Positions 1 to 64,000 of a DNA stretch of 64,000 nucleotides are shown here, piece after piece. Below the pieces are notes generated by a model that was given only the letters and a program-made list of their open reading frames with translations, was not told the DNA's origin and did no database searches. Position 1 is the stretch's first letter; every line of letters begins with the position of its first letter. This DNA comes from Thermodesulfobacteriota bacterium (GTDB lineage Bacteria; Desulfobacterota; Desulfobaccia; Desulfobaccales; 0-14-0-80-60-11): positions 22,495-86,494 of the forward strand of contig JBMORG010000006.1 in NCBI GenBank assembly GCA_049322355.1. Direction: 5' to 3'. The position numbers and the translations under genes were made by a program.

Positions 1-1197
1 TGCAAAGAGGCGGTGGACACCATCCTGGAGTTGGTTCGGGTCAAAGAGGAGCACCCGGAGAAACGCCTGGTGGTCACCGGCTGCCTGGTGCAGCGCTATG
101 GTGAGGAACTGGCTGAAGAGCTCCCGGAAGTTGACCTCTTTGTCGGGGTTAACGATTTTCCAGCTCTGCCCGATATGCTTGCAATGGTTGCGACCGGAGA
201 CCCGGAGCGGTTATATCATACGGCCCCCTTGTATGCCTACGCGGCCCCCGAGGTCCGCTACCCCGCCACCCCGGCCCACCTGGCCTACCTCAAAATCGCC
301 GAAGGCTGCAGCCACCGCTGCACTTTTTGCATCATCCCCCGGATTCGGGGGCCGTTGCGCAGCCGCCCTCTGGAAACTTTGGTGCGGGAAGCCGAAAATT
401 TGGCGGCGGGTGGGGTTAAAGAACTCACCCTGGTGGCCCAGGATACCACCGCCTATGGCAGGGAAGCACCGGGCCAGCCGGGGATCTCGGCGTTGCTTAA
501 GGAACTGGCTGCCATTAACGGCTTTCGGTGGATTCGCTTATTATACGGCCATCCGGCCCGGATCAGCCGGGAGTTGCTGGAGACCATGGCCGCGCATCCC
601 CGGATTCTGCCTTACCTGGATATCCCCATTCAACACGGCCATGACGAGGTGCTGCGGCGCATGGGACGGGGTTACGGCCGCCGGGAAATTCTGGACGCAG
701 TGCGGCTTATCAGGGAGATTTTGCCCGGGGCCACGCTGCGCACCACGGTTATGACCGGCTTTCCCGGGGAGACCGAAGAGCATTTTCAGGCCTTAGGCGA
801 TCTGATTGAAGAGGTGCGCTTCGACCACCTGGGTGTGTTTTTATACTGCCCTGAGTCTGGGACGCCTGCAGCACAGTGGAACCCAAAGGTCCCCCGGCGG
901 GAGGCCCGGCGCCGAGCCCGGGTTTTAAAGGCCCTGCAAGCCAAAATCGTCAAGGCCCGGCTTAAGGCTCTGGTGGGCACCGTACAAGAAGTCCTGGTGG
1001 AAGGGGTAAGCCCGGAGAGCGACTATCTCCTCACGGGGCGCATGATTAGCCAGGCCCCGGATATCGATGGCCAGGTGTATATCACCGCGGGAGTCGGGCG
1101 GGTGGGGGAGATTCAGGCGGTGCGCCTCAACCGGGCCTTGCCGTTTGATTTGGTGGGGGAGATTGTGGAAGAGGAAGAAAAGGGAAAAAGCCGATAA
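1..1197 (+). CDS. rimO: Ribosomal protein S12 methylthiotransferase RimO (radical-SAM MTTase), 5' end cut by window edge
   Basis: Frame is open from base 1. Radical-SAM Cx3Cx2C motif in YLKIAEGCSHRCTFCIIPRIRG. C-terminal TRAM-like segment. N-terminal MTTase domain incomplete. Confidence 0.8.
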   Translation, partial: CKEAVDTILELVRVKEEHPEKRLVVTGCLVQRYGEELAEELPEVDLFVGVNDFPALPDMLAMVATGDPERLYHTAPLYAYAAPEVRYPATPAHLAYLKIAEGCSHRCTFCIIPRIRGPLRSRPLETLVREAENLAAGGVKELTLVAQDTTAYGREAPGQPGISALLKELAAINGFRWIRLLYGHPARISRELLETMAAHPRILPYLDIPIQHGHDEVLRRMGRGYGRREILDAVRLIREILPGATLRTTVMTGFPGETEEHFQALGDLIEEVRFDHLGVFLYCPESGTPAAQWNPKVPRREARRRARVLKALQAKIVKARLKALVGTVQEVLVEGVSPESDYLLTGRMISQAPDIDGQVYITAGVGRVGEIQAVRLNRALPFDLVGEIVEEEEKGKSR

Positions 1198-1260
1198 TGG
1201 CGCCCAAATACGCACCGCCGAGGGCCGCGGCGCCACATATTCTTGGGCATAGTGAGCTAA

Positions 1261-1330
1261 TATACTCGTTGCCGATAGAGCCTTTTGCAAAATGTAGCCG
1301 CAGGCTTCAGCCTGCGTTTGCACAGGCTGG
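1261..1330. repeat. Intergenic repeat family C, copy C1 (70 nt)
   Basis: 58 of 70 positions match the reverse complement of 23804-23873 (hand alignment). Contains hairpin gcaggcttcagcctgc. Confidence 0.8.
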
Positions 1331-1497
1331 AAGTCTGTGCCACTGGGTCTTTTTTAGCTACCAAGAAAAAATTTTGGTCTTCGGATGAATTTTGTAAGAA
1401 GCTCAATAGGTTTGCCTATTCGAGAGCCTCAGGTGAGATCCCTGCATCAAGCCCAGGCGAGACGCCTGCGCCACCAACTCTTAGTCCCAAGCTCCCT

Positions 1498-2865
1498 TCA
1501 ACCTTTGTTTTCTGCCAACCGCCCGGAGCGCCAGGCATAGAGAAAATACACCACCAGGCCCAGCGCCAGCCACAGAAACAGCCGCAGCCAGGAGCCTTCC
1601 GGCATGGAGAGCATCAAACCCAGGCAGACCAGGACGCCGGTCGCAGCTACCAGTTTGCCCCCGGGGCAGCGAAAAGGGCGGGGCAAGGCCGGCTGAGTGA
1701 AGCGCAGCACCAGCACCCCCAGGCATACCAGAAAAAAAGCGAACAGAGTACCGATGTTGCACAAATAAGCCAGCTTGTCGATGGGAGTAAGCGAGGCCAC
1801 CAGGGCCACGGCTCCGCCGCAAAGCAGGGTCATGCGGTGGGGGGTGCGATAGCGGGGATGGAGCGCCGCCACCGCGCCCGGCAGCAGGCCGTCCCGGGCC
1901 ATGGCAAAGAGCACCCGGGGTTGGGCCAACAGCAGCATATAGAGCACGCTGGTAATGCCGATGAGGGCCCCGAGACCCACCAGGTCCGCAGCCCAGGGCA
2001 GATTCACCTGCCGAAAAACCGTGGAAAACGGGGCGTCCGGATCGATGCGGGTGTAAGACACCATGCCCACCAGGACGAGGGCTACAGCCAGGTAGATTAG
2101 GCTGCAAAGGGCAAGGGAGCCGATGATGCCGAAGGGGACGTCCTTCTCCGGCCTTCGGGATTCTTCGGCGGTAATGGCCACCACGTCGAACCCCAGGTAG
2201 GCGAAGAACACCAGGGACGCGGCCTGGATAATGCTGCCGCCCCCGAAGGGGATAAAGGGCGTCCAGTTGGCAGGCCTGATATAAAAAACCCCCAGGGCCA
2301 GTATGAAGGCAATGACGCCCAGCTTGACGGCCACCAGTCCCCGGGCGATGAGGGCGTTCAGGCGGGTGCGGAAGATCAAGAGTACTGCAAAGCCCATAAC
2401 TACCAGGGCCGCGGGCAGGTTGATGACGCGTCCCGGCGTGGTGAAGGGCGGACCGCTGGCCCATAGGGGCAGGGTCAGGCCATAGGCCCGGAGCAAGTCC
2501 TGAAGGTAGAAGGACCAGCCCGCAGCCACGGTGGCGGCCCCCATGCCATACTCCAGGATCAGGTCCCAGCCGATGATCCAGGCCGCCAATTCCCCAAAAA
2601 TTCCATAGGCATAGGTGTAGGCGCTACCCGCCTGGGGCATCATGGAGGCCAGTTCGGCGTAACACAGAGCCGCCAGGGTGCAGGCGCCCCCGGCCAGCAG
2701 AAAAGACAGGATGATGCCCGGGCCGGCGATCTTCACCCCTATCCCGGAAATCACGAAAATGCCGGCCCCGATAATCTGGGCCACTCCGATAACCACCAAG
2801 TCCAGGCGCGTGAGACTGCGCTTCAAGGTGGGGATGCCATCCCTTCCGGCCGGGCCAAGGTGCAA
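1498..2865 (-). CDS. Amino acid permease (APC superfamily)
   Basis: 455-aa polytopic membrane ORF. N-terminal LDLVVIGVAQIIGAGIFV and Gly-rich TM pattern are typical of APC/cationic amino-acid transporters. Confidence 0.75.
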   Translation of the reverse strand: MHLGPAGRDGIPTLKRSLTRLDLVVIGVAQIIGAGIFVISGIGVKIAGPGIILSFLLAGGACTLAALCYAELASMMPQAGSAYTYAYGIFGELAAWIIGWDLILEYGMGAATVAAGWSFYLQDLLRAYGLTLPLWASGPPFTTPGRVINLPAALVVMGFAVLLIFRTRLNALIARGLVAVKLGVIAFILALGVFYIRPANWTPFIPFGGGSIIQAASLVFFAYLGFDVVAITAEESRRPEKDVPFGIIGSLALCSLIYLAVALVLVGMVSYTRIDPDAPFSTVFRQVNLPWAADLVGLGALIGITSVLYMLLLAQPRVLFAMARDGLLPGAVAALHPRYRTPHRMTLLCGGAVALVASLTPIDKLAYLCNIGTLFAFFLVCLGVLVLRFTQPALPRPFRCPGGKLVAATGVLVCLGLMLSMPEGSWLRLFLWLALGLVVYFLYAWRSGRLAENKG

Positions 2866-2930
2866 CGGTTGTTTAGCCAGCAGACGCCGGCCTAAGGATC
2901 GCCAGCTCGGACCGGAGGCGGGCGCAGCCT

Positions 2931-3509
2931 TCAGAACTCCACAGCCTCCGCATTAATCTGGAGTTGAGGTCCACTACCACGGCCCGGCGGCAGGTTCACT
3001 GTTCCGGTGACGGTGATGGGTTTATCCAGGGGGGTGGAAGTGAGGGTTTGGACCAGCTTCGGGTCCGGCAAATTGCCGAACAAGACCTCCACCAAGCCCT
3101 GAGGCGATTTGAGGATAAGGGATTTATGGTGCATCATCACCGGGCCCACCTCGCCCTTGACTGTTACCCGGGTCCCCAGATAGCGCTCTTTAGCGGCCAA
3201 AAGCTGCCCTACGGTCAGGGCTTCCGGGCCCAAAGGCGGGCTTCCCATGGCCATTGGTTCCGAAGGTGGGGTGGGAGGCAGGGCCGGCTGTTTCAGCATC
3301 TCAATAATGGCCTGCTGCCCGCCCTGCAGTTGGTTGAGCTTTTCCTGTAAGGCGGTTACCTGGCCCTTAAGCGCCTGAATCTCTTGTCGGAGTTCCTCTT
3401 CCTTGTGGCTTGCAGGGGTGCAGGCGTATAGAAACGCCAGCGTCATAAGCAGGGCAATGAGGCAGCGGCGGCTCCCAGTTGCCATTGGCTGTGCCAGGCC
3501 GTGAGCCAT
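2931..3509 (-). CDS. Hypothetical lipoprotein with coiled-coil segment
   Basis: Signal peptide ending in lipobox-like LAFLYAC. Heptad-like EELRQEIQALKGQVTALQEKLNQLQ. No catalytic motif recognised. Alternative start at 3485. Confidence 0.5.
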   Translation of the reverse strand: MAHGLAQPMATGSRRCLIALLMTLAFLYACTPASHKEEELRQEIQALKGQVTALQEKLNQLQGGQQAIIEMLKQPALPPTPPSEPMAMGSPPLGPEALTVGQLLAAKERYLGTRVTVKGEVGPVMMHHKSLILKSPQGLVEVLFGNLPDPKLVQTLTSTPLDKPITVTGTVNLPPGRGSGPQLQINAEAVEF

Positions 3510-3678
3510 AATCGGGTGACCTCGGAAATTCGACTTTAAAGAGCCTTAAGCCCAGGCTGCATCAGGTGGTAGGCCCCGATTTAGCCTAATCCCAGTTTAA
3601 AAGATAAATTCTTTAACGGCAATGATTAATACCAAGTCTATGCGGAAAGACCTCTCCGGGTCATAATTATCCACCCGC

Positions 3679-4368
3679 CTAAATATTGAACCGAATCTCG
3701 ATGATGTCCCCTTCATGGATGGTGTAATCACGGTCCACCAGCTTAACCAGTCCCTTGGATCGGGCTTCCTGCATGTTATAGACCTGCAAAAAATCGTCGT
3801 AATTGACGATATCGGCCTTGATGAACCCCCGGGCCAGATCGGAGTGAATCTTCCCGGCGCAGGTGACAATGTCCGAATCCTGAGGTACCGGCCAGGCATG
3901 CACTTCCTTTTTATCCGCAGTGTAGAAAAAGACGATGCCAGATTTTTTCAGGATTCTGGTGATGGCCTCATTCAGTTCTGGCGCCTCCGCCAAGATGAGA
4001 GTGGGCTTTAAACTCAAGGGGGCCAGAGTCCGCAACAGGCTCAATTCCGCCCCGCTGAAGTGCCCGTCACACAGCGGCACTTCCTGCTCCAGATAATTCA
4101 GGCACTTCGTTAAAAGCTCTTGTTCCACTGCATCCGTGGTCCGGTCCCGGCGGGTCTCCAGTTTTTCCATGTCCAGGATCAACAAGTCCCAGACCCGTTC
4201 CCGGGCTACCAGGAACCCGTCACAGTGAGTAAAATCGTCCCGGGTGAATTCGACGTAAAACGGGGTGATTTTCTTGGGGGATAATTTCTGGTCCAGAGTG
4301 ATGACTCGCTCATCCTGGTACTTCACTTTGCCCTCGGGCAAGTCAAATCCAATGCTGCATATCTTCAT
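3679..4368 (-). CDS. YchF-related protein lacking the P-loop G domain (DUF933/TGS-like C-terminus)
   Basis: C-terminal HSDLARGFIKADIVNYDDF ... DRDYTIHEGDIIEIRFNI resembles the YchF C-terminal domain. N-terminus MKICSIGFDLPEGK has no GxxxxGK[ST] motif. 229 aa, versus about 360 for YchF. Confidence 0.6.
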   Translation of the reverse strand: MKICSIGFDLPEGKVKYQDERVITLDQKLSPKKITPFYVEFTRDDFTHCDGFLVARERVWDLLILDMEKLETRRDRTTDAVEQELLTKCLNYLEQEVPLCDGHFSGAELSLLRTLAPLSLKPTLILAEAPELNEAITRILKKSGIVFFYTADKKEVHAWPVPQDSDIVTCAGKIHSDLARGFIKADIVNYDDFLQVYNMQEARSKGLVKLVDRDYTIHEGDIIEIRFNI

Positions 4369-4527
4369 TGACTTTTACCTCACTCGCAGGGCGCACCCTC
4401 AGGTCCGCCCTCACAAATAACTTTTTATGAGACCAACTTGATATCGCTCACACAAAACCGGCAGGGCCTGTTGGACCCCGCCGGCAAGATAGTGCTGTTT
4501 GGTCCTGCTCTCTTTGAAGCCGGTAGT

Positions 4528-4857
4528 TTACCGATAGCCGCCGCGACCGCCGCGACCTCCACCTCCGCCGCCCCGGGGGCCCCCACCTCCTCCCCGGAAA
4601 CCGCCGCCCCGGGCCTGGGGCCTGGCCTCATTAACCGCCAACACCCGGCCTTCCACTTCACGGCCGTTCAGCATAGAAATGGCTTTTTGCCCCTCCAGTT
4701 TGGTCTCCATCTCCACGAAACCGAAGCCCCTGGGTTGACCGGTCTGCCGGTCCGTAATGATTTTGGCCGAGGCCACATGACCGGCCTCGTTGAAGAGGCC
4801 CTTGAGTTCGGCTTCACTCATGTTATGGGGCAGATTACCCACGTATAATTTAATCAC
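4528..4857 (-). CDS. RRM-type RNA-binding protein with Gly/Arg-rich tail
   Basis: RNP2 KLYVGNL and RNP1 RGFGFVEM motifs. RGG-rich C-terminus. GTG at 4857 preceded by GGAGGAG; the track ORF extends to a GTG at 4881. Confidence 0.8.
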   Translation of the reverse strand: MIKLYVGNLPHNMSEAELKGLFNEAGHVASAKIITDRQTGQPRGFGFVEMETKLEGQKAISMLNGREVEGRVLAVNEARPQARGGGFRGGGGGPRGGGGGGRGGRGGYR

Positions 4858-4932
4858 AATCTCCTCCGAAAGTGGCGACACGATACCCCTGCCCCGATGG
4901 TGTCGCCCGACCCGATCTGGAGGAGAATTTGG

Positions 4933-5088
4933 TTATTCCTCAATAATTCCTTCTTCCTGCGCCTTAGGTTCTTCTGGGTTTGCTTCGGCAGTGGCCCGCT
5001 TTTGGCGCTTTTTCATCTTTTCATCGCTTTTCTGCTTCCGGGCGATTTCCTTGGCTCGTTTTTCCCAGCCATATCGGTTGCGGGCCAC
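4933..5088 (-). CDS. Small charged hypothetical protein, 51 aa (below ORF-track size cutoff)
   Basis: GTG start 6 nt after AGGAGG, with an in-frame TGA just upstream. Translation MARNRYGWEKRAKEIARKQKSDEKMKKRQKRATAEANPEEPKAQEEGIIEE. Lies between the csp and RRM genes on the same strand. Confidence 0.4.
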   Translation of the reverse strand: MARNRYGWEKRAKEIARKQKSDEKMKKRQKRATAEANPEEPKAQEEGIIEE

Positions 5089-5115
5089 GGCTCACCTCCT
5101 TGGGGTCGAGATGGC

Positions 5116-5148
5116 GGAACTCCGGGACCTGAAGGCCACCGGAGTTCC
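5116..5148 (-). other. Perfect 10-bp stem-loop between csp gene and small ORF
   Basis: ggaactccgg / ccggagttcc with a 13-nt loop. No U-run. Located immediately upstream of the small ORF's SD. Confidence 0.5.
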
Positions 5149-5168
5149 CAGATTCAAGTGGTTACCAG

Positions 5169-5372
5169 TTAGAGCTTGGTGACGTTCTGTGCCTGAGGGC
5201 CTTTCTGGCCCTGAACCACCTCAAACTCGACTTCCTGATCCTCTGCCAGAGTCCGGAAGCCTTCGCTCTGGATTGCGCTGTGGTGCACAAAGACATCGGG
5301 GCCGTTCTCCCGGGAGATAAAACCAAAACCCTTAGAATCGTTGAACCACTTTACTCTTCCTCTTTCCTTCAT
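5169..5372 (-). CDS. Cold-shock protein (CspA family)
   Basis: [12 protein letters not shown] and [11 protein letters not shown] motifs. ATG at 5372 preceded by AGGAGG. 67 aa; the track ORF is over-extended to 5468. Confidence 0.9.
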
Positions 5373-5533
5373 GAATGAGGAACCTCCTAAAATTTGTAAC
5401 ACTTTATCCCGCCCCACGAGCAGGACCGCGAGAGCAGCCAGGCAAAAAAAAAGGAAGGTATTTAGCATCCCCTTCCGATCTATGGCCAGGGCCCGCAGCC
5501 CTGCCTTCAGTCTGACATGCTATCTACGCTTAC

Positions 5534-5562
5534 AATTTAATGCGAATAATGGGGGATGTCAA
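5534..5562 (-). promoter_or_regulatory. Sigma70-like promoter of csp gene (TTGACA-N17-TAAATT)
   Basis: Read on the minus strand. Implies a 5' UTR of roughly 150 nt. Confidence 0.4.
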
Positions 5563-5673
5563 GCAAAATAAAGGGAAAGATGCAGTAACGCCCCTATTGT
5601 ATTATGTGGTCCCCTGTCAGGCTTTGCGACAGACCAATGACATGATTTCATTGCAATAATTCGGTGCAGCCCC

Positions 5674-6648
5674 TCAATGGGTGCGGGCCAGGAGTTCCTC
5701 GGTGATGGCCCAAAAGTAAGTCTTTTCCTGAGAAGGCGGGAAAGAAGCAAGGCAAGCCTGGGCCTTGAGGGTATAGCTTCGGGCTACCCCCCGGGCGTGT
5801 TCCAGGGAGCCGTACTTATCCAGGAGGCCCTTAAGTTCCGGGGCCGACTCCGGAGTCAGGTTCTGAGCAATGGTTTCCAAACGTTCCCGGTCGACAGGAT
5901 TAGCCTGGGCTAAAGCATGGATCAGGGGTAGGGTAACGCGGCCTTCTCTAAGGTCTGCACAGACTTCTTTGCCCAACTCGCGTTCGTCTCCGGTGTAGTC
6001 CAGAATATCGTCCACCACTTGGAAAGTGATCCCCAGGTTCAATCCCATCTGGCTCAAAGCCTCCTCCTGGGTGTCGGGAACGCCGGCCAGAATGGCCCCG
6101 ATCTGACAGGCTGCCGACATGAGGATCGCGGTCTTGCGGGTGATGACCTCGAAATAATCGGCTTCGGTAATCTTAAGATTTCCGGCGTGCAATAGTTGAA
6201 GGATTTCTCCTTCAGCCATCATGGTGGTGGCGTGGGACAAAACCTGGAGGATTTTCAATTTATTGGTGGTTACCGCCAGGGACAGGGCCTTGGCCAGAAG
6301 AAAGTCTCCCACCAGGATTACCGCCTGGTTGCCCCAAATGGTGTTGGCGGTGGAAACCCCCCGGCGCACGTTGGCCGCGTCTATGACATCGTCGTGTAAC
6401 AGTGTGGCCGCGTGCAGATATTCGAAGATCGTGGAAAAATCGCTCAGATGGTTGCCCTGACAGCCGCACATCCGGGCCGATAGGATGAATAACAAGGGAC
6501 GGACGCGCTTGCCGCCACTGAGCAGAATATGGCGCCCCACTTCCGCAATCAACGGCACATGTGTCTGGAGATTGGCTCCCAGGGCCATATTGATGGCGGC
6601 AACATCTTTTTCCAGGTCTTTCAGGATACTTTTGCCAGAGGCGCCCAT
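5674..6648 (-). CDS. Long-chain all-trans polyprenyl diphosphate synthase (IspB-like)
   Basis: FARM LLHDDVID and SARM VVDDILD aspartate-rich motifs. 324 aa. Confidence 0.8.
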   Translation of the reverse strand: MGASGKSILKDLEKDVAAINMALGANLQTHVPLIAEVGRHILLSGGKRVRPLLFILSARMCGCQGNHLSDFSTIFEYLHAATLLHDDVIDAANVRRGVSTANTIWGNQAVILVGDFLLAKALSLAVTTNKLKILQVLSHATTMMAEGEILQLLHAGNLKITEADYFEVITRKTAILMSAACQIGAILAGVPDTQEEALSQMGLNLGITFQVVDDILDYTGDERELGKEVCADLREGRVTLPLIHALAQANPVDRERLETIAQNLTPESAPELKGLLDKYGSLEHARGVARSYTLKAQACLASFPPSQEKTYFWAITEELLARTH

Positions 6649-6996
6649 TGTGAATAAATTAACTTATATCTCCGGGGAAGTCAATAATTTAGGGAAAGGG
6701 CCGCATAGCTCCTCTCCTTAGACGGCTAAGGGGGAATTCCGGAATGAAATGCACCAGGCGGGCGTGTGCCGCGGCTTTTCCCTAAGTCTCAATGTCTTTG
6801 CACTTAATCACCACAAATTATACCGAAGTTGTGCCAGCACAAGTAATTTACGGGGCACATCTGAGTGTACGCCCTTTATGAGGCCGGACACATAAAGATG
6901 AGCCCCTTCAAAATAAAGATAAGCTACCCATAGGACGCAACTCGGTATTGATGGCAACCTCTATCTTATTCTGTCTAAGCAATTTAAGTAATAGTA

Positions 6997-7022
6997 AAGG
7001 CAGAGGTCTCCACCCCTGCCTT
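6997..7022 (-). terminator. Hairpin downstream of dxs
   Basis: aaggcag / ctgcctt stem. On the minus strand it is followed by a T-rich tactattactt. Confidence 0.35.
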
Positions 7023-7060
7023 GCTTTCCGCCCAAAAACTAAACCTGAAACCAAGAACCT

Positions 7061-9019
7061 CTAATTAAATGTGCCCCACACTACTTTTTTGGGCTGGGCT
7101 GGCTGCGCCAGGATGTCCAGAGCACTTTTCAGGATACCGTGTGCATCCAACCCATATTTTTTGCGGAGTATATCCTGGGTGCCATGTTCCACGAAGACAT
7201 CGGGAATTCCCAGGCGTTTCACGGTGATGCCGAATAGGCCCCGGTCCGCTAAAAGTTCCAGCACCGCGCTGCCGAACCCGCCGGCCAGCACGTTTTCCTC
7301 CACCGTCAGGACACGGCCGTGTTTGGCCGCCAGACTCAAGATCAGATGCTCATCCAGGGGTTTGACGAACCGGGCGTTAACCACGGTGGCGCTGAAACCT
7401 TGTTTATCCAGTTCCTTGGCTGCGTCCAATGCCGGGTACACCGCAGCCCCCAGAGCCATGATGAGCAGATCTTCCCCTTCTTGCAAAACCTCGGCCTTGC
7501 CGAGGGGCAGTTTGCTCAGGGTGGAGGAAAACGCCACGCCAACGCCCCGGCCGCGGGGATACCGGATGGCGATGGGACCCGGGTGCTCCACCGCGGTGAA
7601 GAGCATATCACGCAATTCGTTTTCGTCCTTGGGGGCCATCAAGACCAGGTTAGGCAGATGGCGCAGGTACGACAGGTCGAAAAGCCCCTGGTGGGTCTCC
7701 CCGTCTTCGCCCACAATGCCGCCCCGGTCCAGAGCAAAGACCACCGGGAGCTTCTGGATACAGACATCGTGGAGCACCTGGTCATAGGCCCGCTGCAGGA
7801 AGGTGGAGTAGATGGTGGCCACGGGCCGCATGCCCTCCAGGGCCAGGCCCCCGGCGAAGGTGACGGCGTGCTGCTCACAGATGCCCACATCAAAAAAGCG
7901 GGAGGGGAACTCCTTGCGGAAGTCCACCAGGCCGGTGCCGTCGGGCATGGCCGCGGTAATGGCCACTATCCTGGGGTTCTCCCGGCCCAGGCGCACCAGG
8001 GTATCGCCGAAGACATCGGTGTAAGTGGGTACCTCACTCACACTCTTCTTGGGCTCGCCGGTATCGGGGTCGAATTTGCCCAGGCCGTGAAAGCCGGTGG
8101 GGTCGGTTTCGGCAGGCTCGTAGCCTTTACCTTTGATGGTGCGCACGTGGACCAGAATGGGTCCCTTTAAGTTCTTGACATTGTTCAATGTTTCAATCAA
8201 GTGGTCCAGGCGGTGCCCGTTTACCGGCCCCAGGTAGGTGAATTTCAGGGCTTCGAAGAGCATGCCTGGGGTGAAAAAGGCCTTGAAGGATTCTTCGCTC
8301 CGCTTGGCCCAAGCCAACAAGTCATCGCCGATGGCCGGCAGGGAGCGCAGGAGGTTCTCCACCTGCTTCTTTAGAAAGACCATGGTGGGCCGGGTGAGTT
8401 GGCGGCTTAAAAAAGAAGACAAGGCTCCCACATTGGGGGCAATGGACATGCCGTTGTCGTTTAAAATCACGATGAGGTCTTTGTTCAGGTCCCCGGCGTT
8501 GTTGAGGCCCTCAAAAGCGAGGCCGGCCGTCATGGAGCCGTCGCCGATCACCGCAATCACCCGGTGGCGTTCCCGCCTCAGGCAGCGGGCGCTGGCGATC
8601 CCCAAAGCGGCAGAGATGGATGTGGAACTATGTCCGGTGTCAAAAGCGTCGTAGGGACTTTCGCCGCGCTTGGGAAAGCCGCTGATGCCGCCGTGCTGAC
8701 GCAGGCTGGGAAACTGTTCCTTACGCCCCGTGAGCAACTTATGGGCATAGGCCTGGTGCCCCACATCCCAGACGATTTTGTCCCGGGGGCAATCAAAAAC
8801 ATAGTGCAGGGCGATGGAGAGTTCCACTACTCCCAGGCTGGGGGCCAGGTGCCCTCCGGTGCGGGCCACGGTGGAGATGATGGTATCCCGAATTTCCTGG
8901 GCCAACTGCGGCAGGAACTCCGGTGGCAACCTCTTTAAATCCTGGGGATTATTGATGGTATCCAACAAACGGCGGGCCGAAGCATCCGGTTTGGAGCCCT
9001 GTCGAGTGTCCATGTGCAC
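7061..9019 (-). CDS. dxs: 1-deoxy-D-xylulose-5-phosphate synthase
   Basis: 652 aa. The N-terminal [27 protein letters not shown], the GDG-containing stretch [20 protein letters not shown] and the transketolase-like C-terminus all fit Dxs. Confidence 0.95.
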
Positions 9020-9065
9020 CTAACCTTTTATGATTAATGTAGCTTAATATAAACCACCCTAAATT

Positions 9066-9968
9066 TCAAGACCGCCGCACCAGCAGGTACCGCGCCAATT
9101 CCCGCAAAGGTTCGGCCCGGTCCTCGAAGGTTTCCAGCGCCGTAACAGCCTCAGCTACCAGGCGTTTGGCCCACTCCCGGGTGGCTTCCAGACCCAGGAC
9201 CGCGGGATAGGTGGCCTTTTGGCGCTTTTCATCCATGCCCGCAGCCTTGCCCATTTCCGCAGTCTCCCCTTCTACATCTAAAAGATCATCGGTAACTTGA
9301 AACGCTAACCCAAATTTTTCACCATACGTGGTCAGTGCGGTCACTTCGGCCCGACTGCCGCCCCCCGTGAGGGCCCCGGCCCGGACCGCGGCAGTAAGCA
9401 AAGCCCCGGTCTTGTGGCGGTGGATAGTTTCCAGTTCCTTTAAGGTTACCCGGCGGCCTTCTGCCAATAGGTCCAACATCTGGCCTCCCACCATACCCTG
9501 ATAACCGGCAGCCGTGGCCACCAAGTTAATCACTTCCAGCAGGACTCTTTCCCGGCCTTCATATTTGTCAGCCGCCCCGGCCAGAGTGTGAAAGGCTTCG
9601 GTGAGCAAACCGTCTCCCGCCAGGATGGCGGTGGCTTCGTCAAATTGCTTGTGACAGGTGGGTTGGCCCCGGCGTAGGTCATCGTCGTCCATGGCCGGCA
9701 GGTCGTCATGGATCAGGGAATAGGTGTGGATCATCTCCAGGGCACACGCCACGGGCAGGGCTTCTCCTGGGTCGCCCCGCACCGCTTCCGCCGCGGCCAG
9801 GCACAGGATGGGGCGCAGCCTTTTGCCGCCCACGAACAGGCTGTAGTGCATGGCCTGGGTGACCCGGAAGGCCGGCCCCCGCACTGCTGGCAGATATGCT
9901 TCCAGGGCCCGGTTGATTAACTTTCGGCGCTCTTCCAAATAAGCCCTAAGGTCGAAATTTTCGCTCAT
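9066..9968 (-). CDS. ispA: Farnesyl/geranylgeranyl diphosphate synthase
   Basis: LIHDDLPAMDDDDLRRG and FQVTDDLLD motifs. Conserved xseB-ispA-dxs order. Confidence 0.9.
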   Translation of the reverse strand: MSENFDLRAYLEERRKLINRALEAYLPAVRGPAFRVTQAMHYSLFVGGKRLRPILCLAAAEAVRGDPGEALPVACALEMIHTYSLIHDDLPAMDDDDLRRGQPTCHKQFDEATAILAGDGLLTEAFHTLAGAADKYEGRERVLLEVINLVATAAGYQGMVGGQMLDLLAEGRRVTLKELETIHRHKTGALLTAAVRAGALTGGGSRAEVTALTTYGEKFGLAFQVTDDLLDVEGETAEMGKAAGMDEKRQKATYPAVLGLEATREWAKRLVAEAVTALETFEDRAEPLRELARYLLVRRS

Positions 9969-9973
9969 ATTCG

Positions 9974-10039
9974 TTTTCGGTTTTGGATTGTCGCTTTTCG
10001 TTTCGGCCTAAAGTTTCTCACCAAAAAACCAACCGAAAA
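9974..10039 (-). promoter_or_regulatory. A/U-rich bipartite leader helix upstream of ispA
   Basis: On the coding strand, uuuucgguu (plus-strand 10031-10039) is complementary to aaccgaaaa (9974-9982). The A-arm ends 5 nt before the ATG. No canonical SD. Confidence 0.35.
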
Positions 10040-10053
10040 ATCAACCACGGATT

Positions 10054-10308
10054 TCAGGCTTCCCCTTCTTCCTCCGGGAAGGGCCGGGTGAAAAACTTCC
10101 CGGCATCGTCCTTGAGCAAGAGTTCCACCCGTTTTTCCACTTCGTCCAACTTTTTATGGCAGAACCGCACCAACTGCACCCCTTCCTCGAAGGCGCGCAT
10201 AGCCTCTTCCAGGGCCAGATCGCCGTGCTCCAGAGAATCCAGCACTTCCTCCAGGCGCTTGAGGCCTGCCTCGAAAGTCAATTCTTCTTGCTTTTTTTCT
10301 TTGGCCAT
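10054..10308 (-). CDS. xseB: Exodeoxyribonuclease VII small subunit
   Basis: 84 aa. FEAGLKRLEEVLDSLEHGDLALEEAMRAFEEG is typical of XseB. Confidence 0.9.
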   Translation of the reverse strand: MAKEKKQEELTFEAGLKRLEEVLDSLEHGDLALEEAMRAFEEGVQLVRFCHKKLDEVEKRVELLLKDDAGKFFTRPFPEEEGEA

Positions 10309-10353
10309 GGTGACTTTTCAGGTTTTCAGTTTTGCTGAGTTGGCAAAAGTATT

Positions 10354-10455
10354 TCCCCCTGGTGGGAGTGGATTAAGGGGAGGGGGAAAAGGTGGAAAAT
10401 TCTATCTTGTTCACCCCCACCCTAACCCTCCCCCATCAAAGGTGAGGGAATTTTA
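10354..10455. repeat. Repeat family A, copy A1 (two G/C-run hairpin modules)
   Basis: cccctggtgggagtggattaaggggaggggg ... cacccccaccctaaccctcccccatcaaaggtgaggg matches the reverse complement of 44195-44308. Confidence 0.8.
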
Positions 10456-10528
10456 TACATTTTATACTTTTACGATTTCATCAGTTTTTTTGATTTGCTG
10501 TTTCTCCATGTGCCTAAGTTTTTTCTGC

Positions 10529-11872
10529 TTACTGCTCACTTCCCACTTTTTGTACTTCGCAATCCATCCGGCCCCGGGCCACCTGGACCCGGATATTTGA
10601 TCCTAAAGGCACCAGGGTGGCGTCCCGGATCACCGTCTCCTCCGGGAGCAGGGTGGCCACCGCGTAGCCCCGCTGCAGGATGGCCAGGGGATTTAGCTGC
10701 TCCAAGTGGGTCTGGCAGTACTCCAGGTGCCGCCGCTGCTCCGCCTGGCGCCGGCAGAAGCTCCGGCCCAGCCGTTGGGCCGCCTGTTCCAGCCGCTGCC
10801 GGGGCATCCCCAGGGCCCGCCGGGGGCTTAAAAGAAAGAGGCGGGAAGCAGCCAGGCGCAAGTGCTGGTCCTGGTTAATCAGCACCCGCCGGGCTCGCCG
10901 CACCAGGACCTCGGCCCGCTCATCCAGCCGGAGGCGCAGGTCCGTAAGATTGCGGCGCACATCGGGCAGTCGCCGGGTTATGAGACCCAGGTGCTGACGG
11001 GCTTGATCCCGGCGCCGGGCCAAACTCCGGGCCAGAGTGGCGCCCAGACGGTCCAGGCGGCGCTCCAATTCGGCCTTATCCGGCACTACCAGTTCCACCG
11101 CGGCGCTGGGAGTGGGGGCTCTTTGGTCCGCCACAAAATCGGCAATGGTAAAATCTACTTCGTGGCCCACCGCCGAAACCACCGGGATAGGGCAGCGATG
11201 GATGGCCCGGGCTACGCTCTCTTCGTTGAACGGCCACAAGTCTTCCAGAGACCCACCGCCTCGGGCCAGGACGATGACCTCAATCCCTGGATAAGCGCCC
11301 AGGTCATCCAGGGCCCGGGTAATTTCCCCTGCGGCCTCTACGCCTTGCACCTTGACCGGGTAAATGAGCACTTCTACGTTGGGGTAGCGCTGTTTCAGGA
11401 GGCGCAAAAAATCCCGCACCGCTGCACCCGTAGGGGAGGTGACCAGGGCGATTTTCCGGGGCAGAAACGGCAGCGTTTTCTTCAGCTCCGGGGCAAACAG
11501 GCCCTCGGCCGCCAGCCGGTTTTTCAGGACCTCGAAGGCTTGGGCCAGGGCCCCCAGCCCCAGGGGCTCCAGGTAATCCACTATAAGCTGGTATTCTCCC
11601 CGGGGTTCATAAACCGACAGACGGCCCCGGCACAAAAACTGCTTGCCCTCCTGGGGTTTGCAACGCAGATGTTGATGGTTGCCCTTGAAAAGCACCGCCC
11701 GGAGCTGGGCTCCGGCATCCTTGAGGGTAAAGTAGTAGTGGCCGCTCAAAGGCTGCCGGAGATTGGAGATCTCGCCGCTCACCCAGACCAGGGAGAAATA
11801 GGTCTCCAGCCGGTCCCGAATCTCCCGGGTGAGGGCGCTCACCGTATAGATGTGAGGCAATTCCTGGTCCAT
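10529..11872 (-). CDS. xseA: Exodeoxyribonuclease VII large subunit
   Basis: 447 aa. N-terminal OB-fold region VWVSGEISN ... SGHYYFTLKD. Located upstream of xseB. Confidence 0.9.
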   Translation of the reverse strand: MDQELPHIYTVSALTREIRDRLETYFSLVWVSGEISNLRQPLSGHYYFTLKDAGAQLRAVLFKGNHQHLRCKPQEGKQFLCRGRLSVYEPRGEYQLIVDYLEPLGLGALAQAFEVLKNRLAAEGLFAPELKKTLPFLPRKIALVTSPTGAAVRDFLRLLKQRYPNVEVLIYPVKVQGVEAAGEITRALDDLGAYPGIEVIVLARGGGSLEDLWPFNEESVARAIHRCPIPVVSAVGHEVDFTIADFVADQRAPTPSAAVELVVPDKAELERRLDRLGATLARSLARRRDQARQHLGLITRRLPDVRRNLTDLRLRLDERAEVLVRRARRVLINQDQHLRLAASRLFLLSPRRALGMPRQRLEQAAQRLGRSFCRRQAEQRRHLEYCQTHLEQLNPLAILQRGYAVATLLPEETVIRDATLVPLGSNIRVQVARGRMDCEVQKVGSEQ

Positions 11873-12020
11873 GAATAATCTAATAATCTATATCACATTT
11901 CCTTACCTGTCGGAGGAAAATTTTGTTTGAACGGCCACTTCTAGTCAGGCAAGCCGGCGGTCCCCCTTACCGAGAGTTTAAACGTAGTGCATCGATTCAT
12001 AAATACGAAAACGAATTTTT

Positions 12021-12096
12021 TCACCCTGAGACGAGGGGAAAGGGTCTCTTGCTTTTTCTTGAGATTCTTCCCCGCCTTCGGCGGCTCATAATGACA
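12021..12096. repeat. Repeat family D, copy D1 (long imperfect palindrome)
   Basis: tcaccctgag..gggtctc ... gagattcttc..ctcataatgaca. Same architecture at 27210-27291 and 56173-56258. Confidence 0.7.
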
Positions 12097-12173
12097 AGAA
12101 TGATTGTTATTGTATTTAAGAAATTATTTACTCCTGCTGAGGCCTGGGACTACCTGGTCGATTCAAGATTGAG

Positions 12174-13583
12174 TTAATTAACGGGCTTCACCCATCCGGC
12201 ATATAGCGCCAACCCCAGCCAGGCCCAGTTGTTGGCGTAGTAGTTGTCCGGGGCCTCGAAGTAGGCCTGGTTGCCGTCTTCCCGGTAGAAGGATAAAATC
12301 TTTTCGGCCATCTGCCGGGCAAAATGCCGGTCGCCCGCAGCTATGGCCCCAGCCAGCACCCCGGCATAGAGCACCGGGCTCTCATAGTCCACCGCGGGGG
12401 CGCCGTTGTAGCTATAGACCGCGGCGAGGCGGCGGCGGGCCTGCCATTGGCCCTTGAAAAACGGCAGGAATTTATCTTTGAGCAAACGGACCGCCTGGGG
12501 GTCCTTAAACCAGAGGGCGTCCAGGGCCACCCGGAAGGGCACCCGCACCGCTTCCCAACCGAAGCGGGTATCTTTCCCCGGCGCGGGGCTTACCCCGCCA
12601 GCAGCGTCCACCCGGCACCAGTCGGGAAACAGGCCAACGCCTTTCTGGTCCCCCAGCCTTTCGCTTACTTTTATCAGAAACAGATAAGTGGCTTGATGCA
12701 GGTCCCGCCAGGGCGCGGCCGCGGCTGCAGCTTCTCTCCCACCCCGGTCCTCCCCCATCAAGGGTATTAGCGCTAAGTTGAGCAAGGGACCGTTGTTAAC
12801 ATAACTTGCTGAAAAAATTTTAAATCCCCCTAAAGCCCCCTTTTCCAAAGGGGGACTTTGCCCGGCCGGCCCTTTATTCCCCCCTTTGAAAAAGGGGGGT
12901 AAGGGGGGATTTATAACTTTTCCCGAAGACCCCTCTGGCTTCGGACCTGCCTGGGCGAACAGGCGGTAGGCCGCGGGGGAGAAATACGAAGGGTTCACCA
13001 GGTAAGGCGGGGCGGACTCATGCCAGTTCCCTGGGGTCAAGAGCAGTTGGCCGTCAGGGAGACGCACCACTTCCTTGGCCAGGACCGCGGCCTGGACCAG
13101 GCGAGATTCTTCCAGGTAATCGGGCAGGCCCGCCGGCGCCCGCCAGCCCTTATGGTGTGCCAAAACCAGGGCCAGAGCATAATCCAGGTCGGCATCCGTG
13201 GCGCTGTTGGCGTCCAGCAGCCCCCAGGAGCCGTCGGGCAACCGGCCCCAGCGCCAGGCCAGAAGACTGTCGCTGTATTTCACGGCCCGGGACAGATGCC
13301 GGTGCGTCCAACCGTAAACCCGGGCAAAGGTGATCTCATCGCCGGCCCACAGCGCCCGGAGGAGCGCGTAAGCCTGGCCTTCGGAGATAGTGCCGCCACG
13401 TTCCTCCGGTATCTTGACCTGGCCGTCAGGGCTGATGAAATGCCGGCGGTAGCTCTGCCAGGATGCGGTCAGCACTTTCTCCAAACCGGCCGTAGACGGC
13501 TTCGATTGGCAGGCCAGGGAGAGCCCGGAAAGCAGGACCACGAGGATAATTTTAAATTTTTGCTTTTTCATGGCACCAGGCAA
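12174..13583 (-). CDS. Glycoside hydrolase family 8 (endoglucanase-like) lipoprotein carrying an in-frame repeat insertion
   Basis: TISEGQAYALL (catalytic Glu context) and GH8 signature-like ATDADLDYALALVLA. Signal peptide with LSLAC lipobox. 469 aa, which I recall as longer than typical GH8 enzymes. Confidence 0.75.
   Translation of the reverse strand: MPGAMKKQKFKIILVVLLSGLSLACQSKPSTAGLEKVLTASWQSYRRHFISPDGQVKIPEERGGTISEGQAYALLRALWAGDEITFARVYGWTHRHLSRAVKYSDSLLAWRWGRLPDGSWGLLDANSATDADLDYALALVLAHHKGWRAPAGLPDYLEESRLVQAAVLAKEVVRLPDGQLLLTPGNWHESAPPYLVNPSYFSPAAYRLFAQAGPKPEGSSGKVINPPLPPFFKGGNKGPAGQSPPLEKGALGGFKIFSASYVNNGPLLNLALIPLMGEDRGGREAAAAAAPWRDLHQATYLFLIKVSERLGDQKGVGLFPDWCRVDAAGGVSPAPGKDTRFGWEAVRVPFRVALDALWFKDPQAVRLLKDKFLPFFKGQWQARRRLAAVYSYNGAPAVDYESPVLYAGVLAGAIAAGDRHFARQMAEKILSFYREDGNQAYFEAPDNYYANNWAWLGLALYAGWVKPVN
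12818..12916. repeat. Repeat family B, copy B1, located inside the GH8 coding sequence
   Basis: aatccccctaaagcccccttttccaaagggggactttg ... ttattcccccctttgaaaaaggggggtaaggggggattta. Same element at 17390-17482 and 53729-53808. Confidence 0.85.
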
Positions 13584-14069
13584 ATAGCCCTTTGAAAAAG
13601 GAGGATGAGAGGCTTACCGGCGGTTATATAAATGCCTAAATCCCCTGGGGAATAGGGGGAAGAAAAATCCTTCCTAATAATTCCCGGATGGTGTCACCTT
13701 CTCACTAACGGGGCCGGCTTGCAAGGATAATCGTGAGTTCGGACCTAAAGCACAAATATGCTAACGGTGCGCCCGACTTAGTTCCCGTGGAGATAAAAGA
13801 GGCCTGGTCAGCAGGCAGGCTGGGTTTCCCCTCCCCGTCCAACCGGGTTAATTAGCCTTCATTACGAAGATACGAAAATTTCTTGACAAACGCCGGTATT
13901 TATGAGAAAAATTGTGTCGATTTAGATCAACTTGAGAACCCTGGCGCCCCGGGACTTGGAAACTAACGGCAATCCCATTGAATTCAATCTGTATGTAATA
14001 TAATCGGTATTGGACGGCATCTGGGAAGGCTCCTTGTGCGCCCGAGATGCCTTTTTTATTGAGGCAATC

Positions 14070-15983
14070 ATGATCAAAGTTACCCTGGATCGAGGCCCCA
14101 CCATCACCCTGGAGCAGGGGGCTACGGTAGCCCAGGCTTTTCAGGCCCTGGACGTGGCCACCGACCATACCGTGGTGGCCGCCAGGCTCGATGGGGAAGC
14201 GGTGGATTTGAACCATAAGCTCACCCAAAACTGCACCATTGCCCCCATTTCCCTGGACAGTCCCCAAGGCCTGGAGATCATGCGCCATTCCGCGGCGCAC
14301 CTCATGGCCGAAGCAGTGCGAGACCTGTTCCCCGGGGTCAAGGTGGCCATCGGGCCGGCCATTGAAGCAGGTTTTTATTACGACTTTGACGTTCCCGAGC
14401 CCTTTACGCCGGAAGACCTCATCAAAATTGAAACCCACATGGCGGAATTGACGGCCCAGGATCAACCCTTCCGGCGGGATGAAATGAACCGGGAGCAAGC
14501 CATCAGCTATTTTAAGAGCCAGGGTGAAGCCTACAAAGTCGAACTTCTGGAGGAGATCCCCCAAGACAAAGTAAGTCTGTATCAGCAGGGTAACTTCATC
14601 GACCTGTGCCGGGGGCCCCATATTCCCACCACCGGCTTTATCAAGGCGTTTAAGCTCACGGCCACCTCCGGGGCCTACTGGCGCGGGGACGAGCGCCGCC
14701 CTATGCTCCAGCGCATTTACGGCACTGCCTTCGCCACCCAGGAGGAGCTGGATCGCCACCTGGAACTCCTGGAGGAAGCCAAACGCCGGGATCACCGCCG
14801 CCTGGGCCGGGAGCTGGGGCTGTTCAGCATCGAGGAGGACGCAGGGCCTGGAATGGTGATTTACCACCCCAAGGGCGCCCTGCTTAGGAGCCTGATCGAG
14901 GATTTCGAGCGCCGGGAGCATCTCAAGCGGGGCTACCAGATGGTTATGGGACCGCAGATGCTCAAGGCCGACCTGTGGAAACGCTCCGGCCATTGGGACA
15001 ACTACCGGGACAATATGTACTTCACCGAAGTGGAAGGCCAGATGTACGGCATCAAGCCCATGAACTGCCTGGCCCACATGTTGATTTATAAATCAAGGGT
15101 GAGGAGCTACCGGGAGCTGCCCCTGCGCTTTTTCGAGTTGGGCACCGTGCTGCGCCACGAGCGCTCCGGAGTATTGCACGGCCTTACCCGGGTGCGCCAG
15201 TTTACCCAGGACGACGCCCATATCCTCTGCATGCCGGAGCAGGTAGAGAGTGAAATCTTAGGGGTGTTGAAGTTTGTTTCCGAAGTCATGGCCATCTTCG
15301 GGTTCGAATATGAAGTGGAACTGTCCACCCGGCCGGAGAAATCCATCGGCACGGACGCGGAGTGGGACTTGGCCACCAACGCCCTTTTGGGAGCGCTCAA
15401 AACCTGGGGGGTAGCTTATGGCACCTGCGAAGGGGAAGGCGCTTTCTATGGCCCCAAAATCGACATCAAGCTGAAAGACGCCTTGCAGCGCCGCTGGCAA
15501 TGCGCCACTATTCAGTGCGATTTTACCCTGCCGGAGCGCTTTGACCTCACCTATGTTGGTGCGGATGGGGAACGCCATCGCCCGGTGATGCTGCACCGGG
15601 TGATTTTGGGGTCCCTGGAACGCTTTATGGGGGTTTTAGTGGAGCATTTCGCCGGCGCTTTTCCGGTCTGGCTGGCCCCGGTCCAGGCAATTCTGTTGCC
15701 CATTACCGACCGGGTCCATCCGTATGCCCAGGAGGTGGCCCGGGCCCTGGTGGACGCAGACCTAAGGGTGGAGGTGGACATCCGGCCCGAAACCTTGCGC
15801 TATAAGATCCGGGAGGCCCAGGTCCAGAAAATTCCTTATATGGTGATCATGGGGGACCGGGAGGCAGCGGACCGCACCCTGGCCCCTCGTCTGCGGGACG
15901 GCACGGAGTTGAAGGGCATCCCCTTGGAGGCTTTTATCCAGCGCCTGAAGGAAGAGTCCCGGATTCCGTCCCCGGGGAGCTGA
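14070..15983 (+). CDS. thrS: Threonyl-tRNA synthetase
   Basis: N-terminal TGS domain MIKVTLDRG, editing-domain motif HSAAHLMA, class II core and anticodon-binding domain. ATG at 14070 follows GAGG. Confidence 0.95.
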
Positions 15984-16043
15984 AACTTATATCTATCCAT
16001 TTATAAAATATCTTTTTGCTAATCTTAACAGGAGGTGACGGTT

Positions 16044-16559
16044 ATCCAGCAGAAGCAGCAACGAGTCAGGATTAACGAGCAGATCAGGGTGCCGGAGGTG
16101 CGGCTCATCGGGGCCGACGGCCAACAGGTCGGCGTTATGCCTACCAAAGAAGCCCTGGCTCAGGCGGCGGAGGCGCACCTGGACCTGGTGGAGGTCGCCC
16201 CCCAGGCCAGCCCGCCGGTATGCCGGATCATGGATTATGGCAAGTTCAAATATCAGCAAAGTAAGAAGCAGCAAGAAGCCCGGCGCAAAGCCACCACGAT
16301 CCAGGTTAAAGAAATCAAGGTCCGGCCCAAAATCGAAGAGCACGACATGGGGTTCAAGTTACGAAATGCCCGGCGTTTTTTAGAAGACGGCGACAAGGTC
16401 AAGATCTCGGTGATTTTTCGAGGCCGGGAGATCGCCCACACAGACCGCGGCTTTCGTATTCTGGCCCAGATGTCGGAAGCTCTGGCGGATGTTGGAACTG
16501 TGGAGCAGAGTCCTAAGCTCGAGGGCCGGAACCTCTCCATGATCGTTACCCCCAAGTAG
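16044..16559 (+). CDS. infC: Translation initiation factor IF-3, probable non-canonical ATC start
   Basis: RINEQIRVPEVRLIG ... PPVCRIMDYGKFKY. AGGAGG at 16030-16035. The in-frame GTG at 16035 overlaps the SD, and ATC at 16044 lies 8 nt downstream. Confidence 0.85.
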   Translation: MQQKQQRVRINEQIRVPEVRLIGADGQQVGVMPTKEALAQAAEAHLDLVEVAPQASPPVCRIMDYGKFKYQQSKKQQEARRKATTIQVKEIKVRPKIEEHDMGFKLRNARRFLEDGDKVKISVIFRGREIAHTDRGFRILAQMSEALADVGTVEQSPKLEGRNLSMIVTPK

Positions 16560-16633
16560 TTCTGCGCCAATTCCTGCATAGAAAGCGATGCCGCACCAGG
16601 CTGGCCTAGGGAAAGGATTTTTTTGCAGAAATC

Positions 16634-16662
16634 TTGTTAAAATGTGATGAATAGATTATAAA
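16634..16662 (+). promoter_or_regulatory. Sigma70-like promoter ahead of rpmI-rplT (TTGTTA-N17-TATAAA)
   Basis: AT-rich spacer between infC and rpmI. Confidence 0.35.
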
Positions 16663-16717
16663 ATAATATTTTGGGTTAACAGCAATAATATAAAGATCGA
16701 TCAACTGGGAATCCACC

Positions 16718-16738
16718 CGGCCGCCGGCATGGCGGCCG
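16718..16738 (+). promoter_or_regulatory. GC hairpin in rpmI leader
   Basis: cggccgcc-ggcat-ggcggccg, an 8-bp stem about 28 nt upstream of the rpmI ATG. Confidence 0.4.
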
Positions 16739-16765
16739 CAGTGTTAGCATCATGCGAGGTCAACC

Positions 16766-16963
16766 ATGCCCAAGATGAAAACCCATCGGGGAGCGGCCAA
16801 GCGCTTCAAGGCTACGGGCAAAGGCCGCCTGAAACACAAGCAACCCTACCACAGCCATATCTTGACCAGCAAAAGCGCCAAGCGCAAGCGGCAGTTACGG
16901 CTCCCGGCCTACGTGGCCGAAGCTGAGGCCAAGGCCCTGAAACGCTTGTTGCCTTATCTCTGA
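16766..16963 (+). CDS. rpmI: 50S ribosomal protein L35
   Basis: [20 protein letters not shown]. Confidence 0.95.
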
Positions 16964-16978
16964 GATTAGGAGTACGTC

Positions 16979-17332
16979 ATGCCACGCGTGAGAAAAAGCG
17001 TCGCCTCCAGGGCGCGCCGTAAAAAATTCTTGGGGATGGCCAAGGGCTTCCGCAGCGGCCGGCACCGGCTCTACCGGTCTGCCCGGGAGGCCGTGGAACG
17101 GGCCTTGACTTTCGCCTACCGGGACCGCAAGGTGCGGAAACGCGAGTTCCGCAGCCTGTGGATTGTCCGCATTAACGCCGCGCTGCGCCCCTTGGGGATG
17201 TCCTATAGCAAGTTCATCGGGGGCCTGAAAAAGGCCCGGATCAACCTGGACCGCAAGGTCCTGGCCGATATGGCGGTCTTCGATCCCCAGGGGTTCGCCC
17301 GGGTGGCGGAGCTTTCAAAGGGTGGACAATAG
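16979..17332 (+). CDS. rplT: 50S ribosomal protein L20
   Basis: [16 protein letters not shown] ... [22 protein letters not shown]. Confidence 0.95.
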
Positions 17333-17389
17333 CAATAACTTGGCTCTGTGTGGTTTTTCAGTAAACACTGTATAGTGAAAAACCCAAAG

Positions 17390-17482
17390 AAAATCCCCCT
17401 AAATCCCCCTTTTTTAAAGGGGGACTTTGCCTTTCCGACTTTATTCCCCCCTTTGGAAAAGGGGGGCGAGGGGGATTTTATA
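17390..17482. repeat. Repeat family B, copy B2
   Basis: aatccccctaaatcccccttttttaaagggggactttg ... ttattcccccctttggaaaaggggggcgagggggatttta. Confidence 0.85.
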
Positions 17483-17558
17483 TCGCCAGCGGATAGACAA
17501 ATCATCATGTGATCGAAGCTGACCACTGACCACTGATCACTGAATCTGGCCACGCAGC

Positions 17559-18572
17559 ATGACTTCCGAAGCAATAAAAGATCTTGAAACCAATGCGATC
17601 CAAGAGATTCAGGGGGCCAACACTCCTGAAGACCTGGAATTCCTCCGGGTGAAATACCTGGGGCGCAAGGGGGCTTTGACTACCATCCTGCGGGGCCTGG
17701 GTAAGTTGGACCCTTCGGTTCGGCGCAACGTCGGCCAGGAAGCCAACCGGGTTAAAGTCGCGCTGGAAGGAGCCCTGGAGCAGGCCCTGCGTGCCCTGAA
17801 GGAAGCGGCCCGTCAGGCAGCCGTCAGCGCCGTGGATGTCACCCTGCCGGGGCGGCGCGCCCCTCGGGGGCGTATCCACCCCTTAAACCAGATCATGGCG
17901 GAAGTCTGCGACATCTTCCTGCACCTGGGCTTCGAGGCCGTCGAAGGCCCTGAAGTGGAGCTGGACTGGTATAACTTTGAAGCTCTGAACCTGCCCCCGG
18001 ACCACCCGGCCCGGGACATGCAGGACACCTTTTACTTCAATGACAAGGTACTGCTGCGGACCCACACCTCGCCCATGCAGATCCGCACCATGGAAAAGCG
18101 CCAGCCGCCGGTGCGCATCATCGCCCCGGGGAAGGTCTACCGCCGGGATTCGGACATCACCCATTCCCCCATGTTTCATCAAGTTGAGGGTCTGTTGGTG
18201 GATAAAGGGGTGACCTTTGCCGACCTCAAGGGGGTTTTGACTGCATTTGTGCACCAGATGTTCGGCCCGGAGGTGGGGGTGCGCTTTAGGCCCAGCTATT
18301 TTCCCTTCACCGAACCCAGCGCCGAAGTGGACATCGAATGCGTCATTTGCCGGGGCGAGGGCTGCCGGGTCTGCAAGACCACGGGCTGGCTGGAGGTGCT
18401 GGGCTCCGGCATGGTCCACCCCGCAGTCTTTGAAGCCGTGGGCTACGACCCCGAAACCTACACCGGCTTCGCCTTCGGCCTGGGGATCGAGCGCATCGCC
18501 ATGCTCAAATACGGCATCGACGACATCCGCCTTTTCTTCGAGAACGACCTAAGGTTCCTGCGGCAATTTTAA
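17559..18572 (+). CDS. pheS: Phenylalanyl-tRNA synthetase alpha subunit
   Basis: HPARDMQDTFY, LLRTHTSPMQIR and FPFTEPSAEVD class II motifs. 337 aa. Confidence 0.95.
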   Translation: MTSEAIKDLETNAIQEIQGANTPEDLEFLRVKYLGRKGALTTILRGLGKLDPSVRRNVGQEANRVKVALEGALEQALRALKEAARQAAVSAVDVTLPGRRAPRGRIHPLNQIMAEVCDIFLHLGFEAVEGPEVELDWYNFEALNLPPDHPARDMQDTFYFNDKVLLRTHTSPMQIRTMEKRQPPVRIIAPGKVYRRDSDITHSPMFHQVEGLLVDKGVTFADLKGVLTAFVHQMFGPEVGVRFRPSYFPFTEPSAEVDIECVICRGEGCRVCKTTGWLEVLGSGMVHPAVFEAVGYDPETYTGFAFGLGIERIAMLKYGIDDIRLFFENDLRFLRQF

Positions 18573-18603
18573 ATTAATCGACTCGGAATGAGGGGAACGA
18601 ATT

Positions 18604-18641
18604 AAGGCCGGAAGTTAACCTCCCGGCCTTTGATTTGTTTT
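18604..18641 (+). terminator. Rho-independent terminator after pheS
   Basis: aaggccgg-loop-ccggcctt followed by tgatttgtttt. Confidence 0.6.
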
Positions 18642-18700
18642 CATCATCAGGGTGGGAACACCTACCCCCTGCCTGTCCGGTTTTCCAGATGTGCTCTTCC

Positions 18701-19117
18701 TTACGGCTGGTCCGGGATATTGAGGATTTTCATAATCTGGCGGTGGTAGTATGCCGACCAGTCGATGTTGCCCATCATCCCGAAACGGATCTTGACGGTG
18801 GTGATCTCATTGGGGCGGGCGATCAATTCCACCTTGACTGCGGTGCCATCCTGGGTCACGGCATCAATCTTAGATTGCGACGGAGTGTATTGCTGCGCGG
18901 TGATCTTTAAGTTGAGCTTTTTTGCGGCTTCCAGGGCGGCGTTGTAGGTCTCTTGCATGGGTTTGGGATAGTCTTTTTCCATGTTGCCTTCCACCCACTT
19001 ATAGGACCCAATGGCCATGGCGCCGCCGAGACCCATGAGTATGGTGGCCGGACAGCCAGCCGCCAAGGTTACTCCCACTAATAAAGCCGCTATCTTTAGC
19101 CGCCATTGTTTCCTCAT
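18701..19117 (-). CDS. Small lipoprotein (DUF3568-like)
   Basis: Lipobox LAAGC, Gly-rich stretch, then an alpha/beta domain of about 100 aa. The family assignment is from memory of the pattern. Confidence 0.5.
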   Translation of the reverse strand: MRKQWRLKIAALLVGVTLAAGCPATILMGLGGAMAIGSYKWVEGNMEKDYPKPMQETYNAALEAAKKLNLKITAQQYTPSQSKIDAVTQDGTAVKVELIARPNEITTVKIRFGMMGNIDWSAYYHRQIMKILNIPDQP

Positions 19118-19174
19118 AGTCAGAGCCTCCCTAAACCACTGTTTAACGTCTTATCCCATGAATCGCTTTGCCTG

Positions 19175-19822
19175 TCAAGCAGCCTTGCCGGTGGCCTTTT
19201 GACCGTAATCACAGTAAGGCAGCAAAGGGCAGTGAGGACAATCCGGTTTTTTGGCGGTGCAGATTTGGCGCCCATGGCAGATCATTTGGTGAGAAAATTT
19301 CACCCAGCGCTCCTTCGGGACCAGGGGCATCAGGTCAAACTCGATCTTAACCGGGTCCTTCTCTTTGGTGAGCCCCAGGCGCTGGGATACCCGGCCCATA
19401 TGGGTATCCACCACCAGCCCCGGAATGCCGAAGGCGTTGCCCAGGATTACATTGGCGGTCTTGCGGCCGATGCCCGGCAGTTTTACCAGATCATCCAGGG
19501 ACGCGGGCACCTTGCCGGCGAACTGCGCCTCCAAAGCCTGGCAGATGGCCTTGAGGCTCTTGGCCTTCTGGCGATAAAAACCGGTAGTGTAGATGGCCTG
19601 CTCCAGGTCCGTAAGGTCGGCGTTGGCGTAGTCAGATGCGGTGGAATATTGCTTGAAGATGTCGGGAGTAACCTGGTTGACCCGAACATCGGTACATTGG
19701 GCCGAAAGCACCGTGGCCACCAATAGCTCCAGGGGATTGGTGAAGTCCAGGGTGACATGGGCCTCTGGATAATGTTGATCCAACAGCTTCAAGATGGGGC
19801 CGATCTTTTTGGCCGGATCCAT
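19175..19822 (-). CDS. nth: Endonuclease III
   Basis: HhH-GPD region LPGIGRKTANVIL and the [4Fe-4S] cluster loop C-x6-C-x2-C-x5-C (CTAKKPDCPHCPLLPYC). ATG at 19822 follows GGGAGG. Confidence 0.9.
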   Translation of the reverse strand: MDPAKKIGPILKLLDQHYPEAHVTLDFTNPLELLVATVLSAQCTDVRVNQVTPDIFKQYSTASDYANADLTDLEQAIYTTGFYRQKAKSLKAICQALEAQFAGKVPASLDDLVKLPGIGRKTANVILGNAFGIPGLVVDTHMGRVSQRLGLTKEKDPVKIEFDLMPLVPKERWVKFSHQMICHGRQICTAKKPDCPHCPLLPYCDYGQKATGKAA

Positions 19823-19882
19823 AACAGTCCTCCCATTGCACAGGCTTTCCGCCCGTAAGGAAGTCACTTAAGCAGTTAGCAT

Positions 19883-21487
19883 TTACCTAACTGCTTTTCG
19901 GCAAAACCTGCTCCGGACATGCTGCAACAGCTCCTGGAATTCCGGGATCTGTAACCTTGACACCATGGCCGCATAGAGGACCATCCCCACCACGATTACC
20001 CCGCCCAGGCTCAAGATTTGACCCATTAAACCTGATCCTAACCAGGCAGAGGCGTAGCCATGGAGCCAGTAAACCACCAAGCCCATAATGACGCCGGCCC
20101 CGGTTCCCTTAAGCAGCGTGATCAAGAGGCTGCGCACCTGGTAACCGTTTACCTTGTGGTAGAGGACGGCAGCAAGAAAAAGAAAGTTCAAAACCATGCT
20201 CAATGAGGTGGAAAGGGCAATGGCCCGGTGCTGCAACGGCGCCAGGGTGATCTGGATCAACGCCAGGTTGGCGGCCACCGTCACAAAGGAGCCGATGACC
20301 GGGACGCGGGTGTCATCCAGGGCGTAGAACACCGGCACCATGATCTTGACCCCGGCAAAGGCCGCCAGCCCCAGGGCATAAAGCGCCAGGGCCGCTGCAG
20401 TTTGATGGGTATCCAGCGCGGTGAATTGGCCGTGCTGGTATATGAGAGCAATAATGGGCTGGGCCAGAAAAATCAGCCCGCAGGCTGCGGGCAGAGTAAC
20501 CAGGATAGCCAGGGATAGGGAGGATTGCAGGGCATCCCGCAGAGCGCCCAGATCCTTGTTGGAGGCATGGCGAGAGACCACCGGGAGGGTGGCGACCATC
20601 AGGGCCACGCCGAACAGTCCCATGGGCAGGTGGAACAAACGATAGGCGTAGTTGAGCCAGGAGATGCTGCCCTGGACGCAACTGGAGGCATAGAAGGTAT
20701 TAATGAAGATATTGATCTGGGTGGCGGACAGGCCCACCACTGCGGGGAGCATCAGTTTGACGATGCGCTTGAGACCCGGTTCCCTGAAGTCCAGGACCCA
20801 ACTGAGCCTGAAACCTACCCGCCATAAGAGAGGCAGCTGGACCGCCAGTTGCAAAAATCCCCCTACCAATGCACCCCAGGCCATGCCGACAATGGGCTCT
20901 ACCCCGAAGCGGGGCGCCACCAGGCTCAGGCTCACCCCAACAACGACGGCACCCAGGTTAAAAAAACTGGAGGCCAGGGAGGGGATGAAAAATTTGCCTT
21001 TGGTGTTGAGGATTCCCATGGCCAGGGCCGCCAGGGATACCAGTACCAAAAAGGGAAACATAATCCGGGTCATCAGGGTGGTCAGGGCCAGCTTCCCCGG
21101 AACTGTGCCGAACTCCGGGGCCATAATCCCCGTGATTTCGGGAGAAAAGAGCATGCCCACCAGGACCAGCAGGCTTAAAAGCAGAGTGAAGCAGAAGATG
21201 ACGTTGTTGGCCAGCCGCCAAGTCTGTGCCGGCCCCAGGCGCTGGTCGTAATCGGTGAAAACGGTGACGAAGGCGGAACTCAAGGCGCCTTCGGCAAACA
21301 GGTCCCGCATCAGGTTGGGAATCCGAAAGGCGACGACGTAAGCGTCAAAAGCAAAGCCCGCGCCAAAGAGGGCGGCGAAGACCTGTTCCCTTACCAAGCC
21401 GAGAATCCGGCTGGCAAAGACCGCAAGGCTCACCGTACCCGCAGCCCGGGCGATTTTTCCGGTTTGAGAGGCTGACTCCTGGGGCAA
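19883..21487 (-). CDS. murJ: Lipid II flippase MurJ
   Basis: SRILGLVREQVFAALFGAG ... AFRIPNLMRDLFAEGALSSAFV. 534-aa polytopic protein. Confidence 0.9.
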   Translation of the reverse strand: MPQESASQTGKIARAAGTVSLAVFASRILGLVREQVFAALFGAGFAFDAYVVAFRIPNLMRDLFAEGALSSAFVTVFTDYDQRLGPAQTWRLANNVIFCFTLLLSLLVLVGMLFSPEITGIMAPEFGTVPGKLALTTLMTRIMFPFLVLVSLAALAMGILNTKGKFFIPSLASSFFNLGAVVVGVSLSLVAPRFGVEPIVGMAWGALVGGFLQLAVQLPLLWRVGFRLSWVLDFREPGLKRIVKLMLPAVVGLSATQINIFINTFYASSCVQGSISWLNYAYRLFHLPMGLFGVALMVATLPVVSRHASNKDLGALRDALQSSLSLAILVTLPAACGLIFLAQPIIALIYQHGQFTALDTHQTAAALALYALGLAAFAGVKIMVPVFYALDDTRVPVIGSFVTVAANLALIQITLAPLQHRAIALSTSLSMVLNFLFLAAVLYHKVNGYQVRSLLITLLKGTGAGVIMGLVVYWLHGYASAWLGSGLMGQILSLGGVIVVGMVLYAAMVSRLQIPEFQELLQHVRSRFCRKAVR

Positions 21488-21632
21488 CGGTTACCCTGCC
21501 GGGAGAGCAAGCAACTGAGCCTGCAGGTTCCGCTTCCAGGTCAGGAAGGCAAAGTTCTTAAGAAATATTGGCAAGTGGCGGATCACCACGGCTGCGGAAC
21601 GGATTCGGCGCCGATACTTGACCCCTGGCGCT

Positions 21633-22196
21633 CTATCCTGCATTGGTCTGCCCGGTTTTTAGGGCGGTAGACCGTTTCTTTTTCTTAGCGCTGCCCTTGA
21701 CAGCCGACTTGTCTTTCTTGGATGCAGGAGTCAAGATCTTGGCGACCTTAGCGGATTTGCCTGACTTATCCTGAAGGCTTGTGGGTTGGGACTTTTTGGC
21801 GGCCCGAATCGGCCGGGGTCTGATAAACTTCTTTTCCGGCTCTATCTGGCCGGCCGGGGTTTCCGGATGCAACAAGGCATAGACCGGCTGTTCCCCACCC
21901 CCCGGATTTTGGGCTTTCACCGGTGGAAATTCCACCCGATCCAGCCGGTCCGGCCAGCCCTCGGCATACACGGTCCCCAGAAACCCGGCGAGTTTTAGAC
22001 GCTGCTCTGTTTTATCAGGGGCCAGCCAGAAACAAAGAATCAACCCCAATCCAACGACGCCACCCATCAGGGCAAACCCGCTGAGCTTACTCCCTTGGCT
22101 GCGGTTGCGAGGGTGGCCACCCTTGCGCTGCAAAATAAAGGAAAACAGGGCGTACATCCCGTAAGCCAGCAAAATTACGGCTAAAGTAGGAACCAC
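21633..22196 (-). CDS. Hypothetical membrane protein with Lys-rich C-terminus
   Basis: Two predicted TM segments, no recognised domain. Coding status inferred from ORF length and position only. Confidence 0.4.
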   Translation of the reverse strand: MVPTLAVILLAYGMYALFSFILQRKGGHPRNRSQGSKLSGFALMGGVVGLGLILCFWLAPDKTEQRLKLAGFLGTVYAEGWPDRLDRVEFPPVKAQNPGGGEQPVYALLHPETPAGQIEPEKKFIRPRPIRAAKKSQPTSLQDKSGKSAKVAKILTPASKKDKSAVKGSAKKKKRSTALKTGQTNAG

Positions 22197-22285
22197 CAGT
22201 TCTCCTCAAGCTAAAGTTAATACAGCATAACAATAAAATTTTTTCGAAGTCAACTTTTTTCCCGCGTCCTTGTATTGAGCGGATT

Positions 22286-22331
22286 TGACATATGTCATTT
22301 TATTGACACAAAAGCCACTTTGGTGTATCCT
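22286..22331 (+). promoter_or_regulatory. Promoter-like TTGACA-N17-TATCCT preceded by perfect palindrome TGACATATGTCA
   Basis: Palindrome at 22286-22297, -35 at 22303-22308, -10 at 22326-22331, upstream of the response-regulator gene. Confidence 0.4.
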
Positions 22332-22354
22332 ACATTAACATCAGGAGATCGTTC

Positions 22355-23785
22355 ATGAAACAGGAAAACGCCTCCATCCTGGTGGTAGATGATGATCCGG
22401 CCCTGCTCCAGAGCCTGAAAGAAATTCTGGAAGCCGAGGGCTATGAGGTTACCACCGCCATCGACGGCGAACAAGGTTTACTTCGGTTAAGAGAACAGGC
22501 TTTTGACCTGGTGCTGAGTGACCTGGCCATGCCCGGCCTGGACGGCATGGAACTGCTAAAACACGTCAAGCGCGAATTGCCCGAGTGCCCCTGCATCATC
22601 ATCACCGGTTACGGGTCTATCGAAAACGCAGTTGCCGCGATCCGCCAGGGGGCCTATGACTACTTTACCAAGCCGGTGGATGCCACCGAACTTCGCCTGG
22701 TAGTGGGCCGGGCCCTGGAACACCGCCGCCTCAAATGGGAAAATCTGCACCTAAAGAAACAGCTTCACCGGCGGTTCGGATTCGGCAACATGGTGGGCAA
22801 CAGCGAACCCATGATCCGGGTCTTCGACCTGATTCGCAAAGTGGCGGACAGTGACAGCAACGTCTTGATCCTGGGCGAATCCGGTACCGGCAAGGAGCTC
22901 ATCGCCCACGCCATCCATTATAATAGCCCCCGCCGGGAAGGGCCCCTGATCCCGGTCAACTGCGCCGCGATTCCCGAGGACCTCCTGGAGAGCGAACTCT
23001 TCGGGCACGAACGAGGCGCCTTTACCCACGCGGTGCGCACCCGCATCGGCCGCTTCGAACAGGCCAACGGCGGCACCATCTTTTTAGATGAAATCTCAGA
23101 GATGAGCCCCGGCCTCCAGGTAAAGATACTTCGGGTCCTGCAGGATCACTCCTTTGAAAGGATCGGTGGCATCAAAACCATCCGGGTGGATATCCGGGTG
23201 ATCGCCGCCACCAACCGCAACCTGGAAGAACTGGTGAGCCAGAACAAATTCCGGGAAGACCTGTTCTACCGCCTGAATGTCATTCCTATTGCGGTGCCCC
23301 CGTTGCGGGAGCGGACTTCCGATATCCCGCTGTTGGTGCAACACTTCCTGCACATATTTAGCCGCACCAAGAAGAAACCCCTCAAACGTCTCAGCCCCGC
23401 GGTTTCCGACTTGCTCTGCCAGTATCCCTGGCCGGGCAATGTCCGGGAATTGGAAAACCTCATGGAACGCCTGGTCATCCTTACCGAAGGGGAAATTATT
23501 GAGATCCCCGACTTGCCCGAGAAGTTTCAGCGCCTGGTCTTGCCTCCCCCGGAGAAGCCCACAGATTTTCCCGAGCGGGGTATTCATTTTACCGATGCAG
23601 TGGCCTCCTTCGAGCGCAACCTGATTCTCAAGGCCCTGCGCCAAACCAACTGGGTAAAAAGCCAGGCAGCCCAACTCCTTCATCTCAACCGCACAACCTT
23701 GCTGGAAAAGATGAAAAAGCAAAACATCCCCTCTAGTCCCGAATCCACCCCCCGGCCTGAGAAATTCTTCAAAGATTCGGCTTAA
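22355..23785 (+). CDS. Sigma54-dependent response regulator (NtrC family: REC + AAA+ + Fis-type HTH)
   Basis: REC domain with DLVLSDLAMPGLDG. Walker A GESGTGKE. GAFTGA-loop variant GAFTHA. C-terminal HTH QAAQLLHLNRTTLLEKMKK. Confidence 0.9.
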   Translation: MKQENASILVVDDDPALLQSLKEILEAEGYEVTTAIDGEQGLLRLREQAFDLVLSDLAMPGLDGMELLKHVKRELPECPCIIITGYGSIENAVAAIRQGAYDYFTKPVDATELRLVVGRALEHRRLKWENLHLKKQLHRRFGFGNMVGNSEPMIRVFDLIRKVADSDSNVLILGESGTGKELIAHAIHYNSPRREGPLIPVNCAAIPEDLLESELFGHERGAFTHAVRTRIGRFEQANGGTIFLDEISEMSPGLQVKILRVLQDHSFERIGGIKTIRVDIRVIAATNRNLEELVSQNKFREDLFYRLNVIPIAVPPLRERTSDIPLLVQHFLHIFSRTKKKPLKRLSPAVSDLLCQYPWPGNVRELENLMERLVILTEGEIIEIPDLPEKFQRLVLPPPEKPTDFPERGIHFTDAVASFERNLILKALRQTNWVKSQAAQLLHLNRTTLLEKMKKQNIPSSPESTPRPEKFFKDSA

Positions 23786-23803
23786 TAGGGTTCAACAGGC
23801 TTT

Positions 23804-23873
23804 CCAGCCTATGCAAACGCACGGTAAAGCCTGCAGCTACATTTTGCAAGAGGCTCTTTTGGCAATTGCTATA
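23804..23873. repeat. Repeat family C, copy C2 (inverted relative to C1)
   Basis: Reverse complement aligns with 1261-1330 at 58 of 70 positions. Confidence 0.8.
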
Positions 23874-24043
23874 AGTTAATCTTGCACAGCTTTTTCTTTA
23901 GAAGCAATCTTTCTTTGCTGATTATCGTGGTTATATTGAACGCCATATTGGTGGTTAACCGCGAAAAAAACCTGTCCGGGCCACCGGTTGTGGCTGGAAA
24001 AAAGATATGTTAGGTTAGCGACAATCTTTCTGGAGGTGAGGTT

Positions 24044-24418
24044 ATGGCTGAAGCCTTTCCGGCCACCCAACGCGAGGCTATTTTGGTTTTCCATTTTGCC
24101 GACCGGGTTAAAGCCGAACTCCTGCTGGCATCCCGCTTACTCAACAGCGTGACCCTGATGGAAGGCTTGGAAAAGGAAGGGGCGGGCAAGCTCTTTGTGG
24201 ACTTTCTCAAGGGCTTGGAACAGGAGATCAACCTGGCCCAGGTGCAGATCGGTGACCCCGAGATGATTCGGGTGCGTACCGTGATGACGGGACTCATCGG
24301 CATGGCCGATTCCAACATGTTCGCCGACATCCAGTCCCATATTACCTGGATGATCAGCACCATGGCAACCTATGCCCAGCGGGCCATGGAATATCTTGTA
24401 CGAGAGAAGTTGTTGTAG
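24044..24418 (+). CDS. Hypothetical protein, 124 aa
   Basis: ATG preceded by GGAGGTGAGG. Helical-looking sequence with no recognised motif. Confidence 0.5.
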   Translation: MAEAFPATQREAILVFHFADRVKAELLLASRLLNSVTLMEGLEKEGAGKLFVDFLKGLEQEINLAQVQIGDPEMIRVRTVMTGLIGMADSNMFADIQSHITWMISTMATYAQRAMEYLVREKLL

Positions 24419-24782
24419 GCTGCAAACTCTTGACTAAACCGCCCTTCTGGGTGAGGAGTTTAGGGGTACAGCGCCATCATTCATCTTTTTTACCTCGGCC
24501 CTCAGGGTTAAAATCCAGGGAAAAAGCCAACCGGAGGATCGCCTGGGCCGGGCCGGGGCTGGACACGTGCCAGGCCATCGCGAAGTGCCCTCACCTTATA
24601 ACCAGGCAGGCGGCACCTGCCGGCGCGTTGCACTCGCCCCTGTGCTATGGTTGTACCTCACCTTCGTCCCAGGGTTGGTTCCCCTCTTTCGACAGAAATG
24701 CTTTTTAAGGGATAGCTGGATTTTTTCCCTGCGGCCTGGACTCTCAAGAAGTCAAATTTAGTGGCAGAAGGCAGGAGAGTGG

Positions 24783-27113
24783 ATGGCGCAGCGTTCCTGG
24801 AAAATACTGGCTGGCATCATTCTGATCCTGGCAACCGTGATCGTTTATGCAGACCTGAGTAACCATCAGTTTATCAGCTTTGATGACAATCTTTACGTCA
24901 CTGATAATCCCACGGTTCAGAGAGGGCTCACCCTCCAGGGGGTCACCTGGGCTTTTACTACCTTCCATGCCGGTAATTGGATACCTCTGACCTGGCTCTC
25001 TCACATGGTGAACTGTCAGTTGTTCGGGTTGAACCCAAGAGGCCACCTATTAACCAACTTACTTCTCCATGTCGCCAATACCCTGCTTTTGTTTTCATTT
25101 TTTCTCCGGACTACCCAAGCCCTGGGGCCCAGTTTTCTGGTAGCCGCCCTGTTTGCCCTTCATCCGCTCCACGTGGAGTCGGTGGCCTGGGTGTCAGAAC
25201 GCAAAGATGTCTTGAGCACCTTCTTCTGGCTGCTTACCATGTGGGCCTACGTCTGGTACCTCAAGTCTCCGGGGATACAGCGCTACCTGGCAGTTTTGCT
25301 CTGTTTCGGCTTGGGGCTGATGTCCAAGCCCATGCTGGTAACCCTGCCCTTTGTGCTGCTGCTCTTGGACTACTGGCCTTTGGGGCGTTGGCAACTCAAT
25401 GGTGCAACTGGGGCGAATCCGGTTGCTAACCGAGTGTCGCGAACCGATCGCAAGGTTCCCCTCTCCCGCTTAATCTTGGAGAAAGTGCCTCTTTTAGTCC
25501 TGGTGGTGATGTTCGGCTTGATTTCCTTCCATGCACAAAAAGTGTCTGGAGCAGTAACGTCGGTGGAAAATTTCCCCATTGCCGCTCGCCTGAGCAATGC
25601 TCTGATAGCCTATGTCAGTTATATGGGAATGATGATCTGGCCCGCTCATTTGGGCGTCTATTATCCACTTATAGAGGAGGATATCACCTTTGGGTCGGCG
25701 CTGGGGGCCGGGCTCATATTGCTGTTTCTTTCTTCAGCAATAATCTGGCAGGCTCGGCGACGTCTTTATCTTCCGGTGGGGTGGCTGTGGTACTTGGGAA
25801 CCCTGGTGCCGGTCATCGGCTTGGTGCAGATAGGCAATCAGGCCCTGGCGGACCGCTACACCTATGTTCCCCTCATCGGTCTTTTTCTCATAATTGCCTA
25901 TGGGTTAAGTGACCTCGTAGCCGGCTGGCCCCGGCTGAAGACCCTTGTGCCCCTGGGGATTGGGATTCTCTTGGCTGCCCTGGCCCTTTGTACCTATCGG
26001 CAGGTGGGCTACTGGCATGACTCGCAGTCTCTATACGAACATACCCTGCGAATAACGAGAAACAATTATTTGATCAATTACAACCTCGGAAACAGATGGT
26101 ATGCGCAAGGCAAGCTTGAATCGGCCATTTCTTGCTATACCGAGGCCCTGCGAATCTTTCCCGATTATTTCGAGGCGCATAACAACCTGGGGCTGGCTCT
26201 GCAGGCGCAAGGCAAGGCGGAGCAGGCAATTTTCCACTATAACGAGGCCCTGCGAATCAACCCTGATTTTGACAAGGCGCACAATAACCTGGGGCTGGCC
26301 TTGTATACGCAAGGCAAGGTGGAGCCGGCAATTTCCCACTATAACGAGGCCTTACGGCTCCGCCCCCATTACCCCGAGGCGCATAATAACCTTGGTATGG
26401 CCTTATATGCGCAAGGCAAGGTGGACTCGGCAATTTCCCACTATAACGAGGCCCTGCGGCTCCAGCCTGGCTTTGCCCAGGCCCACTATAACTTAGGGCT
26501 GGCCTTGCAGGCGCAGGGCAGGACGGAGCCGGCAATTTCCCACTTTACCGAGGCCTTGCGAATTAACCCTGATTTTGACAAGGCCCATAACCAACTGGGG
26601 TTGGCCTTGTATACGCAAGGCAAGGTGGAGCAGGCAATTTTTCATTATTCCGAGGTCTTGCGGCTCCAGCCCAATAATTTCAAAGCACATAACAACCTGG
26701 GAATTGCCTTGGCTTCCCAGGGCAAACTGGAGCAGGCGATCCAGCATTACCGGCAGGCCTTACATCTGAAACCCGACTATGCTCAGGCTTTGAATAACCT
26801 GGCCTATGTTCTGGCCACGGCTGCCGACCAGAAATTTCGTGACGGCCCCGCAGCGGTGCAACTTGCTGAAAAAGCCAACCGGCTCACCGGATTTAGCCAA
26901 CCAGAGACGGTAGACACCCTGGCGGCGGCTTATGCGGCGGCGGGCCGCTTCCCGGAAGCTATCCAGTCCTCCCGGAAAGCTCTCAATCTCGCCCGGCGCC
27001 GCGGCCAGCCGGACCTAATCAAACAAATTACCGACAGGATGTATCTCTACCAGGCAGGCCTGCCATTCCGCGCCAGCTCATCAGCTTCCCACCTCCGTGA
27101 GGAGTCGCGCTAG
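24783..27113 (+). CDS. Membrane GT-C-fold glycosyltransferase-like domain (PMT/ArnT/TMTC-like) fused to a C-terminal TPR array
   Basis: About 420 aa of multi-TM N-terminus (FDDNLYVTDNP, HAGNWIPLTWLSH) followed by at least 8 TPR units. 776 aa. Confidence 0.75.
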   Translation: MAQRSWKILAGIILILATVIVYADLSNHQFISFDDNLYVTDNPTVQRGLTLQGVTWAFTTFHAGNWIPLTWLSHMVNCQLFGLNPRGHLLTNLLLHVANTLLLFSFFLRTTQALGPSFLVAALFALHPLHVESVAWVSERKDVLSTFFWLLTMWAYVWYLKSPGIQRYLAVLLCFGLGLMSKPMLVTLPFVLLLLDYWPLGRWQLNGATGANPVANRVSRTDRKVPLSRLILEKVPLLVLVVMFGLISFHAQKVSGAVTSVENFPIAARLSNALIAYVSYMGMMIWPAHLGVYYPLIEEDITFGSALGAGLILLFLSSAIIWQARRRLYLPVGWLWYLGTLVPVIGLVQIGNQALADRYTYVPLIGLFLIIAYGLSDLVAGWPRLKTLVPLGIGILLAALALCTYRQVGYWHDSQSLYEHTLRITRNNYLINYNLGNRWYAQGKLESAISCYTEALRIFPDYFEAHNNLGLALQAQGKAEQAIFHYNEALRINPDFDKAHNNLGLALYTQGKVEPAISHYNEALRLRPHYPEAHNNLGMALYAQGKVDSAISHYNEALRLQPGFAQAHYNLGLALQAQGRTEPAISHFTEALRINPDFDKAHNQLGLALYTQGKVEQAIFHYSEVLRLQPNNFKAHNNLGIALASQGKLEQAIQHYRQALHLKPDYAQALNNLAYVLATAADQKFRDGPAAVQLAEKANRLTGFSQPETVDTLAAAYAAAGRFPEAIQSSRKALNLARRRGQPDLIKQITDRMYLYQAGLPFRASSSASHLREESR
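26080..26795 (+). repeat. Tandem 102-nt (34-aa TPR) repeats, 7 units, with a 306-nt higher-order duplication
   Basis: The ccctgattttgacaaggc...ttgtatacgcaaggcaaggtggagc block occurs at 26261 and again at 26567. Confidence 0.85.
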
Positions 27114-27209
27114 TCCTTCACCCGGCGCAACCCTCTCTGGGATAACAAATGTTAAACATAAAATTCGCGCATTAATGGGTAGCACCATTTCTGATTATCA
27201 CTGCATTTT

Positions 27210-27291
27210 GTCACCCTGAGCCGAAGGCGCAGGGTCTCTGTATTTCTACAAAGAGGTGAGTCTTCGCCACCTACAGCCGCTCACAATGACA
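27210..27291. repeat. Repeat family D, copy D2
   Basis: gtcaccctgagccgaaggcgcagggtctc ... gagtcttcgcc..gctcacaatgaca. Confidence 0.7.
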
Positions 27292-27378
27292 AATTTGGGA
27301 AAATACAGGATACTCGCAGAAATCAATATCGCGTTGAGTTGTATTGCATGGTTTATCCATGCTTGGCGTTGTCTCGCC

Positions 27379-28548
27379 TCATTCCCGGGGCACCAGCCGG
27401 TAGACTTCCAAGAGAGGCAGGCCCTGGGCTTCGGCCATCTGGCGGCAGGCTTCGTACTCAGCTAGTAACCTGCGGCGGCCGCCGTATTCCATGACCTTCA
27501 CCTGGAGCGGGCCGTAGGGGGTGGCGATGGTCTCGGGCCAGCGCCGGGCCGTGACCCGCTCCACCTCCATAACCCGCACCCCCAGGGTGGTGGAATCCGC
27601 GAAAATCCGGTCCAGCAGCCCCTCTTTGGCCGCAACGGGCGCGACCACGGTTAAGCGCACGCCGGGACGGTTTTTTTTCATTTGGATGGGGGCCAGCGCC
27701 ACGTCCAAGGCCCCGGCGCCCAAGAGGCCAGCCATGAGGGGCTCGTACCATTCCGGGTTCATGTCGTCCAGGTGGGTTTCCAAGACCAGGATAGTCTCCC
27801 GGCGGCCCGCAGCCGCAACCAGGGGCGCCCCCAGGTAGAGACGCAGGAGATTGGGATGGCCCGGCAGGTCCCGGCTGCCGGCGCCGTACCCGACTTGGGC
27901 CAGCGTCATGGCCGGGCAGGGCTCGCAGACAGCCTCGCAGGCTTTCAGGATCGCGGCCCCGGTGGGGGTGACCAGCTCTCCCGGCAGGTCGGTGCCGTAA
28001 ACCGCCAGGCCCTTCAACAACTCCAGGGTGGCGGGAGCCGGGTTGGGCAGCCGCCCGTGGCCCGCGGCGATCATGCCCCAGCCCATGGGCAGGGAACTGC
28101 AAAAGACCCGGGAAACCCCCAGGCGCTCTAAGCCGTGCGCCGCGCCCACCACGTCCACGATGGTGTCCAGGGCCCCCAGTTCGTGGAAATGCACGGTTTC
28201 CAGGGGTTGGCCGTGGATGCGGGCCTCCACCTCTCCCAGGAGGCGAAACGTGGTAAGGCTCCGGGCCTTGACCGCGTCGGTCAAGGGGGCTTGTTCGATC
28301 AGGGCGCAGATTTCCCGGTAGGTGCGGGCCGGCTGGCGCTTGGGGGAAGAAATCTCCACCTTGACGCCGGTGAGGTGTTCTTTGCTCACCTGATGGGCCG
28401 TGATGGAGACTTCCACCAACCCCAGGGCGGCGACCAGGTTTTGAAGTTCTTCCACCGGCAGCCCCAGGTCAATCAAGGCCCCCAGGGTCATATCGCCGCT
28501 GATGCCCGAGAAACAGTCAAAAAACGCCCAGCACTGAGGAACCTGCAA
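27379..28548 (-). CDS. larC: LarC-family nickel insertion protein (DUF111)
   Basis: N-terminal FDCFSGISGDMTLGALIDLG is characteristic of the LarC/DUF111 family. 389 aa. Confidence 0.8.
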   Translation of the reverse strand: MQVPQCWAFFDCFSGISGDMTLGALIDLGLPVEELQNLVAALGLVEVSITAHQVSKEHLTGVKVEISSPKRQPARTYREICALIEQAPLTDAVKARSLTTFRLLGEVEARIHGQPLETVHFHELGALDTIVDVVGAAHGLERLGVSRVFCSSLPMGWGMIAAGHGRLPNPAPATLELLKGLAVYGTDLPGELVTPTGAAILKACEAVCEPCPAMTLAQVGYGAGSRDLPGHPNLLRLYLGAPLVAAAGRRETILVLETHLDDMNPEWYEPLMAGLLGAGALDVALAPIQMKKNRPGVRLTVVAPVAAKEGLLDRIFADSTTLGVRVMEVERVTARRWPETIATPYGPLQVKVMEYGGRRRLLAEYEACRQMAEAQGLPLLEVYRLVPRE

Positions 28549-28837
28549 AAATTATTTCCCCCTCACCCAACCCCTCTCTTACCAGATAGAGGGGATTAAT
28601 GACATGATATTAACGCCACATCCATTATAATTCATCTTTGGCTAAATTCCGAATATTTAGCGGTCAGTAGCATTCTGCCCTATTTTTGCTATCTAAAGGT
28701 TGGTGAGGCACTCTTAAAATTGGCCTCTACTCCTTGAAGCATATTCATGCAAGCCATCCCTTTACTATAAGACAAAAGTAATTTTCAATTATCATTGATA
28801 AATATACAACTTAGAGGCGTTTTATTGTAAAATTTGC

Positions 28838-28867
28838 TTGACAAATATTATTAAATATGCTTATAGT
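28838..28867 (+). promoter_or_regulatory. Sigma70-like promoter TTGACA-N18-TATAGT
   Basis: Lies in the AT-rich spacer. Would place the transcription start near 28873, just before CAAACC. Confidence 0.35.
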
Positions 28868-28872
28868 GCAAA

Positions 28873-28934
28873 ATCAAACCCATCGGAAGGTGGGGACGGA
28901 AGCCACGGGTCTTTAAATTTGTGTGGCTGTGCGC
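28873..28934 (+). promoter_or_regulatory. Candidate c-di-GMP-I (GEMM-I)-like riboswitch aptamer, atypical
   Basis: CAAACC + hairpin CCCAUC-GGAA-GGUGGG + GACGGAAGCC + hairpin AGCCAC..GUGGCU. A downstream CGAUGGG is complementary to CCCAUCG. Confidence 0.5.
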
Positions 28935-29002
28935 AAAAAACGATGGGGGGCAATAACCGCACCGCCAGCGGCATCTGCGCCAATGACGTCTTCACCTGGC
29001 AG

Positions 29003-29076
29003 GTTCCACTGCCACCTCTTTGCTGCTGCTGGGCTCCGGCTTTCTGTGCTTGAGTATTCTAAGGAAGTGGAAGTAA
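29003..29076 (+). pseudogene. Frameshifted PEP-CTERM sorting-signal relic
   Basis: VPLP is encoded in one frame. SLLLLGSGFLCLSILRKWK-stop is encoded in the frame reached by restoring a single missing base. No upstream signal peptide or ORF body. Confidence 0.55.
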
Positions 29077-29171
29077 GCCTGCCTGGAAGAGATAGTTTCT
29101 CTTAAATCCAGCGCATCGCACTTTAACCCTATTTCCTTAAATAGGCTTGAGCTACCAGCAAGGAGGAAGAT

Positions 29172-30083
29172 ATGAAAAGTTTATATAATAGGATCCTTGT
29201 CTTAACGATCATACCATTATTGCTTGCAGTTTCAGCGGTATATCCAGCCGATTACTTATTTTCCCCTCTTAATTTGCCTGACGGTGGATATGGCGGTGAT
29301 ATTAATAACCTGGACCAAATTGTCGGCATTAATGATGGTCAAGGTTTTATAAAAGACGGTCCCACATTTACTACGTTTTCCCCTGTCGGCGCTGCACTTA
29401 CAGCTGCTCGAGGGATCAACGACAATGGTTTGATTGTGGGAGTATATTTCGATGGGTTATTTGTTGCCCATGGTTTTATGAAAAATGGGATTAATTACAC
29501 CATACTTAACTTTCCAGGTTCCATAACAACGAGTGCCTACGGAATTAATAATAGTGGTGTTATTGTGGGAGAATACGAATTGTCAAATATGCATGGATTT
29601 ATGACTACAGATGGTGTAAACTTTAACCCATTAGATTATCCTGGCTCTACGAGTTCCCGTGCCTTTGGAATTAATAACACTGGCAAAATTGTTGGAGAAT
29701 ACCGAGACGCTGGAGGAATTTTTCACGGTTACCTATATGACGGAGGTAACTTTACACCAATAAATTTCCCTCTTGCGTCGAACACGCATGCCTATGGAAT
29801 TAATGACAAGGGGCAGGTTGTTGGATCTTATGAAAATCTATCTGGGGAGCATGGGTTCATAAAAGATGGCAATAATTATACCACAATTGATTTCCCCAGC
29901 ACTGCTATAACGCGGGCTTATGGAATTAATTATGATGGCGAAGTTGTAGGGTCTTACTTTATAACTAGGAATGACTCGGCGAGTGGTTTTTTCGCGGCGC
30001 CCGTCCCCTTGCCTAATACCCTGCTCCTCTTCGGCTCCGGGCTCTTGGGATTGGCGGGCTGGAGAAGGTTCAGGAAGGGTTAA
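29172..30083 (+). CDS. Secreted HAF-type repeat protein with PEP-CTERM sorting signal
   Basis: Signal peptide. About 6 repeats of A(Y/F)GIN(N/D)xGxIVGxY...HGF. C-terminal VPLPNTLLLFGSGLLGLAGWRRFRKG. SD AAGGAGG. Confidence 0.85.
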   Translation: MKSLYNRILVLTIIPLLLAVSAVYPADYLFSPLNLPDGGYGGDINNLDQIVGINDGQGFIKDGPTFTTFSPVGAALTAARGINDNGLIVGVYFDGLFVAHGFMKNGINYTILNFPGSITTSAYGINNSGVIVGEYELSNMHGFMTTDGVNFNPLDYPGSTSSRAFGINNTGKIVGEYRDAGGIFHGYLYDGGNFTPINFPLASNTHAYGINDKGQVVGSYENLSGEHGFIKDGNNYTTIDFPSTAITRAYGINYDGEVVGSYFITRNDSASGFFAAPVPLPNTLLLFGSGLLGLAGWRRFRKG

Positions 30084-30118
30084 TCATACTTAACTCCGAG
30101 GATAGACTATCAGGGTCC

Positions 30119-30138
30119 GGCGTGTCCATGCCTTTTTT
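30119..30138 (+). terminator. Weak hairpin plus T6 after PEP-CTERM gene
   Basis: ggcgt-gtcc-atgcc followed by tttttt. Confidence 0.35.
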
Positions 30139-30246
30139 ATAATTGATCGCTTGCCAGCTTCAACAATTATCACCTCACCCCCAAAATTCCAGATTTGATC
30201 TCATTATTCAGAAGGGAATTTTGTTTCATGGCGAAAGTATCGGCAC

Positions 30247-31491
30247 TCACTCCGGGGTTCCGTCGACAACGAGTTCCACCTCCTTTACGGCCCGGGCCTC
30301 GGCCTGGCGCACGGTGAATTTGAGATTGCGGAATTGCAGTTGCTCCCCGGCCCGGGGCAAATCCCCCAACTGGGAAATGAGAAACCCGGCCAGGGTTTCA
30401 TAATCGCCGCCGGGCAGTTTTAAGTGGAGAGATTCGTTTAAGACCTTGATTTCCGTGCGGGCGCTGATGAGGTAATGGCCGTCCGCCAACTTCTTGAAGG
30501 GCGCGACCTCCTGGTCAAATTCGTCGGTGATCTCGCCCACGATCTCTTCCAAAAGGTCTTCGATGGTGACGATGCCCACGGCGCCGCCGTATTCGTCCAC
30601 CACTACCGCCAGGTGGTTCCCCTGGCGCTGCATCTCGGCCAGTTGCCGGTCGATCTTCTTAAGCTCAGGCACGTAAGCCACCGGGCGCATGATGGTGCGA
30701 ATGGGCCGTTCCAGGTCGGTTTCGCCCAACAGGTCAAAATCGTGGGCCACCCCTATGAGGTTGTCTATGCGGTGATGATAGACCGGCAGGCGGGAAAAGC
30801 GGGAGTTGCGAAATTCTTCCAAGGCCTGGCTCATGGTCAGGGTATCCGGGATGGCCGTCACCCGGACAAGGGGCACCATCACCTCCTTGACAGTGCGCAG
30901 GCTGAAGTGCAGGATTCGATGGATAATGCGCCGTTCCGGGGTCTCCAGGTCCACCTCTGGCCCGCTTTTCTTCACCACCAGGTGCAAATCTTCCCGGCTG
31001 ATAAAGGGCAACTCGCTGGTCCGGGACGCCCCGGTGAGCCAAAGGGCCAAGCGGCTTAAGCCCGCGAAAATGAAAGTAAGGGGATAAAGCATCCAGGATA
31101 TGAACCAGAGGATAGGCCCTAGCCTTTTAGCCAGGCGGTTGGGGTGCTGACGCCCGATGGATTTGGGGGTGATTTCCGCCAGGATCAGGATTAAGGGAGG
31201 CAACGCCAGCATGGCCAGCAGTTCTCCGGCGGTCCCCATGGTTTCCAACAAAAAGGCGGTGACCAGAATCGTGTTGCTGATTTCCGACAGGTTGGAACCC
31301 AGCAGGGTGGTGGCCACCAGGCGCTCGGGCCGCTCCAAAAGTTTCAAGGCCTGGTTGGCCCCCCGGACTCCCTGTTCCGCCCAGTGCCTGAGGCGGCGGC
31401 GGCTGGCGGAAATGAGAGCGATCTCCGACGCTGAAAAAAAGGCCTCCAGGAGCAGGAAAGGAATGAAAATAAAGAATAAGCCGATAATCAT
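30247..31491 (-). CDS. CNNM/CorB-type hemolysin-family protein (DUF21 + CBS pair + CorC_HlyC)
   Basis: N-terminal 4-TM DUF21, a CBS pair, and C-terminal [15 protein letters not shown] ... FTVRQ. Confidence 0.8.
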
Positions 31492-32759
31492 GGGTTCTGT
31501 CGCTGTACTTCCAAATCCAGGATGCGGGTGCCCTTCATCCGCAACACGCGAAAAGTGAGGTGGTCATAAGCAATAACCCGTCCTTCCCGGGGCAGTGACC
31601 CGAAAAGATCGAGGACCAGGCCGCCAATGGTGTCGAATTCCTCCGCAGGCAGGTCCAGATCCAGGGCATCGTTAAAATCCGCCAGAGACATGGTCCCCTT
31701 AACCCGCCAGACGCCCGGGGCCACTTCCTGCAGGGCTTCTTCCACTATCTGGAATTCCTGGGGAATCTCACCGCAGAGTTCCTCCAGCAGGTCCTCCACC
31801 GAGACCAAACCCACCAGATCGCCGTATTCATCCACCACCAGGGCCAGGCGTTGGTGCTGGGCCTGGAGTTCTGTCAACAGGTCGAACGCCTTTTTATTTT
31901 CGGGCACATAATAGACCGGCCGCAGAATATGCCGGGGCAGCTCCCCATAGCAGGGCCCCTGAGGGCACAGAGCCAGGATGTCTTTGGAGTGGAGGATCCC
32001 CAATACGTGATCATGGGTTTCCTCATAGATAGGCACCCGGGAGAATCGGGATTGTTTGATGGCTTTGATCATCTCCGGAAAAGGCAGATCGACGGGCAGG
32101 GTGAACATGTCGGGGCGGGGGACCATGATTTGACCGACTCTGACCTCCCCGAAGTCCAGCAAGTTTTGAATGAAATCCCGTTCCAGGGCGGCGATCATGC
32201 CGCCTCGATGGCTTTCTTCCACCATGCGGACAAAATCTTCCTGGTGCACGGTGGGCACCGGCAGGTCAGGCCGAAACCCCAGGGTCGCCAGAATTCCCCG
32301 GCTGATTTGCAGCAAAACCACCCGCACCGGCGTAAAGACCCACAGGGCCACCCGCACCGCGGGGGCCAGGCGCGGCGCCAGGCGAGCCGGATACGCGAGC
32401 GCCAAGGACTTGGGAATGATTTCTCCCAGGAGCAGAAGGGTGGGCGACATCACCACCAGGGCGATCCATTTGCCCCGGTCCCCCCAGATGCTCAAAGCCA
32501 GGGAAGCGGCCAGCACCGACGCCAGGATGGTAACGACCTCAACCCCCACCAAGAGCGTAATCAGGAGACGCTGCGACTGCTTCAGGAGAGACTCCACCAG
32601 CTCTCCCCGGGCTTTGCTCCGTTCCTTGAGGCGCAGGCGGTCCAGGGGGCTCAAGGCAAACAGAGAGGTTTCGGCGGCGGCAAAAAAAATGTAGAGGATG
32701 AGCAGGCCACCCAGGGCCAGCCAGCGAGTTAAATATGGATTGGAATAAATGGAATCCAC
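31488..32759 (-). CDS. Second CNNM/CorB-type paralog (DUF21 + CBS pair + CorC_HlyC)
   Basis: Same domain order. Stop overlaps the downstream paralog's start by 4 nt. Confidence 0.8.
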   Translation of the reverse strand: MDSIYSNPYLTRWLALGGLLILYIFFAAAETSLFALSPLDRLRLKERSKARGELVESLLKQSQRLLITLLVGVEVVTILASVLAASLALSIWGDRGKWIALVVMSPTLLLLGEIIPKSLALAYPARLAPRLAPAVRVALWVFTPVRVVLLQISRGILATLGFRPDLPVPTVHQEDFVRMVEESHRGGMIAALERDFIQNLLDFGEVRVGQIMVPRPDMFTLPVDLPFPEMIKAIKQSRFSRVPIYEETHDHVLGILHSKDILALCPQGPCYGELPRHILRPVYYVPENKKAFDLLTELQAQHQRLALVVDEYGDLVGLVSVEDLLEELCGEIPQEFQIVEEALQEVAPGVWRVKGTMSLADFNDALDLDLPAEEFDTIGGLVLDLFGSLPREGRVIAYDHLTFRVLRMKGTRILDLEVQRQNP

Positions 32760-32787
32760 TTCTTCAGCAGGATAACGATACCTTGCA

Positions 32788-32842
32788 GGGGCGGACCATG
32801 GTGTCCGCCCAGTTTTAGGGGCGCACGCGCAAGTGCGCCCCT
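32788..32842. repeat. Twin GC-rich hairpins (family G) between lon stop and corB-paralog start
   Basis: gggcggac-catggt-gtccgccc and aggggcgcac-gcgcaa-gtgcgcccct. No clear U-run. Confidence 0.6.
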
Positions 32843-32857
32843 GTAGAACTTAAGTCA

Positions 32858-35278
32858 TCACACCACCGGGCGGGTGGGGGGCGGCGTCACCCGCCCCTTG
32901 GGGGTCCCGGTTTTTTTGGCCGCTTTGAAAGGCGACTCCAGCAAGGCCTCCTTCAGCACCTCGTCCATATCGGACACCGCCACAAACTTGAGGCGGCGCT
33001 TGACGTTTTTGGGAATCTCCACCAGGTCCTTTTTGTTGGCCTCAGGAATGATGACCTTTTGGACCCGGGCCCGGAGCGCCGCAATGGCCTTTTCCTTGAG
33101 GCCACCGATGGGCAGCACCTTGCCCCGGAGGGTAACTTCACCGGTCATGGCCACGTCCCGGCGCACCGGAATCTGGGTGAGGGCGCTGACCAAGGCGGTG
33201 GCCATAGTGACCCCGGCGGAGGGGCCATCCTTGGGGGTGGCGCCTGCAGGCACGTGGATATGGATGTCCAGCTTTTCATAAAAATCCGGGGCCAGATTGA
33301 GACGGTCGGCTCTGGCCCGGGCATAACTCAAGGCCGCCTGGCCCGACTCTTTCATGACATCGCCTAACTGCCCCGTAAGGGTAAGCTGGCCTTTGCCTTT
33401 CATGAGGCTGGCTTCCACCGCCAGGGTTTCGCCCCCCACTTGGGTCCAGGCCAGTCCGGTGGCCACTCCCACTTCGTCTTTCTCCACCTCGCCTTCAGGC
33501 AGATAACGGGGCGGTCCCAAGTAGAGGTGGAGGTTTCCCCGGCTGACGGCGAAGGGTCCCTTCTCGCCTTCGGCGATGCGCCGGGCCACCTTACGGCACA
33601 GGGAACCGATCTCCCGCTCCAGGTTGCGGAGCCCTGCCTCCTGGGTGTAGTGCATGATGACCTGCTTGATCACTTCGTTGGAAATCTTGAAATCCCGGGT
33701 GGTCAGACCATTTTCGGTCAGTTGCCGGGGCAGGAGGTGACGGCGTACGATCTCCAGCTTCTCTTCTTCGGTATAGCCCGCCAGGCGGATGATCTCCATG
33801 CGGTCCCGGAGGGCCGAGGGGATGGGGTCTACCAGGTTGGCGGTAGTGATGAACATCACCTTGGATAAGTCAAAGGGCACGTTGAGGTAGTGGTCGCTGA
33901 AGGAGTGGTTCTGCTCCGGGTCCAGGACCTCCAAAAGGGCCGCGGCGGGATCCCCCCGAAAATCCATGCCGATCTTGTCTACTTCGTCCAGGATGAAAAC
34001 GGGATTGTTGGAGCCGGCGTTTTTAATCCCTTGAATAATCCGCCCTGGCAGGGCGCCGATATAGGTGCGGCGATGGCCCCGAATTTCGGCTTCGTCCCGC
34101 ATGCCCCCCAAGGAGATGCGCACGAATTTGCGTCCCAGGGCCCGGGCAATGGATTGCCCCAGGGAGGTTTTCCCTACTCCCGGAGGCCCCACGAAACAAA
34201 GAATGGGGCCTTTCATCTTTTTGTTGAGTTTGCGGACGCTCAAGTATTCCAGGATGCGGTCTTTGACCTTTTCCAGGTCGAAATGATCCTCATCCAGGAT
34301 GGCTTTGGCCTCCTTGACCTCCAACTTGTCCCGGGTGGTTTTACTCCAGGGCAGGGACACCAGCCAGTCCAGGTAGGTGCGGACGATGGAGGACTCGGCC
34401 GCGTCGGGGTGCATCTGCTCCAGGCGGGATAACTGTTTGAAAGCTTCTTCTTCGGCATCTTTGGGCATCCGGGCCCGGGAAATTTTAAGACGGTACTCCT
34501 CCATCTCTTTGCTGGTTTCGTCCAGGTCGCCCAGTTCCTTTTTGATGGCCCGAAGCTGCTCCCGCAGGAAATATTCCCGCTGGGTGCGGTCCATTTCCTC
34601 CCGGGCCTGGGATTGGATTTTGGCCTGGATAGCGGAGACTTCCATTTCCTTGCGCAGAAAGTCATTGACCTTGATGAGACTGCGGATGGGGTCCATCTCC
34701 TCCAAGACCAGTTGAGCCTCTTCGATCTTCAGGCGCAGGTTGGCGGCCACCAAGTCCGCCAGGTGGCCGGGATCCTCGATGGACTCCAGGATAGCCAGAA
34801 GATCCGGAGACATGATGCCCTTGAGAGTCAAAATCTTCTCGGACATCTCCCGGGCGTTGCGCATAAGGGCCTCGGCTTCGGGGGAAATCTCGCTGACGGT
34901 GGTTTCGGGCAAAACTTCCAGTCCTACCTCAAAATAGGGCCGCTCCTGGATATACTCCTGAATCATGGCCTTGGCCTTGCCCTGGACCAGGATTTTCAAG
35001 CGCCCATCCGGCAGCTTGAGCATCCGCAGAATGAGGCTTACCGTACCTACGGTATAGATATCCTCAGGTTCGGGGTTTTCCAGGGCTTGATCTTTCTGGG
35101 TAGCCAGAAAGATCAGGCGGTCTTCGGCCAGTGCTGCTTCAATGGCCAATACTGAGGACTCCCGGCCCACAAACAGGGGGAGCACCATATTGGGAAAGAC
35201 CACCACGTCCCGCACTGCCAACATAGGCAGTTCGTCGGGAATGATGATCTGATGCTGTTCGTCTTCTTTGGTTGCCAT
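32858..35278 (-). CDS. lon: ATP-dependent Lon protease
   Basis: LON N-domain. Walker [10 protein letters not shown]. Protease motif [11 protein letters not shown] at 35278 follows GGGAGA. Confidence 0.95.
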
Positions 35279-35344
35279 GTTATCTCCCAAGAGATGTGAT
35301 TAAGTCGATATGCTGGCGGACACCGGTAGCCTGGCGAGACGGGA

Positions 35345-35376
35345 TTACTGGCCGGAAGATGATAATCTTTTTCAAG
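35345..35376 (-). promoter_or_regulatory. Possible sigma32-type promoter upstream of lon
   Basis: CTTGAAA on the minus strand, then a 13-nt spacer, then TCCGGCCAGT. The -10 is a poor match to CCCCATNT. Confidence 0.25.
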
Positions 35377-35538
35377 GCTAGTCTCCCATAGCAGAATTTC
35401 CCGTTGCGGTCAACCGGAACGTCACCCTTTTTATTAATGATAATGACGATCAGATTCCGATGCAACGTGCAAATATCAGCCCTGGCAATAAGACGGTGAG
35501 GTGGGAATAGACAAGGGCCAAGAGATGCAATCGCCGAT

Positions 35539-35952
35539 CTAAGGCCACCAGGAGTGCCAATCGCCATAGAGGGTCAAGACCCGGCGGCGATAATCGCGGG
35601 CAAATTCTTCATTTATGGCATAGACCGGAATACCCCGGATGGCGGCATATTGCACGTGGGCATTTTCTTCTTCCAACAGCAACAGATGCAAAGGAATCGG
35701 GGCAAAGCAAGGGGCAAGACTTTCTTCCAGTTGGCGCCGCAATCTTTGTCCTTCCCAATAATCCAGGGGATGCTCCAACAATACTACACCCAGGTCCAGA
35801 TCACTGTCCGGGGCCCCTTGGACGGTGTCTCCTGCGAGGAGACGGGATCCCAATTCTTTCTGAGAGCCCAAGAAATAAGCCAGGGCAACACCATTGTCCA
35901 ACAATATCTTTAAAAAAAGTTCTCTGCGACTTAGGTGGGCTGGTGAGTCCAT
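35539..35952 (-). CDS. Minimal nucleotidyltransferase (Pol-beta fold, MNT-like) protein
   Basis: LGS-x12-DSDLDLGV fits the GS...DxD NTase pattern. 137 aa. Confidence 0.5.
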   Translation of the reverse strand: MDSPAHLSRRELFLKILLDNGVALAYFLGSQKELGSRLLAGDTVQGAPDSDLDLGVVLLEHPLDYWEGQRLRRQLEESLAPCFAPIPLHLLLLEEENAHVQYAAIRGIPVYAINEEFARDYRRRVLTLYGDWHSWWP

Positions 35953-36063
35953 TAGGTAAAATTTAACATAAGCTTAAAATATCTGATACGTGAAATACGT
36001 GGGTCTTTTTGAAAAGGTATGGTATATTAGAGAGATTAAGAAATTACCCGGGGGGGGAAAGAA

Positions 36064-38034
36064 ATGGGGGGGGAAACCATTTCAGTCCGCAGCCAGTCGG
36101 TTATTGACGCTCTTCCCAGAATACACCTGAATCGAATCGAACGGGCCGTCCAACGAGCCACTGCCGCCATGCTGGAAATGCAGAATCCGGAAGGGTACTG
36201 GTGGGCCGAATTGGAGTCCAACGTCACCATCACCGCAGAGTATATCATGCTCCACCGGTTTTTGGGACTGGATGAAAGCAAAGTTCCCCGGATGGCGGCG
36301 GATATCTTGAGTCGGCAACTGCCCAACGGCGGCTGGTCCATTTGGTTTGGCGACAATGGAGAAATTAGCGCCACGGTGGAGGCCTACCTGGCGCTAAAAA
36401 TTGCGGGTCTGCCGGCTGATGATCCCAGGATGCGCAAAGCCCGGGAGTTCATCCTCTCCAGGGGCGGCGCTTTGAAGACCCGGGTCTTTACGCGCATCTT
36501 CATGGCCCTGTTCGGCCAGGTGAGCTGGGACGGCGTCCCGCTGTTGCCGGTGGAATTCATGCTTCTGCCGCCCTGGTCCGGGTTGAGTATCTATGAATTT
36601 TCCAGTTGGACCCGGCTCACCATCGTTCCCCTGATGATCATCATGGCCAAGCGCCCGGTCAAGCCTTTACCCCCGGAACAGGGGGTGCAGGAGCTTTTCC
36701 TGTCCTCTGACGACCCCTTTTCCCAGCACCGGGTGGCCTGGAAGCAGAACGCACCCTTGCTGGAAAATATGTTCATCATCCTGGACCGGATTCTGAAGCT
36801 GTACGCCTGGCTGCCCCTTTCCTGGCCCCGGAACTTCGCCATCAAGAGAGCGGAAGCCTGGATCCTGGAACACCAGGAAGAAAGCGGCGATTGGGGAGGG
36901 ATCCAGCCTCCCATGGTGAACTCCCTCATGGCTCTGCATTGTCTGGGTTACGACTTGGAGCATGACGTCATGCAGCGGGGTCTGAAGGCCCTGGAATTCT
37001 TTACCCTGGAGAAGGATGACCGCCTCTGGCTGCAATCCTGCATTTCTCCGGTGTGGGACACCGCCCTGGCGGTCCGGGCCCTGGCCGCCGCCGGGGTGCC
37101 ATCGGCCCATCCTGCTATAAACAAGGCCACTTCCTGGCTGCTCTCCAAGCAGATTTTTAAACCCGGCGATTGGAGCATCAAGTGCCCCGACCTGCCGCCG
37201 GGAGGCTGGGCCTTCGAGTTTGTCAACAACTGGTACCCGGACGTGGATGACAGTTCCATGGTCCTGGTGGCATTAAAGGAAGGCCTGGAGGATACGGCCA
37301 GGCACCAGGCGGCCCTGCAGCGCGGCATTAACTGGTGCCTGGGGATGCAATCGAAAAACGGCGGCTTTGCTTCCTTTGATAAAGACAACACCAAGGAATG
37401 GCTTAACGCCATTCCCTTCGGGGACCTGAAAGCCCTGGTGGATCCGCCCACCGAGGATATCACGGCCCGCATCCTGGAGATGATGGGGGCCTTTGGCCAC
37501 GGTTTGGACCACCCGGTGGCGGCCCGGGCTCTGGAATTCCTCAAAAAGACTCAGCATCCCGACGGCCCCTGGTGGGGCCGCTGGGGGGTGAACTACATTT
37601 ACGGCACCTGGTCGGTGTTGGCAGGGTTGGCCGCCATTGGCGAAGACATGAACCAACCCTACGTCCGCCGGGCCGTGGCCTGGCTTAAGGAGCATCAACT
37701 TCCCAACGGCGGCTGGGGGGAATGCTGCGAATCCTATCCCAATGCAGAAATGATGGGACAGGGGGTCTGCGGCGCTTCGCAAACCGCCTGGGCCCTCCTG
37801 GGGCTTCTGGCGGCGGGAGAAGTAGATTCCCCCGAGGTGCGCCGGGGAGTGGAATACCTGGTCAAAACGCAGAATGCCCAGGGCCGCTGGGACGAGGAAC
37901 ATTTCACCGGCACCGGCTTTCCCGGGCATTTCATGATTCGCTACCACCTCTATCGGGATTGTTTTCCGTTGATGGCCTTGGGGACTTATCTTCAAGCCCT
38001 TAAGACCTGCGATAGAAAAAATTCTCCCGGCTGA
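36064..38034 (+). CDS. shc: Squalene-hopene cyclase
   Basis: DVDDSS (DxDD) catalytic motif and multiple QW repeats (e.g. QxxxGGWG). 656 aa. Confidence 0.95.
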   Translation: MGGETISVRSQSVIDALPRIHLNRIERAVQRATAAMLEMQNPEGYWWAELESNVTITAEYIMLHRFLGLDESKVPRMAADILSRQLPNGGWSIWFGDNGEISATVEAYLALKIAGLPADDPRMRKAREFILSRGGALKTRVFTRIFMALFGQVSWDGVPLLPVEFMLLPPWSGLSIYEFSSWTRLTIVPLMIIMAKRPVKPLPPEQGVQELFLSSDDPFSQHRVAWKQNAPLLENMFIILDRILKLYAWLPLSWPRNFAIKRAEAWILEHQEESGDWGGIQPPMVNSLMALHCLGYDLEHDVMQRGLKALEFFTLEKDDRLWLQSCISPVWDTALAVRALAAAGVPSAHPAINKATSWLLSKQIFKPGDWSIKCPDLPPGGWAFEFVNNWYPDVDDSSMVLVALKEGLEDTARHQAALQRGINWCLGMQSKNGGFASFDKDNTKEWLNAIPFGDLKALVDPPTEDITARILEMMGAFGHGLDHPVAARALEFLKKTQHPDGPWWGRWGVNYIYGTWSVLAGLAAIGEDMNQPYVRRAVAWLKEHQLPNGGWGECCESYPNAEMMGQGVCGASQTAWALLGLLAAGEVDSPEVRRGVEYLVKTQNAQGRWDEEHFTGTGFPGHFMIRYHLYRDCFPLMALGTYLQALKTCDRKNSPG

Positions 38035-38100
38035 GGGAACTGACAGCTCAAATTTCCCATTTATGAATTATGGTTTCCATTGAGAGAAATGGTGAGAGGT

Positions 38101-38128
38101 ACAGGGGCGGTGTGCGGACCGCCCCTGT
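38101..38128 (+). terminator. 10-bp GC hairpin (family G) after shc
   Basis: acaggggcgg-tgtgcgga-ccgcccctgt. No U-run. Confidence 0.35.
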
Positions 38129-38181
38129 TGCATAATATCCTATTGGCCGCTGATAACCCACCATTCCTTAGTTAAGAGCAA

Positions 38182-39219
38182 ATGTCGGCAATCTCCAACG
38201 AAAACCGAAAACCGAAAACCGAAAACCCTCTCTTCGGGAAAACCCTGGTAACCGGCGGCACCGGCTTTGTGGGCCGGGCCGTGGTGGAAGAACTCCTGGC
38301 AGCCGGACGCACGGTACGGGTCCTGGCTCGCAATCCCGAGCATCCGGCCTTGGCCGGACTGCCGGTGGAAGTGGCCGTGGGCGACCTCCGGGACCAGGAG
38401 TCGCTTCGGCGCGCCCTCACGGATTGCACCCACCTTTTCCATGTGGCCGCGGACTACCGCCTCTGGGTGCCGGATCCCGCGGTCATGTATGCCATTAATG
38501 TGGACGGCACCCGGCAGTTGCTGGAGGCCGCGGCGTCAAAGGGTCTGAACAGAGTGGTCTATACCAGCACCGTGGGCGCCCTGGGCAACCCCGGGGACGG
38601 CACCCCGGGCACCGAAGACACCCCGGTAACCTTGCAGGAGATGGTGGGCCATTACAAGCGCTCCAAGTTCATGGCCGAGGCGGTTGCCTTGGAATATGCC
38701 CGCCAGGGGCTGCCCCTGGTGGTGGTCAATCCCAGCACTCCCGTGGGACCCTGGGACTCACGCCCCACCCCCACCGGCCAGATGCTCGTGGATTTCCTGA
38801 AGGGCCGCATGCCGGCTTACCTGGAGACGGGCCTCAATCTCATCCACGTACGCGATGTGGCCCGTGGACACCTGTTGGCCGAAGCCAGAGGCCAGGTGGG
38901 AGAAAAGTACATCTTAGGGAACGAAAATCTTAGCCTTTCCGAGATTTTTCAACTGTTGGCAGATATCACCGGCCTACCCGCGCCCAAGGTGAAACTGCCC
39001 TACTGGCCGGTTTTGGGATTGGCCTACCTGGATGAGTTCATGGCCACCTATATCCGGCGGCGTCCGCCCCGCATGCCGGTAACGGCCATCCGCATGGCGA
39101 AAAAATTTATGTACTTTGACAACCGGAAAGCGGTAAAATATTTAGGACTCGCCTTAACCCCGGTGCGCCAGGCGCTGGCCGAGGCGGTGGAATGGTTTCG
39201 CCAGCATGGTTATGTGTAA
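38182..39219 (+). CDS. hpnA: Hopanoid-associated NAD-dependent sugar epimerase/dehydratase
   Basis: Rossmann motif VTGGTGFVG and YxxxK (YKRSK). Located between shc and hpnH. Confidence 0.8.
   Translation: MSAISNENRKPKTENPLFGKTLVTGGTGFVGRAVVEELLAAGRTVRVLARNPEHPALAGLPVEVAVGDLRDQESLRRALTDCTHLFHVAADYRLWVPDPAVMYAINVDGTRQLLEAAASKGLNRVVYTSTVGALGNPGDGTPGTEDTPVTLQEMVGHYKRSKFMAEAVALEYARQGLPLVVVNPSTPVGPWDSRPTPTGQMLVDFLKGRMPAYLETGLNLIHVRDVARGHLLAEARGQVGEKYILGNENLSLSEIFQLLADITGLPAPKVKLPYWPVLGLAYLDEFMATYIRRRPPRMPVTAIRMAKKFMYFDNRKAVKYLGLALTPVRQALAEAVEWFRQHGYV
38199..38226 (+). repeat. Perfect tandem heptamer (CGAAAAC)x4 within the hpnA 5' coding region
   Basis: Read directly from sequence. Encodes NENRKPKTENP. 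Confidence 0.95.
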
Positions 39220-39223
39220 AGAT

Positions 39224-39354
39224 GGTTTTTCGTTTTTCGTTAAGGATGACGGGTAGCTTTTTAGGAACCAAAATCATGGTCCTTAAAACCAGGGGAACCG
39301 ATCTGGAATCTTGTTTTGTGCATTTGTGCTATACTTCCCCAATAACGAAAAACC
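39224..39354 (+). promoter_or_regulatory. A/U-rich long-range leader helix upstream of hpnH
   Basis: ggtttttcgtt (39224-39234) is perfectly complementary to aacgaaaaacc (39344-39354). The A-arm ends 6 nt before SD GAGG and GTG 39371. Confidence 0.4.
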
Positions 39355-39370
39355 CAAAACGAGGTCAAGA

Positions 39371-40363
39371 GTGCGATTTCCGTTAAGTCTCAGCGTAGAT
39401 TTGAGTCGCTATCTGCTCAAAAAGCGCGTCCAGGGGGAGGAAAAATTTCCCCTGGTCCTCATGCTGGAGCCCACGCACCAGTGCAACTTATCCTGTAAGG
39501 GTTGCGGCCGCATCCAGGAGTACCGGGACACCTTGGGACAGTCCCTGACCCTGGAAGAGTGCCTCGGGGCCGTGGAAGAATGCGGGGCGCCGGTGGTCAC
39601 TGTCACGGGCGGGGAGCCTTTGATCTATCCCCCGGTTTTTGAACTGTTACAGGAACTGGTGAACCGCCAAAAGCATATTTATCTGTGCACCAACGCCATT
39701 TTGCTGGAAAAATCTCTGCCCCGGCTGCCCCGCTCCGACCGGCTGACCTTGAGTATCCACCTGGACGGCCTGGCCCCTACTCACGACCGCATTCTGGGCC
39801 GGTCCGGAGTGTTCAACCTGGCCATCAAGGCCATCAAGGCCGCCAAGGCTCAAGGGTTCAGGGTCTGCACCAACACCACCATCTACAAGGAAACCAACCT
39901 CCAGGAGATTGAAATTCTCCTATCATACCTGGGCCATATCGGCGTGGACGGCCTTCTGGTGTCTCCGGCCTTCAGCTTCGCCGGGGTAGACGATGAGCTG
40001 TTTATGAGCCGTGAGGAGATTCAGGATAAGTTCACCCGTTTGACAGGCAACGGCCTGAATTTCAAGTTCTTCAGCACGCCGCTGTATCTGAGCTTCCTCC
40101 GGGGGGAGCGGGACTACGAGTGCACTCCCTGGGCCAACCCCACTCGCAACCCCCTGGGGTGGCGGGCCCCCTGCTACCAGATCGTGGACACCCACTACCC
40201 CACCTTTGCCGACCTGATGCGCAAGACCCGGTGGGAGGACTACGGGGTAGGCCGGGACCCCCGCTGCGCCCAGTGCATGATGCATTCCGGGTTCGAACCC
40301 ACCGTGGTCCGCCAGATGAGCGGTTCCGATATCTTGACCATGCTCCGTTGGAATCTCACTTGA
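39371..40363 (+). CDS. hpnH: Adenosyl-hopene transferase (radical SAM)
   Basis: CNLSCKGC radical-SAM motif. N-terminal VRFPLSLSVDLSRYLLKK. GTG at 39371 follows GAGG. Confidence 0.85.
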   Translation: MRFPLSLSVDLSRYLLKKRVQGEEKFPLVLMLEPTHQCNLSCKGCGRIQEYRDTLGQSLTLEECLGAVEECGAPVVTVTGGEPLIYPPVFELLQELVNRQKHIYLCTNAILLEKSLPRLPRSDRLTLSIHLDGLAPTHDRILGRSGVFNLAIKAIKAAKAQGFRVCTNTTIYKETNLQEIEILLSYLGHIGVDGLLVSPAFSFAGVDDELFMSREEIQDKFTRLTGNGLNFKFFSTPLYLSFLRGERDYECTPWANPTRNPLGWRAPCYQIVDTHYPTFADLMRKTRWEDYGVGRDPRCAQCMMHSGFEPTVVRQMSGSDILTMLRWNLT

Positions 40364-40480
40364 TGGGATTAAGCAGAAATTTTGCGCAGAGGGCCGGGAG
40401 GGGACGGCCCTGGGCTCATCCCTGATTTAGACCTTGTTGTGGAACACCCCGTAACCCCGCCCGCCCCCTATTGCCGCTGG

Positions 40481-42130
40481 ATGAACGGCGCCACCCTGGC
40501 ATTGGCCTGCCTGGCGCTCTATCTGCCCCTCTTTTGGCAACTGCCCCTCCTGCGGTCGGAGGCCATGTACGCCCTGATCCCCAGGGAGATGCTGGCGGCC
40601 GGGTCCTGGTTGCTCCCCACCCTCAACGGCGCGCCCTATCTGGACAAGCCCCACCTGCTCTACTGGCTAAATCTTATGAGTTACACTCTCCTGGGAGTTT
40701 CCGATTGGAGCGCCCGGGTCCCTGTTCTATTCATGAGCGTGGGGGAGGTCTGGCTCACCTTTCTCGTCGGCCGGCGTCTCATCGGGCAAAGGGCGGCCTG
40801 GTTGGGCGGAGTTATCCTGCTCACCAGCATCGGATTCTTTGTCCTGCACCTGCAGATTCTCACGGATCACCTCATCAGCCTGACCCTCCTGGCAGCCATC
40901 TATTGCCTGCTGCGCTGGCAGGAGGCGCCGGGCCGCCGCTGGGCCATCCTGTTTTACCTGGCCCTGGTGGCCGGGTTTCTCAGCAAGGGGTTTATCGGCT
41001 TGGTCTTTCCCATCTTGATCGGCCTGATCTATGCCCGGCAGATGCGGGACCGTAGCCTGCTGCGCCTGTTGTTTGCGCCGTCGGGGATCGCCTTGGCGGT
41101 GACTCTTCTGGCTATATGGGGATTAGGGAGTGAGTTGGCCAGTCCCGGCTATCTCAAGTTCCAGATCCTCAACGAACAGCTCATGCGGTTTCTGGGACGG
41201 CGCCACCCCCCGGACGTCAATGGCTTTACCATTCCCGGGTTCTGGCTGTTCTTGGGCATTTGGCTGATGCCCTGGGCCTTTATCCTGCCTTCCGCCCTCT
41301 ACCGTTTCTGGCAGGCCACTGGGCGGAAGGGGGAAGAGAGGTTTGCAGCCCGCCTGCTGATCATTTGGCCCCTGGTGATCCTGGTTTTTTTTACTCTGTC
41401 GTCCAGCCGCATCGAATATTATTCCCTCCCCGCGTTCCCGGCCCTGGCCTTGATCCTGGGGTGGCGGGTCCAGCGTTATCTGGAACGCCCGAATGACCGG
41501 GTCATTACCTGGTCCTTGCTTGCCCTGGGTTTGTTGGGGCTTTCCCTTCTGGTGCTGCTTCCCTATCTGGAACAGGTGTGCGTTCACAACCGGCGGGAGT
41601 TCAGCGGCATGGTGGCCCTGCTCTCACCCATCGCCCGGCGGGCCTCCTGGTTTATCCCGGCTGCGGCCCTGACGGGGGTGGCGGCTGCCCTGCTCCGGCG
41701 TCCTGCCCTGGCAGTGGCCAGTTACGGGGCTCTGGCCCTGGCGCTGACCATTTTCACTTTTCAAAGCTTTGCAGTTATGAATCCCGTATTGTGCGACAAG
41801 CAGGCGGCGGAATTTGTCCGGCAGACGGCGTCGCCCCAGGACCTCCTGATCATGGGGCCCATCGAAGAGTTTGAATACGGGGCTTCCCTGGGATATTACG
41901 CCGGGCGCCGTATCCTCATGGTCCAGCGCAACGGTCTGCCGCAATTTCCCTATCCGGTGGACCCCGCCTTAGACTACATCATCACCCCGGAACACTTGCA
42001 AAAGTTGTGGCAAGGACCGGGGCGGGTTTTTGTCCTCCTGGATGACGCCACTCCTCCGGAACCGTTCATGCAAAACGCCACTGCGGCTTTGATCCTGCCG
42101 GGGAAGCGCCTCTTGGTCAATCATCCTTAG
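40481..42130 (+). CDS. GT-C-fold membrane glycosyltransferase (ArnT/PMT family-like)
   Basis: Polytopic. EAMYALIPREMLAAGSWLLPTLNGAPYLDKPHLLYW is the typical first-loop motif of the ArnT/GT39/GT83 type. The start could be as early as 40382. Confidence 0.7.
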   Translation: MNGATLALACLALYLPLFWQLPLLRSEAMYALIPREMLAAGSWLLPTLNGAPYLDKPHLLYWLNLMSYTLLGVSDWSARVPVLFMSVGEVWLTFLVGRRLIGQRAAWLGGVILLTSIGFFVLHLQILTDHLISLTLLAAIYCLLRWQEAPGRRWAILFYLALVAGFLSKGFIGLVFPILIGLIYARQMRDRSLLRLLFAPSGIALAVTLLAIWGLGSELASPGYLKFQILNEQLMRFLGRRHPPDVNGFTIPGFWLFLGIWLMPWAFILPSALYRFWQATGRKGEERFAARLLIIWPLVILVFFTLSSSRIEYYSLPAFPALALILGWRVQRYLERPNDRVITWSLLALGLLGLSLLVLLPYLEQVCVHNRREFSGMVALLSPIARRASWFIPAAALTGVAAALLRRPALAVASYGALALALTIFTFQSFAVMNPVLCDKQAAEFVRQTASPQDLLIMGPIEEFEYGASLGYYAGRRILMVQRNGLPQFPYPVDPALDYIITPEHLQKLWQGPGRVFVLLDDATPPEPFMQNATAALILPGKRLLVNHP

Positions 42131-42200
42131 TTTTCGTCAAACCTGTGGATTCAACCTGCCCTCTTCCCTGGTGACGGAATATGATACACTATACAGGAAC

Positions 42201-43013
42201 ATGGAAAATCTAAAACTGCGAGCGCCCCGGATGCCGGCGGGCCGGGAGGCAATCTTTCTGTTTATCTTGCTCTTCTTGGGGGTGTTCCCGGCCCTGGCCC
42301 AGCAAGACCGGTATGAGCAAAAAGAAGAGGCGGTCTCCCCCAAGGCCTTGTTTCAATTTCAAAAAGCCGAAAGATTGGCCAAAAATGACAAATTCGATGA
42401 GGCTGTCGCCGCCTACCGGCAAGCCGTCCGCCTGCAACCGGATTATGCCCAGGCCTATCACCAGATGGGCCTGGCTCACGGTCGCCTGAACCAGTATCCC
42501 GAAGCCGTCAAAGCCTTTAAGGAGGCTGTCCGCCTGCAGCCCCAATGGGGCCTGGCTTATGAGAACCTGGGGGTTGCGTCCATAAAAATGGGACGGTGGC
42601 GGGAAGCTAGGGACGCCTTCCAGGAGGCCGTCCGCCTCCATCCGGATAACGCCGAAGCCCATTACAACCTGGGTCTGGCCAACGGCAAGCTGGGGCGGGA
42701 CCAGGAGGCCCGGGTCCAGTTTGCCGAAGCCATCCGCCTCCAACCCGACATGGCCAAAGCGCACAAGAACCTGGGGCTGGCCTACATCAACCTGGGAGAC
42801 ATGGAAAAGGCCGGAAAAGCCCTCAGGGAGGCGGCCCGGCTGAAGCCCGATGATCCCCAGGCCCATTACGCCTTATGTATTTATTACGCCAGGAAAGGCG
42901 ATGCCCAAGCCGCGGAACGTGAATTCCAGACGGTGCAGAAGTTGGACCCCAACCTGGCGCAGAAACTCTCCAGCCTGATGAGCCTCGGGGCGCCTAAGAA
43001 AAAGAAGCCCTAA
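42201..43013 (+). CDS. Secreted TPR-repeat protein
   Basis: Signal peptide FLFILLFLGVFPALAQQ. About 6 TPR units (AxxAYxxAVRLQPDxAxAHxNLG). Start ambiguous (42171/42201/42231). Confidence 0.7.
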   Translation: MENLKLRAPRMPAGREAIFLFILLFLGVFPALAQQDRYEQKEEAVSPKALFQFQKAERLAKNDKFDEAVAAYRQAVRLQPDYAQAYHQMGLAHGRLNQYPEAVKAFKEAVRLQPQWGLAYENLGVASIKMGRWREARDAFQEAVRLHPDNAEAHYNLGLANGKLGRDQEARVQFAEAIRLQPDMAKAHKNLGLAYINLGDMEKAGKALREAARLKPDDPQAHYALCIYYARKGDAQAAEREFQTVQKLDPNLAQKLSSLMSLGAPKKKKP

Positions 43014-43016
43014 GTC

Positions 43017-44144
43017 ATGACTGCCGGTAATAGAGTTTTGCAAGAGCCTCTTGAAGAAAGGGGCCTTATGATCCCTCCCACCTTCATTGAAGAAGTCCGC
43101 TGGAACTGCGACATCGCCAGCGCCAGCCAGTCCGGGCACTTTTCCCTGTGCGGCATGCTGCTGCGTCTGCGCCAGCTCTACAAGTGGGAGCACGGCTTGG
43201 CCCCCTGGGGGGAGCCCGAAGTGGAAGCGGTCCTGTCGTGGATCGCCCGGCGGGAGTCCACCTGGGACGACCTGGAAGAAGCGGCCTGGCGGGATCTGGC
43301 CTGGGGGGACACCGCCCTGGACCCCTTTGCGGTGGACGCCCTCAACGCCCGCCTCATTCCCCAAAAACTGGCGTATGGCGCGGGCCTCAGCCGGGGTCTG
43401 ACCCCCACCTTCTTCCTGGGGGAGCTCCTTTCGGTGCGCCGTGAGGGGCCGTTGACTATCCTCGTCCTGGGGCCGGAGCTGGCCCGGGACCTGGACGCCT
43501 CCCCGGCCCTGTGCCAGGGAACTTTGATCTATGCCCGCTGCCAGGCCCTGGCTTTCTACCTCTGGGACCGTTTGGCCGATCCCGTTCAGCAAGGCAATGC
43601 CTACCTGCAAATTGCTTTGAAGGCCCATAATCTTGTTCTCAGGGAACTGCTCAGGGACCCCGAGGCTCACCAGGAGCAGTTCCAGGCCTTTCTGGCGGGA
43701 GAGCTGGAGGCGGTCATTCGCCACGAAACCGGCGAGGCCCTGGAGCCCAGCCTGAAAGCCGCCTTTCCCGCAATCCTGGAACGCTTCCCCCAGACCCGGG
43801 TGGAGCTTTTTGTCCGGACCCTGAAAGACGCCCTGGCAGACGTCAACGAGTGGGGCCGTCTGGCTTATATCATCGGGGAACGGAACCTGGCTTCTCTGGC
43901 GGTGATGCTGGCCTGGCGACCGGGGCTGTTGCCGGCGCTCTTGCCTGAGTTGGAACCGGCCTTTCAAAAATTTTTAGCAAGCGGCGACTGGGGCGCTATG
44001 GAGGCGGGCCGGCAGCAGGCCCTGGCACGTCTGCGGGGAGTGGCAGAGGGATTAAACGAGCTACTGGAATCGTCGGAGGCAGCCTCCGGCCACTGGCTTC
44101 AGACCGAAATCCACCGGCGTTTTCTAACGCCGTTGGGGTTGTGA
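43017..44144 (+). CDS. Conserved-looking hypothetical protein, 375 aa
   Basis: Begins 3 nt after the stop of the TPR gene. No motif recognised. Confidence 0.55.
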   Translation: MTAGNRVLQEPLEERGLMIPPTFIEEVRWNCDIASASQSGHFSLCGMLLRLRQLYKWEHGLAPWGEPEVEAVLSWIARRESTWDDLEEAAWRDLAWGDTALDPFAVDALNARLIPQKLAYGAGLSRGLTPTFFLGELLSVRREGPLTILVLGPELARDLDASPALCQGTLIYARCQALAFYLWDRLADPVQQGNAYLQIALKAHNLVLRELLRDPEAHQEQFQAFLAGELEAVIRHETGEALEPSLKAAFPAILERFPQTRVELFVRTLKDALADVNEWGRLAYIIGERNLASLAVMLAWRPGLLPALLPELEPAFQKFLASGDWGAMEAGRQQALARLRGVAEGLNELLESSEAASGHWLQTEIHRRFLTPLGL

Positions 44145-44194
44145 AGCTGAACTCTTCTTGAGAAAGAATCTTGATAGCTTCGTAAAAAGGCAAT

Positions 44195-44308
44195 AAATTC
44201 CCTCCCCCTTGATGGGGGAGGGTTAGGGTGGGGGTGAGAAAATTCGAATCTTCGACCATTATCTTCCCCCTCCCCTTAATCCCCTCCCACCAGGGGAGGG
44301 GAAAAGGG
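44195..44308. repeat. Repeat family A, copy A2 (inverted relative to A1)
   Basis: attccctcccccttgatgggggagggttagggtgggggtga ... cccctccccttaatcccctcccaccaggggagggg. Confidence 0.8.
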
Positions 44309-44490
44309 TTTTTTTACGAGTGCATATTCTTTGGACGGTGCTCAGAGCGCACCCTATTTATCCGCCCCACAGAACCTTTGCTTTTTGAAGCGGCGCCCGC
44401 TATAATTAATTAATAAAATTATATTTATGGGTTAAATCCAGGCCGCCGGCGTCGGCAAGCGGGGCCTGGCTTACCCGGATTTGAAAGGCG

Positions 44491-46038
44491 ATGCTCGATC
44501 CCCATCAGGAAAAAGTGCTCATCCTGGATTTCGGCTCCCAGTACACCCAGCTCATTGCCCGGCGGGTGCGGGAACTCAAGGTTTATTGCGAAATCCATCC
44601 CTATATCATGCCGCTGGCCAGCATCCAGGAGTTCGCGCCCCGGGGCATCATCCTGAGCGGCGGCCCCCGCAGCGTCTATGACCGGGACGCGCCCAGCGTG
44701 GACCCGGATCTCTTTACCTTGGGGGTGCCGGTGCTGGGCATCTGCTACGGCATCCAGCTCCTCAACCATCTCCTGGGCGGCGAAGTGGCCCCGGCGCCCT
44801 CCCGGGAGTACGGCCGCAAGCCTTTTACCATCACCAACTTCGACGACCTGTTTTACGGCCTGAACGCCGAAGAGCAGGTCTGGATGAGCCACGGCGACCG
44901 GGTGGACCGTCTGGCGCCGGGTTTCGAGATCATCGGCTTCAGCGACAACTCCCCCACCGGGGCCATCCGGGACACCTCCCGGCGGCTCTATGGCGTCCAG
45001 TTCCATCCCGAAGTGCACCATACTCCCCGGGGCAAGGAGATTCTCAGCAACTTTCTCTTCCGCATCTGCGGGTTAAAGCCTCTGTGGACCATGGCCTCCT
45101 TCATCGAGTCCGCCACCGCCAACATCCGGGAATATGTCGGTGACGACAAAGTCATCTGCGCCCTGTCCGGCGGGGTGGATTCTTCGGTTACTGCGGTGCT
45201 GGTGCACCGGGCCATCGGGGAGCGCCTGACCTGTGTGTTCGTAAACAATGGCCTGTTGCGCAAAGGCGAGGCCGAGGAGGTGTTTCACCTTTTTCGGGAA
45301 CACCACCATCTGAATTTGGTGTACGTGGACGCCACTGTGGACTTTCTCCGGGAGCTTAAAGGCGTCACCGATCCGGAGGAGAAACGCCGCCGCATCGGCC
45401 ACGAATTCATCCGCATCTTCGCAGCGGAAGCCAAAAAGCTGGGAGGGGTGAAATACCTGGCCCAGGGCACGCTGTATCCGGACGTCATCGAAAGCGTCTC
45501 CTTCAAGGGGCCTTCGGCCACCATCAAGACCCACCACAACGTGGGCGGGCTGCCCACGGTGATGCCCTTGAAGCTCCTGGAACCTTTGCGGGAGCTCTTC
45601 AAGGATGAAGTGCGGGAAGTGGGGACGGAGTTGGGCCTGCCGGATTCCCTGGTGTGGCGCCATCCCTTTCCCGGGCCGGGGCTGGCCATCCGCATCCTGG
45701 GGGAAGTCACCCCGGACAAGCTGCATATCCTCCGGGAAGCCGACGCCATCGTCCAGGAAGAGATGCTGGCTTCCGGCTACTACCGCCAGGTCTGGCAGGC
45801 CTTTGCGGTGCTCCTCCCGGTGCGCACCGTGGGGGTGATGGGGGATGAACGCACCTATGAGTACGTCATTGCCCTGCGCATCGTGGATTCCATCGACGCC
45901 ATGACTGCGGACTGGAGCCGTCTGCCCCATGATTTCCTGGCCAGGCTGGCCAACCGCATCATCAACGAAGTGAAAAGGGTCAACCGGGTGGTGCTGGATA
46001 TTTCATCGAAGCCGCCCAGCACCATTGAGTGGGAATAG
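44491..46038 (+). CDS. guaA: GMP synthase (glutamine-hydrolysing)
   Basis: GATase region [21 protein letters not shown]-PPase SGGVDSS. C-terminal dimerisation domain ending PPSTIEWE. Confidence 0.95.
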
Positions 46039-46059
46039 GGCATAAGCATCAATTGGGGT

Positions 46060-46112
46060 GCCCAAGCAGAGCTTGGACCAAAATTAGACATTCCCAAGCA
46101 GGAGCTTGGGAA
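46060..46112. repeat. Two adjacent hairpins cccaagcaGAgcttgg / ttcccaagcAGGAgcttgggaa (family E)
   Basis: Read directly, downstream of guaA. Confidence 0.7.
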
Positions 46113-46239
46113 CGAGCCAATCTGGTCCAAGGGAACACTCAAAACCATGAAAGTATCAACTCCCCGCAGCTATCAGCATGCGCTAGCACAGGCGAGACGC
46201 CTGTGCCACCAAAGACATTTTCAGGATAAAAATTAATAC

Positions 46240-47322
46240 ATGACGACACCCAAGAAAGGCAAGGAAACTACGCTTCCGACCCCTCACCCGGAAACCGGGC
46301 TCAGATTTTTCCGGGACATCGTGGGGCAGGATTGGGTCGTGTCGCATTTAAAAACCGCCATGGCTGCGGGGCGGTTGTCCCATGCCTACCTGTTCCTGGG
46401 GCCGGCGGGGGTGGGCAAGGCCACCACGGCGAAGGCATTGGCCGCGGCTTTGAACTGTGCTGCGCCTGCGGCTGACGGTGACGCCTGCGGGGCCTGCCCC
46501 TCGTGCCGCCGCCTGGCCGCGGGCACCCATCCCGACTTTTTGGTGATTACCCCGGAAGAGTCGAAGGCCCAGATCAATATCGATCAAATCCGGGAACTAC
46601 GCCGTCTGACCGGTTATCCGCCCTTGGGCGGCGGCTGGCGGGTGGTGTTGATCAAGCCCGCGGAAGCCCTGAGTGCGATCAGCGACGCCGCGGCCAATGC
46701 CCTGCTCAAAACCCTGGAAGAGCCTCCTGACCGGCATCTGCTGGTGCTTACGGCCCGAGGCGAAGCCGACCTTCTGCCCACCATCGTCTCCCGGTGCCAT
46801 AAATTGGCCTTTGGGCCGCTGCCGTCGGCCTTGATCATCAGAGAATTGGAAAGCCGGCGAGGACTGCCATCTACCCAGGCGGCCCTGGTGGCCGCCTTGA
46901 GCGGCGGTTCCCTGGGCCGGGCCTTGACTCTCGACCCGGAGGAACTGATCAAGCAGCGGGACCAGGTGCTTAAGGATTTGGGGCAATTAAGGCAAGGTTC
47001 GACTGCGGCAGTCCTGGATTGGGCTCAACGCCTGACTAAAAATCGTGCAGACTTGGAGAATTTTCTTCTGTTGGGGCAACTCTGGTACCGGGACCTCTTG
47101 TTGAGCCATTTTCGGGCCCCGGCCCATCTCCTGGCCCACCAGGATCTTTTGCCGACCCTGGAGCATGAACAGACAGGAGGCCTTCCCGACACCTGGTTCG
47201 CCAATTTTAAGGCTTTAGGGATGGCCCAGCGACAACTGGCGGCCAACCTCAACCCGGAATTGACCCTGGATATCCTGGGCTTTAAGCTTGCAACCCCAAG
47301 GAAACGTTATGACCTTAATTAA
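46240..47322 (+). CDS. holB: DNA polymerase III delta-prime subunit
   Basis: HAYLFLGPAGVGKATTA. Zn-module CGACPSCRRLAAGTHPDF. SRC motif. Confidence 0.9.
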   Translation: MTTPKKGKETTLPTPHPETGLRFFRDIVGQDWVVSHLKTAMAAGRLSHAYLFLGPAGVGKATTAKALAAALNCAAPAADGDACGACPSCRRLAAGTHPDFLVITPEESKAQINIDQIRELRRLTGYPPLGGGWRVVLIKPAEALSAISDAAANALLKTLEEPPDRHLLVLTARGEADLLPTIVSRCHKLAFGPLPSALIIRELESRRGLPSTQAALVAALSGGSLGRALTLDPEELIKQRDQVLKDLGQLRQGSTAAVLDWAQRLTKNRADLENFLLLGQLWYRDLLLSHFRAPAHLLAHQDLLPTLEHEQTGGLPDTWFANFKALGMAQRQLAANLNPELTLDILGFKLATPRKRYDLN

Positions 47323-48145
47323 GATCTGTCTCGGACCCGGCAACCAATGCTGTCTGGCGGATCCGGGGCCTCTTACCCTTAAGCCCCAAGACCGGGTGGT
47401 AGTGGAAAACGAGACCGGCCTGAAACTGGGCAAAGTGATGGGCGTCTATCCCGACGTCGATCCCCAAATGGTCTCCGGCCAGGTAAAGACCCTGGTGCGG
47501 CTGGCCACCCCCGAAGACTTGGCTCAGGAAGAGAAAAACCGGCTCCTGGAACAACGGGCCCTGCAATATTGCCAGGAACGGGTGGAGATTCATAAGTTGC
47601 CTATCTATCTGGTGAAAGTGGAGTGCCTGTTCGACGCCTCCAAGATCATCTTCTATTTCACCGCTCCCGGGCGGGTGGATTTCCGGGAACTGGTCAAGGA
47701 CCTGGTCCAGGAATTCCGCACCCGCATTGAATTGCGGCAGATCGGGGTTCGCCACCGGGCCAAGATGGTGGGGGGCCTGGGCATCTGCGGCCGAGGGTTG
47801 TGCTGCGCCCATTTTCTCCGGGATTTCGAGCCAGTGAGCGTGCGCATGGCCAAGGAACAGCAGCTCAGCCTCAACCCCAACAAGATTTCCGGCATCTGCG
47901 GCCGCCTGATGTGCTGTCTCACCTATGAGTACTCCTCGTACCAGGAACTCAGGAAGTCCCTACCCAAAGTGGGCAAACGCCTCCAGGCCCCGGAGGGGGA
48001 AGGAAAAATCATTCGCTACAATTTCATCCGGGAGACCGTCACCCTGGAGATGGAAGACAAGCGGGAGGTGGAATTTACCCTGGCCGAACTGGGCATCGTC
48101 ACGACCGGACCGTCGACCCCGGCGGAGGTGGAATTAGAGGAATAG
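47309..48145 (+). CDS. PSP1-domain protein (RicT/YaaT-like)
   Basis: Cys-rich GICGRGLCCAHFL ... ICGRLMCCLTYE is typical of the PSP1 C-terminal domain. Follows holB as in Bacillus. Confidence 0.8.
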   Translation: MTLIKICLGPGNQCCLADPGPLTLKPQDRVVVENETGLKLGKVMGVYPDVDPQMVSGQVKTLVRLATPEDLAQEEKNRLLEQRALQYCQERVEIHKLPIYLVKVECLFDASKIIFYFTAPGRVDFRELVKDLVQEFRTRIELRQIGVRHRAKMVGGLGICGRGLCCAHFLRDFEPVSVRMAKEQQLSLNPNKISGICGRLMCCLTYEYSSYQELRKSLPKVGKRLQAPEGEGKIIRYNFIRETVTLEMEDKREVEFTLAELGIVTTGPSTPAEVELEE

Positions 48146-48199
48146 AGTGGTCCGAGCTAAGGACTATGCTGATCCCCGGGCGGGAAAACGGGAGCCGTA

Positions 48200-48889
48200 A
48201 TGGATGAAGTCGATAAGACCCTGGAAGCCTTAAAAGTCCACATCAAGAAGGAAATTGTCGACAATTATTTTGCCGACCGGGTGTACCTGGAAGAGGATAC
48301 CGAACTTCTTAACCAGGAAATCCAGGCCTACTCTAAAGACTTGGACATTCTGGGCAAGCGCTTCATGGCCCTATACCAGGCTCTGGGCTCAAAAAATGCC
48401 TGCGCCTTGATGATGGATATTCTGAAGATTGAGACCTGGCCGTTTTACCTGGAGTACTGTAATTTAGAGCTCCGGCAACAACAAGACCTGCTCCGGGATT
48501 TTCCCCGTCGCGGCCTTACCGCGTTCCGCCGCTTCCGCAACCAGATCTTTGACCTCTATGACCGCTTGCAGCAGGAAAGCGTCAGGGTCCACGAAGCTTA
48601 CAACAAGATCCAGACGCACCTGAAACTCCTCAACGAAGACATAAACAAGTTTAACCTCTCGTATGATTTCGGTCTGATTGCGGCCCAGATCGAGGCTATG
48701 GATGGCGGCCGGGACGAATTCATGGCCGGGGGCATGTTGGCCCCGGAGCGAGAAGAGCTCTCCACCCGCATGCGTTTTAAACGCCAGAAGTTGACGGACG
48801 AGCAGTTGCCGCCGGTGCCGGTTCTACCGCCCCTGGCTGAAATCAAGGGAAAACTGAAGGACCTCCTGGACCGGATCTATACTTCGTAA
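48200..48889 (+). CDS. Hypothetical coiled-coil protein, 229 aa
   Basis: Helical and charged, with no recognised motif. Same strand as holB-PSP1. Confidence 0.5.
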   Translation: MDEVDKTLEALKVHIKKEIVDNYFADRVYLEEDTELLNQEIQAYSKDLDILGKRFMALYQALGSKNACALMMDILKIETWPFYLEYCNLELRQQQDLLRDFPRRGLTAFRRFRNQIFDLYDRLQQESVRVHEAYNKIQTHLKLLNEDINKFNLSYDFGLIAAQIEAMDGGRDEFMAGGMLAPEREELSTRMRFKRQKLTDEQLPPVPVLPPLAEIKGKLKDLLDRIYTS

Positions 48890-48960
48890 AGAGATTACCA
48901 TGACACGGGGCAACCCTTTGGGATACGGTTTCCAGGCCACGCCGCGAGAGGGAACAAGCC

Positions 48961-49632
48961 ATGGGAAAAACTATCAGATTCCTGGTTCTTGTCCTGATGG
49001 GCTTCAGCCTGGCAGGCTGCGCCAGCTATTATAACGTCAAGGTCAACGGCTACACCGCTCCTGTTGCCGCCGGGGAGATCAAACCCGGTAGCACCTTTTT
49101 CGTCATGGAAAATAAAGAGGCCAAAAATCCTTTATTGGAGCAGGAAATTAGAGATAAAATCACCAAGCTCCTGGAGGTCAGAGGCTATCCTGTCACCACC
49201 ACCTTCGACAAAGCCGATTATTACCTGTTTTTCGGGTACGGTCTGGGTGAGCCGCGCAGTGTCGGTGTGCCGGAATACTATGGCGGCGTTGGTTGGGGAT
49301 GGGGTTGGGGGGGCGGCTGGGGATGCGGATGGGGCGGCCCGGCCGTTTGCCTGGGGGGGCCGCCTTACGGGTACTGGTGGACGGATATCGTTACCCTCTA
49401 CGACCGCTGGCTGCAGATCAACGTAGTGGAGGGGCCGCCCTACCGTACCCAAAAGATCTCGCGCTCTGTCTGGGTAGGGGAAGCCCGGAGCACCGGTTTT
49501 TCCTCTGACCTTCGGACCGTGCTCAACTACTTGCTGGTGGCAAATTTCAAGGAGTTTGGCAAAAACACCGGTAAGGCCGTCACCATTAACATAAAGCAGG
49601 ACGATCCTGCAGTCTTTGCCCTTACCCATTAA
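48961..49632 (+). CDS. Lipoprotein (DUF4136-like) with Gly/Trp-rich insert
   Basis: Lipobox LAGC. Insert GGVGWGWGWGGGWGCGWGG. Confidence 0.5.
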   Translation: MGKTIRFLVLVLMGFSLAGCASYYNVKVNGYTAPVAAGEIKPGSTFFVMENKEAKNPLLEQEIRDKITKLLEVRGYPVTTTFDKADYYLFFGYGLGEPRSVGVPEYYGGVGWGWGWGGGWGCGWGGPAVCLGGPPYGYWWTDIVTLYDRWLQINVVEGPPYRTQKISRSVWVGEARSTGFSSDLRTVLNYLLVANFKEFGKNTGKAVTINIKQDDPAVFALTH

Positions 49633-49705
49633 ATAAGTTATTTGTTTTTCGTTAAAATGTTTAATGATGGCAGTCATGTAGCCCGCCTTACTGACAGGAT
49701 AACCC

Positions 49706-51055
49706 TTGAGTAACTATTCGACGAATTTAAGAGATTTTTTCCGCCACCGCCTTTGGCAGGATGAGGGATGGGGACCAGGGGAACTCCTGGCCCTGAAATG
49801 CTTGCGGGTCCTAGTTTTGGCGGTTCGTGGCCTTATGCGCAACCAATCTATGGTGCGCTCCTCCTCTCTGGCCTATGCCACCATTTTGGGATTCATCCCG
49901 CTTTTCGCCCTGCTCTTTGCGATTTTACAGGCCATTGGCGTGCCGCGTCTTTTAGCCACTTATACTTTGGAGCATCTGGCTCCGGGGTCCCGGGAATTCG
50001 CCACCCAAATCCTGGAATACATCGAGGCCACCAGGGTGACCTCCCTGGGGGTCTTTGGGGTGGTGGCGCTGCTCCTGGACCTGGTGATCGTCATGACCAA
50101 CGTGGAAAAGGCCTTTAACAAAACCTGGCAGGTCTCCCATACCCGCCCTTGGAGCCGCAAGGTCAGCGACTATCTCAGTATCTTTTTGATTTTTCCCATA
50201 CTGATGACCGTGGCCCTGACGTTTTCCACCTCTTTCTGGGGACTGCAGCATGTCATCAAGGTCTTGTCCGACATCATGCCGGCCATCTTTTTTACCGCAA
50301 CAAGGTGGCTCATCTCGTTAGAGTTGCTGTGGCTTGCCTTTATCTTTATTTACCTGGTGATGCCCAACACCCGGGTCAATTTCTGGTCTGCGGTGCTGGG
50401 CGGGGTCATCGGGGGCACGGTCTGGCAGGTGGCCCAATGGATTTTCACTGCGATTCAGGGATGGTCCGCCTATTACAATGCCATTTATGGAGCCTTGTAT
50501 AATCTCCTTTTCCTGTTCATCTGGCTCTTCTGGTGTTGGCTTATCCTGTTGTTCGGCACCGAGATCGCCTTTGCCCATCAGAACCTGGACTCTCTCACCC
50601 GGGAACAGCGACGCCCACCTGCCCCGCCGGAGCCGGTGGACGAATACCTCTGCCTGGCGGCGCTGGTGGCCATCGGAGCGAGATTTTGGCTGCGGCAGCC
50701 TCTTCTATCCCTAAACGAACTGAGTCAGATGCTGCCCCGGGGCAACAATCTGGCCCCCCGGGTTCTCCAGACCCTTCAGGACTGCAATTTGGTGGCGGAG
50801 GTGGCCCCGAACCGGCCCAAATCCTCCCCAGGCTACTTACCCACCCTGCCCCTGGATAGGGTCACGGTTACAGAAGTAGTGGATTGCCTGCGGAAGTCCC
50901 GAGGAACCGCCCTGGACACGGCACTGGCCAGCGAACCCCGTTTGACGGCGGTACTGCAACCTCTGGTGGAAGCCTCTTTGCCCTCCGGCTGGCAATCCCT
51001 CACTGTCCAGAGTCTGGTGGAGGCTTTTGCTAAACCCGGGGTACAGGGAGAATGA
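49706..51055 (+). CDS. YihY/BrkB-family inner-membrane protein with C-terminal soluble extension
   Basis: SLAYATILGFIPLFALLF and a 6-TM core. C-terminal extension of about 150 aa. Confidence 0.7.
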   Translation: MSNYSTNLRDFFRHRLWQDEGWGPGELLALKCLRVLVLAVRGLMRNQSMVRSSSLAYATILGFIPLFALLFAILQAIGVPRLLATYTLEHLAPGSREFATQILEYIEATRVTSLGVFGVVALLLDLVIVMTNVEKAFNKTWQVSHTRPWSRKVSDYLSIFLIFPILMTVALTFSTSFWGLQHVIKVLSDIMPAIFFTATRWLISLELLWLAFIFIYLVMPNTRVNFWSAVLGGVIGGTVWQVAQWIFTAIQGWSAYYNAIYGALYNLLFLFIWLFWCWLILLFGTEIAFAHQNLDSLTREQRRPPAPPEPVDEYLCLAALVAIGARFWLRQPLLSLNELSQMLPRGNNLAPRVLQTLQDCNLVAEVAPNRPKSSPGYLPTLPLDRVTVTEVVDCLRKSRGTALDTALASEPRLTAVLQPLVEASLPSGWQSLTVQSLVEAFAKPGVQGE

Positions 51056-51132
51056 CCTAGGACTTAAGCATAGCCGGAATTACAAAACCGCTGCGCCAAC
51101 AGGCCTTCTTAGGGGGAGTATAGGAGAATCTT

Positions 51133-51654
51133 ATGACCACCAAGCCCAAGTATCATTTTAACTGGGGACTATTAGGGAACCTGGATCTCGGGCGGCCCAA
51201 TCTCGGACCTACCTCTCGTCTGGAAGTCTATCGTCTCTTGCAGTTCAGCCTGCGCGATATCCTGGAACGCCAGATGGGGACAGAAAAGACCGACCAGATT
51301 TTCCATGAGGCGGGTAAACTGGCGGGGAGCCAATTCTACGAGCACGTACTGGACCGGGTCACAGACTTCGATGTCTTTATCAAGCATATTCAAAGCGCCT
51401 TCAAAGACCTGGGCATCGGAATCTTTCGGGTGGAACAGGCTGACCTGGAAGCCAAATCCTTCATCTTTACGGTCTCCGAAGACTTGGACTGTTCCGGCCT
51501 GCCGGAGTTGGATTACGTAATTTGCACTTATGATGAAGGGTTTATCGCAGGCTTGCTGGAGAGCTTTGCCGGGATAGCCTTTGTTGTCAAGGAAGTGGAT
51601 TGCTGGTGTACCGGTGCCCGCACCTGCCGGTTTACCGCCAAAGCGGTGGCATAG
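51133..51654 (+). CDS. V4R (4-vinyl reductase) domain protein
   Basis: C-terminal DCWCTGARTCRF motif and overall length fit V4R domains. Confidence 0.55.
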   Translation: MTTKPKYHFNWGLLGNLDLGRPNLGPTSRLEVYRLLQFSLRDILERQMGTEKTDQIFHEAGKLAGSQFYEHVLDRVTDFDVFIKHIQSAFKDLGIGIFRVEQADLEAKSFIFTVSEDLDCSGLPELDYVICTYDEGFIAGLLESFAGIAFVVKEVDCWCTGARTCRFTAKAVA

Positions 51655-51695
51655 TCTTGTTTGGGGCAATCGGTAATTATGAAGGATATGACAGG

Positions 51696-51929
51696 ATGAA
51701 ACCCCCAGCCGACTACCGGGAGCGCTCTCTGAAGATTCACGGGATGATTTGCGCCAAATGCGGCCGGGAATTCACCCAGAGAAACCGGCGGCTGTTAACG
51801 GTCCACCATAAAGACGGCAATCCCCAGAATAATCCCCCGGATGGCTCCAATTGGGAAAATCTCTGCGTTTATTGCCATGAGGACGAGCACAGCCGGAAAC
51901 TCCTGGGTGACTATCTCAGCAAGGAATAA
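51696..51929 (+). CDS. YajD-like HNH endonuclease-family protein
   Basis: CAKCG ... VHHKDGNPQNN ... NLCVYCHEDEH. Confidence 0.75.
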   Translation: MKPPADYRERSLKIHGMICAKCGREFTQRNRRLLTVHHKDGNPQNNPPDGSNWENLCVYCHEDEHSRKLLGDYLSKE

Positions 51930-51968
51930 CGGATTATAATTCCTTTCAGATCGAATAATCCGAGGGTA

Positions 51969-52409
51969 ATGATGAAACCAAAAGCTTGGCAGATTGTCTT
52001 TGTGGCGGCGGCCTTGATGTTGGCCGTCGCCGGACCGGTCCGGGCCCAGGGTGACGCCGATCTCACCAAAAAGTTGGTGGAGAGCTACGACTTGCTGGAG
52101 GCAGGCAAACTGCTTCAAGCCCAGGAACTCTACCAGGAAATTCTGAAACAGGACCCGGGCAATCCTCTGGCCTTGAATAATCTGGGGGCTATTAAGGTCA
52201 AAGAGAAAAAATATCCCGAGGCCCTGAAATATTTAGAACAGGCCCTGCCTCGGGCTGAGGGATATAAAATCAAGGTCAACCAGGTATGCGCCATAGACGG
52301 TATCTGCATGGCCTTCCGACCCTTGCAGGAGGTTTACGGGGATACGGAGCTCTCGCCTCTGATCAAATTCAATATGGACATGGTCAAGGCCCGGCTGGCC
52401 ACCCGGTAG
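51969..52409 (+). CDS. Secreted TPR-domain protein
   Basis: Signal peptide and TPR-like YQEILKQDPGNPLALNNLGAI. Confidence 0.55.
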   Translation: MMKPKAWQIVFVAAALMLAVAGPVRAQGDADLTKKLVESYDLLEAGKLLQAQELYQEILKQDPGNPLALNNLGAIKVKEKKYPEALKYLEQALPRAEGYKIKVNQVCAIDGICMAFRPLQEVYGDTELSPLIKFNMDMVKARLATR

Positions 52410-52423
52410 TGGAAATCACCGGC

Positions 52424-53104
52424 CTATTTTTTGCTTCCAGCCTCCGCGGCGGCCAGTTTCTCCTGGAGATAGGGGACCATGGCGGCGTCCGGGGGCTTTT
52501 CCAGGAGCTTACGCCAATAAACCGCGGCTTGGCCCGGTTCTTTGGCCTGTTCATGGAGCAGAGCCAACCGGTGGATGACTTCGATCTGCAGCGGGCCATA
52601 GGTTTTTTCCACCAAGGGCTTTAAGACCTCTGCCGCCTTTTGGTAATTGCCCATACCTTCATAACAATAACTCAAACTTTCGGTAATCAGGTTATCCCAA
52701 GCTGGGTCGCGGCCGTCCAGGAGGGATTCATAGGCCTTGGCGGCCTCGCTGTATTGCTGTAGCCCGTAAAGAATATTGGCCCGCAGGAGTTGGGCTTCCC
52801 GGGCCGCGGCGGTGCCGGGATATTCCTTGATAAACTTTTCCAGATCAGTGGCTGCGGCCAGGGCCGGGATATTCAGGTCGATCTTGGGGGTCACCTGCGC
52901 CAGGGCTGTCGCGGCCTTTTCTTCCCGGCTGGCTTGCATCCTGGCCTTGATTCCCCAGGCCCCCAGGCCCACAGCGATCACCACCGTTACCAACACCAGC
53001 CATTTTATAAAGGGCTTCAGCCTCTCCAGTAAAAGCTGGGCCCAGGTTAACATTGCATCGGGGCTGTCCAGCGCCACCCGGCGCTTGGGGGTTATTTTGG
53101 CCAT
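52424..53104 (-). CDS. Membrane-anchored TPR protein (YfgM-like)
   Basis: Single N-terminal TM followed by a TPR-like region. Confidence 0.55.
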   Translation of the reverse strand: MAKITPKRRVALDSPDAMLTWAQLLLERLKPFIKWLVLVTVVIAVGLGAWGIKARMQASREEKAATALAQVTPKIDLNIPALAAATDLEKFIKEYPGTAAAREAQLLRANILYGLQQYSEAAKAYESLLDGRDPAWDNLITESLSYCYEGMGNYQKAAEVLKPLVEKTYGPLQIEVIHRLALLHEQAKEPGQAAVYWRKLLEKPPDAAMVPYLQEKLAAAEAGSKK

Positions 53105-53245
53105 GTATGTCTCCTACCATCCCATAGACTGTGTAGAACAGCCGCCCTCGGCTGTTCAGGGAGGCAGGCGAGGGTGCCTGCCCTATGCCTGCTTTGACTA
53201 CAGTCCCCTTTGAGGGCGCCCACAGATTTGCCCTACAATTCGCTA

Positions 53246-53716
53246 TCAGTCATCCTTCATCAATTCCCGCACCAGTTCCCAACTCCGTTCGCCGTGGCCG
53301 CTGAAGATGAGGCGGCGTTCGGTTTCCCCGGTGATTTCCAGGTGGACTTCCAGGTAATCGCCGGGGAGCAAGGGGGCCAGGCGCCGGGCCCATTCCGCTG
53401 CCACCACCTTATCCCCGGCAAGATATTCCTCCAAGTCCGGGAGCAGTTCCGGCGGCAGGTTCTCCAGGCGGTAGAGGTCCAGGTGCACCAGGGTAACCCG
53501 GCCTGGGTACTCATGCGCCAGGGTGAAGCTGGGGCTGGCGACCAAATGGGGCGGTATCTCCAGAGCTTCAGCCAGACCATGGACAAACTCGGTCTTGCCG
53601 CTGCCCAACTCCCCGTTTAAGGCCACCACATCCCCCGGGACCAGGAACCTCCCCACCTTGGCCGCCAGGGCCCGGGTTTCTTCGGGACTGTGGCTTATCC
53701 AACGGTACGGCTTCAT
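53246..53716 (-). CDS. tsaE: tRNA t6A biosynthesis ATPase TsaE
   Basis: GDVVALNGELGSGKTEFVHGL. Confidence 0.9.
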   Translation of the reverse strand: MKPYRWISHSPEETRALAAKVGRFLVPGDVVALNGELGSGKTEFVHGLAEALEIPPHLVASPSFTLAHEYPGRVTLVHLDLYRLENLPPELLPDLEEYLAGDKVVAAEWARRLAPLLPGDYLEVHLEITGETERRLIFSGHGERSWELVRELMKDD

Positions 53717-53728
53717 GCCGAGATAACC

Positions 53729-53808
53729 AAAATCCCCCTAAATCCCCCTTTAAAAAGGGGGACTTTCAAAACACCCCCCTTTAGTAAATGGAGGTAGGGG
53801 GGATTTTT
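53729..53808. repeat. Repeat family B, copy B3
   Basis: aatccccctaaatccccctttaaaaagggggactttc ... cccccctttagtaaatggaggtaggggggatttt. Confidence 0.8.
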
Positions 53809-53881
53809 TCGAAATAGCGGCTTCACATCCTGCGCCTGCACAGGCGGGATGCCTATGCCACCCGGTGAACGCAACATCGCC

Positions 53882-54343
53882 TCAGTCGCCGGGTTCCCGG
53901 GCCATGGCCCGGACTAAATCCATCTTGCCGATGATGCCCACGAGCTTCTCACCCTCCACCACCGGGATGGTGTGCACTTTCTGCTTGGCCATAAGGGCCG
54001 CGACCTTGGAAATCGGGGTTTCCGGAGCCACCGTGACAGGATTGGCAGTCATGCAGTCCCCCACCGTGGTGCCCAACATCTTCTCCACCTTGTGAAACAG
54101 GTGGGAAGGGATCTGGAGATAAATATGGAAGTCCAGGATATTGATGGCCGGCGGCAACTCCAAATCCCTGGCCCGCTCCACCAAATCGCTCTGGGTAATG
54201 ACCCCCACCAGCCGGCCGCCCTTATCCACCACCGGCACGCCCCCGATTTTGCGGTTTTCCAGGAGCTTGGACAACTCCGAAATGGAGGTTTCCGGGGCCA
54301 CTGTCAGGATTTCCGTGGTCATGATATCACGCGCTTGCAGCAT
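53882..54343 (-). CDS. CBS-pair domain protein
   Basis: Two CBS motifs (DIMTTEILTV..., DCMTANPVTV...). Confidence 0.8.
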   Translation of the reverse strand: MLQARDIMTTEILTVAPETSISELSKLLENRKIGGVPVVDKGGRLVGVITQSDLVERARDLELPPAINILDFHIYLQIPSHLFHKVEKMLGTTVGDCMTANPVTVAPETPISKVAALMAKQKVHTIPVVEGEKLVGIIGKMDLVRAMAREPGD

Positions 54344-55914
54344 ATATCTTCCTCTTCCAGGGGGATTTGGCCCTGGATGAACCGGTCCAGGACGTCGGGA
54401 AAGACCCGGAGCAAATCGCCGGCGATGAGGCCCCGGGGGCCATGCTGGCTGACAAAATAATCGGCGGCCAAGCCGTGGAGGTAAACGCCCAGGCGGGCCG
54501 CGTCCCAGGGGGTTAGACCCTGGGCCAGGAAACCCCCTATTAACCCGGTGAGCACGTCCCCGGTGCCGCCGCTGGCCAGGGCGGGATTGCCCGTGGGGTT
54601 GAGGCTGACCCGGCCGTCTTCGGCGGCTACCAGGGTCTGGGCCCCTTTGAGCACCAGGGTGACGCCCAACTTGACAGCAGTCTCTCGAGCCAGGTCCAGG
54701 CGCCGGGCCTGCACTTCGCTAACGGAGAGCCCTAGCAACCGGGCCATTTCGCCGGGGTGGGGGGTCAGGAGGCGGGGGCCGGCGGCGTCTTGCAAACAAG
54801 ATGTATCGCCGGCCAGGTTATTGACGCCATCGGCGTCGATGACCATAGCGTGAGGCAGGTCATGCACCAGGCGGCGGACCAGTTCCCGGGTCTCCGGATG
54901 GGTGCCCAGCCCCGGCCCCAGAGCCAGGGTGAATTTTTCGCCCAGAAAGTCCCTTATGGGTGCTAAAGCTTCCTGCCCCAGAACCCGGGTCCCTGTAGGT
55001 TCGGGCAAGGGTACAGTCATGGCCTCGGTGAGCTTCACTTCCATAATATCGTTGAGGCTGGCTGGTATTCCCAGGGTCACCAATCCAGCCCCGGCCCGGA
55101 GCGCCGCCTCGGAAGTCAGAGCCGCGGCCCCGGTCTTGCCTTCGGAGCCGGCCAGGACCAACAGGTGGCCGAAAGTCCCCTTGTTGCTGGCAAAGGGCCG
55201 GGGGGGCAACAGCCGCCGCAGGTCTTGGGCCTCGGCCAGTTCCAGTGTAATTTCCCGGGTGAGCCCCGGCGGGATGCTGATGTCCACCTGCCAGAGGCGG
55301 CCCACGTAATCCCGGCCCGGCGGGACAATTTGCCCGAGTTTGGGCCAGCCGTAGGTTGCGGTGACCCGGGCCTTCAGGGCTACACCCAGCACCTCCCCGG
55401 TGTCGGCGGAAAGCCCGGTAGGGATATCCACCGCCAGCGCCGGCGCCCGCAAATGGTTGAGGCGCTCGATCAGCGCCGCCATCAGACCCTGAACCGGGGA
55501 ATTGAGGCCGGTACCTAAAAGGGCGTCCACGATGAGTCCGGCCTTGGCCAGACGATGCACGGCAGGGTTTAAGTCGGCTTCAGTGAGGATTTCTTCTACC
55601 GCAACCCCCAGGTGGGCAAGGATATCCAGATTAACCCGGGCATCACCCCGTACCTGCTCCCGCTCCCCCAAAAGAAACACGACCACCGGGATGCCGGCGT
55701 TCGCCAGGCAGCGGGCCACTACAAAGCCGTCGCCGCCGTTGTTGCCCCGTCCGGCCACCACTGCCACTTCCCCCTGGAGGTCGGGAAATTCCCGCCGGAG
55801 AATCTGGTAGGTGGTGCGCCCGGCATTTTCCATGAGAACCAGGGAAGGGACGCCCAGGTCCTGAATGGCCCGGCGGTCCAATTCCCGCATCTCCGATGCC
55901 GTCACGAGTTTCAT
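54319..55914 (-). CDS. nnr: Bifunctional NAD(P)H-hydrate repair enzyme (epimerase + ADP-dependent dehydratase)
   Basis: N-terminal YjeF_N region GRGNNGGDGFVVAR. C-terminal carbohydrate-kinase-like GGTGDVLTG. Confidence 0.9.
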   Translation of the reverse strand: MKLVTASEMRELDRRAIQDLGVPSLVLMENAGRTTYQILRREFPDLQGEVAVVAGRGNNGGDGFVVARCLANAGIPVVVFLLGEREQVRGDARVNLDILAHLGVAVEEILTEADLNPAVHRLAKAGLIVDALLGTGLNSPVQGLMAALIERLNHLRAPALAVDIPTGLSADTGEVLGVALKARVTATYGWPKLGQIVPPGRDYVGRLWQVDISIPPGLTREITLELAEAQDLRRLLPPRPFASNKGTFGHLLVLAGSEGKTGAAALTSEAALRAGAGLVTLGIPASLNDIMEVKLTEAMTVPLPEPTGTRVLGQEALAPIRDFLGEKFTLALGPGLGTHPETRELVRRLVHDLPHAMVIDADGVNNLAGDTSCLQDAAGPRLLTPHPGEMARLLGLSVSEVQARRLDLARETAVKLGVTLVLKGAQTLVAAEDGRVSLNPTGNPALASGGTGDVLTGLIGGFLAQGLTPWDAARLGVYLHGLAADYFVSQHGPRGLIAGDLLRVFPDVLDRFIQGQIPLEEEDICCKRVIS

Positions 55915-56172
55915 GTCTCAACCTGGGTCCGGATTTTCGGTTTAAGATAACACAGCCCTCGGGGTAAAGGAAGCGGTCAGCTAACAGCTTTCAGCTATAA
56001 GCTAAAAACAGGAAAATCTCAGAAGGGGCGCATTGCAGCCAACAACCTCCTCTTAAGATAGCGGGTACAGAGGCCAGCAACACTGATGGATTTGTTTTGG
56101 GTGAAGCAAAAATTGGCATAAAACGGCCCGCAGGATCGATTGACATTTTAGCCTCAAAAAAGTCTCCTTCCC

Positions 56173-56258
56173 TGTCATTCTCAGGGGGCGGGGCGCCCGT
56201 AGAAGAAGAATCTCGCTTTTTCGAGATTCTTCGGTCGCTTAGCTCCCTCAAAACGACA
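56173..56258. repeat. Repeat family D, copy D3
   Basis: gtcattctcaggg..gaagaatctcgctttttcgagattcttc..ctcaaaacgaca. Confidence 0.7.
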
Positions 56259-56378
56259 ATCATAGATGGTTCATGAGGCTCTCGAATAGAAAAATTTATT
56301 TGGCAATTGCTATAACAGCCGATAGCTAAAAAAGGCGGCCCGGAGGCCGCCTGCAAGGCTTGGCTGCAAGGGTAGCCC

Positions 56379-57254
56379 CTAAAAGTGGTAAGCCACCCCT
56401 AAGACAATCTTATGGCTGGCATAATCGAGGTGCGCGGTGCCCCGGCACACGGTGCCGTCGGGCAGGTAAAAGGCATGGGCTTCGATTTCGGCATCCCAGA
56501 CGAAATTAAATTTGTATTCCACAAAGGCGGAGACATTCTTGAGCATCATGTAGCGGACTCCCGCCATCACATCGACGCCGAAATTCTTGGCCGAGTCCAC
56601 GGAATCATAATTGACCACAAAGCCGGGACCAACTCCCACATAAGGTTGCAGCCGTCCGAAAGGCACTTGTTGATCCGGTAAAAAACCGTAGCGGCCGACA
56701 ATGTGTAAGGCCGTGGTCCAGTTGGTCCAGGGGTCGTTCTGGATGCCGACCGCGGTGAACCCGTTGATGGGGCGGCTGGTGCTGAGCGTGGTCCTGGGGA
56801 CATTGCTTTTGTTGACACTGGTGTCCACTTCCAGCCCCAGGTAAGGGAAACGGTAGCAGAAGTAGCCGAATTTCAAGCCTCCGACCACCGCAGGCTGAAA
56901 TGGATTATTAAAAAGCGTGGCTGCGCCTTGATTGGTTCGAGTGACACCGTTGTTAAGGGAAAAACCATCGGAATACTTGAGGTCTTGGCCTGGAGTAAAT
57001 GCCGCGCCCAGGTAACCCCCTACATAAAATTCCCCTTTAAAAAAAGATTCCTTTCCCTGGTTTTGGGGGAGATTTTTCCATAGACCATAGGCAATCAACG
57101 GTGTAGTAATTACCCCGAGAATAGTACAACCGATGGCCAGGTCAGCGTTCAAAGCCAGAACCGGTGTCGGCGCAGGTATCAGGAAACCCAGGACCAGCAG
57201 GCCGACGAGAGCTCTCCTGGACCAGGTGCGCAGTCTCTTCTCCCCCAAAGTCAT
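56379..57254 (-). CDS. Outer-membrane beta-barrel protein
   Basis: Signal peptide, alternating beta-strand pattern, C-terminal ...LGVAYHF. ATG at 57254 follows GAGGGGGA. Confidence 0.7.
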   Translation of the reverse strand: MTLGEKRLRTWSRRALVGLLVLGFLIPAPTPVLALNADLAIGCTILGVITTPLIAYGLWKNLPQNQGKESFFKGEFYVGGYLGAAFTPGQDLKYSDGFSLNNGVTRTNQGAATLFNNPFQPAVVGGLKFGYFCYRFPYLGLEVDTSVNKSNVPRTTLSTSRPINGFTAVGIQNDPWTNWTTALHIVGRYGFLPDQQVPFGRLQPYVGVGPGFVVNYDSVDSAKNFGVDVMAGVRYMMLKNVSAFVEYKFNFVWDAEIEAHAFYLPDGTVCRGTAHLDYASHKIVLGVAYHF

Positions 57255-57393
57255 GATCTTTTCCCCCTCGAAACCCAAAAATTTTCTGATTCTATTGACA
57301 ATCATGGCCCAAAGTCAAGGGGAAATGGGGTAAACTGTTGAAGCCCGGTCATGCGAAAGACAGGGAGGGCCATTGCAGCCCGGGATAATCGTA

Positions 57394-57422
57394 TTGACTC
57401 AAGGCGTTAGGATTGATAAATT
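57394..57422 (+). promoter_or_regulatory. Sigma70-like promoter TTGACT-N17-TAAATT upstream of hisH
   Basis: Read directly from sequence. Confidence 0.35.
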
Positions 57423-57460
57423 TTATATTGTAAGAATTTTATGTCGGTTACAAGGCTTCT

Positions 57461-58081
57461 GTGATCATTATTATCGATTATCATGCCGGCAACCTCACCA
57501 GCGTGGTCCGGTCGATTAAAGCCCTGGGGGTAGAAGGCACGGTGACCCAGGACCCGGCGGTGGTGGCCCGGGCCAATCGAGTTATTTTTCCTGGGGTGGG
57601 GGCAGCAGGCAGGGCCATGGCGACCCTTAAAGAATTGGGTTTGGATCAGGCCTTGCGCCAGAGCTTTGACCGGGGTATCCCCATCCTGGGCATCTGCCTT
57701 GGGGCGCAAATCGTCCTGGAGGCCAGTGAAGAAAACGACGCCCCCTGCCTGGGTCTGCTGCCGGGCCGCACCCGGGCGCTGCCCAAGGCTGAAAATCTGA
57801 AGATTCCTCACATGGGTTGGAACCGGGTGCGGTTTCTCAAGCCCCACCCTCTTTTCAAGAATTTGCCGGAAGGGGCCGAATACTACTTTGTGCACAGTTA
57901 TTATCCCGCCCCGTCCCAGCCGGGCATGGTGCTGGGGGTGACGGACCACGGCCTGGAATTTCCCAGCGCCATTGGCTGGCGCAACCTGGTGGCCACTCAG
58001 TTCCATCCGGAGAAAAGCGGCCGCTTTGGGCTGCAAATCCTGGAGAACTTCCTGGCCTGGGATGGCTCCGATGCTGAGTAA
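57461..58081 (+). CDS. hisH: Imidazole glycerol phosphate synthase, glutaminase subunit
   Basis: [28 protein letters not shown]. Confidence 0.95.
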
Positions 58082-58850
58082 ACGGATTATTCCCTGCCTG
58101 GACGTCCGGGATGGCCGGACCACCAAGGGCATCAAATTTAAAAATAATGTGGATATCGGCGATCCGGTGGCCATGGCCCGGCTCTATTATGAGGCCGGGG
58201 CCGATGAGCTGGTGTTTTACGACATCACCGCTTCCAGTGATCGCCGGAACATCATGATAGACGTGGTGCGGAGGGTGGCCGCAGAGATCTTTATCCCCTT
58301 TTCGGTGGGGGGCGGCATCCGCAATTTGGGCGATATGCGTGATGTGCTCCTGGCCGGGGCCGAAAAGGTGAGCGTCAACAGCGCCGCCATCTTAAACCCC
58401 TCGCTGATTACCGCCGGGGCCGAAGCCTTTGGCAGCCAGTGCATCGTTTTAGGGATGGACGTGAAACGCGTCGGCACCTCAGCCGCCATCCCCTCAGGTT
58501 ATGAAATGGTGATAAACGGCGGGCGCACTCCCATGGGAATCGACGCCCTTTGGTGGGCGAAAGAGGCGGTGCGCTTGGGAGCCGGAGAGATTTGCCTCAA
58601 CTCCATTGACGCCGACGGCACTCAGGCTGGGTATGAGTTGACCCTTACCCGGATGATTTCCGAGGCCGTGCCTATTCCGGTAATCGCTTCGGGGGGAGCC
58701 GGTACCCCGGAGCATCTCCGGGAGGTACTCACTAAGGGGCAGGCGGACGCGGCGCTTATTGCTTCCATGGTCCATTACGGCACCTATACCGTTTTAAGCA
58801 TTAAAGAGTATTTGGACCAGCACCAGATCCCGGTTCGTTTGGTCTGGTAG
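58071..58850 (+). CDS. hisF: Imidazole glycerol phosphate synthase, cyclase subunit
   Basis: [16 protein letters not shown]. Overlaps the hisH end by 11 nt. Confidence 0.95.
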
Positions 58851-58965
58851 TAACCATTAATTTTTGCCAAAAGTTTTTTTACCCCTCACCCCTGGCCGTT
58901 GCTCCTCAAGGAAAGAGGGAATAGAAAGAAGGAGCTTTTGGCAAGTTCTATTCGGCCCCAAAAGG

Positions 58966-59946
58966 ATGCCATTGAACGATCAGCTTGACACTAATTTTGC
59001 TGAGCTTCCGGAAGAGCTGCCTGAAATATTGGAGCCGGAGATTGAAGAAGAGCCTGAAGAGGCCGAATCCAACCTGCCCATCCCCAGCGATCTCGATCTC
59101 GTGCAACGCTATATCAGGGAAGCCAACCGGTTTGCCCTGCTTTCCCCGGAGGAGGAAAAAGCTCTAACCACCTACTTTTATGAGACCGGTGACCGGGAAA
59201 CCGGTTCCCGTTTGATAACCAGCAATTTGAGGCTGGTGATCAAGATTGCCCTGGAGTTCCAGAAGTATTGGATGAAAAACCTGCTGGATTTGATCCAGGA
59301 AGGCAATATCGGCCTCATGCACGCCATCAAGAAATTCGACCCATACCGGGGCATCAAGCTCTCCTACTATGCTTCTTTCTGGATCAAGGCGTATATACTC
59401 AAATTCATCATGGATAACTGGAAGCTGGTGAAGATCGGCACCACCCAGTCTCAACGGAAACTCTTCTACAACCTGAAACGGGAAAAGGAGAAGCTCCGGG
59501 CCCAGGGATTTGAGCCGGGTCCCAAACTCCTGGCTGACGCCCTGAACGTACGGGAGGAGGAAGTCATCGAAATGGACCAGCGCCTGGGTGGCTGGGAGCT
59601 TTCCTTGGACGCCCCTTTGAAGGAAGGTTCCGACGAATATCACAAAAATTTCCTGCCGGCCACCGATCCCCACGTGGAAGAAATTTTGGCCACCGCGGAA
59701 CTGAAAGGGTTGTTCCGCCAAAAGCTGGCAGAGTTCCGTACCGAGCTCAATGACAAAGAACAAGATATCTTGGATTTGCGCCTGTTGGCCGAAAAGCCCA
59801 TGACCCTTCAAGAGATTGGGGCACGCCATCACATTTCCCGGGAGCGGGTGCGTCAGATTGAAGACCGCCTCATAAAACGGTTACGGCAACATCTTAAAAA
59901 TGAAATCGCTGATTGGGAGGATTATCGCGCTCCCATGGTGGATTAA
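58966..59946 (+). CDS. rpoH: RNA polymerase sigma-32 (heat-shock sigma factor)
   Basis: RpoH-box-like TTQSQRKLFYNLKREK. Region 2 NLRLVIKIA...EGNIGLMHAIKKFDP. Region 4 ISRERVRQIE. Confidence 0.8.
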   Translation: MPLNDQLDTNFAELPEELPEILEPEIEEEPEEAESNLPIPSDLDLVQRYIREANRFALLSPEEEKALTTYFYETGDRETGSRLITSNLRLVIKIALEFQKYWMKNLLDLIQEGNIGLMHAIKKFDPYRGIKLSYYASFWIKAYILKFIMDNWKLVKIGTTQSQRKLFYNLKREKEKLRAQGFEPGPKLLADALNVREEEVIEMDQRLGGWELSLDAPLKEGSDEYHKNFLPATDPHVEEILATAELKGLFRQKLAEFRTELNDKEQDILDLRLLAEKPMTLQEIGARHHISRERVRQIEDRLIKRLRQHLKNEIADWEDYRAPMVD

Positions 59947-59993
59947 ATGCCCATGGATGCGTCTCCTGGCAACGGTTATTAGCCCATCGTTCA

Positions 59994-61763
59994 ATGGCAA
60001 AGTACGTGAAGCGAATTTCATCAGTCAGCCATTTTAGGCCCCGTCTGCTGCTCTGGGGTATTTTATGGGCGGGTTTGTGCCTGGCGGTCACGGGCTGCGC
60101 CCCCCTGAGTCGCGTGGTGCCCTTGGTGACCGGCGGCTCCGCGACGCCGGCAACCTCAAAAAGCTTGGCCTATTACCACTTTCTCAAAGCTCAACAGCTG
60201 CTAGTTGACGATGATGTGCCAGGGGCCATCCAGGAATATAATCTGGCCCTGGAAAACGATCCCGATTCCGCTTTATTGGAAATGGACCTGGCTACTCTCT
60301 ATCAACGCAAGGGTGACGTCAAGCAGGCCCTGGCCCATGCCCAAAAATCCATACAATTAGACCCCAAGCAGCAAGACGCCTATTTTCTCATGGCCGGCCT
60401 CCACGTAGGCCTGAATCAATTAGATGAGGCCACCCGGGAATATGAACGCGTCCTGCGGCTGGACCCAGATAACCGAGAAGCCCGCCTCTTCTTAGCCACC
60501 CTATATGCCCAACAGCGGCGGTATCCCCAGGCCATTCGTACCGTCCAGGACCTTCTGCGGCTGGACCCCAAGCTGGCGGTAGGTTACTATTATTTGGGCC
60601 GCATCTACCTGGAAACCGATCGTCTGGCGGATGCGAAAAAAGAATTCATGCGGGTCCTCACCATGGATCCCAATTTTGTCCCGGCCCTGTTCGATCTGGG
60701 CGCCACCTTGGAACGGGAACACCAGTACAACCGGGCCCTGTCCATGTATCGCCGCATCCTGCGGGACCAACCCCGCAACACCAGGGCCTGGGCCAGCATC
60801 GGCCGCCTCTATCTCGTTATGAACCGTTACGGTGATGCCCAAAGGGCCTTTCAAAAGATTAAGGAACTCGAACCCAACGACCCTGCCGCAGATTTCAACA
60901 TCGCCCTTATCTGCCTGGAGCAGAAATTACCGGACGACGCCATTCGCCTCTTTCGCCCCCTGTTGAGCCATCCCCGCTTCGAAAGCCGGGCCCGCTACTT
61001 CATTGCCATGGCCCTTGAGGAAAAAGGCGACCGGAAGGCAGCCTGTCGTGAATACCAACTGGTGGAGCGGAATTCCGAACAATTCGTCCAGTCCCGTCTT
61101 CGTTTAGCCTACCTCTACTTTCAGATGGGCGATAAAGAACAGGCCTGGCAGACTCTTCATGAACTCCAGACCCTGGCTCCCAACCAGGAAGAAGTTTATC
61201 TTACCAGTTCTTACTTTTATGAGGAGGACCACCAGTGGGATCGGGCCATTCAGGCCCTTAAAGCCGGACTGGATAAAGTTGAGCGGCCGGGGGAAATCCA
61301 TTTCCGTTTGGCGGTGATCTACGAGAAGCAGAATAATCGCGACGACAGCATCGAACAGATCAAGAAAGTCCTGGAGTTGGACCCGAACAATGCCGATGCC
61401 AAAAATTTTCTGGGCTACACCTACGCCGAAAAGGGCATCAATCTGGATGAAGCTGAACGGTTAATCCGGGAGGCCCTGCGGACCAAGCCCAACAGCGGAC
61501 AAATCATTGATAGCCTGGGGTGGGTCTTTTATAAAAAAGGCCAATATGACAAGGCTGTGGTGGAGTTGGAACGGGCTTACCAAATTATGCCTCAGGACGG
61601 CACCGTAGCAGAACATCTGGGGGATGCTTATGCCCAACAAAAGCGTTACCGGGATGCTTTGCGTATCTATCGCCGGGCTCTGACCCTGGAAAATGCTAAT
61701 TTTTCTGAATTGCGCAAGAAAATCAACCGGATGGAAACTATTTTGAAAGAGCGGGCTAATTGA
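59994..61763 (+). CDS. Large TPR-repeat lipoprotein
   Basis: Lipobox AVTGC and more than 10 TPR units. Confidence 0.7.
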   Translation: MAKYVKRISSVSHFRPRLLLWGILWAGLCLAVTGCAPLSRVVPLVTGGSATPATSKSLAYYHFLKAQQLLVDDDVPGAIQEYNLALENDPDSALLEMDLATLYQRKGDVKQALAHAQKSIQLDPKQQDAYFLMAGLHVGLNQLDEATREYERVLRLDPDNREARLFLATLYAQQRRYPQAIRTVQDLLRLDPKLAVGYYYLGRIYLETDRLADAKKEFMRVLTMDPNFVPALFDLGATLEREHQYNRALSMYRRILRDQPRNTRAWASIGRLYLVMNRYGDAQRAFQKIKELEPNDPAADFNIALICLEQKLPDDAIRLFRPLLSHPRFESRARYFIAMALEEKGDRKAACREYQLVERNSEQFVQSRLRLAYLYFQMGDKEQAWQTLHELQTLAPNQEEVYLTSSYFYEEDHQWDRAIQALKAGLDKVERPGEIHFRLAVIYEKQNNRDDSIEQIKKVLELDPNNADAKNFLGYTYAEKGINLDEAERLIREALRTKPNSGQIIDSLGWVFYKKGQYDKAVVELERAYQIMPQDGTVAEHLGDAYAQQKRYRDALRIYRRALTLENANFSELRKKINRMETILKERAN

Positions 61764-62548
61764 AGATTCGGACCTTTTTCTGGCTGCTAGTGCTGGGTCT
61801 CGCCCTCTGGGCAGGTTGCCGGACTTTGCCGCCTTCCCCACCGCCGGTAACGACGATTTCCTCTGAAGAGTTACTCGCCCGCCTCAGGTCCAGGCAGCAG
61901 CAAGTCCAGTCCTTCCAGGCCAAAGGCCGCATCACCTTTTTGGCCTCCCAACAAAACTATTCTGGCACGGCTGTGCTCACAGGTCGCCTGCCGAATAATC
62001 TCAAAGTTGATGTTCTGGATTTTTTGGGCCGCACCATCCTGAGCTTCGCCACGGACGGCGCCGAGGTCAAAATTCTGTCTCCCCGGGAAAACAAGCTGTT
62101 GCGCGGTCCCGCTACTCCCGGAAATTTGGCCGCGTTTATCCCCCCCACGGTCAGTCTGCCGCAGGCGCTGCGTCTGCTGGTGGGGGCCCTGCCTTTAAGT
62201 CCCGGTCCTCCGGATCACTTTGACTACCAGAGCGCCACCGGCCGCTACCTCCTGGAATGGCGCCAAGGCAGCGCCCTGACGGAGCGCTTGTGGGTAGATG
62301 CCCAGGGGCTCTACCCGGTGGCGGAAGAGTGGTTCGGCGGAGCGGCGGAGCCGCGTTTTACCGCAGAGTTGGCCAACTTCGGCGCCCTGGCCCCTGACCT
62401 TCCAGAAAAAATCACCCTTAAGTCCGCCACGCCGAAGATGGAACTGCGCCTGGTGTATCACAGCCTGAAACTCAATCCGCCTCTGACCCCGGCCCAGCTG
62501 ACCCTGGCACCGTCGGTAGGCATGGCCGAGGTGCCCCTGGGGAAGTAG
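61760..62548 (+). CDS. Lipoprotein, LolB/DUF4292-like
   Basis: Lipobox LWAGC. TTG start overlaps the upstream stop. The fold assignment is tentative. Confidence 0.5.
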   Translation: MKIRTFFWLLVLGLALWAGCRTLPPSPPPVTTISSEELLARLRSRQQQVQSFQAKGRITFLASQQNYSGTAVLTGRLPNNLKVDVLDFLGRTILSFATDGAEVKILSPRENKLLRGPATPGNLAAFIPPTVSLPQALRLLVGALPLSPGPPDHFDYQSATGRYLLEWRQGSALTERLWVDAQGLYPVAEEWFGGAAEPRFTAELANFGALAPDLPEKITLKSATPKMELRLVYHSLKLNPPLTPAQLTLAPSVGMAEVPLGK

Positions 62549-62604
62549 GTTCAGGTTTTCAGCTTTCGATAGATCAGTGAGAAAACTTCGAGGTGCCAGG
62601 ACCC

Positions 62605-63075
62605 ATGAAATTTTTGGTGGATCAGCCCTTGGGCGGCCTGGCAAAATGGCTGCGTTTTTGCGGCTTCGACGCCACCCTGGTGCGACTAACCCTGGATAAG
62701 CCCAGGTGTTGGCCGCCCCCCCGGCCTCAGACCCATATCCTCACCAGGCAGGCAGGGAGCTTGCGCCTCAAACGCCCCGACCTTCTGATTCTGAGCGCGG
62801 CCGAGCCCGAAGCCCAGTTGGAAGAGGTCATCCGAAGACTGCGAATCTCCCCCCGCCATCTTAACCTCTTAAGTCGTTGCAGCCACTGCAACGATCCCCT
62901 GGTACCCTTGGACCGGGACCTGGTCCAGGGCCGGGTTCCAGAGCATGTGTTTAATTACCAGCGACAATTTTCCGAGTGTCCCAGGTGTCACCGCATTTAT
63001 TGGCCCGGTAGCCACATACAGGGCATTACCGGAACCTTGCGGGAGCAGCTGGAGAAGTTAGCCACCGAGACCTGA
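62605..63075 (+). CDS. Mut7-C (DUF82) PIN-like RNase-domain protein with Zn ribbon
   Basis: MKFLVDQPLGGLAKWLRFCGFD. CSHCN ... CPRCHRIYWPGSH. Confidence 0.75.
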   Translation: MKFLVDQPLGGLAKWLRFCGFDATLVRLTLDKPRCWPPPRPQTHILTRQAGSLRLKRPDLLILSAAEPEAQLEEVIRRLRISPRHLNLLSRCSHCNDPLVPLDRDLVQGRVPEHVFNYQRQFSECPRCHRIYWPGSHIQGITGTLREQLEKLATET

Positions 63076-63247
63076 GGTCGAAGATGGAAATTTTCAGGAG
63101 CTCTTTCTCTTGCGATGGAATTAACCAATTCTTATGTTATTGACAATATGAATCCAAATATTGGGCAGGTTTCCCTTCTTCCATATAACTCATTAACTTT
63201 GAATTGATTTTATATCATCTCCCATTAACTGGTCCCAGGAGGCCTCT

Positions 63248-63628
63248 ATGAATGGAGACTTGAAAGCAAAGGCTGCCAGCGGCCTCAAAAAGACCTGGTG
63301 CAGCACCTGGACTTTCACGGTCAATACCGGCCGGCGGATGAAAATCCTGGCTCGCAAAGGACTGGGCTATTGGCAGCAGAGAAAAATTAACAAGGCCATG
63401 GGCATCCTTGGCCTACAAACCTTCCAGGCCCTGGAGCAGGGAGAGAGCAACCCCCTCATGGCACCGGAAGTCAATGCCGCAGTGCAAAAGGTTAAGGGAT
63501 TAAAAGAGATAAAAGAGAAGAACTACCAAGCCATTGCTGCTATCAGGGAGAGAATTCAGACTTCCTGCGTTTTTGCCACTCCCGACCAGCCTGGTGCGAT
63601 GGAAGAGAACCCGGAAGTTCCGGGATAA
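63248..63628 (+). CDS. Hypothetical protein, 126 aa
   Basis: ATG preceded by CCAGGAGG. No motif recognised. Confidence 0.45.
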   Translation: MNGDLKAKAASGLKKTWCSTWTFTVNTGRRMKILARKGLGYWQQRKINKAMGILGLQTFQALEQGESNPLMAPEVNAAVQKVKGLKEIKEKNYQAIAAIRERIQTSCVFATPDQPGAMEENPEVPG

Positions 63629-63689
63629 ATAAGCTATCAGCGGCCAGCTTTCAGCTTTTAGCAAAGGCAGAAAAATCGCTGCAGGTTGC

Positions 63690-63714
63690 AGGGGTGGGTT
63701 TCAAATCCGCCCCT
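63690..63714. repeat. Family G hairpin aggggtgg-loop-ccgcccct
   Basis: Same stem sequence class as 32788-32842 and 38101-38128. Confidence 0.6.
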
Positions 63715-63779
63715 ACGCCCGAAACGAAAAGGCTACAGGGGGCTGGCCTTAATTTTAACCGAAAACTGAAAACCGTCCT

Positions 63780-64000
63780 TTACGGCGCGCCGCACTCCGC
63801 CAGGCTGCCTTTGAGCTTTTCCAGGGCATGGGGGAGCGCCTGGGCCACCGCAGCCAGGTTTTCCCGGGCCCCTTTGGGGCTGCCGGGGAGATTGATAATC
63901 AAGGTGCGGCCCCGGATCACCGCCACCGAACGTGAGAGCATGGCATGGGGGGTGATGGCCAGGCCCGCGGCCCGCATCGCCTCGGGAATCCCCGGCACCA
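63780..64000 (-). CDS. Molybdenum cofactor biosynthesis protein MogA/MoaB family, C-terminal part (gene continues beyond window)
   Basis: GRTLIINLPGSPKGARENL is typical of the MoaB/MogA family. The ORF is open to the window edge. Confidence 0.75.
   Translation of the reverse strand, partial: VPGIPEAMRAAGLAITPHAMLSRSVAVIRGRTLIINLPGSPKGARENLAAVAQALPHALEKLKGSLAECGAP

What the first reader, a model, noticed from the sequence alone, without database searches (positions are those of the whole stretch)
28866..28950. c-di-GMP-I (GEMM-I)-like riboswitch candidate with deviating ligand-contact positions
Seen in sequence: after a TTGACA-N18-TATAGT promoter-like site, the RNA reads AAAUCAAACC and runs into a 6-bp hairpin CCCAUC/GGUGGG capped by the GNRA tetraloop GGAA (28879-28894). 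This is followed by GACGGAAGCC (28895-28904) and a second hairpin AGCCAC/GUGGCU (28901-28928). As far as I recall the Vibrio Vc2 example (GGCAAACC..GAAA..GGGACGCAAAGCC..), this order is the layout of the GEMM-I aptamer: CAAACC, GNRA-capped hairpin, GGGACGxAAGCC linker, second hairpin. Two differences fall in the regions that contact the ligand in canonical members. The base before CAAACC is U, not G (c-di-GMP) or A (the cGAMP-selective variants). The linker is ACGGAAGCC instead of ACGCAAAGCC. CGAUGGG (28941-28947) is complementary to CCCAUCG (28879-28885), giving a mutually exclusive pairing like an expression platform. The context (a PEP-CTERM surface protein) fits cyclic-dinucleotide control of surface and biofilm traits. 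It could be a variant-specificity aptamer or a decaying one.
Basis: partly seen in the sequence, partly recalled or inferred. Interest (0 to 1): 0.7.

Follow-up and report, generated by a model that had tools for sequence, protein, structure and literature searches.

The report
Diverged, probably defunct cyclic-dinucleotide riboswitch
The leader of a surface-protein gene in an uncultured sulfate-reducer relative carries a real but eroded copy of a known cyclic-dinucleotide-sensing RNA, which has lost a key ligand-contact base and its switching part, so it most likely no longer senses anything.

Summary
The element (28866-28935, + strand) is a true relative of the c-di-GMP-I (GEMM-I) riboswitch clan. 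It scores 29 bits against RF03167, below the gathering score of 59. It scores 39.9 bits (E about 1e-8) against a model I built from five relatives. The same RNA lineage sits upstream of the three closest full-length homologues of the downstream HAF/PEP-CTERM gene. The U before CAAACC is position 21, which pairs with G46. This pair is flipped (C-G or U.G) throughout the lineage, so it is not a ligand contact. The deviations specific to the window are A instead of G at position 20 and GU instead of GC where C92 lies. There is also no terminator or other recognisable expression platform. A frameshifted PEP-CTERM tail fragment follows directly. A near-consensus promoter has its -10 box over the P1 5' strand. 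My best reading (0.5) is a decaying riboswitch that now serves as promoter and leader. The main rival (0.3) is a working A20/U92 variant with altered cyclic-dinucleotide specificity.

The parts
28838..28867 (+). Sigma-70-type promoter-like site TTGACA-N18-TATAGT. Its -10 box overlaps the first two bases of the putative P1 5' strand.
   Evidence: 11/12 match. (only site at 11/12 or better in the window; 1.3% of shuffles). (a perfect TTGACA lies 30-33 nt before P1 in L247, L251 and L119, but only 22 nt before it here).
28866..28935 (+). GEMM-I-lineage aptamer homologue, whole element.
   Evidence: RF03167, 29 bits, gathering score 59. (own model R1, 39.9 bits, global alignment of model positions 1-74). 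(MFE is a three-way junction, -25 kcal/mol, z -2.37).
28866..28869 (+). Putative P1 5' strand GUGC, pairing with GCGC at 28931-28934.
   Evidence: It is complementary, but it lies inside or next to the -10 box, so it is probably not transcribed from this promoter.
28870..28873 (+). J1/2, AAAA. It is 2 nt shorter than in relatives (AaAAAG). A28873 occupies the place of the ligand-contacting G20.
   Evidence: Vc2 numbering from PMC11705072 and PMC6140456.
28874..28875 (+). U21 and C22, pairing with G28899 (position 46) and G28898 (position 45). This is the flipped 21-46 pair typical of the lineage.
   Evidence: C-G or U.G in all sequences, 100% paired.
28879..28894 (+). P2 hairpin CCCAUC-GGAA-GGUGGG with a GNRA loop, flanked by the AAA (28876-78) / GAC (28895-97) internal loop.
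   Evidence: P2 covaries across relatives.
28900..28900 (+). A at the position of the intercalating A47. The J2/3 A-run is one A shorter than in Vc2, L247, L249 and L251.
28901..28928 (+). P3. The proximal part AGCC/GGCU is conserved. The distal part is weak or remodelled. It is either a plain hairpin AGCCACG/UGUGGCU, or the family register with bulged A28905 and a U28920-G28921 bulge plus three G.U pairs.
   Evidence: The Rfam model gains nothing from this 3' part: 30.1 bits for 28865-28914 alone against 29.0 bits for the full length.
28929..28934 (+). J3/1 GU (U28930 at the position of C92), then the P1 3' strand GCGC.
   Evidence: The Rfam alignment instead places G28933-C28934 in J3/1 and leaves no P1.
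28941..28947 (+). CGAUGGG, complementary to the P2 5' strand. This is an alternative pairing with no recognisable regulatory output.
28943..29076 (+). Frameshifted 3' fragment of a PEP-CTERM gene (..VFTWQVPLPP | SLLLLGSGFLCLSILRKWK*). It has no signal peptide and no N-terminal part.
   Evidence: three-frame translation. (after a 1-nt repair, PF07589 scores 21.2 bits against a cut-off of 20.7).
29172..30083 (+). HAF-repeat protein with a PEP-CTERM sorting signal. It is the gene downstream of the element and is preceded by AAGGAGG.
   Evidence: Its closest full-length homologues carry the same riboswitch lineage upstream.
28661..30148 (.). Variable cargo segment inserted between the CNNM-family gene (30247-31491, - strand) and larC (27379-28548, - strand). 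It contains all the parts listed above.
   Evidence: In most Desulfobaccales relatives the two genes abut. Nearer relatives carry unrelated cargo of 0.8-3.3 kb between conserved flanks of about 100 nt.

Best explanation
The element is a degenerating member of a particular GEMM-I (c-di-GMP-I / c-AMP-GMP) riboswitch lineage. In other uncultured bacteria this lineage controls HAF-repeat PEP-CTERM surface-protein genes and other secreted proteins as a transcriptional ON switch. In those relatives, the ligand-bound aptamer holds the P3/P1 3' strands and prevents an overlapping terminator from forming.

Shown: the window keeps the promoter, the P2 hairpin with its GNRA loop, the flipped 21-46 pair, the proximal P3 helix, and a sequence complementary to a short P1.

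Also shown: it has A instead of the ligand-contacting G20, GU instead of GC at the C92 junction, and a weakened distal P3. It has no terminator or anti-Shine-Dalgarno platform. A frameshifted tail of a PEP-CTERM gene begins a few bases after the aptamer.

Inferred: a deletion removed the expression platform and most of a gene that followed. Applying the promoter geometry of the relatives puts the transcription start at about 28873-28875, so the P1 5' strand and most of J1/2 are not in the RNA.

Inferred consequence: the region now acts as a constitutive promoter plus a structured 5' leader for the HAF/PEP-CTERM gene, and it no longer responds to a cyclic dinucleotide.
For: Homology. RF03167 scores 29 bits with E 7.9e-5. 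The own model R1, built without the window, scores 39.9 bits with E about 1e-8. The 17-nt core GGGACGGAAGCCACGGG is identical in L119 and L240.

Lineage and module. The same lineage lies upstream of the HAF homologues P0005, P0081 and P0101 (L247 at 73.9 bits, above the gathering score; L249; L251). Its structure is supported by covariation: 86% of cells paired, 8 pairs changed on both sides, 0 of 500 shuffles as high.

Erosion. The window scores lowest among first or single aptamers (relatives score 46-86 bits). The Rfam score comes entirely from the 5' two-thirds: 30.1 bits against 29.0 bits for the full length. Every other first or single aptamer of the lineage has G at position 20. J1/2 is 2 nt short.

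Platform. Relatives have a hairpin plus U-run that overlaps the aptamer 3' strand: L247 1157-1188, L251, and L119, L199 and L228. In L249 a CCUCC stretch that I read as an anti-Shine-Dalgarno sequence lies upstream of the ribosome-binding site. The window has none of these; its only terminator-like sites are weak and lie inside the gene fragment.

Gene fragment.

Promoter. It is the only 11/12 site in 64 kb. TTGACA lies 30-33 nt before P1 in L247, L251 and L119, but 22 nt before it here.

Literature. In Vc2, loss of the C44-G83 contact abolishes ligand binding (PMC11705072) and mutating G20 weakens binding 30,000-fold (PMC4744006).
Against: All three helices can still form. The MFE of 28864-28939 is a clean three-way junction (z -2.37). 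P1 is complementary through changed bases (GUGC/GCGC against UCAG/CUGG, UUCG/CGAA and AUCU/AGAU), which is unexpected if the 5' strand were no longer transcribed. P2 is perfect and its loop is still GNRA.

A at position 20 is the natural signature of c-AMP-GMP-selective GEMM-I variants. One such aptamer has been validated in Desulfobacca acetoxidans, of the same order (PMC9481103). The second, weak aptamer of L247 also has A at position 20.

The 7-bp alternative pairing with the P2 5' strand is rarer than chance for that specific 7-mer (0.65%). The transcription start is predicted, not measured. Only one genome carries this exact sequence, so there is no conservation test for or against.
Confidence: 0.5

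Rival explanations
1. It is a working variant riboswitch. A GEMM-I aptamer with A20 and U92 (plus the lineage's flipped 21-46 pair and a shortened J2/3) senses a cyclic dinucleotide other than c-di-GMP, namely 3'3'-cGAMP or c-di-AMP. It controls the HAF/PEP-CTERM gene through an unconventional platform, for example competition between the P2 hairpin and the CCCAUCG/CGAUGGG helix, or Rho-dependent termination in the long leader.
For: The lineage model aligns globally with P1, P2, P3 and bulges in place. The MFE is a three-way junction. A20 is the c-AMP-GMP signature and is functional in D. acetoxidans (PMC9481103, PMC6140456). The engineered Vc2 G20A/C92U mutant binds c-di-AMP (PMC7288161). A20 recurs in L247 aptamer 2, upstream of the closest HAF homologue. 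A GU junction also occurs in L199 and is the consensus of RF03168. The riboswitch-HAF gene module is conserved. The alternative 7-bp helix occurs in 0.65% of shuffles.
Against: The predicted transcription start cuts off the P1 5' strand and J1/2. There is no terminator or Shine-Dalgarno sequestration linked to the aptamer. Long-range pairings to the leader or the Shine-Dalgarno region are not beyond chance. Distal P3 is weak. L247 aptamer 2 itself lacks a P1 3' strand and scores low.
Confidence: 0.3
2. It is an ordinary c-di-GMP riboswitch that tolerates these changes and still binds c-di-GMP, weakly. An A20 aptamer can bind c-di-GMP through a protonated adenine.
For: The G20A Vc2 mutant binds c-di-GMP with a KD of 53 nM, and natural A20 aptamers are often bispecific (PMC6140456). 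The context is a PEP-CTERM surface protein. PEP-CTERM system-related genes lie nearby in the window: a PrsT-like TPR protein and a PrsR-like sigma-54 activator, both below the curated cut-offs.
Against: The same structural and platform problems as above apply. In addition, U instead of C92 removes the Watson-Crick partner of the second guanine. No GGDEF gene lies in the window, though the window is only 64 kb.
Confidence: 0.12
3. It is a chance resemblance: an AT-rich promoter region with two hairpins that happens to look like GEMM-I.
For: It is below every Rfam gathering score. The 3' third adds nothing to the Rfam score.
Against: E is about 1e-8 with an independent lineage model. The 17-nt core is identical to that of relatives, and the promoter and aptamer follow the same order. 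The same lineage lies upstream of homologous genes.
Confidence: 0.02

Closest known systems
c-di-GMP-I riboswitch (GEMM-I, Rfam RF01051; Vibrio cholerae Vc2)
   Same: Three-helix junction. CAAACC followed by a GNRA-capped hairpin with an AAA/GAC internal loop. The GGGACG linker. An A at the intercalating position 47. P3 beginning with AGCC. Association with surface and biofilm genes.
   Different: A instead of G20. U.G instead of the G21-C46 pair. One A fewer in J2/3. GU instead of (A/G)C at the C92 junction. Weak distal P3, so the C44-G83 contact is uncertain. No expression platform. Below the gathering score.
c-AMP-GMP (3'3'-cGAMP) riboswitch, GEMM-Ib (Geobacter Gs1761; Desulfobacca acetoxidans cluster-3 aptamer, PMC9481103)
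   Same: A at position 20. The host belongs to the Desulfobaccales order, which is known to hold both G20 and A20 aptamers. The lineage's relatives are ON switches with terminators.
   Different: Known members keep C92 to pair with the G of cGAMP and have complete P1 and terminators. Here the junction reads GU, P1 is overlapped by the -10 box, and there is no terminator.
c-di-GMP-I-GGC variant (Rfam RF03167)
   Same: It is the best-scoring Rfam model for the window and its relatives. It shares the P3 sequence AAGCCACGG...AGCCGGGCU.
   Different: The G that the model reads as position 47 is better explained as G46 paired with Y21. L247, L249 and L251 have A at the position the model reads as 47. 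The window scores 29 bits against a gathering score of 59. As far as I know, no ligand has been established for this variant class; I could not read the original paper.
c-di-GMP-I-UAU variant (Rfam RF03168)
   Same: The GU junction (U at position 92) and A47. It is the best model for L247 aptamer 2.
   Different: The UAU class has U at position 20 and a G-C 21-46 pair. The window has A20 and U21.G46.
Engineered Vc2 G20A/C92U double mutant (PDB 3MUV)
   Same: The same pair of pocket bases, A20 and U92, if the R1 alignment is right.
   Different: It is a laboratory construct on an otherwise intact Vc2 scaffold and binds c-di-AMP (PMC7288161). No natural counterpart is known to me.

Membership tests
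c-di-GMP-I clan (Rfam CL00126: RF01051, RF03167, RF03168) | Covariance-model score at or above the curated gathering score | tested here: not met
   The best score is 29 bits for RF03167, whose gathering score is 59. The two other clan models score lower and are hidden by the tool.
c-di-GMP-I clan | Statistically significant homology to the aptamer | tested here: met
   E 7.9e-5 in the 551-nt search. It has the lowest E-value of all matches in the window. The own lineage model scores 39.9 bits with E about 1e-8.
c-di-GMP-I clan | P2 (P1b) hairpin with a GNRA loop and an AAA/GAC internal loop closed by the C22-G45 pair | tested here: met
   28875-28898 shows six pairs, a GGAA loop, AAA opposite GAC, and C28875-G28898.
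c-di-GMP-I clan | The G21-C46 base pair next to the pocket | tested here: not met
   It is U28874.G28899. The pair is retained as a wobble. It is C-G or U.G across the lineage.
c-di-GMP-I clan | G at position 20 (Hoogsteen contact to the first guanine) | tested here: not met
   A28873. J1/2 is AAAA and is 2 nt shorter than in relatives. Numbering checked against PMC11705072 and PMC6140456.
c-di-GMP-I clan | A47 intercalating between the ligand bases | tested here: inconclusive
   A28900 fits if U21 pairs with G46. The Rfam alignment instead reads G28899 as position 47.
c-di-GMP-I clan | C92 in J3/1 (Watson-Crick partner of the second guanine) | tested here: inconclusive
   It is U28930 in the lineage-model alignment and the MFE register. 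It is C28934 in the Rfam alignment, which then leaves no P1.
c-di-GMP-I clan | P3 with a bulged G that forms the C44-G83 tertiary pair, and a docking site for the GNRA loop | tested here: inconclusive
   C28897 is present. The candidate G28921 is bulged only in the R1 register, which has three G.U pairs. The thermodynamically favoured hairpin has no bulge. Tertiary contacts cannot be tested with these tools.
c-di-GMP-I clan | A P1 helix closing the junction and present in the transcript | tested here: inconclusive
   GUGC/GCGC are complementary. However, G28866-U28867 are part of the -10 box, and the relatives' promoter geometry puts the start at about 28873-28875.
c-di-GMP-I clan | An expression platform coupled to the aptamer 3' strand (terminator or Shine-Dalgarno sequestration) | tested here: not met
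   No hairpin plus U-run follows the aptamer. Relatives have one. Pairings to the leader or the Shine-Dalgarno region are not beyond chance.
c-di-GMP-I clan | Binding of a cyclic dinucleotide | not testable with these tools
   This needs in-line probing, ITC or a reporter assay.
c-AMP-GMP riboswitch (GEMM-Ib) | A at position 20 together with C92 on a GEMM-I scaffold | tested here: inconclusive
   A20 is met (A28873). C92 is ambiguous: U28930 or C28934 depending on the register.
PEP-CTERM sorting signal (PF07589), for the fragment 28943-29076 | A match to the motif at or above the Pfam gathering score in an intact reading frame | tested here: not met
   The motif is split over two frames. Only after a 1-nt repair does it score 21.2 bits against a cut-off of 20.7. 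There is no signal peptide or N-terminal domain, so it is a gene fragment.

The most novel reading that the evidence does not exclude
The window element and the second aptamer of L247 would represent a natural GEMM-I variant class with A at position 20 and U at position 92, on a scaffold with a flipped 21-46 pair. This is the natural counterpart of the engineered Vc2 G20A/C92U mutant. Such a class would sense c-di-AMP, or another adenine-containing cyclic dinucleotide, and link it to HAF/PEP-CTERM surface proteins. In some genomes it would stand in tandem with a c-di-GMP-type aptamer.
Probability: 0.12. Interest if true: 0.65.

Novelty: new member of a known kind. Interest (0 to 1): 0.3.

Why it matters
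If the favoured reading is right, this is an ordinary example of riboswitch decay. It is useful mainly as a caution. A sub-threshold hit with changed 'ligand-contact' bases can be a relic, and the apparent contact change (U before CAAACC) is a compensated helix flip shared by a whole lineage.

Two by-products have some value. First, a GEMM-I lineage with a C-G or U.G 21-46 pair mostly falls below Rfam thresholds and recurs upstream of HAF-repeat PEP-CTERM genes in uncultured bacteria. Second, A20-type copies exist within that lineage. If the A20/U92 copies bind a ligand, they would be the first natural GEMM-I aptamers predicted to prefer c-di-AMP. That can be tested directly with short RNAs.

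Tried and rejected
(1) Orthologous leaders. The larC neighbourhoods of 38 Desulfobaccales relatives hold no copy of the element (blastn; 16 of them also scanned with Rfam at gathering thresholds; all 38 scanned with R1). The site is a variable cargo spot, so orthology-based covariation was impossible.

(2) Genome-wide pattern TCAAACC..GGGACGGAAGCC. It gave 35 hits, about the number I estimated for chance, and none was riboswitch-like.

(3) Viral contigs. Three chance hits.

(4) Parent gene of the PEP-CTERM fragment. The protein search found no candidate. Similarity to the HAF C-terminus is not significant (E 0.074).

(5) The idea that the 3' half is homologous to the long P3 insert of L119, which would mean the aptamer is truncated inside P3. 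Local alignments are not better than shuffles, and R1 aligns the 3' half globally.

(6) An apparent second aptamer 3' end, AGCC-UGCCUGGA, at 29078-29090. There is no R1 hit and the alignment is not beyond shuffles.

(7) Long-range helices of the aptamer or of the Shine-Dalgarno region with the leader. The 303-nt leader folds well (z -3.68), but the specific duplexes are reached by 56% and 14% of shuffles.

(8) The simple terminator scan misses the relatives' terminators with large loops. I took those from the sequence and from MFE folds. Only the L247 terminator was found by the tool.

(9) The paper that defined the GGC and UAU variants (PMC5358364) is not held.

Full report
**Observation.**
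- The promoter-like site TTGACA-N18-TATAGT (28838-28867) matches 11 of 12 positions.
- It is the only site at 11/12 or better on either strand of the 64-kb window.
- Only 1.3% of shuffles of the 623-nt intergenic region contain such a site.
- The downstream ORF 29172-30083 carries a HAF repeat (TIGR02913) and a PEP-CTERM motif (PF07589).

**Is it GEMM-I-like beyond chance?**
- Rfam at gathering thresholds finds nothing in the window.
- In E-value mode, 28864-28939 matches RF03167 (c-di-GMP-I-GGC) over the full model at 29 bits (gathering score 59).
- E is 7.9e-5 for the 551-nt search and 0.0092 for the whole window, where it has the lowest E-value of all matches.
- The two other clan models score lower.
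- The 5' part alone (28865-28914) scores 30.1 bits, so the Rfam model gets nothing from the 3' third.

**Host and locus.**
- The upstream divergent gene is larC. Its product is 80-87% identical to LarC of Desulfobaccales MAGs.
- In most relatives, lon, two CNNM-family genes and larC follow each other directly.
- In the window and its nearest relatives, an unrelated cargo of 0.8-3.3 kb sits between the second CNNM gene and larC, with conserved flanks of about 100 nt.
- The window's cargo (about 28661-30148) consists of an AT-rich promoter region, the aptamer-like element, a gene fragment and the HAF gene.
- None of the relatives has the element at this site, so there are no orthologous leaders to compare.

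**Relatives of the RNA.**
- A metagenome scan for CAAACC-N10-16-GGGACGGAAGCC was cut at 120 rows. It gave three riboswitch-like loci: L199 (PVMS01094024), L228 (Ga0124853_1494310) and L119 (JABAOC010035477).
- A last genome scan added L240, a delta-proteobacterial MAG (CAWIHO010000052).
- Their RF03167 scores are 49.4, 42.7, 38.6 and 38.7 bits, all below the gathering score.
- The HAF protein has no close homologue; the best hit is 48% identical over half its length.
- Yet the leaders of its three closest full-length homologues carry the same RNA lineage:
  - P0005 in L247: aptamer 1 scores 73.9 bits, above the gathering score, and a weak second aptamer follows.
  - P0081 in L249 and L250.
  - P0101 in L251 and L252.
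- Not all HAF homologues carry it.
- I aligned five relatives, with long P3 inserts trimmed and the window excluded. The GEMM-I structure is 86% paired on this alignment, with 8 pairs changed on both sides. No shuffle out of 500 reaches either value.
- The model built from this alignment (R1) aligns window 28866-28935 end to end at 39.9 bits, with E about 1e-8 over 449 kb.
- Relatives score 46-86 bits, and L247 aptamer 2 scores 32.6 bits.

**What the deviations are.**
- In Vc2, G21 pairs with C46 and C22 with G45. G20, A47 and C92 contact the ligand, and the C44-G83 contact is needed for binding (PMC11705072, PMC6140456, PMC4744006). CAAACC is C22-C27.
- The U before CAAACC is therefore position 21. 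It pairs with the extra G of ACGGAAGCC.
- Across the lineage this pair is C-G (7 sequences) or U.G (L199 and the window), and it is always paired.
- L247, L249 and L251 have ACGG-AAA-GCC. The window, L199, L228, L119 and L240 have one A fewer.
They are not peculiar to this copy, and the first is not a ligand contact.
- Four things are peculiar to the window:
  - J1/2 is AAAA, 2 nt shorter, with A28873 where every other first or single aptamer has G20.
  - J3/1 is GU in the R1 alignment and the MFE register. Among relatives only L199 shares this; the others have GC, CC or AC.
  - Distal P3 is weak, with three G.U pairs, or else is remodelled into a plain hairpin without bulges.
  - It has the lowest score of all first or single aptamers.
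- The Rfam alignment uses a different P3 register. That register keeps a GC junction but leaves no P1 and is thermodynamically poor: -3.5 against -18.1 kcal/mol for P2 plus P3.

**Surroundings of the aptamer.**
- Relatives are built as switches. In L247, L251 and L119 a perfect TTGACA lies 30-33 nt before P1 (40 and 47 nt in L240 and L199).
- With a 17-nt spacer, a 6-nt -10 box and about 7 nt to the start, transcription begins at P1.
- In L247 (13-bp stem at 1157-1188), L251, and L119, L199 and L228, a hairpin plus U-run follows.
- The 5' arm of that hairpin is the P3/P1 3' strand. In L249 a CCUCC stretch that I read as an anti-Shine-Dalgarno sequence lies upstream of the ribosome-binding site.
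- The validated Desulfobacca acetoxidans aptamers, three c-di-GMP type and one A20 c-AMP-GMP type, are likewise predicted ON switches with terminators (PMC9481103).
- In the window, TTGACA lies only 22 nt before the putative P1 strand, and the -10 box TATAGT overlaps it.
- The same geometry puts the start at about 28873-28875, at position 20 or 21. P1 and most of J1/2 would then be missing from the RNA.
- No terminator follows. The only terminator-like sites are weak and lie inside coding-like sequence.
- From 28943 the sequence reads as the last 44 or so codons of a PEP-CTERM protein, split by a frameshift: VFTWQVPLPP in one frame and SLLLLGSGFLCLSILRKWK-stop in another.
- Repaired by one base, this fragment scores 21.2 bits against PF07589, whose cut-off is 20.7.
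- It has no signal peptide or body, so it is a gene remnant. No other sigma-70-like promoter lies between it and the HAF start.

**Interpretation.** The most economical account is as follows.
- A riboswitch of this lineage once controlled a PEP-CTERM gene followed by, or related to, the HAF gene.
- A deletion removed its expression platform and most of that gene.
- The 5' leader was shortened by about 10 nt relative to the family design.
- The pocket bases then drifted: G20 to A, and C92 to U.
- What remains is a strong promoter and a structured leader that reads through into the HAF gene.
- The deletion and the transcription start are inferred, not shown. I give this reading 0.5.

**Against it.**
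- The element still folds on its own into a clean three-way junction (-25 kcal/mol, z -2.37).
- P1 is complementary through different bases than in relatives, and P2 is flawless.
- A20 is a known functional variant (PMC6140456, PMC9481103) and recurs in L247 aptamer 2.
- The CCCAUCG/CGAUGGG complement is rare for that specific 7-mer (0.65%), though it has no recognisable output.
- With U92, the pocket would match the engineered G20A/C92U Vc2 mutant, which binds c-di-AMP (PMC7288161).
- I therefore keep a working A20/U92 variant at 0.3, an ordinary weak c-di-GMP sensor at 0.12, and chance at 0.02. The remainder covers outcomes not listed.

**Comparison and novelty.**
- By homology the element belongs to the GEMM-I clan. 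[quoted passage not shown]
- By curated criteria it is not a member, because the score, G20, the G21-C46 sequence and the platform are not met. C92, the G83 contact and P1 in the transcript are undecided.
- It is a new, probably defunct, member of a known kind.
- The flipped-pair lineage and its link to HAF/PEP-CTERM genes are a modest extension of what is known.
- Only the A20/U92 reading would be of real interest.

Noticed in passing
window 28549-30246, compared with L037-L073: The junction between the second CNNM-family gene and larC is a hot spot. Most Desulfobaccales have the two genes adjacent. The nearest relatives each carry different, unrelated cargo of 0.8-3.3 kb between conserved flanks of about 100 nt. 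L040 also has a 40-codon duplicate of the CNNM gene end at the junction.
   Followed up: partly
L247 1098-1172 and 1248-1324; L251 501-587 and about 670-750: Tandem arrangement upstream of HAF homologues. A high-scoring G20 aptamer with its own terminator is followed by a second, much more diverged aptamer-like copy. In L247 the second copy has A at position 20 and the same UCAG 5' end as the first, so it is a duplication. In L251 the second copy was seen by eye only and was not picked up by R1.
   Followed up: partly
L247 2534-2610 (- strand) and 2611-3858; L251 2512-3318: The HAF homologue of L247 is followed by a group II intron (RF00029 at 48.1 bits, above its gathering score of 40) with a gene for reverse transcriptase and maturase. 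That of L251 is followed by a phage-type integrase gene. These riboswitch-HAF modules sit in mobile or variable contexts, as in the window.
   Followed up: no
L119 174-352 and 567-995: A member of the same RNA lineage has a branched insert of about 106 nt in P3. It precedes an FKBP-type peptidyl-prolyl isomerase gene rather than a surface protein.
   Followed up: partly
L199 (reverse strand, oriented 174-246 and about 315-335): After the aptamer and its terminator there is a second stretch, GAGACAGCCGGGUUGCCGAAG, that matches the consensus P3/P1 3' strand of the lineage. The downstream genes are a lipoprotein-like ORF and a protein whose N-terminus (MNRIYRLIWNESKGALVVASE) looks to me like an autotransporter-type extended signal peptide.
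   Followed up: no
window 22355-23785 and 24783-27113: A sigma-54-dependent response regulator is related to the PEP-CTERM-box regulator PrsR (TIGR02915, 423 bits, below its cut-off of 503). A 776-aa TPR protein is related to PrsT (TIGR02917, below its cut-off). These are PEP-CTERM/exosortase system relatives a few kb upstream.
   Followed up: no
window 10361-10437 and 44198-44303: Two near-perfect palindromic hairpins match microRNA-precursor models on both strands at sub-threshold scores. They are probably long inverted repeats or bidirectional terminators.
   Followed up: no
window 28873-29175: The whole 303-nt leader is predicted to fold unusually well (z -3.68). One predicted helix of about 11 bp joins CCUCUUUGCUG in the gene fragment with CAGCAAGGAGG, which spans the HAF Shine-Dalgarno sequence. 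The individual duplexes are not beyond chance for this composition.
   Followed up: yes
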